A stretch of 26,289 nt of DNA from Candidatus Heimdallarchaeota archaeon (GTDB taxonomy: Archaea > Asgardarchaeota > Wukongarchaeia > Wukongarchaeales > JBHIFL01), in the NCBI GenBank assembly GCA_046761065.1, contig JBHIFL010000058.1, positions 1 to 26,289 of the forward strand, written 5' to 3'. The position numbers were made by a program, and so were the translations under genes. The first letter of the stretch is position 1. Each line of letters opens with the position of its first letter. Positions 1 through 26,289 of this stretch are shown here, in pieces. The notes beneath the pieces are model-generated. The model was not told where the DNA came from, did not search any database, and saw nothing but the letters and a program-made list of their open reading frames with translations.

Positions 1-23
1 CTTGATGGTCGAATTGAAATTGA

Positions 24-1310
24 TTAGCTAGGATATGGCTTGGGCAACAAGCTATCCAGGATTTGTGGGTGTTACGGACTCGAATTCGGAAGACGAAGAG
101 GGAACTGGGGAAGCGGAAAGCCCAAGGAGAAGTGTTGTCGGAGGAGGAAGAATTAGCATTAGCGGATTATGGGACGCATGATCTCACTATTGAAGCGATC
201 CAGAACCGCCTATGCGACTTGTATGGGAGCCCGTTGCTGCGGGTGTTCTTTGTCCGAAGGACGACAGTAAGCGTTGAAGACCTCTTGGGCTAGCATGTGA
301 TTTTGGATTTGAGTGAGTTAAGGCATCAAGGGATCCGGAATGACCTGTAACGGTTGTTTTGCGAATTTATCTTGTTATATCAAAGTCATGGAGTGACACT
401 GCGCCAATAGGGGCGGATTAGAAGACGAAACGTTGTGGTTATTGAAGAGGCGCAGCAGCTCGTGCCCGAAGTGTTAGCGAAGCGGACCCTTGTCAATGGC
501 ACAATGCCAGAAGAACTTATCGGAACATTAGGAGGTTATGGGTTAACGCTTATGTTCATCTCCGCACAACCAGGGCTACTATCCCGCGCGATCATAGCAG
601 GGTGTCATACCAAAGTAGTATTTAGCTTATAGGGCAGGGAAGCGGCGTTATTAGCGGACATGCTGGGTGTGGAGGCGGCAGAAGTAGCGGGATTACAGAC
701 GGGAGAGTGCCTTGTCCGAGCGGCGGGGACCGGGGTGTGTAAGATGTGGGCTTGGACGTAGCGATCATATCCAGAAACGGCGGTAGCTCGATTAGAGAGC
801 AGGCAATAGGAGTTTCCGCACGAGGTTTCGAAGAGGGCGCGGGCGGTGTATAAATTCTTGGGGGAGCAGCCCCTTGAGTATTACAGCACCTTGGTTGAGT
901 TTATTGAGGAAGTGAGGAAGGAGGGAGATAAACAAACAGAAGACGAGGAAGGAGGAGAACAAGAAAGAAAAGAAGAGATGCTTGGCTGTTGGGCGGAGGC
1001 TGAATGTGGGTTGTGTGCCAAAGATGGGCGATTGGTGAAGGATGGGGTGAAATATGCTGAGAAGTATTGGGAGAAGACGCGAAAGGACGAGCTACTAACG
1101 AAACACAAAATCTATTCCCGTAATCCCACTATTTTGTACGATGATCTGTTACAACTGGTCCAGAAGGAGGGAGCACCCAATGCGGAGCTGGTGGCCTTCT
1201 GCGCGTGTTGGATGCTCTTTGAGTGGAGTGTAACCAATGCTACGCTGAGTAAGTGTGGCAGGGATGTGTTCAAGTTAGGGTGCGAGCAGTTAGTCGCTCG
1301 GTTAGTTTGA
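24..1310 (+). pseudogene. Degraded HerA/DUF87 (FtsK-HerA superfamily) ATPase gene, C-terminal half of the ATPase plus a downstream CxxC-containing region; the 5' part lies outside the window
   Basis: Track ORFs 63-293, 435-632 and 846-1310 share one frame. Reading through the stops gives VEDLLG*HVILDLS, Walker B VVVIEEAQQL, GYGLTLMFISAQPGLLSRAIIAGCHTKVVFSL* and AGLQTGECLV, the usual HerA-type motif series. In-frame stops: TAG 291, TAA 348, TAG 408, TAG 630, TAG 759, TAG 807, TGA 1308. Confidence 0.8.
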
Positions 1311-1393
1311 GAGCCTGAGCTGTCTCGGGTGTTGGATCGTAGGGGCCGTTCACGGCGGCCCCAGCATTTAAGCCATGGGATGCGTTTTGTGAC

Positions 1394-2440
1394 TTGTGCC
1401 CGATGGAACGGGGGTTGCGGGATATGTTCTGTGGGAACTATCGTGAGAAGGCGAATGTGCAGCTGGAAGATGCGGCCTTGTGGCAGCGGTTGACTGTGGC
1501 GTATCGCAGCTCCTTTCGCCAGTTTCTGAAGGCGTGTTTAGAGTCCGTATTGGCCGGGACCAGTTCCAAAGTCAGTTACTATTATTGCCTCGCGACAACG
1601 TTCCTGAAGGGGGCGCTGATGAGCAAGACGCAGCAGTTTCTGGCGGAGGTCGCAGCCCAGGAAAAACCCCTAGAGGAACAAACGACAGAAGAAAAAGACG
1701 ACCTACCTGAGAACAAGGAAGGGGAAAATGATGTTCCTAGTTCTAGTGATGATCCGTCTACTGAACTGAAACAGGCCATCGAAACCATCTTTGCTCAATA
1801 CAATGGCATCGTTTCGCGGGGAACGCTTAAACAGCAACTCCACGCTCTGGCTGGGTGGAATTCGCCAAAAACGTTTTATTCGCTCATAGAGCATGTTATC
1901 GCGAAAAAAGTTTCTGTTGCCATTCAGAAACGGGAGCGGAATCCCCGCCAAGTGAGAGCGCAAACCTACTACGTGTCTCCTGCCTATCACAAGATAGATA
2001 CTATCCTTGATTTCTTCCGTGTGATTCACAATTTCATCATGGGTGAAATCAAAAACTTTCTCAGCGTCACTTGTGCGGTCAAAGACAGAACCAGACTCAC
2101 AAAAACCGGAAACACAATAATCAATGACCTAGAAGTGAGGTTTAGTTCACGGAGAACATATGTGGAATATACGAGTGGTGGACGGGAGAAGATGCACGAC
2201 CAGCTTAAAAAGATCAGGGATAACCAGAATTATGAAGCTGTATTTGTAGTCAGACTTGAAGATCCGCCTCGACGCCGCCAAAGCTCTAGAAACAACCCAA
2301 TTGGTATCCGATCCAATAAGAAGGTAGCCTTAGAAATTGCCGACGAATTAGGCATAAAGGTCTACGTCTTCACCCTGACAAATGTAACCATGCTGGAATA
2401 TTATTGTATGCATGGAAAGATGCCCTATACCCAGCGGTGA
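1394..2440 (+). CDS. Hypothetical protein, probably the distal part of the same gene beyond a frameshift near 1340. It has a CxxC, an acidic linker, a possible winged helix and a possible PD-(D/E)xK nuclease-like C-terminus.
   Basis: 348-aa ORF with the frame open from 1343 (GPFTAAPAFKPWDAFCDLCP), no obvious RBS or clean start, and the motif INDLEVRFSSRRTYVEYTSG. The nuclease call is tentative. Confidence 0.55.
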   Translation: MCPMERGLRDMFCGNYREKANVQLEDAALWQRLTVAYRSSFRQFLKACLESVLAGTSSKVSYYYCLATTFLKGALMSKTQQFLAEVAAQEKPLEEQTTEEKDDLPENKEGENDVPSSSDDPSTELKQAIETIFAQYNGIVSRGTLKQQLHALAGWNSPKTFYSLIEHVIAKKVSVAIQKRERNPRQVRAQTYYVSPAYHKIDTILDFFRVIHNFIMGEIKNFLSVTCAVKDRTRLTKTGNTIINDLEVRFSSRRTYVEYTSGGREKMHDQLKKIRDNQNYEAVFVVRLEDPPRRRQSSRNNPIGIRSNKKVALEIADELGIKVYVFTLTNVTMLEYYCMHGKMPYTQR

Positions 2441-2508
2441 CGTTGTTCTCTATTACTAATTCAACCTGTTTCGTGGTCATTACCCCAAGACTGTTCATTT
2501 TTCGAGTA

Positions 2509-3012
2509 TCAACGCCGATCTTCAATATATTGTAAAAAACGCTCGAAAACAACAAGACTATCAGGACAAACCTGTTTTTGAGTGATGAACGTTTTGACGT
2601 GTTCAAGATCGAGGAACCAGCCGTGTTCGATTTCTTCAGTTTGGAGCGTTAGGGGCCCATCATACTCACACGAATAGGTTGCTGTTACACATTTGTGATG
2701 CGGGGATTCATAATGCACTTTGAAGAGGAACTCCAGCTCAACATCAGTGATCCCTACTTCTTCAGCTAACTCTCGCTTTGCTGCGGTTTCATATGTTTCT
2801 CCAGTTTCGACGACTCCCCCCACAGCGATATCATAAAACCCAGGAAACACATCTTTGGTAGCCGTTCGTTTATGCACAAACAATTGATCAAGTGAATTAA
2901 AAACTAAAATGGCGGTCCCCCGGTGTCTTAAGCCCTTTGCCCGCATCTCTTTCCTTGTTGCACGCCGTATTAAGCGATCCTTTTCGTCCACAATATCCAC
3001 ATATTCCGACAT
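2509..3012 (-). CDS. Nudix hydrolase, YfcD/IPP-isomerase-like
   Basis: Complete Nudix box GGVVETGETYETAAKRELAEEVG, plus YfcD-like segments VDIVDEKD, HRGTAILVFNS, KRTATKDVFPG and CPDSL. Start moved to ATG 3012 (MSEYVD), which follows AGGGAGGG. Confidence 0.9.
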   Translation of the reverse strand: MSEYVDIVDEKDRLIRRATRKEMRAKGLRHRGTAILVFNSLDQLFVHKRTATKDVFPGFYDIAVGGVVETGETYETAAKRELAEEVGITDVELEFLFKVHYESPHHKCVTATYSCEYDGPLTLQTEEIEHGWFLDLEHVKTFITQKQVCPDSLVVFERFLQYIEDRR

Positions 3013-3251
3013 GGGAAGCCCTCCCTGAAATGCAGGCAGGGAAACTGGCAGAAATAGAAGGGAAATGAGTCTAAGAGGTAAGATTAGGTTAGAGGGGCGG
3101 GAATTGGACAATTTTGGATTGTGGTTACATTGGTATTGTAACTGTTATGATACTTAAGATGGGAGTTAATGGTCTACATAAACTAATGTCACAGAATTTC
3201 TGATTTCTACAAGAAAGAAAAAGGTTATGGGAGTTGGAGGTTGCTCTGGAT

Positions 3252-3755
3252 TCATTCGACCTTGAAGAAATTCTTTTGTAATGCGCCACAGATGGGACAC
3301 TTCGTAGGAGCTTTTCCTTCGAACGTGTAGCCACATACTCCACAAACATAATAGTCTGTTGTTGGCAGATCGGTTCCAGATTCGAGTGTGTTAATAGCCG
3401 CAGCATAAAGGTGTTCATGCACCTTTTCAGTCTCAAGAGCCCATTCAAAACTGCGAGCTGCTCTCTTCTCTCCTTCCTTGTGGGCTTGTTCGATGAACGA
3501 GGGATACATTTTCTTGATCTCGTAGATTTCCCCGTTAACAGCAGCTTTGAGATTCTCTACGGTTGATCCGACACCCCGCAGCACATTCAGATGGCCATGA
3601 GCATGGATAGTTTCCGCTGCTCCGATGGCACGAAAGAGACGAGCGATTTGTGGGTAGCCTTCTTGATCTGCTTTTTTTGCAAAAGCAAGGTATTTTCGAT
3701 TAGCTTGGCTTTCGCCGGCAAAGGCTGCTTGAACATTTTGTTCAGTTTGACTCAA
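3252..3755 (-). CDS. rbr: Rubrerythrin
   Basis: AFAGESQANRKY, ETIHA, GEIYE and EKVH di-iron motifs, with C-terminal rubredoxin CGVCG...CPICG. Probable TTG start at 3755 after AAGGAGG. Confidence 0.95.
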   Translation of the reverse strand: MSQTEQNVQAAFAGESQANRKYLAFAKKADQEGYPQIARLFRAIGAAETIHAHGHLNVLRGVGSTVENLKAAVNGEIYEIKKMYPSFIEQAHKEGEKRAARSFEWALETEKVHEHLYAAAINTLESGTDLPTTDYYVCGVCGYTFEGKAPTKCPICGALQKNFFKVE

Positions 3756-3947
3756 GTTTAATTCCTCCTTCTTTTTATCAATTATAATCAGCAACAACTT
3801 ATGCAGATCAGCAGCTGCTGCACCAGCCTAGGATTCATCTATTACCCTTAAGTTTGCTACAATCATCCCAGGTTAAATTTGTAGATCCTTATAGACATTA
3901 AATCCTAATAAGATATCGCAGTTCAAATAAGGTCCGGCATTGCTAGA

Positions 3948-4448
3948 TCAAGGACCTAGTTTGTGTAGTTGTTTGATAACCTCCTTCAACATCTTGTGAT
4001 GGCGTTTCTCATCATCAACAATGTGCTGAAGTATCAGCTTTACTCCCTGGTTGTCAGTCTTTTTAATCATTGCCTCATGACGTTGAATCATTTCTTTCTC
4101 TATTTCGACATGCTTTTGTAAGGCTTGCTCTGTAGCGACTTGTCCCACATACCTATCAATTCGATAATCCCATAAGTATTCGGGAGTGCCTTCTTTGATC
4201 GTATCGATCAATGTCTGCAAGATCTTCGCGTGTTTGGTTGAGTCCATTCGAATTTGATATAAAATGAGCTTAGCGCCTGCGCTCTTAAGTTGTTCTTCTT
4301 TTTCTTGGCTTATTTTTATATTTTGGAGCTCCAATTTACGATTTTCTTCCAGTATCTCGAGGAGTTCACCATTTTCATTCTCCATTTGCATCAGCCCAAG
4401 CCCGAATGAATTTAACGAATTTAATAAAGTTTGTATAGGGTTGCTCAT
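3948..4448 (-). CDS. Ferritin-like four-helix-bundle protein (rubrerythrin/ferritin superfamily, no rubredoxin domain)
   Basis: Two repeated halves with D/E-x-x-H motifs: LELQN...DSTKHAKIL and IEKEM...DDEKRHHKML. Lies between two rubrerythrins. Confidence 0.8.
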   Translation of the reverse strand: MSNPIQTLLNSLNSFGLGLMQMENENGELLEILEENRKLELQNIKISQEKEEQLKSAGAKLILYQIRMDSTKHAKILQTLIDTIKEGTPEYLWDYRIDRYVGQVATEQALQKHVEIEKEMIQRHEAMIKKTDNQGVKLILQHIVDDEKRHHKMLKEVIKQLHKLGP

Positions 4449-4657
4449 AGTGATATTCCTTAATTTTACATTATGTCTCTATCGAATTATCAGTTGTTTT
4501 TGCTTTCGCTTTGTATGTGATTTAGACCTTCTTTAGAACATATATATCAGTTGAATATCGTGTTATAAGGGTAAAATAGGAACATTTAACATAAAGGATA
4601 ATCTTTTTAGAATAAAGGATTTAGTATAAATAATACTTATATGGAGAAGTTATAATC

Positions 4658-5206
4658 GTGAAAATAATAACAAAAGCCAATCTTGGTTCTGCATTCGCTG
4701 GAGAGAGTCAAGCACACATGCGATATCAGATCTATTCACAAGAAGCCCAAAAAGAAGGATTCCCCAATGTTGCTAGGCTTTTTGAAGCCATAGCATGGGC
4801 GGAACGCGTACATGCAGGTAACCATCTCCATTGTATGAGGGATCTTAGAGAAATAGTTACGACTGTGGCGGAAACTCCCTTTGGACTCGGGGATACCACA
4901 ATTAATCTCCAGTTTGGCATTGATGGTGAGACATTTGAGATTACAGAGATGTACCCTGCATATATAGAGGTTGCTCAATCCCAAGGGGAGAATGAAGCCA
5001 TACAATCATTCAATTGGGCTTTTCAAGCGGAACAGATCCATGCTAAAATGTACCAACGCGCAAAGAGCTTAGTGGACAGAGGGAAAGATATCGAACTTGG
5101 CAAAGTACAAATTTGTGGTAGGTGCGGCCACACACTCGAAGGGGACGCCCCAGACAAGTGTCCCATTTGTGGTGCACCTAAAGAGATGTACAAAGAATTT
5201 GCATAA
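4658..5206 (+). CDS. rbr: Rubrerythrin
   Basis: AFAGESQAHMRY, ERVHA, GETFE, EQIHA, CGRCG...CPICG. GTG start after GGAG. Confidence 0.95.
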   Translation: MKIITKANLGSAFAGESQAHMRYQIYSQEAQKEGFPNVARLFEAIAWAERVHAGNHLHCMRDLREIVTTVAETPFGLGDTTINLQFGIDGETFEITEMYPAYIEVAQSQGENEAIQSFNWAFQAEQIHAKMYQRAKSLVDRGKDIELGKVQICGRCGHTLEGDAPDKCPICGAPKEMYKEFA

Positions 5207-5211
5207 CCTAC

Positions 5212-5240
5212 TCTTACTTTTTCTTTTTTATCTTCTTATT
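5212..5240 (+). terminator. Archaeal oligo-T/pyrimidine-rich terminator after the second rubrerythrin
   Basis: tcttactttttcttttttatcttcttatt immediately after the stop codon. Confidence 0.5.
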
Positions 5241-5551
5241 GCACGAACACTGGGCATCTTAAGGAGAAATAGGATTTTAACGCGTTAATAGTTTATCATG
5301 ATATTCAATGAGATGTCGGTGCTAAATCAGCTGCATGTGTTCAAAGTGAAGTACATTTACTTCAATAAATTCATTCCCAGTTATCAGGATCCTTAAATCG
5401 TATTATATGGAGACAGGTTTTAAGAAGGGTTCCATTATCGGAATTCAAGTGATTTAGCATTTTATACTCTAATACTTTGTTCTCAACTAAGACAAGCTTT
5501 TTGTAATTCTAATCGTTTATTAAGCACAATACAGACGGGTAGGTAGAACGA

Positions 5552-6493
5552 TTGGCTAATGGGATGTATGATGTTATAATCGTGGGCGGGGGACCAGCGG
5601 GCCTAGCGGCTGGAATTGGGTGTGCTGATTGGAAATTAAACACTGTTATCTTTGAAGGTGGCACATGGGGGGGCTTATTGGCAACCCTATACCCTCACAA
5701 GCAAATATACAACTATCCGGGATTTCCTGGGGGGATTCTGCCGCTTGATCTTGTCAAACACATGCTCAGTCAAGTGAGAGAAGCTCCAACAGTAACATTG
5801 CAAAATGAGCGGATTATAGACATTTCGCTAGACAAACACGTAAAAACGACGGAGGGGGAATTCAAGAGCAGAGTCATCATCATCGCCACGGGCAGTCGTC
5901 CTCGGGAGCTGGGAATTCCGGGGGAGCGGAAGTTCAGTCGGGGAGATCGTGGAGTATCGTATTATGTCACCCACCCAGAAGCGTTTGTCGAGAAAAAAGT
6001 TCTCATTGTAGGCGGGGGAGATACCGCCATGGATGCGGCTCTTGACTTAATTGATCTTGCGGCTGAAATCTTTATCGCACATCGAAGGGATACATTCAGA
6101 GCTACGGATGCAGATATTGAAAGAGTCCTAGTTAGTGGGAAAGTCGAGGCCCTGTTCAATACGGAGCTCCGAGAGATCAAGGGAGGAGTTTCAGTGGATC
6201 ATGTAATCCTCTGGAATAATGTTGAAAACCAGGAATTCCCCCTTGAAATTGATTGGGTGATCCTAGCGGTTGGACTTACTCCAAATACCGAAATATTTGA
6301 GAAACTAGGGTTGAAAACGGATCAACATGGGTGTATCATAACAGATCGCCATATGCGAACCAATGTTGAAGGTGTTTATGCGCTCGGGGACGTATCATGT
6401 GGCGATACAAAACTCATTATTGTAGCAGCCGCTGATGGTGCAATTGCAGCCAAGAACGCGTATGCCTACATCAAGCAGCCTTATTGGGGCTAA
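5552..6493 (+). CDS. TrxR-fold FAD/NADPH oxidoreductase without the redox CxxC; probably a ferredoxin-NADP+ reductase (YumC/FNR type)
   Basis: GGGPAG FAD motif, GGGDTA and HRRD NADPH motif, TNVEGVYALGD. GVSYYVTH replaces the CxxC site, and GGLLATLYPHKQIYNYPGF resembles the YumC-type signature. Confidence 0.8.
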   Translation: MANGMYDVIIVGGGPAGLAAGIGCADWKLNTVIFEGGTWGGLLATLYPHKQIYNYPGFPGGILPLDLVKHMLSQVREAPTVTLQNERIIDISLDKHVKTTEGEFKSRVIIIATGSRPRELGIPGERKFSRGDRGVSYYVTHPEAFVEKKVLIVGGGDTAMDAALDLIDLAAEIFIAHRRDTFRATDADIERVLVSGKVEALFNTELREIKGGVSVDHVILWNNVENQEFPLEIDWVILAVGLTPNTEIFEKLGLKTDQHGCIITDRHMRTNVEGVYALGDVSCGDTKLIIVAAADGAIAAKNAYAYIKQPYWG

Positions 6494-6712
6494 CGAAACC
6501 CAATAATTCTTGTAAGGTATAAGCCCAAGTTTGCTTTCACTGTTTGTGATATAAAAGCCAGGAGGAAGGGATAGTACTTGCACTACCGAATATGTTTTCT
6601 GTCACACAATTTCGCTCCTCCAAATTCAATTATTTAAAAATTCCATTATGACACGGAAACCGGATTATAAGGAAAAACCATCTCACTTCGTTGGCGATTT
6701 GGCGCTCTACTC

Positions 6713-7714
6713 TTAAAAGTCCCAAAGGGGGGAGTCATTAGGTAGTGTTGTCACTTCCACTCCATCTGCTGTGATTAAGATGGTATGCTCAGATTGGGCC
6801 ACCATTGCGTCCTTCGCCTCTGAAAGGACATGATATTTCCGCAGCGCACCCTGCGATTGGAGTTCTCGCAAGGCGAATTTTGTTTCAGCCGAATTGAATT
6901 CGCGACGCAGAGCCCGTTCGGAGAAGGGTAATTGTTTATATTCCCGGGCAATATGGGCAAGAACTTTCCGGGTTGCTTTGCTTCGAGCCCTCACCCGGAT
7001 TGGTAAGAGGGAAAAGATGAAACATTTGTTATGGTCTTCATGCACAGTTCCTACCCCAGTTGTTGCAAAAATATCAAGTCCATAAGCTTCCCCTTCTTCA
7101 AAAGCTTTACCATGGGGAAGCGTAATATTAGGAATGATTTTCGGGCCGTGCAAGTCATATTGATCAATTAAATGGCCTGAAAGATCGCGAATAGGCCGGT
7201 ATCCATAGTTTTTGATAGTTTCTTCGATGATTCGTCCTATTTCATTTGTCTTTACACCAGGTTTTATCGTCTCTATCGAATGCTTCAAAGCTTGATTAAC
7301 AGCTTCGACGAGTGGAGTGAGGGTCTCATCTAAGGTAACTGTAAAAGCGGTATCGGCTACATATCCATCTTTATGAGTACCAACATCAATCTTAACTATG
7401 GCTTTTTCTCCAATAGTTCCTTCATCATTTGGTGGGGACGTATAGTGTGCGGCTAAATTATCTATACTGATATTAAACGGAAAAGAAATCCCGAAGCCTT
7501 GTTGTAGGATGTAGTCTTCAGTTTTTTCACAGATATCCAACAATCTTGCACCAGGTTTTATCATATCTCTTGCTTTTACTAGTGCCTGATGCGCAACTAT
7601 CCCAGCGTGTCGATATTTTTCCTCTTTTGTTCCTTCCTCTTCTTCCTCTTCTTGTTCCTGTTTGTCTTCTTCTATTACATGGTCTTCAGCCAAGTGCGAT
7701 CCCCCCATCAGCAA
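6713..7714 (-). CDS. map: Methionine aminopeptidase type II (archaeal/eukaryotic type), with an acidic N-terminal extension
   Basis: AAHYT, KIDVGTHKDGYVADTAFT, GHLI..Y.LH, the type II helical insert (REYKQLPFSER) and AQSEHT. An alternative start is TTG 7693. Confidence 0.9.
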   Translation of the reverse strand: MLMGGSHLAEDHVIEEDKQEQEEEEEEGTKEEKYRHAGIVAHQALVKARDMIKPGARLLDICEKTEDYILQQGFGISFPFNISIDNLAAHYTSPPNDEGTIGEKAIVKIDVGTHKDGYVADTAFTVTLDETLTPLVEAVNQALKHSIETIKPGVKTNEIGRIIEETIKNYGYRPIRDLSGHLIDQYDLHGPKIIPNITLPHGKAFEEGEAYGLDIFATTGVGTVHEDHNKCFIFSLLPIRVRARSKATRKVLAHIAREYKQLPFSERALRREFNSAETKFALRELQSQGALRKYHVLSEAKDAMVAQSEHTILITADGVEVTTLPNDSPLWDF

Positions 7715-7917
7715 CCTTGAATTTTCAACAACCTTTCAAGCTTTTGTCTTGTGAACCCTCAAGCATCGTTGAAAGAAAGTTCTCTTTAATTATGAGCACG
7801 AATACCTTTAGTGCGTAATAATTAGATTAGCATAACATGTGTATTACTTTTGGCATTTATAAACGCGTATTCAAGCCAAGAGTAGGGGATTCGACCATGA
7901 ATTGAGGGCATATTGGT

Positions 7918-8232
7918 TTACTGGTTATTCTGGGATAGAGCTTCTTCAACGAGTTCTATTCGTTCGAAGCTGTCTTTTGTTGCGACCGCCTGATCAATGG
8001 AATGGATGACTGCCCCATGGTCTTCGAGTTCCAATCTAATTTTATCAAAGTCAAGTTTGGATCCGTCAATGGTGATTTTCACTGATTCTGTTTCAGCATC
8101 CACTTCTACCACGGTGATGTTGACCCCTGTAATTTCTTCCTGAGTACATAAATGGTCTGCTAAAAATACGATGTTTGGGTTATGCGGTTTCAACACATCA
8201 AGAACAAGTCTTCTAATCCCATAGCTATCCAA
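7918..8232 (-). CDS. DUF211 family protein
   Basis: IRRLVLDVLKPH...GVNITVVEVD.ETE...GAVIHSIDQ signature. AAGGAGG precedes the TTG start. Confidence 0.9.
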   Translation of the reverse strand: MDSYGIRRLVLDVLKPHNPNIVFLADHLCTQEEITGVNITVVEVDAETESVKITIDGSKLDFDKIRLELEDHGAVIHSIDQAVATKDSFERIELVEEALSQNNQ

Positions 8233-8444
8233 TCGAATAGTGTCCTCCTTATTCGGGATCCCCCTTTAGCAACCAATGGATGTTCATCTTTTAAAACAGC
8301 TCACAATATGGTCGTTGCTATAATCCATTTGGGGTTTTAAAATAATAAGATTTTCTTATCATTTCTTTTTAAAAGTTTTCCCACCAAACAAAAGGTTTTA
8401 TTGGGTAATCGATTAGACCTTATGCAAAGGAAAGAGGAATTGAC

Positions 8445-8777
8445 TTGTCGAGTCTTGAACAATGGATAAAGAAAGATCAAAGAGGGAACGTTAGCAGAGT
8501 GAAAACAAGTCCTCGACAACCTAGATCTGAGCCTGAAAAACAATCCCAGGTTGCAGATAAGGTATCCAGCATAATTGAAACAAACCCACTCTGGAAGGTA
8601 TTAATTGACACTGTTGAAAAAGATAACTTGTTTTCCAGCCGTTTAGCCTATGTACGCGAAAATATATTCCTCAATCAGCCAGATATCACACCTGAAGACC
8701 TTTCTGAGAGGATAGGCACGCCTTTAGGAGTTTCGATGGTGATTTTATATCGGTTACGGGAGGAAAAATCAGGATGA
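8445..8777 (+). CDS. Hypothetical protein with a possible C-terminal helix-turn-helix
   Basis: 110 aa, GAGGA upstream, T-rich tract after the stop. PDITPEDLSERIGTPLGVSMVILYRL has HTH-like spacing. Confidence 0.7.
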   Translation: MSSLEQWIKKDQRGNVSRVKTSPRQPRSEPEKQSQVADKVSSIIETNPLWKVLIDTVEKDNLFSSRLAYVRENIFLNQPDITPEDLSERIGTPLGVSMVILYRLREEKSG

Positions 8778-8800
8778 TCCTTTTTATTTATTTTTTTATA
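8778..8800 (+). terminator. Oligo-T terminator after the 8445-8777 gene
   Basis: tcctttttatttatttttttata directly after TGA. Confidence 0.5.
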
Positions 8801-8981
8801 TTGTTCAAAGTGTATTAGATCTCCCTCCCTTGTTGAAGTGCCTTTATCTCTTGATAATATACACAACGAGGTTGTATTGTTCTAGTTGCCAATATTAAGA
8901 TTTAGAACGTCTTATCTGTATTTTTGTTTTTATATTGAGATGTAACACATTGTTAAAATTAGAAGGGTGTTGATTACAATA

Positions 8982-9503
8982 TCAGTACTGTTCCCGGTGT
9001 ATTACTTGCTCGAGAGGGAGGCGAGGAGGTGGGTGAGAGACCTGTGCGGAGTACCCAATGGGGATGAGTGCGACGGGACGAATCTCTTCTGGGATTTCCA
9101 GAAGCTTGGAAACCATTGATTCATTGAACGCGCCTACCCAGCAGGTTCCTAGTCCCAAGCTGTATGCTGCAAGTAAGAGATTTTGGATCGCTGCCGCACT
9201 ATCTTGAATACAATAAAGTTCTGCACCTCGCGATCCATATCGTTGGGCAGAACGCAATTTGTTTGCACATACAACAATAATAACAGGAGCATTGGCGATA
9301 AATACCTGGTTATAAGCTGCTCTTGCAAGTTCTGTTTTTGTTATAGGATCATGAACAATAATAAATTCCCATGCTTGTCGATTACCTGCGCTAGGAGCCA
9401 TAATTGCCGTTGAAAGGAGTTTAGTAATTAATTCCTCAGAGATCTCTTTAGTTTGATATTTCCGAACACTGCGTCTACCTCGTATCGCTTCAAATACATC
9501 CAT
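8982..9503 (-). CDS. Nitroreductase family protein
   Basis: MDVFEAIRGRRSVRKY, APSAGNRQAWEFIIV, QNLLLAAYSLGLGTCWVGAF and IPIGY. Start moved to ATG 9503, which follows GGAG and removes the overlap with the upstream gene. Confidence 0.95.
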   Translation of the reverse strand: MDVFEAIRGRRSVRKYQTKEISEELITKLLSTAIMAPSAGNRQAWEFIIVHDPITKTELARAAYNQVFIANAPVIIVVCANKLRSAQRYGSRGAELYCIQDSAAAIQNLLLAAYSLGLGTCWVGAFNESMVSKLLEIPEEIRPVALIPIGYSAQVSHPPPRLPLEQVIHREQY

Positions 9504-9543
9504 TCCGATACACTCCAAATGTTTGAATAACTGGGTATTATTG

Positions 9544-10506
9544 TTAAATTTGTATGTGAAATCTATAAGCACAGGCTTCTATAAGAGTTGCGGCAGCAAT
9601 CTCAGCCGTTATTCCCAGCGGGTCGTGGTTTGGGTAGATTTCGACCAGATCCAAGACATCTAGATATGGAGCGAGTTTACGTATGAGATGGAAAAGTTCT
9701 TGTGGAGTTAAGCCTCCAGGAGCCCGTGCTAAGGTGCCGGGTGCATATGCAGGGTCTAAAACGTCGATATCAACGCTCATATAGACATATTCTTTTTCTG
9801 AGATAGCATTCAGAATTTTTTCGAGGATGGACTTTTTATTAGATCGAAGTTTATGTAAAGGAAAGTAGTGGATACCATATTTGCGGACATATTCAAGTTC
9901 TTCTGGTCCATGGTCATAACCATGTGTACCGATTATCCAGATATTTTCGTGGGAAACGGTTGAAAGTTCTATCGTTCGTCGAAGAACTGTTGAATTGGTC
10001 CATTTTTTCTCATTAGGGTAGGCATCCATCAGATCTAAGTGGGCATCCACCCAAAGCAAGACTGAATTGTTGGGCTTAGTAGGGAGGAAGGATGCCGCTG
10101 TTATGAGATGATCTCCACCAGCAATTAATAGTAAGTCTAAGATATTAATGGTGGAGTAGATTTCCCTAAGACAATCTTGGAGAAATCTGATTGTTTGACC
10201 ATTGAGGGTAGTCTTAAAATCTGCTTGGGAGATATCTCCAAGATCAACGAGTGGCAGCTCAGCTAGGCTGAGATCACATTCAAGATGATATCCATCAAAA
10301 TGTTGTGAGGCCTTTCGAATAACTACTGGTGCTTGAGCTGCACCTTTACCATAGATTGATCCAAGATCCCAAGGGATTCCCAGAAAGCCCATACATCCCT
10401 TAATATTACCAATTTCGCTTAAAGATTGTACATGTGGAGCATTCAAGAAGGTTGGAACCATAATATTATCCTCAAAGAATGGGTAATCCTGCAAACCTTT
10501 TTTCAA
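9544..10506 (-). CDS. Ureohydrolase (arginase/agmatinase/formiminoglutamase family)
   Basis: GIPWD, GAAQAP..IR, GGDH, DAHLD, SVDIDVLDP.YAPG and DLVEIYP motifs. The substrate is uncertain. Confidence 0.9.
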   Translation of the reverse strand: MKKGLQDYPFFEDNIMVPTFLNAPHVQSLSEIGNIKGCMGFLGIPWDLGSIYGKGAAQAPVVIRKASQHFDGYHLECDLSLAELPLVDLGDISQADFKTTLNGQTIRFLQDCLREIYSTINILDLLLIAGGDHLITAASFLPTKPNNSVLLWVDAHLDLMDAYPNEKKWTNSTVLRRTIELSTVSHENIWIIGTHGYDHGPEELEYVRKYGIHYFPLHKLRSNKKSILEKILNAISEKEYVYMSVDIDVLDPAYAPGTLARAPGGLTPQELFHLIRKLAPYLDVLDLVEIYPNHDPLGITAEIAAATLIEACAYRFHIQI

Positions 10507-10529
10507 TATGTAAGCTCGCGTTTATAGAG

Positions 10530-10739
10530 TCATACACTAGCAGAAACCATGATAATATTATCACCTCGGATCAGTATGGTTCCGAGCGGTTTCGCTTCCC
10601 CCTCCACGATCTCATCAGCCTTTTCAATAACACAATTCAGTTGAGCATCCACCGCTTTCAGAACTCCCCTTATTGACACGCCCCATCTCATTAGAATTAG
10701 AACCTCTTTGTCAAGATTCTGCCCAAGGATCTTCTGCAT
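10530..10739 (-). CDS. Sm/Lsm family RNA-binding protein (SmAP)
   Basis: Sm1 motif EVLILMRWGVSIRGVLKAVDAQLNCVI and Sm2 motif ILIRGDNI. ATG at 10739 is the likely start; the track start is 10787. Confidence 0.9.
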   Translation of the reverse strand: MQKILGQNLDKEVLILMRWGVSIRGVLKAVDAQLNCVIEKADEIVEGEAKPLGTILIRGDNIIMVSASV

Positions 10740-11019
10740 CGTTACTACGCCTTCTAAATACCTCGATGCGAAATTTACAAGAATCAATTCTTCTGATCAG
10801 GTATCCTCCTTTAAAGTTTGGTTAAGACGGAATTGACCTGTTGGACTGTTAAACAAGAGAGGGTCTTTTGAAGAATTAAATGAAAAATGCGAATATTTTT
10901 TTCTTTTGTTAAATAAGAACTCATCGCAATTTTATCAGTTCTCATAACTTAAGTATTCCAAAAGGTTTTCATAGACTATAGAATACTACATATTTTTGGG
11001 GTCTGGCAGGAGAGTTTGC

Positions 11020-13287
11020 ATGCAAAAAAGAATACAAAGATTAATTGACCGATTAGATTCCCTCTTAAAAAAAGGGAAAATAGATCAGAGAACATATGAC
11101 CAGATGCGAGAAGCTTTTGAAACAAAACTGAGAGAATTGAAAGAGAGCCCAAGAAATGAAAAAGGATGGAATGAAAAAAAAGAACAATACATTGCTACGA
11201 CCCCATCTCATAGCTATATCGTTTCAGAGTTAGAGGACATTAATGTTGAATTAGATGGAAACCGACCACCAAGATCTTTAATTTCCTATTTACAAGCAAA
11301 GATTGCCTATCGTGATCTTCTAGATAAAAAGAAAACACTTATTGAGCAAGAAGCTGAAATAAGAGAGAAATATCAAAAGAATCAAATCTCTAAAAAGGAT
11401 TTTTTGAGAGAAACCTCAACACTATCTGAAAGGGTAGCTAAACTTTCAGAATCTATTGAAACGAAAAGAGCGACCTTACTTGAATCAAGAGGGCGAACTT
11501 TTAAATTAAATGAAGAGCTTGATTTTCTAAAGAAAAAAATGGATGCGTTAGAAAAAGCTTTAGCCCTTGAAAAAATTGATAATGAAGCATATTTAACTAT
11601 GAAACAAGATATCACAAGTAAAAAAATAAAAATCCGGCAAGAAATTCAATCGGATGTCAAAAGATTTTCTAGATGGGTTGCTTTTTTTGAGCAGGAATTA
11701 CAACACCGACAAACCCAATTGAAACAAATTCAATCCGATGAACCATTCGAAGTCACTGAAAGAAAGCAACAGAAGATCAACGAATTGCTCAAATTTATCG
11801 AGCTTCTCCACACAGATATTTCAATGTTTTCCTCAGAAATCACAAGAATTCCTGTAGTAGAGGATGGAAGAGAAAGTGATGAGAAAATAAGCCAAAAAAT
11901 CCCAACAGAACGTCCCATTGAAGAAGAAAAGAAAATTGGTATACAAGTTGAAGATACAAAGACTGCTTGGCAATGTGTGGGGAACATGGTCCAATCAACT
12001 GCAAGAGACCTGATTGGTATTTGTTCACGACCCTTAGTAAGGGAAAATCAGCTCTATCTTGAAATAGTAAAAATAAATGAAATCCAAGATAATATTATTG
12101 AGGAGATTTATAACCTCATAAAACATTCTCTCGCTATAAGTGGTATCACTAACCTTACCAAGCGGAGGGCAATCATTGCTGATTATATTAGTAAAACAAC
12201 TGGAGTTGAGAAGACAAAGGCCTTGAGTCCAACAGTCGTGGGGGAATTCTATAGGAGTATGAGGATCTCCATTCCTGAAGGCCTAGATCAGGGGGAAATA
12301 AAGCCAATTGGGTGCGTTCCCTTTTCAGCCATTCAGGAACTAAATAAAAAATGCATAATTATTAAGGAAAAGTCAATAGAACCTCCTATCCCTGAGGGAC
12401 AATTAGCATTTGTTGAAGAGAAATTCTCCCCTTCTGAGTGTATTGGATCTATAATTCGGGATAGTATGGGCCGTGTGCGGGGACAAATTATTGAAATGCT
12501 TTCCCATCCTATTTTCGGCCAGATCATGCTAATAATCTCCAAGGGACCACGTCCCGAATTACTTGAATGGATTCTAAGTCAAACAAATCAAGTGAAATCC
12601 AAAGTACTCACCCAGGAGGAAAAAACTTGGCTAACTCAATTTCTTGTAGCTAAAAGACTTGAAATTGTTGAACCCGAATCGCTCAACCCTGACAACCTGA
12701 TTTCCTATTGTCTAGTCGAAGGAATCCCTCTTCTACCAAATGAAATAAGGATTAGCTATCTATCTTGGATTTCAGCAGGATTTCTTCGACGAAGGGGGAC
12801 AGAATTTACTATTAGAGGAAGTGACACAACACTAAAACCCTTCCCTGAAGGGCTTTATGAGGTTGAATATAAACCGATTATAACTGGAAATGCTAATAAA
12901 TTAGGATACGCGATTGGGTTCGATCACACCAAAGGAGAGGTGAAAATAGTTTATGCTAGTCACTTTTCTGAGAATTTAATCCCTCTGATTTATGGGTCTG
13001 TTGTTGATAAAGAAAATATCAAGAATGTTTTTACTAAAATGAAGCAAGAGATATGCGAAAAGTTGAACATTCCAATAAAGAAAGGGCTTATGCCAAGCAG
13101 TGTACTGAGATATTTAATCAAGGAAAAATTGAAGAGCATTAAGAAGCTTACAGCAATTCGCCCTAAATTTAAAAAAATGAAAGATCATTTAAAAATGAAC
13201 ACACTCGCTTTGAAAGATGTCGAGATTAAAGAAAACGAGATTATTCTGAAGGAAACAGGAAATAACCAAATACTGAACGAGATTTGA
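11020..13287 (+). CDS. Large hypothetical protein: N-terminal coiled coil with three SHOCT/CdvA-like motifs, then three PRC-barrel-like repeats with helical inserts
   Basis: 755 aa from ATG 11020 after AGGAG. The N-terminal half is K/E-rich. Internal repeats begin near 11965, 12430 and 12856. The gene is secure; the domain calls are inferred. Confidence 0.75.
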   Translation: MQKRIQRLIDRLDSLLKKGKIDQRTYDQMREAFETKLRELKESPRNEKGWNEKKEQYIATTPSHSYIVSELEDINVELDGNRPPRSLISYLQAKIAYRDLLDKKKTLIEQEAEIREKYQKNQISKKDFLRETSTLSERVAKLSESIETKRATLLESRGRTFKLNEELDFLKKKMDALEKALALEKIDNEAYLTMKQDITSKKIKIRQEIQSDVKRFSRWVAFFEQELQHRQTQLKQIQSDEPFEVTERKQQKINELLKFIELLHTDISMFSSEITRIPVVEDGRESDEKISQKIPTERPIEEEKKIGIQVEDTKTAWQCVGNMVQSTARDLIGICSRPLVRENQLYLEIVKINEIQDNIIEEIYNLIKHSLAISGITNLTKRRAIIADYISKTTGVEKTKALSPTVVGEFYRSMRISIPEGLDQGEIKPIGCVPFSAIQELNKKCIIIKEKSIEPPIPEGQLAFVEEKFSPSECIGSIIRDSMGRVRGQIIEMLSHPIFGQIMLIISKGPRPELLEWILSQTNQVKSKVLTQEEKTWLTQFLVAKRLEIVEPESLNPDNLISYCLVEGIPLLPNEIRISYLSWISAGFLRRRGTEFTIRGSDTTLKPFPEGLYEVEYKPIITGNANKLGYAIGFDHTKGEVKIVYASHFSENLIPLIYGSVVDKENIKNVFTKMKQEICEKLNIPIKKGLMPSSVLRYLIKEKLKSIKKLTAIRPKFKKMKDHLKMNTLALKDVEIKENEIILKETGNNQILNEI

Positions 13288-13427
13288 GCAATCTAGAATT
13301 TTTATTCGCATTATTTCCACTTTATACCATGTATAAAGCCAAAATGAAATTGATAATAAATATGACTGTACATAACTCTTGATTAGACCCATGAAAACTA
13401 ATGATTTTAACATTTTATTGAATAAAC

Positions 13428-13784
13428 TTATTTATAGGTTGCAGCAAGTTTGGCTACCTCTGTATAAGCCACATTAAGTTGTTGTTCACTTGGACTCCAA
13501 GCTGTGATCGCATAGTTAGTTGGACATTTAGCTAATATAAAATGTCCCTGTCCCCTAACATTTGTACAAACAAATCGATTTTCAGTCACTTGTAAGGTAC
13601 TGTACCTAACACCTTGGACTTCTATTGCGGGTACTCGATTGTACCATGCGTTTATGATCGCATGAGAGTCAATTGACCAATTATCTGTTGTCCAGACCAC
13701 ACCTCCGCTTGTCAAATCAATGATTGCCATAGCTCGGATAGTTCCGTTACTGATAAGTTCATTATATTTTACCTGAAATGCCAT
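13428..13784 (-). CDS. Asgard-type profilin (actin-binding protein)
   Basis: 118 aa with AIID..GGVVWTTDNWSI and IEVQGVRYSTLQVTENRFVCTNVRGQGHFILA, matching from memory the Asgard profilin pattern (AII...G....QTENW.I; L.IQG.KY.....E.R...TN..G.GH). Strong GGAGGAG RBS. Confidence 0.85.
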   Translation of the reverse strand: MAFQVKYNELISNGTIRAMAIIDLTSGGVVWTTDNWSIDSHAIINAWYNRVPAIEVQGVRYSTLQVTENRFVCTNVRGQGHFILAKCPTNYAITAWSPSEQQLNVAYTEVAKLAATYK

Positions 13785-13957
13785 CTATGACTCCTCCAAA
13801 AGGTAAATCCATAAAGAGATTAGAACTTTTCTCATTACAATAGATCATAAACCATATAAAAACCCTTGCTATTCCATCGTGGTCTATAGGCAGCTTGAAT
13901 TCCTTATGAGACCATTACAAAACTGTTTCGATGCTATAATCGTAGGTACTATGTTAT

Positions 13958-14272
13958 TTGGTGTTTTTTTTGCGAGGAAATGAAAAGAAACTTTTGATAG
14001 ACGTCTTGGTAAAACCTAGATCGAAAGTGATAAACATTAGCTTCGACCCCTTTAAAAAAGGGCTTATAGTTGCATTAAAAAGTCCTCCAACAAAAGGAAA
14101 AGCAAATAAAGAGCTATTAGACATACTAAAAGGGTATTTACAAGAGTTAGGATATCGAAAGGTTCGTCTCACAATTGTTCGCGGGCATACAAGCAGAAAT
14201 AAGATAATATCGATTTCTGATATTAATCCAGTCGACCTACTGGAAAAGCTTAAAACATTGTCACTTGGTTAA
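13958..14272 (+). CDS. DUF167/UPF0235 (YggU-like) protein
   Basis: VLVKPRSK, LKSPPTKGKANKELL and IVRGHTSRNKII signatures. Confidence 0.9.
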   Translation: MVFFLRGNEKKLLIDVLVKPRSKVINISFDPFKKGLIVALKSPPTKGKANKELLDILKGYLQELGYRKVRLTIVRGHTSRNKIISISDINPVDLLEKLKTLSLG

Positions 14273-14282
14273 GTTTCCCCCT

Positions 14283-16094
14283 TTATTTTTCCCGTAATTG
14301 CCTTAGTTGCCTCTGATACATCTCACAAAGTTCTTGCACCGTGGTTGCTTGCTCCGGCGACTTATCTTTTCGTATAGTTCCGGTATATCTAGGGAATCTT
14401 ATGGCAAGTCCGCTATTGGCTTTTATTTTGTTCAATGCTGCCGTATGAACTGGGGACAAGGTGAGTTCTGCGCCTTGGATTTCAAGAACTATTGTTGGCA
14501 CAAAAAAAACATCTGGGGTCATTTCTTTTTGGATATTTACCCGAGGATGTGGATTTTGGATTTTAAACTCTTCCAAGAGGTCACGGAACATCACAAGATC
14601 TTCATCAGAAAAGCCGGATCCTGATTTACAGACTGTTTCAAACTTATCTTCTTCCATATTATACGCAGCACACAACAATGCTCCATAAGTTCCCGCACGT
14701 CTCCCACGTCCCCAAAAAGCTCCGATTACAACAAGATCTACAGTATCTACCATCTCTGATGCATAATCCCTTTTGTATTTTATCCAAAGCCAACCTCGTC
14801 CTCCAGCTTGGTAAATTGAATCTTCTTGAAGAGATTTTGCGATCAACCCTTCATGTCCATCGCTTATCGCTTTTTCAAACAATGTTTCCAATTCTTCCGG
14901 GGTAGAGACAACTTGTTGAAAAGTTAATTGGAGATTATTGGAAATTTTTGTGATTTGTTCAAGTTTTTTTCGCCGTTTAGGGAAAGGTAAATCAACAAGT
15001 GGCTCATTATCAACTAATAACGCATCAAATAAAAACAATACAACTGGATATTTTGTTTTTGCTTTCTCAATTCCGTACTTCCTTCGTCTACGCATAAGGA
15101 TTTGGAATGGATAAAACTCACCCGTGTCAGGGTCGTACGCTACTACTTCGCCTTCTACAATTGCTTGCTTAGCTGTTAGTCCTTCTCTTATATAGTCTAT
15201 AACATCAGGATACTGGCGACTGATATTCTCCAGTCGTCTTGAAAAGAGCAAAACCTTGTTATTAGCCTTATGAATTTGTACCCGTTCACCATCATATTTG
15301 ACTTCAGCAGCAGTTTTAATATGTTTATCCAATATCTCGGCTGGAGAAGAGAGTCGTTGGGCGGCCATCATTCGAATAGGGTGCCCAACCTGAATCTTGA
15401 AACGTTTTAATCCGTCAAGTCCTTTTTCTGCAGTGACTTCAGCTATATACCCAATGTCGGTATTGAAATTATACGCTCGTTCCACTAGATCACGATTTTC
15501 TTTTCTACCAGTAAATGTAATTGCAATTACATCAATAAGAGTCATTTCAGCAATTCCAAGTCGTAACTTGCCTAATGCCGTTCGAATGAGATATTTTGCT
15601 CCAAGAGGGCTTGAACTTGTAATTAATCCGGATAATAACCTCTTTTTTTGCTCTACAGAGCCTTGTCCCGAGGCTCTTGCAATTTTCTCGAAGGTTGAAT
15701 AAACATCCTGAACAGTTAATTTTTTACTGAAAAGTGTTTGCTGTTTGCTCTTTTTCCTGAGCTTTTCGGCAGTTGTTCCAAGATCTCCGGTCTCTTTCAA
15801 ATCTTCGGTGATCTCTTTCGATGTAAAACCTAAAGCTGCAGAAATAGACTCTATTACCATCTTCTCAGCAACACCTAGATCCAAATCCGTTGATGGAAAG
15901 AGGTTTCCAGTCGTTAAATAACAAATGATGGGGATACTATGAGGAGGGCTTTTTGAAAATAGATCGACAAGAATATCAGTCATTTCTAAGCGTTTAGTAG
16001 TGCTTTCAAGCTTAAGGTATGTTTCACAAAGAGTATCGTAAAGAATTTCTGGGGACATACTAATGCCCAACTCCTGTTTCATTTCCTTGTCCAC
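14283..16094 (-). CDS. lig: ATP-dependent DNA ligase (archaeal)
   Basis: Motif I EVKYDGER, EGEVV, LFDAL, EGLIAK, WIKYKRDY, DLVVIGAF.G.GRR and IRFPR, with an internal PIP-like KQQTLF. Alternative starts are ATG 16082 (ATGA overlap with the upstream stop) and ATG 16058. Confidence 0.97.
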   Translation of the reverse strand: MDKEMKQELGISMSPEILYDTLCETYLKLESTTKRLEMTDILVDLFSKSPPHSIPIICYLTTGNLFPSTDLDLGVAEKMVIESISAALGFTSKEITEDLKETGDLGTTAEKLRKKSKQQTLFSKKLTVQDVYSTFEKIARASGQGSVEQKKRLLSGLITSSSPLGAKYLIRTALGKLRLGIAEMTLIDVIAITFTGRKENRDLVERAYNFNTDIGYIAEVTAEKGLDGLKRFKIQVGHPIRMMAAQRLSSPAEILDKHIKTAAEVKYDGERVQIHKANNKVLLFSRRLENISRQYPDVIDYIREGLTAKQAIVEGEVVAYDPDTGEFYPFQILMRRRRKYGIEKAKTKYPVVLFLFDALLVDNEPLVDLPFPKRRKKLEQITKISNNLQLTFQQVVSTPEELETLFEKAISDGHEGLIAKSLQEDSIYQAGGRGWLWIKYKRDYASEMVDTVDLVVIGAFWGRGRRAGTYGALLCAAYNMEEDKFETVCKSGSGFSDEDLVMFRDLLEEFKIQNPHPRVNIQKEMTPDVFFVPTIVLEIQGAELTLSPVHTAALNKIKANSGLAIRFPRYTGTIRKDKSPEQATTVQELCEMYQRQLRQLREK

Positions 16095-17104
16095 CGTCGT
16101 AAAAGGTCTTTAATCTCTTCCAAATCGGATCGAATGAGTTTTACTTCACTCAATAATTTCTCAATCACCGGGAGTTTTATCACCGTCTCGCTAAAAGTTT
16201 CGTGTTCTGGGACTGGAACGCTAGTTGCTGGTTTGACTTCAGCCTTTGAGGATAATTTCTTCAATATAGCAGCGTTTTCAGAGGTTTGGGGAATTAAAGT
16301 AATTTCGGGAGAAGCCATGTGCTCAGGTTCAATTAGATTATTATCTAGAATGGATGAATTGGGCTCTCTAGGTTCTTTAGATTCACTTAGTTGGGGAATA
16401 GACGCTTCCTGTGTGATTTCCTCACCAGAAGGTTTGCGAATATCTGCTAACCATTCACAAATGTTCAAAGCAAGTTGTGCATTCTGAAATTTTTTGATTC
16501 CCCAATCTGAAAATAATCGATACGATCCTACGACAACTACACGCCCCGTCTTGTTCCGTCCCCCCTCCCAAGCTGCTATTAGCGGCGCATTTTCAGGATT
16601 CGCATCTTGATCTGAAACAACCACTGGATTGGCCTTTCGCCTTATCTTTAGTGAACATCCGGCCACATAACAGATTTGCTCAAGACCATCAGTGATTGAA
16701 TGATCCGCGAATTCCCGAATTATAACCTGATGGGATAGTTCTTGGTCGCAATGAACTTCATCAAACACTTCATTACTTTGAATTTCAATATCAAAGTGGT
16801 TCGCTGTTAAACTGTTCATGTTTGTACCGAGTCCACTATCGCCTCCTGCGTGACTTATCACTAAAACTCCGTGTCCCTCTTCTATATACCGAAGCAACGT
16901 CCGGACTTCATATCCAAAGAGTTTACTACCATCACAACATGGAAAGATAAACACATCTGCTTCTCGAAGGGCTTCAAGTTTGATAGGAAAATCATTATAT
17001 ATGTTGATTTCATGTCCATTGAGCTCTAAAAGGCGTCGAAATTCTTTATAATTCGAGAAAATTTTCCCTCTCGGGTTATGTGTCTCATCTATTAGGATTT
17101 TCAA
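16079..17104 (-). CDS. GIFT (GldG/IFT52, DUF4350-like) domain protein with a low-complexity linker and C-terminal coiled coil
   Basis: KILIDETH, YIEEGHGVLVISHAGGD...TNMN, and GRVVVVGSYRLFSD...NAQLALNICEWLA. No signal peptide or TM segment. Confidence 0.8.
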   Translation of the reverse strand: MKILIDETHNPRGKIFSNYKEFRRLLELNGHEINIYNDFPIKLEALREADVFIFPCCDGSKLFGYEVRTLLRYIEEGHGVLVISHAGGDSGLGTNMNSLTANHFDIEIQSNEVFDEVHCDQELSHQVIIREFADHSITDGLEQICYVAGCSLKIRRKANPVVVSDQDANPENAPLIAAWEGGRNKTGRVVVVGSYRLFSDWGIKKFQNAQLALNICEWLADIRKPSGEEITQEASIPQLSESKEPREPNSSILDNNLIEPEHMASPEITLIPQTSENAAILKKLSSKAEVKPATSVPVPEHETFSETVIKLPVIEKLLSEVKLIRSDLEEIKDLLRRWTRK

Positions 17105-17296
17105 TTTTGTTGCTTCCCCATTACTGGTAGACAGAATAACCTATGACGTGTTTTCACGATTTGGGTATTTGTATCTTTCATTTATTCTCTTTCATTTGAT
17201 GAAAATCAAGATAGAAGCTAAGGAATTCATTATGATAGAAATGGCAAGAAAAGAAAAATGAATTAAACTGGAACGTCACATGGTAGTGGAGTGAAA

Positions 17297-18040
17297 TTAC
17301 CAAGTAGCAAATTCCCGATATAAGCCACTTGGATACACAACAAAATAGGAGAGAGTAAGTTCAAGTATACTTAACCAAGTATTGAATAGAAAGACACCAA
17401 TCACAAAAAGCAAGAAAAGTTGGCCAGTTGAGACTTGGTTTATATAATCGTGAAGTCCAAAGAGGTTTTCCATTGGCCATTGCCAGAACCAATAATAGAA
17501 AGATTGTGGAACCTCACTTGGGGAGATCCAAATATTAAACATGTAATACACGTTGATGGGGATTGCAAAAAAGAGATTCACAAGTGTCATGACAATACAG
17601 CGGACCAAGACGGCGGGAGCAAATAGTGTAACATAAATTCTGCGGTGTGCCAATGTTTCTGATGCAAAGGGCCTGTGTTGAAGTCGTTTCAATAGAAAAG
17701 GGGTAATCAAGATCATAGGCACTATTGCTAAAAATTTGGTAACCGCTCCCACGAGAGGTACGATCTCTTCCGATAAGACGGCGATGGCAACAAATCCGAT
17801 GGTTGAGGTAAAAAGGCCCCCACGTATCCCAAAGAGGAGAAACGCCACAATCCAAGGCACAGCGACGAAATCTATGAATGAAATTCCCCAACCCGGCACT
17901 CTAATATCGGGAAGTAAAACAAACATCCAGGAAGTTGCCCCTAGGAGCGCAGATCCTGCTAACACACGCGTTTGGATTTGCTGAGGAGAAAGAGCAAGTA
18001 ATTCAAGCGATTGTGAATCAGACACAAGATCCACCGCCAA
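17297..18040 (-). CDS. ECF transporter S component (RibU-like) membrane protein
   Basis: About six hydrophobic segments. LAGSALLGA in helix 1, IDFVAVPWIVAFLLFGIRGG and RCIVMTLVN...P match S-component patterns. Confidence 0.75.
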   Translation of the reverse strand: MAVDLVSDSQSLELLALSPQQIQTRVLAGSALLGATSWMFVLLPDIRVPGWGISFIDFVAVPWIVAFLLFGIRGGLFTSTIGFVAIAVLSEEIVPLVGAVTKFLAIVPMILITPFLLKRLQHRPFASETLAHRRIYVTLFAPAVLVRCIVMTLVNLFFAIPINVYYMFNIWISPSEVPQSFYYWFWQWPMENLFGLHDYINQVSTGQLFLLFVIGVFLFNTWLSILELTLSYFVVYPSGLYREFATW

Positions 18041-18065
18041 CTACTTGGGCTTGGCTCCTTTAAAA

Positions 18066-18086
18066 ATTTACCGAAAATAGGTAAAT
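18066..18086. promoter_or_regulatory. Perfect inverted repeat ATTTACC-N7-GGTAAAT upstream of the ECF S-component gene; candidate operator
   Basis: Sequence atttacc gaaaata ggtaaat, about 25 bp upstream of the start codon in an AT-rich promoter region. Confidence 0.4.
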
Positions 18087-18196
18087 ATTACTTAAAAATG
18101 AGTATCATTCTCTAGTCGATTCTCGATTGTTAGTTTTAGAATAGGAACATTGATACGAAGTTAAAGATTAGACGGATTCAAAAGAACAACTGACTA

Positions 18197-19456
18197 CTAA
18201 CTCTTAGGAAGTACTTGAGTAGACTCCTTCGATTTGGAGGGCGTCATAAGGATCTCTTCAGCTTCTTGTCTTTGCACCAACAATTTATCTCTTATCCACG
18301 AAAGGAGAATTCCTAGGATGAAAAACCCTATAACAACTGGAGCTAGGATCGAGAGTAGTATCTCGGGTTGACTTATCTCCAGACTTTGAAGAAGGGGTTG
18401 TGCATTATTGGGGATAAGTATGAATAGTTTCATCAGACGACTTGGGTTAAGAAGTACCCAAGCTATGATGACTACTACAACCATCCTGATGATTAAATTG
18501 GGGACTATCGCAGCTGCGATACGTAAGGCTTTAGGGGAAACGCTTTCTGCAGTAAGGGTCTGTTCCGCATCGGGATTCTGTGTTACAAGGGTCTCGAAGT
18601 ATGTTTTCAACCGTTGATTGACACGATATTCCTCTTCCCCCCGTTTGAAAATGCGCCTCTCCAATGCTTCTCTAAGATAGGTTATTGCCTCCATACTAAA
18701 TTTAGCACCACGCGAACTTGTTGGCATTCTTGTAATATCTGGTGCAGCCTCCTCCCTCTTTGGGACATATTCTCGAACTTGTTTAATATGGGAGGTGATA
18801 CGACGTCGCCTCCCCACAAGGGGGTCGATAATTCGGTAGCTATACGCTGCACTAAAGGAAATTTCTAAGTAAAGATAGGTGAGGAGTCCCGCCTGAAAGA
18901 GCGGTGAGCTAAGAAGATCAATTATTGACTTAGAGGAGTATTGAAGGAATGAATCGTCGATCGTGTCAATATAACTGTCTGTGAGAAATCCTACGATCAA
19001 TACCAGCTGTAAACAAATAAATGCCATAGTGGCGAGTTTTGTATCACAATTACGTAAAAAACCGATGCTTGCTATTATCGCCAAGGGTACTACAACAAAC
19101 AACGCAAAAGACACAAGAGAGGCAATAAATAGGCGGCCTGGTGTCATCTCAGCAGTTGCAGGAAATAATTCTCCGAGAAGGGCACGTGGGTCGGTAGGGG
19201 TCGTCTCTTGGCCAAAGATACCGTTCCAGATCGAACCGTAGATTGTGATCGTAACAGGCGAGTTCAAATCCCCTTGCCCTGCTAAAACGCTAATTAACAC
19301 AGAAAGAATCCAAAGTAAAACGAGAATCAATTTCCCCACATTTAGAGCCCGATCGACTTCCCAAACATCCGGACTGACATTAGAAATAATAACATAAAAG
19401 GAGAGTCCAAACATGACAATCGACAAGATTCTTAGGCTATTCATGATCTTTCTCAT
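18197..19456 (-). CDS. Hypothetical polytopic membrane protein, last gene of the MoxR cluster
   Basis: 419 aa with about seven hydrophobic segments and a large basic soluble loop. Co-oriented, 57 bp downstream of the DUF58 gene. Confidence 0.8.
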   Translation of the reverse strand: MRKIMNSLRILSIVMFGLSFYVIISNVSPDVWEVDRALNVGKLILVLLWILSVLISVLAGQGDLNSPVTITIYGSIWNGIFGQETTPTDPRALLGELFPATAEMTPGRLFIASLVSFALFVVVPLAIIASIGFLRNCDTKLATMAFICLQLVLIVGFLTDSYIDTIDDSFLQYSSKSIIDLLSSPLFQAGLLTYLYLEISFSAAYSYRIIDPLVGRRRRITSHIKQVREYVPKREEAAPDITRMPTSSRGAKFSMEAITYLREALERRIFKRGEEEYRVNQRLKTYFETLVTQNPDAEQTLTAESVSPKALRIAAAIVPNLIIRMVVVVIIAWVLLNPSRLMKLFILIPNNAQPLLQSLEISQPEILLSILAPVVIGFFILGILLSWIRDKLLVQRQEAEEILMTPSKSKESTQVLPKS

Positions 19457-19513
19457 GTTCTATCCCTCTTTCTAGATTTTCCTTCAGTTTACGCAGGTTT
19501 GGTTATTTTTATT

Positions 19514-20944
19514 TCACATCATGCCTTTTCCAAGGCGCTTTGCCGTGTAATATTCCTTGATCACAATGGGTAGATAATCATCAGGACCTACATTAACCAC
19601 ATCTACCTCGAACCGCTTTAGCGCCCGCTCCACTTTCCTCCGCACCCCAAGGTACTCTTCTGCTATCGCCTCCGCTAGTGCTTTCTCCACCGGAGAAAGT
19701 TCCTCGATTCTTGCCTCAAAGAACGGACCAAACGGCGCGACCACTGTTACTGGGTTCTTCGTCGTCCGCGCCTTTCTAATCGCATCGATGATTCGTTCTG
19801 CACGCGCGCCTTCAAGATCTGTTAAGAAAACATAAAATGCTGGCCGTGGTTCTCGACGAATAATATAGTTCACGGCCTTCAGGGGATTTGCCATACCCCC
19901 TGGTTCGACCAAAGCTAAATTCTCTAAAATATCAAAGAATGTTCTCTTTCCTGCGCCGGGTGTGATGTACTGATGCACTTTGTCACTGTAAATGGCCATT
20001 CCAACAAGATCTTTCCGTTCCAAGGCCATATGAGCTAAGAGCATAGCTGCACGAATTGAAAAATCTAATTTGGTGTTATTAGGAATACCCGCTCCCATGC
20101 TTCCTGAACAATCTAAAAAGATCATGACCCGGATGTTTCGCTCAATCTCAAATTCCCGGACAATCAACTTCTGCGTTCGTGCGAACGCCTTCCAGTCGAT
20201 GCGTCTGAACTCATCACCTGGCATGTAAGGTCTTAAAGCATGGAATCGATCCCCAAGTCCGATCTGGCGGGTTTTATGGACCCCAAACAACATGCCAATT
20301 TGACGGCGGTGGGCAAGGGCATCCATCCGCTTTATATCTGTATATTCAGGAAGAACGAGAATGGTGGTTGCGTCACCGACAATTTCCTCTTCGAAATAAA
20401 AGCCCATTCGATCGTAGATGATAATACGTGTAGGTCCAATAGTAAATTTGCCCCGTTGGGTGGTTCGGAGGATATAGGAGAAGGATATTGTCTGTCCAGG
20501 ATCTATTCGAGTGGTGATGTAGTTTTCACCAACTGAGAGTTGAAGGGCTTCACTTATGGGATCATAAATCTCAAGAAAATCAATCCTTGTTCGGGAAGTG
20601 TTGGTGACATGAAGTGAAACATGGCAATACTCCCCCATGAACACCTTTTCTTTGTCTAATGTGCGTTCTATTTTAATCGCACCTCCGATCGCACTGAATC
20701 TGAAAGCCGGAAGTCCAACAACTACAGCGAGAATGCAAATGACGCCCATAAAGAGGCAAAAATCTTCAAAAGTAGGAGGCAGCACCATCTCTTGGGGGGG
20801 CGTTCCCGCTTCCCCGCCTCCAAATGCGCCACGTAAGAGTTGTATATACTTAATTAGGCCCCTTATGCCTTCGAATGAGAGCCCTATTGCAATTAAGAGG
20901 ACACCGGCTACAAGCACAAAAGCCCCTCGGGGCGACATACCCAT
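19514..20944 (-). CDS. DUF58 / VWA domain protein with two N-terminal TM helices
   Basis: FHALRPYMPGDEFRRIDWKAFAR...LIVREFE, MIDAS-like FLDCSGSM and FLTDL. Confidence 0.93.
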   Translation of the reverse strand: MGMSPRGAFVLVAGVLLIAIGLSFEGIRGLIKYIQLLRGAFGGGEAGTPPQEMVLPPTFEDFCLFMGVICILAVVVGLPAFRFSAIGGAIKIERTLDKEKVFMGEYCHVSLHVTNTSRTRIDFLEIYDPISEALQLSVGENYITTRIDPGQTISFSYILRTTQRGKFTIGPTRIIIYDRMGFYFEEEIVGDATTILVLPEYTDIKRMDALAHRRQIGMLFGVHKTRQIGLGDRFHALRPYMPGDEFRRIDWKAFARTQKLIVREFEIERNIRVMIFLDCSGSMGAGIPNNTKLDFSIRAAMLLAHMALERKDLVGMAIYSDKVHQYITPGAGKRTFFDILENLALVEPGGMANPLKAVNYIIRREPRPAFYVFLTDLEGARAERIIDAIRKARTTKNPVTVVAPFGPFFEARIEELSPVEKALAEAIAEEYLGVRRKVERALKRFEVDVVNVGPDDYLPIVIKEYYTAKRLGKGMM

Positions 20945-21010
20945 AAGAAGTCACACCTCACTTCATTTCACTTCACGTGGCTAAATCTAACGTGATTATT
21001 GATTTTAAGG

Positions 21011-22006
21011 TTAAACTGGGCATGGAATCTCATCAATAATGTCTTTGACTATCTTTTCTTGAGTGATCCCCTCAAGTTCAGCCTCTGGTTTCAAGATTAG
21101 TCGGTGTTGAAGAACTGACGTCAGCATATATTTTATGTCATCTGGGATGACATAATCCCGGCCATGGATAGCGGCTCTTGCTTTTGAAGTGATAAGGAGA
21201 CCAATGGAGGCTCTAGGCGATCCTCCGAGTAATATTCGCGGGTCATTCCGTGTCCTGAACACAATATCTCGAATATATGATTGGAGATCTTTATCTATGT
21301 GAATCCGTTGAACAATATCTTGAGCTGCTACAATTGTCCTAGGGGAAGTGACGGCGCGTGCCTTGTGGTACTTTGGCGCATGTTTTAGATCGATGATCTC
21401 TAGTTCTTCTTTTTCAGTAGGATACTTTACAATTGTTTTCAGCAAAAATCGGTCTATTTGGGCTTCGGGGAGTGGATAAGTGCCTTCTTGTTCTATAGGG
21501 TTTGCTGTCGAAATGACAATGAATGGCTTTGGCATTGAATAAGTTGTCCCCTCAATTGTCGCTTGTTTCTCTTGCATTGATTCAAGTAGAGCGCTTTGGG
21601 TTTTAGGTGGTGCCCTATTGATCTCATCAGCCAAGATTACATTTGCGAAGATTGGTCCTTTTTTGAGCTGGAAACTTCCTTTTGTAGGATCAAAGATATT
21701 TGTTCCATAGATATCAGCTGGAAGCAAGTCGGGAGTGAATTGGATTCGGCTGAACTCACTGCCTAGACACTGAGCGAAAGTGTTAGCTAAGAACGTTTTA
21801 CCCAATCCAGGCACGCCTTCGAGGTACACATGACCTTCGCACAAGAGAGCGAGAAACATTTGTTCAATCGTTTGTAGCATTCCCACGACTGTTTTCCCTA
21901 CTTCTTCTCTAATTTGTTTCCAGAGGCGGCCCACATCTGCTACATCTAATGTTTTGTCCAATGTTGGTACTGTTTCACGTTCTTCGAGTTTTTCAGTTTC
22001 CGTCAT
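21011..22006 (-). CDS. moxR: MoxR family AAA+ ATPase
   Basis: GVPGLGKT, RIQFTPDLLPADI.G, LADEINRAPPKTQSALLESMQE, NPIEQEGTYPLPEAQIDRF and GGSPRA. Confidence 0.97.
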   Translation of the reverse strand: MTETEKLEERETVPTLDKTLDVADVGRLWKQIREEVGKTVVGMLQTIEQMFLALLCEGHVYLEGVPGLGKTFLANTFAQCLGSEFSRIQFTPDLLPADIYGTNIFDPTKGSFQLKKGPIFANVILADEINRAPPKTQSALLESMQEKQATIEGTTYSMPKPFIVISTANPIEQEGTYPLPEAQIDRFLLKTIVKYPTEKEELEIIDLKHAPKYHKARAVTSPRTIVAAQDIVQRIHIDKDLQSYIRDIVFRTRNDPRILLGGSPRASIGLLITSKARAAIHGRDYVIPDDIKYMLTSVLQHRLILKPEAELEGITQEKIVKDIIDEIPCPV

Positions 22007-22195
22007 ATTAAACCCTCTAACTCGATTAATTCTTCAGATCTATAATACACCTGATAGGAGGGATTTCAGTCCCAATACTTTGCGTTTGGCCCTCCACTAA
22101 TTTTAGACCATCTTGAATGAATATATGTGCCTCCCTCTCAAATGAAATTTTTTCTCGACTCCAATGTTTCTGAGCCCTGAATTTGGGATCCAAGC

Positions 22196-23839
22196 TTATG
22201 TCGCCTCCTCACCTACAAGTTTATCAGTTATTGACTTCAAGAAATAGAAATACTTCAAAAATTGCTCCTCATTCATTCCTCTTCCCTTGAAAGCCGTTTG
22301 AATCTGTTTAAACCGTTTGATCAACTCATCCGGATCTATTGTTGGAATTAAAGAGGTTATAGCACGAGCTATAGGTTCGGGTTCTGTTTCAGCAATCTTT
22401 GTCTTTTCATGGACAATCCTGCTTAATCTCCGGTACAGTAGATGTAAAGCTTGCCCATATTGCTCGTATTCTGTATACCATCGCATTTTAACTGCAAAAA
22501 AGCTTCGCCCATAGTATCGTTCAATTTTTGATAAAAGACGAGCTGATACTGGAGTTCTTTTAGGCATGAACCGGCGAGTAATCATGAGAACAAAGATAGG
22601 GAAAAATGGAGCGGTGAAAGGAAACATGGTCATAAGGGCAATAAAGCGCATGGATTCTCCTGTGTACATGATCGGGCTGCGGGGGGAATTTTCCAAGTGG
22701 CCTTCATCAAAAAAGAAGACGGGACGATCGCCGTATCCTTTGGCGGCCCATTCGATGAGCCCTTCTGCAAGGTCTCGATTTTGTGTATTAAGCGCTTTAG
22801 GATCAGTTATGCTGTATTCAGGATTCGTAGGATCAAGATATTTATTGATAAAAATAGAAGGATCTGCACAAAGGAAGAGTTTGGATTGGGGACCGAACTG
22901 CATTCCAGTAGCTACACAAAAACCTGTCGCATACTCAACATCCTCAAAGGTGTAATTACCATAATCTCCCGCATTCAGGGTCACATCAATCGATAATGAG
23001 AGACCCCCAGCCCACTCTTCTCCGGGATTCCAAAGGTAATGTCCTTGTTCTGCGGCTTTGACAGAAGTTTCGAGCCAAGCGTAGTGAGTACTTGTTTCCA
23101 ACCAACCGAGTAGACCTGGAAAGGGCATCCACCACGTCTCATTTGTATCAGTAGCTCTTACTTGCATTGAAAGAATGGTGGAGAAATCAGCAATAATGTT
23201 GTCAACTCGGCGACCAAGAGCTCCTGACAGTAATTGCGCGTACTTATTCTGGTGAAGTATTGGGCGCGTAGGTGACAAGGAATAGTCCGAAGTTTCAATC
23301 AGAACAGACTGATTGAACCCGATCCCAGCAAATGCAATATCACGTATTTCTCCCTCCCGTTCAACAGATAGGGTGAAATTTTCTCCAATTCCACCAACAC
23401 CAATCAAAGAACCGGCAGCTCGGATCAGGGTATTTAATCCTCTTAAGAGATCATTCCCCGTCCCAAAATCATCGGCGATGATAATAGTACCTCCTCGCAT
23501 GAGGAACAGGACAAGGGCAGCCGCTTCAGAGATGTCATAATGGACAGCAGGACCCATGATGACAAGAATCCCCGACTCATTTTCTTCAAGGCGGTTGACT
23601 GCATTAATCGAAGAGACGATGGTCTTTACAGCATCTACATAGCCATCCCCGTCGCTATCTGTTGGAAACTTACTTTCAACTATTGTTCGAAATTCACTTA
23701 AGCCATTCCAGTCCTCATTATAGATGCTGAACGGCGTTTCAGTTACCGATCCTAATGGAGTAGAAAACAGAGTAAAGGGAAGGACTATAGCAACAAATAA
23801 GACGATTAGCAAAGTAGTTCCTTTTCCTATACCTGCCAT
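22196..23839 (-). CDS. DUF4350 domain membrane-anchored protein
   Basis: N-terminal TM/signal, FSIYNEDWNGLSEF, GGTIIIADDFGTGNDLL, ADPSIFIN and FFDEGH, a second TM, and a cytoplasmic helical tail. ATG 23839 follows AGGAGGAG. Confidence 0.88.
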   Translation of the reverse strand: MAGIGKGTTLLIVLFVAIVLPFTLFSTPLGSVTETPFSIYNEDWNGLSEFRTIVESKFPTDSDGDGYVDAVKTIVSSINAVNRLEENESGILVIMGPAVHYDISEAAALVLFLMRGGTIIIADDFGTGNDLLRGLNTLIRAAGSLIGVGGIGENFTLSVEREGEIRDIAFAGIGFNQSVLIETSDYSLSPTRPILHQNKYAQLLSGALGRRVDNIIADFSTILSMQVRATDTNETWWMPFPGLLGWLETSTHYAWLETSVKAAEQGHYLWNPGEEWAGGLSLSIDVTLNAGDYGNYTFEDVEYATGFCVATGMQFGPQSKLFLCADPSIFINKYLDPTNPEYSITDPKALNTQNRDLAEGLIEWAAKGYGDRPVFFFDEGHLENSPRSPIMYTGESMRFIALMTMFPFTAPFFPIFVLMITRRFMPKRTPVSARLLSKIERYYGRSFFAVKMRWYTEYEQYGQALHLLYRRLSRIVHEKTKIAETEPEPIARAITSLIPTIDPDELIKRFKQIQTAFKGRGMNEEQFLKYFYFLKSITDKLVGEEAT

Positions 23840-23879
23840 CCTGCTCCTCCTTTGAATCAATGTTCAAGAGATCTTTTTT

Positions 23880-24368
23880 CTATCGGTCAGAAGCACGCAT
23901 GGAATCCGTAAGAGCCTTTTCTCCAGAGACTTTCATAATTTCTACGAGTGATTTGTAAGCTTTCTCAAATTCTTCACTAGTTACTTCGCTTCTACCATAT
24001 CTAGCATGTTCGAACCCATGTAACAAGTCTAATAGTGCTCGACCCAGTGGAGATCGGGGGGCAATTCCCGCTTGTTGGGTAAACATCGCAAAATACTCTC
24101 GGGGAGATTGTGAAACTTTTCGAGGAGCTCGATAGGATCGAGCAGCATGCATGGAGAAGGCCCTCCATGCCTCTATCAATCCCTCTCTGTACTTACGTGC
24201 AGTTCCCAATTCCCGAATCTGCAACATCTTTTCTTCAATGTCTCGGGTAGATATCGTGATTGGCTCTTCCGGTCTGGGCCGTAAGTGTAATCTTATGCGA
24301 AAATAATAAATAACTACACCGATGAGAATCGCTGCAATACCCGACACAATGAGGATTGTATCAACCAT
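23880..24368 (-). CDS. DUF4129 domain protein with an N-terminal TM anchor
   Basis: SQSPREY...FEHARYG...VTSEEF signature; hydrophobic residues about 5-23. Confidence 0.85.
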   Translation of the reverse strand: MVDTILIVSGIAAILIGVVIYYFRIRLHLRPRPEEPITISTRDIEEKMLQIRELGTARKYREGLIEAWRAFSMHAARSYRAPRKVSQSPREYFAMFTQQAGIAPRSPLGRALLDLLHGFEHARYGRSEVTSEEFEKAYKSLVEIMKVSGEKALTDSMRASDR

Positions 24369-24767
24369 TTTCGTTTCGTCCTGACTTTATTAAACATTAT
24401 TCTTTAGATCGAGCTTATGCTCCTTGTCGGAAAGGGGACTATTGTTATAATTAAAGTATGCGCTTTTTCAATCACGTACCTAGTTTTTGCTTGTTCCTCC
24501 AACTACCTTAAAAGTTAAGTGACACTTCCAATTTCTCTTTGGTGCCTTTGTTGATTATTGTACTAGTTTGTCATTCCTTGGATAGTGAAGAATATTCCTG
24601 TAATAAACGAAATGAGGTATAGGGAGGAGTTTCTCTCATTGCTATGTTTTCTATGTATGGTTAATCAGAGTTAAATATCAATATGAGGCTTTCATTCAAT
24701 ATTGTACTATGAAAAGCATCTCACGCATCTACCTAAGATCTTAAAAAATCATTTCAATCCCATAAAC

Positions 24768-26289
24768 TCACTTTATGGACAAAATCAGGCCTTTCTTATG
24801 AAGGAAGTAAGCGATGACTACTCCACCCAATATACCGAAACTGTCAATGAGCGCAAAAGTAAATAGATTTGGACCTGGGGGCTTCAAGATTGTGAATGTA
24901 GTCGTATTAGCAGAAAAAGTAATGTTTGTCTTGGTAATAAAGCGGAGTTCAAACCGATACCTTCCAGGAGGGGGTGTAGCTAAAGTAACAGAGAACTCTC
25001 CCTTTTGATCTGTACTAGTTTCAGTCATACTAACCTCGTTATCTGTAGTATCATCAGTTAGGATTACCTGTAGAGGACGATCATTTATGGGATTGGCAAG
25101 ATCATCCACAAGTTGCCCTTTAACTGTAATATTAATGTTCTTCTCGTAGATCACACCCATACTAGGATCTGGGGTTATTTTCCCTTTAAATGATTCATTC
25201 CAAATTGCTATACGTAGATCAATGTTCTGGAATGCAGCATTCACAAATATGTGTACAGTTTTATTGGATACAGCTTTTTGATAGCCAGGAATTTGGGAAA
25301 ATGTCGTCATAAGCATATAAGGACCCGTTTGATCGACAGATGGTGCGTGAATGACTGCTCTGAAATCACTATTCTCATCTGTAGTGGTAGAGATAGATTC
25401 GGGATAGCCATCCCAAGCTATCATAATTGATTGACTTCCTGGGATCGGTTCTCCAAACTGGTCGCGGAGGCTACCTGTCACCTCAATAGTTTCCCCTTTG
25501 TAGACTGTAGTACGATTGACTTCGAATTCTATGATTGTGGGGCCATAAGGGGTAATTTCAACCGGGTATTCTGCAGAAGAGGCTTCATAATATTCAGAAA
25601 CGTCATACTTTGCATAAATTTTACGTGTTGTCTCTTCAGGTACATCGGGGACGGGTAGAATCGCAGAAAATTGACCCCGGGTATCAGTTGAACTCTCTGT
25701 TAGAGGGGGTTCCCCCTCCCAATTCAGGGTAATTATTGCAGAACTAATCGGCTTCTTTTGGTCATCAACAAGTGTTCCATTGACTTGGATGTCGCCTCCA
25801 GAGTACGCCTTCTCATAAACCAGCGGTTGGACTGTAAAGTCTTGGATTTCGGTTAGACTCCGAATTGTAGCTATTTTAGTTTCAGAAGACGGGTCCAACC
25901 CAGAATCTGGTGCATCTGCCCAGATTAGGAAATTACCAACCGGGATACTCCCATTCAACTGAAGAAAAACAACAAAATTCCCTAACTCATCCGTGATCGC
26001 AGGTTCTATCACGTAGATAGTGCGTCTGTCTTCAGAACTTAAATACACCTCGATGTTCACACCCGGAATGGGAGAAATCCCGTAAACCGAATCATTCTGC
26101 ATCTGGCCTTGGACCAAGATGGACGCGTTCCTAAACAGCTGAACATCGGGATCAGAGGGTTCTAGCAAAACAATTTTATATTTAGGAGGGGTGATCGGGA
26201 CAACTCGGAGCATCGCCATTGTTGAGCTTTCAGTATAATATGGGACGCGTCCAGCATAATCTGCTCGAATTGTGAAGTCTTTGGGTTCA
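24768..26289 (-). CDS. Cell-surface protein with tandem Ig-like repeats and a C-terminal TM anchor (5'-truncated by the window)
   Basis: The frame stays open from 26219 to the window edge (EPKDFTIRADYAGRVPYY...). Four repeats of G.L.D....PI....I...TD..G.F. C-terminal hydrophobic helix followed by HKK. Confidence 0.85.
   Translation of the reverse strand, partial: EPKDFTIRADYAGRVPYYTESSTMAMLRVVPITPPKYKIVLLEPSDPDVQLFRNASILVQGQMQNDSVYGISPIPGVNIEVYLSSEDRRTIYVIEPAITDELGNFVVFLQLNGSIPVGNFLIWADAPDSGLDPSSETKIATIRSLTEIQDFTVQPLVYEKAYSGGDIQVNGTLVDDQKKPISSAIITLNWEGEPPLTESSTDTRGQFSAILPVPDVPEETTRKIYAKYDVSEYYEASSAEYPVEITPYGPTIIEFEVNRTTVYKGETIEVTGSLRDQFGEPIPGSQSIMIAWDGYPESISTTTDENSDFRAVIHAPSVDQTGPYMLMTTFSQIPGYQKAVSNKTVHIFVNAAFQNIDLRIAIWNESFKGKITPDPSMGVIYEKNINITVKGQLVDDLANPINDRPLQVILTDDTTDNEVSMTETSTDQKGEFSVTLATPPPGRYRFELRFITKTNITFSANTTTFTILKPPGPNLFTFALIDSFGILGGVVIAYFLHKKGLILSIK

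Follow-up and report, generated by a model that had tools for sequence, protein, structure and literature searches.

The question raised by this locus is what is encoded by a long, unannotated gene that lies beside the single genome-wide match for profilin in an Asgard archaeon, and with which cellular system its product is likely to work. The gene was analysed within a stretch of 26,289 bp, referred to here as the window, and its features and neighbours are listed in Table 1. A preliminary description of this DNA had proposed that the gene encodes a permuted relative of CdvA with three split PRC barrels, and that its position beside profilin hints at a link to actin.

Table 1. Coordinates of the scaffold gene, of the regions of its product and of neighbouring genes in the window
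Feature	Coordinates	Strand	Remarks
MetAP (M24) gene	6713..7714	-	PF00557; second old neighbour of the family
Scaffold gene P0001	11020..13287	+	ORF; 755-aa cytoplasmic scaffold protein; stop codon included
SHOCT-like helix-turn-helix motif, residues 9-31	11044..11112	+	PF09851 E 0.0074, 16.4 bits, below cut-off of 27
Linker 1, low confidence, residues 42-84	11143..11271	+	invariant RPxR; pLDDT 28-40
Helical/coiled-coil region, residues 85-275	11272..11844	+	five long helices, pLDDT 74-91
Second SHOCT-like motif, residues 177-194	11548-11601	+	inside helical/coiled-coil region
Linker 2, acidic, disordered, residues 276-311	11845..11952	+	pLDDT 29-32, net charge -3, 3 prolines
Repeat 1, split PRC barrel, residues 312-462	11953..12405	+	insert about 353-426 = 12076-12297
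Repeat 2, split PRC barrel, residues 463-608	12406..12843	+	insert about 507-579 = 12538-12756
Repeat 3, split PRC barrel, residues 609-755	12844..13284	+	insert about 647-725 = 12958-13194
Profilin gene	13428..13784	-	convergent with scaffold gene, 140-nt gap; PF00235 30.2 bits against cut-off of 25
DUF167/YggU-family gene	13958..14272	+	PF02594 8e-16, TIGR00251; most widely conserved neighbour across the family

The gene and the N-terminal half of its product

The open reading frame has two possible starts, TTG at 10996 and ATG at 11020, and a stop at 13287; the ATG is backed by the N-termini of orthologues, which read MQ[EK]RIQRL. No Pfam or NCBIfam family matched P0001, and no hydrophobic stretch of the transmembrane-helix type was found in it (KD19 maximum 1.28). 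The gene product is confirmed as a real, conserved and unannotated 755-residue protein of Asgard archaea. All twelve motifs quoted in the preliminary description were located in the translation, at residues 12, 114, 177, 319, 474, 615, 390, 543, 678, 433, 584 and 729, and its statement that the family is undescribed was borne out, as no description was found in Pfam, NCBIfam, the PDB or the searched literature.

The protein is built from a SHOCT-like motif and approximately 190 residues of long helices, which an acidic disordered linker connects to a compact C-terminal module of approximately 440 residues. The long helices (residues 85-119, 125-156, 159-182, 188-235 and 243-275) were taken from a full-length AlphaFold model built on 8 sequences, which was poor (pLDDT 62) and was used for the helices only. 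In the first linker, R82, P83 and R85 do not vary among the close family members. Most full-length family members have an equivalent of the motif L..L...G.I....Y at their N-terminus, and in P0008 and P0009 it is present in duplicate. The link to SHOCT is one of resemblance only, with PF09851 remaining below its cut-off in P0001 and also in P0008 (17.5 bits against 27). Of the three N-terminal motifs described earlier, motifs 1 and 3 are indeed alike (hhalign E 2.5e-4), but motif 2 did not match the others (E 0.11). The similarity to CdvA or SHOCT that had been expected for this half of the protein was likewise found in part: a helical half carrying a sub-threshold SHOCT-like motif is present, but a specific resemblance to CdvA is not supported.

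Three homologous PRC barrels with helical inserts

Three homologous PRC barrels make up the C-terminal module. Each of them carries an insert of three to four helices that has grown from the variable beta3-beta4 loop, and this insert-bearing unit predates the triplication. The repeats went undetected in a self-BLAST of the protein, and a comparison based on 8 close sequences gave weak matches (hhalign E 0.06-0.11), this alignment being too shallow. Using an alignment of 38 sequences, hhalign matched repeat 1 to repeat 2 with an E value of 6.8e-9 over 120 columns, repeat 1 to repeat 3 with 1e-8 over 116 columns, and repeat 2 to repeat 3 with 2.3e-9. The helical inserts alone matched one another at E 1e-8 to 3e-7, and column-reversed controls for the repeat homology gave E 0.1-0.45. 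The best-conserved motif of the family lies in repeat 2 (consensus W.LRF.IAK.L...EGEAL.P.NLW.....E.IPILP.E...SY); the 38-sequence alignment contains no conserved stretch of 7-10 columns.

An AlphaFold2 model built on the 38 sequences (pLDDT 89.5, pTM 0.85) shows one pattern three times over, namely three strands, three to four helices, and two to three further strands. The best matches obtained with Foldseek were CdpB1/CdpB2 (8qzo, E 5.6e-4), PRC1/PRC2 (8onw), RimM, MTH1859 and the reaction-centre H subunit, and in a search of 48,161 PDB representatives that was independent of Foldseek, 11 of the 12 top chains were PRC-barrel proteins. By VIA, where the Z values obtained, at most 9.1, are moderate and in the range that shows a common fold only, repeat 1 matched RimM 2f1l (Z 9.1, rmsd 2.2, 66 residues aligned, model 7..148), CdpB 8qzo_B (Z 7.1) and CdvA 9s9g_B (Z 6.3). 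Repeat 2 matched RimM 3a1p (Z 7.8), MTH1859 (Z 7.4) and Archaeoglobus fulgidus PRC1/2 (Z 6.7), and repeat 3 matched the PRC domains of reaction-centre H subunits (Z 5.8-6.2, model 240/267..447), with rmsd values of 2.2-4.6 across the three repeats. Since each of these alignments spans approximately 140 residues of the model with only about 66 aligned, the insert is skipped. For the inserts themselves nothing convincing was found by structural comparison; the SleB N-domain (Z 4.0) and a lambda-repressor-like protein (Z 3.9) came closest. A search of the ESM Atlas returned PRC clusters at low TM, and two candidate TACK clusters at 0.89-0.90.

Profile comparison led to the same assignment. When repeat 2 without its insert was compared by hhalign with 16 canonical Asgard PRC proteins, a match was obtained at 90.2% probability (E 1.5e-6, 59 columns); the same proteins matched repeat 1 at E 3e-3 and repeat 3 at E 1e-3, and reversed controls gave 0.2-0.56. 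The Pfam PRC profile PF05239 did not match P0001 at E <= 1 (cut-off 21.2 bits), and it matched only one of 36 family members (E 0.0089). When the family profiles were searched with hmmsearch against the sequences in the PDB, including 8qzo and 8onw, no PRC match was returned at E <= 10; the matches to acyl carrier protein (E 0.23) and CHIP (E 0.14) are at chance level and were discarded. The repeats belong to the PRC-barrel superfamily by fold and by profile-profile similarity, and here the preliminary description, which had proposed three PRC-like repeats, each with a conserved helical insert, is upheld by both approaches. The superfamily is thereby extended by a new architecture, in which a helical domain sits within the beta3-beta4 loop and the whole is triplicated in a single chain.

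Distribution and gene neighbourhood

The C-terminal module is common to approximately 37 protein clusters among 1.84 billion representatives. Of 301 Asgard genomes, 77 contain it; they belong to nine of 30 families, within which it is nearly universal (28/29 genomes in f4, 20/21 in f21, 11/11 in f27). A locus search with the close-family alignment returned no relatives. Matches to PF05239 are absent from f4 (0/29), and in f6 the situation is reversed, with 64 of 76 genomes matching PF05239 and none encoding the triple protein. Both kinds of protein occur in f19 and in f27 (PF05239 in 11/11), and f9 has nearly neither (the triple protein in 0/68, PF05239 in 5/68). In the source genome no protein exceeded the PF05239 cut-off, and one divergent, uninterrupted PRC protein with a proline-rich linker and Zn ribbons reached 19.1 bits against 21.2. 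The idea that canonical PRC proteins have given way to the triple protein was considered and rejected, because the phyletic complementarity is partial and the genome has this sub-threshold uninterrupted protein. Some Asgard lineages that seemingly lack PF05239 proteins do nevertheless possess PRC barrels.

Synteny across Asgard genomes showed that the adjacency of profilin and the scaffold gene is kept, as the preliminary description required, in five families (f1, f2, f4, f10 and f27) of a single clade. In the protein tree the profilin-linked scaffold proteins share a single branch (SH-aLRT 89), and because the linkage goes back to one event in evolution, it counts as one observation plus its retention. 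In some families the two genes converge, in others they diverge or lie in tandem, and clear co-transcription was seen in no case. In f27 and f10 profilin stays adjacent while the remaining neighbours are unrelated and every other gene of the block is gone. The whole block, arginase-X-profilin-DUF167-ligase-GIFT, is kept in f1 and f4, which could be plain inherited synteny. Four families, including the Hodarchaeum-type, encode the scaffold protein without a nearby profilin, and here MetAP and DUF167 flank the gene instead; in Hodarchaeum-type genomes profilin lies more than 1 Mb away.

The DUF167 gene adjoins the scaffold gene, or lies one gene off, in f1, f4, f21, f29 and L006, and in the last three it is found 3' on the same strand at a distance of about 60 nt or less, or overlapping. 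The searched literature gave no functional lead for DUF167/YggU. In f21, f29 and L006 the MetAP gene immediately precedes the scaffold gene, both being on one strand, and in f17 and f19 the two lie within 3 kb of each other; in the window MetAP is on the strand opposite to the scaffold gene and 3.3 kb off. An LSM gene is located upstream of the scaffold gene in the window.

Possible partners of the scaffold protein

Gene order and domain analogy lead us to infer, tentatively and with somewhat less than even confidence, that P0001 is a soluble scaffold protein of the PRC-barrel superfamily whose most likely partner in this branch of the family is profilin/actin. The protein would be soluble and probably self-associating, with the helical half as its oligomerising part. 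The triple module may be read as a docking platform because the PRC barrels of CdvA, CdpB1/2 and RimM dock proteins or polymerise. What points to profilin/actin as the partner system in the branch that includes the window is that the linkage appears to have arisen once and to have survived in five families through three orientations and the loss of every other neighbour, and that in one family FH1-like LPPPPP tracts stand in the linker directly before the module.

These observations have to be weighed against other readings, of which the most serious, although somewhat unlikely, is that we are dealing with a generic, oligomeric scaffold of PRC barrels and a partner unrelated to actin. The adjacency of profilin would then be inherited gene order, for which its single origin, the mixed block of arginase, profilin, DUF167, DNA ligase and GIFT protein common to f1 and f4, the opposite strands of the two genes in the window and the four families without the linkage all argue; the true functional neighbour, should one exist, would be DUF167, in view of its close 3' position in f21, f29 and L006. 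Inherited order does not sit easily with an adjacency that outlasts all other block genes in f27 and f10 and persists through three changes of orientation, nor with the gain by f27 orthologues of tracts that resemble profilin ligands. A role as an adaptor of the FtsZ/SepF division ring, in which the three fused barrels take the place of separate CdpB1, CdpB2 and CdpB3 and the coiled coil polymerises, seems to us rather unlikely. CdpB1 and CdpB2 are the best PDB matches by Foldseek, PRC-barrel proteins are required for haloarchaeal division (bioRxiv 10.1101/2023.03.28.534520), FtsZ and SepF genes are present in the source genome, this genome has no PF05239 protein above the cut-off, and the two kinds of protein have opposite distributions in f4 and f6. 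The CdpB proteins of A. fulgidus (8qzo, 8onw) and Haloferax (CdpB1-3) are, like the scaffold protein, archaeal cytoplasmic PRC barrels of which several cooperate, as heterodimer or polymer in CdpB and as three fused copies here. However, CdpB proteins are single uninterrupted barrels of approximately 80-170 aa that pass PF05239, whereas the scaffold protein has three barrels, each with a helical insert of approximately 75 aa, preceded by a helical N-terminal half of approximately 300 aa, has no Pfam match and is not a small single-domain protein. Furthermore, f9, f19 and f27 break the complementarity, the genome does have its divergent uninterrupted PRC protein, neither ftsZ nor sepF is a neighbour in any of the loci examined, and VIA ranks RimM above CdpB.

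The RimM matches raise the quite improbable alternative of a ribosome- or translation-associated factor whose barrels would dock, in the manner of bacterial RimM, on a ribosomal protein. The C-terminal PRC domain of RimM (2f1l, 3a1p, 2dyi), itself a protein-docking domain, gave the highest structural Z scores for repeats 1 and 2, MetAP is an old neighbour in several families, the window has an LSM gene upstream, and translation genes are often found near archaeal PRC genes. The Z scores of the various PRC matches differ by only about 1-2, which does not discriminate between them, and RimM is a bacterial protein with one barrel after an N-terminal domain, binding ribosomal protein S19; the scaffold protein lacks this N-terminal domain and has no sequence-level match to RimM. 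The distant, opposite-strand MetAP of the window also speaks against such a role, and absence of the family from most Asgard families would be odd for a core ribosome factor. The reading given in the preliminary description, a permuted CdvA recruiting ESCRT-III to membranes, is highly improbable. CdvA (arCOG04054, Thermoproteota), an archaeal cytoskeleton-type adaptor, is made of similar building blocks, a PRC barrel and a helical or coiled-coil region, and its structure 9s9g matches one barrel by VIA and, with rmsd 3.0, 124 columns of the full-length model, although the E value of the latter alignment is 0.42. The CdvA profile PF18822 touches residues 11-44 (E 0.058), but its score of 13.8 bits is below the cut-off of 30, and its genome-wide scan matches other loci and not this gene. 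In CdvA an N-terminal barrel is followed by the coiled coil, whereas in the scaffold protein the helices come first and the three insert-bearing barrels last, with the chain ending directly after the last barrel strand and no recognised E3B-like, ESCRT-III-binding tail. Other PRC proteins outscore CdvA structurally, and the cdvB/cdvC-type genes for Snf7 and Vps4 proteins are absent from the window and from the related loci examined, including the annotated neighbourhoods in f27 and f10.

With regard to the favoured partnership with profilin/actin, Asgard archaea possess actin, profilin and gelsolin, and we know of no native recruiter of profilin-actin, or archaeal equivalent of formin or VASP, that has been identified. 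A conserved, single-copy, unannotated scaffold encoded beside the sole profilin gene, with LPPPPP tracts in one family, fits this gap and offers a concrete protein to test as a candidate partner for the actin system of archaea. It is unlikely that the family as a whole is an Asgard-specific factor for actin assembly or anchoring, in which a coiled-coil oligomer would carry a triple PRC module binding actin or profilin-actin, and FH1-like tracts would feed profilin-actin to it in one lineage. Were this the case, the family would be analogous in function to formins or Ena/VASP, with PRC barrels as its building material, and would provide the first native ligand of profilin from archaea.

Eukaryotic actin-assembly factors such as formins have polyproline tracts that dock profilin immediately before a conserved C-terminal domain. 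The f27 orthologues may be likened to formin FH1-FH2 and Ena/VASP proteins as a functional analogy only, having a dimerising helical region, LPPPPP tracts, a conserved C-terminal module and a gene beside profilin; the scaffold protein has no homology to FH2, WH2 or EVH1, and Pfam gave no FH2 match in P0001. The window protein has no run of four or more prolines, and polyproline is missing from all members in f1, f4 and f21. As the window protein has no such tract, any contact with profilin/actin would have to be made by the helices or the barrel module. The profilin of Heimdall LC3 binds polyproline in vitro, as tested only with a eukaryotic VASP peptide (PMC8410842). The LPPPPP tracts are restricted to f27 orthologues, where some of the genomes have them shortly before the C-terminal module, and one such gene contains 5 of the approximately 12 Pro5-coding sites in its genome.

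Three split PRC barrels in the C-terminal half

The scaffold gene was found to be a single gene across the interval singled out in the preliminary description, and all twelve motifs quoted there were located where it had placed them. Since all eight orthologues (47-84% identity) start at the position of the ATG, its product, P0001, was taken to be 755 aa in length. P0001 gave no Pfam match above threshold, no NCBIfam match and no PDB sequence match, and no hydrophobic segment resembling a membrane helix was present. A literature search returned no description of this architecture.

An AlphaFold2 model of residues 308-755, built with 38 sequences (pLDDT 89.5, pTM 0.85), showed three strands followed by three to four helices and then two to three strands, a pattern that occurs three times. 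The best PDB matches to this model in Foldseek were CdpB1/CdpB2 of A. fulgidus (E 5.6e-4), with PRC1/PRC2, RimM, MTH1859 and reaction-centre H subunits next, and a Foldseek-independent search of 48,161 PDB representatives gave PRC-barrel proteins as 11 of the 12 top chains. Using VIA-align, repeat 1 was matched to RimM 2f1l (Z 9.1, rmsd 2.2, 66 aligned, model 7..148), repeat 2 to RimM 3a1p (Z 7.8, model 160..299) and repeat 3 to reaction-centre H (Z 6.0-6.2), with other matches to CdpB (Z 7.1) and CdvA (Z 6.3). As these alignments span about 140 model residues and align about 66, the insert is skipped.

The three repeats (R1-R3) were compared by hhalign in the 38-sequence alignment, barrel and insert together, giving E-values of 6.8e-9 for R1/R2 (120 columns), 1e-8 for R1/R3 and 2.3e-9 for R2/R3, against 0.1-0.45 for column-reversed controls; the inserts alone gave 1e-8 to 3e-7. 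Homology thus extends over barrel and insert, indicating that the triplicated unit already had the insert. With its insert removed, repeat 2 matched 16 aligned canonical Asgard PRC proteins in both halves of the barrel (90% probability, E 1.5e-6), while repeats 1 and 3 matched more weakly (E 3e-3 and 1e-3; reversed controls 0.2-0.56). In the alignment, the insert site corresponds to a variable 10-20-residue loop of canonical archaeal PRC proteins. The inserts themselves showed no convincing known fold among the 48,161 PDB representatives. The proposal of three split PRC barrels is borne out by these structural searches, the repeat homology and the match of repeat 2, and there is good support for a triplicated insert-bearing module preceded by a helical oligomerisation half, a reading that is highly probable.

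Coordinates of the scaffold gene, its relatives and other features
Feature	Location	Position	Strand or orientation	Remarks
Scaffold gene (P0001)	window	TTG 10996 / ATG 11020 to stop 13287	+	
Profilin, 118 aa	window	13428-13784	convergent with scaffold gene	PF00235, 30.2 bits (cut-off 25)
DUF167/YggU gene	window	13958-14272		
MoxR (AAA_3), DUF58/VWA, DUF4350 and DUF4129 genes	window	19514-24368	all -	
Locus with 303-aa paralogue	window's genome (G000:C21, L008)	95-2853		
218-aa uninterrupted PRC barrel	window's genome (G000:C24, L048)	1501-2157		19.1 bits (cut-off 21.2)
Second f27 paralogue, ~536 aa	L040	6987-8603		
Second f27 paralogue, ~536 aa	L041	6461-8050		
f27 orthologue of G231	L039	6771-9929		

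The N-terminal half and the resemblance to CdvA

In a shallow full-length model, residues 85-275 formed five long helices (pLDDT 74-91) with low-confidence linkers on either side (42-84 and 276-311). Two resemblances lie below threshold: that of residues 9-31 to SHOCT (16.4 bits, cut-off 27), and that of residues 11-44 to the beginning of PF18822, the model for the coiled coil of CdvA (13.8 bits, cut-off 30). An L..L...G.I....Y-like motif is found at the start of most full-length family members. Of the three related N-terminal motifs previously proposed, motifs 1 and 3 do form a matching pair (E 2.5e-4), to which motif 2 does not belong.

The CdvA identity suggested for P0001 was not upheld: besides the missed cut-off, a genome-wide PF18822 scan gave no match to the scaffold gene. 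The domain order is reversed relative to CdvA, no ESCRT-III or Vps4 gene was found near the scaffold gene, and structurally CdvA matches less well than RimM or CdpB does. P0001 and CdvA resemble each other in the building blocks they share.

Distribution of the module

Searched exhaustively with the profile, 1.84 billion cluster representatives yielded only 37 matching clusters, most of them matching over just the last ~440 residues, so that the conserved unit is the C-terminal module. Whole-length matches were P0013, P0025, P0031, P0034 and P0044. The module measures 415-480 residues, and the regions ahead of it 45-615. Of 301 genomes sampled from the phylum, 77 had the module, representing 9 of 30 families; it was nearly universal and mostly single-copy inside carrier families (f4 28/29, f21 20/21, f27 11/11, f19 6/7, f17 5/5) and not found in f6 (0/76), f9 (0/68) or f12 (0/19). 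Named records with the module were Asgard MAGs throughout (Hodarchaeota, Hodarchaeum mangrovi, Heimdallarchaeota, Promethearchaeota), every module protein being annotated as hypothetical. Nearest to the module in an ESM Atlas language-model feature search were a 323-aa Bathyarchaeota cluster (0.90) and a 285-aa Thermoproteota cluster (0.89), which may be relatives of the insert-bearing unit outside Asgard.

Two shorter paralogues were observed. The 303-aa protein matches the end of the module (E 1.2e-16, profile positions 193-423), covering about one and a half repeats. Its gene is flanked by those of a 435-aa multi-pass membrane protein and a Ras-family small GTPase (PF00071, 4e-34); with 6-7-nt gaps on one strand, these three genes are operon-like. 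The second f27 paralogue has the coiled coil and repeats 2-3 only, and adjoins a Maf-like gene and a TRAP-beta-like protein.

Neighbouring genes and readings of function

The readings of function are inferred from gene order and domain analogy. The neighbouring profilin is the sole one found in the window's genome (91% complete). By tblastn of 23 related loci, the immediate adjacency to profilin holds in f1, f10 and f27 (convergent), f4 (divergent) and f2 (tandem), but fails in f21, the Hodarchaeum-type family, where profilin lies more than 1 Mb away. Families f1 and f4 keep a whole block (arginase, scaffold gene, profilin, DUF167, DNA ligase, GIFT protein); f27 and f10 retain only the pair, in unrelated surroundings (subtilase, ThiN, thioredoxin, HEAT-repeat and NUDIX proteins). 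All profilin-linked proteins fell in one group (SH-aLRT 89) of a quick, midpoint-rooted maximum-likelihood tree of the module with some long branches, suggesting that the linkage probably arose once. In f21, f29 and locus L006, MetAP and DUF167 flank the scaffold gene, all on one strand, and MetAP is within 3 kb in f17 and f19; MetAP and DUF167 are thus the oldest neighbours, joined later by profilin in one branch. The DUF167/YggU gene, which follows closely or overlaps on the same strand in Hodarchaeum-type and other genomes, is conserved beside the scaffold gene more widely than profilin.

Runs of at least four prolines were found only in f27 orthologues, in a disordered linker directly ahead of the module; neither the window's protein nor any f1, f4 or f21 member has them. 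The G231 protein carries five L/T-L-P5-6 motifs, its gene holding 5 of ~12 Pro5-coding sites genome-wide (a rough count, reading frame ignored); G291 has the run LLPPPPPPPPLP, P0011, P0016 and P0017 are further examples, and G237, of the same genus, has no such run. FH1-like LPPPPP(P) tracts in f27 (L039, L045, L010, P0011, P0016, P0017) number 0 to 6 and vary within one genus. Polyproline binding in vitro has been shown for Heimdall LC3 profilin with a VASP peptide, in a study that names no native ligand (PMC8410842).

A link of the scaffold protein to profilin and actin is tentatively placed first among the readings, at somewhat below even chances. A scaffold with a partner unrelated to either, a reading alongside which the f21 arrangement may be set, comes second and is appreciably less probable. 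A CdpB-like division adaptor is rather unlikely. In its favour, CdpB gave the best Foldseek matches, and the genome encodes FtsZ and SepF and has no protein above the cut-off of PF05239, the Pfam PRC model. Across the phylum the distributions of the scaffold protein and of PF05239 complement each other in part (f4 28/29 vs 0/29; f6 0/76 vs 64/76), with exceptions, since both occur in f27 and f19 and almost neither in f9. The 218-aa protein, with a Pro/Ser/Thr-rich linker and C-terminal CxxC zinc ribbons, is the only canonical-type PRC candidate of the window's genome, and together with these exceptions it leaves the argument for replacement weak. A ribosome-linked factor, to be considered beside the RimM matches, is improbable, and a CdvA-like ESCRT recruiter, given the reversed domain order, very improbable indeed.

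Elsewhere, the first 2,000 nt of the window (1-2000) have a GC content of 0.51, compared with ~0.40 in the remainder, and GC skews of +0.32 and +0.17, compared with ~0.
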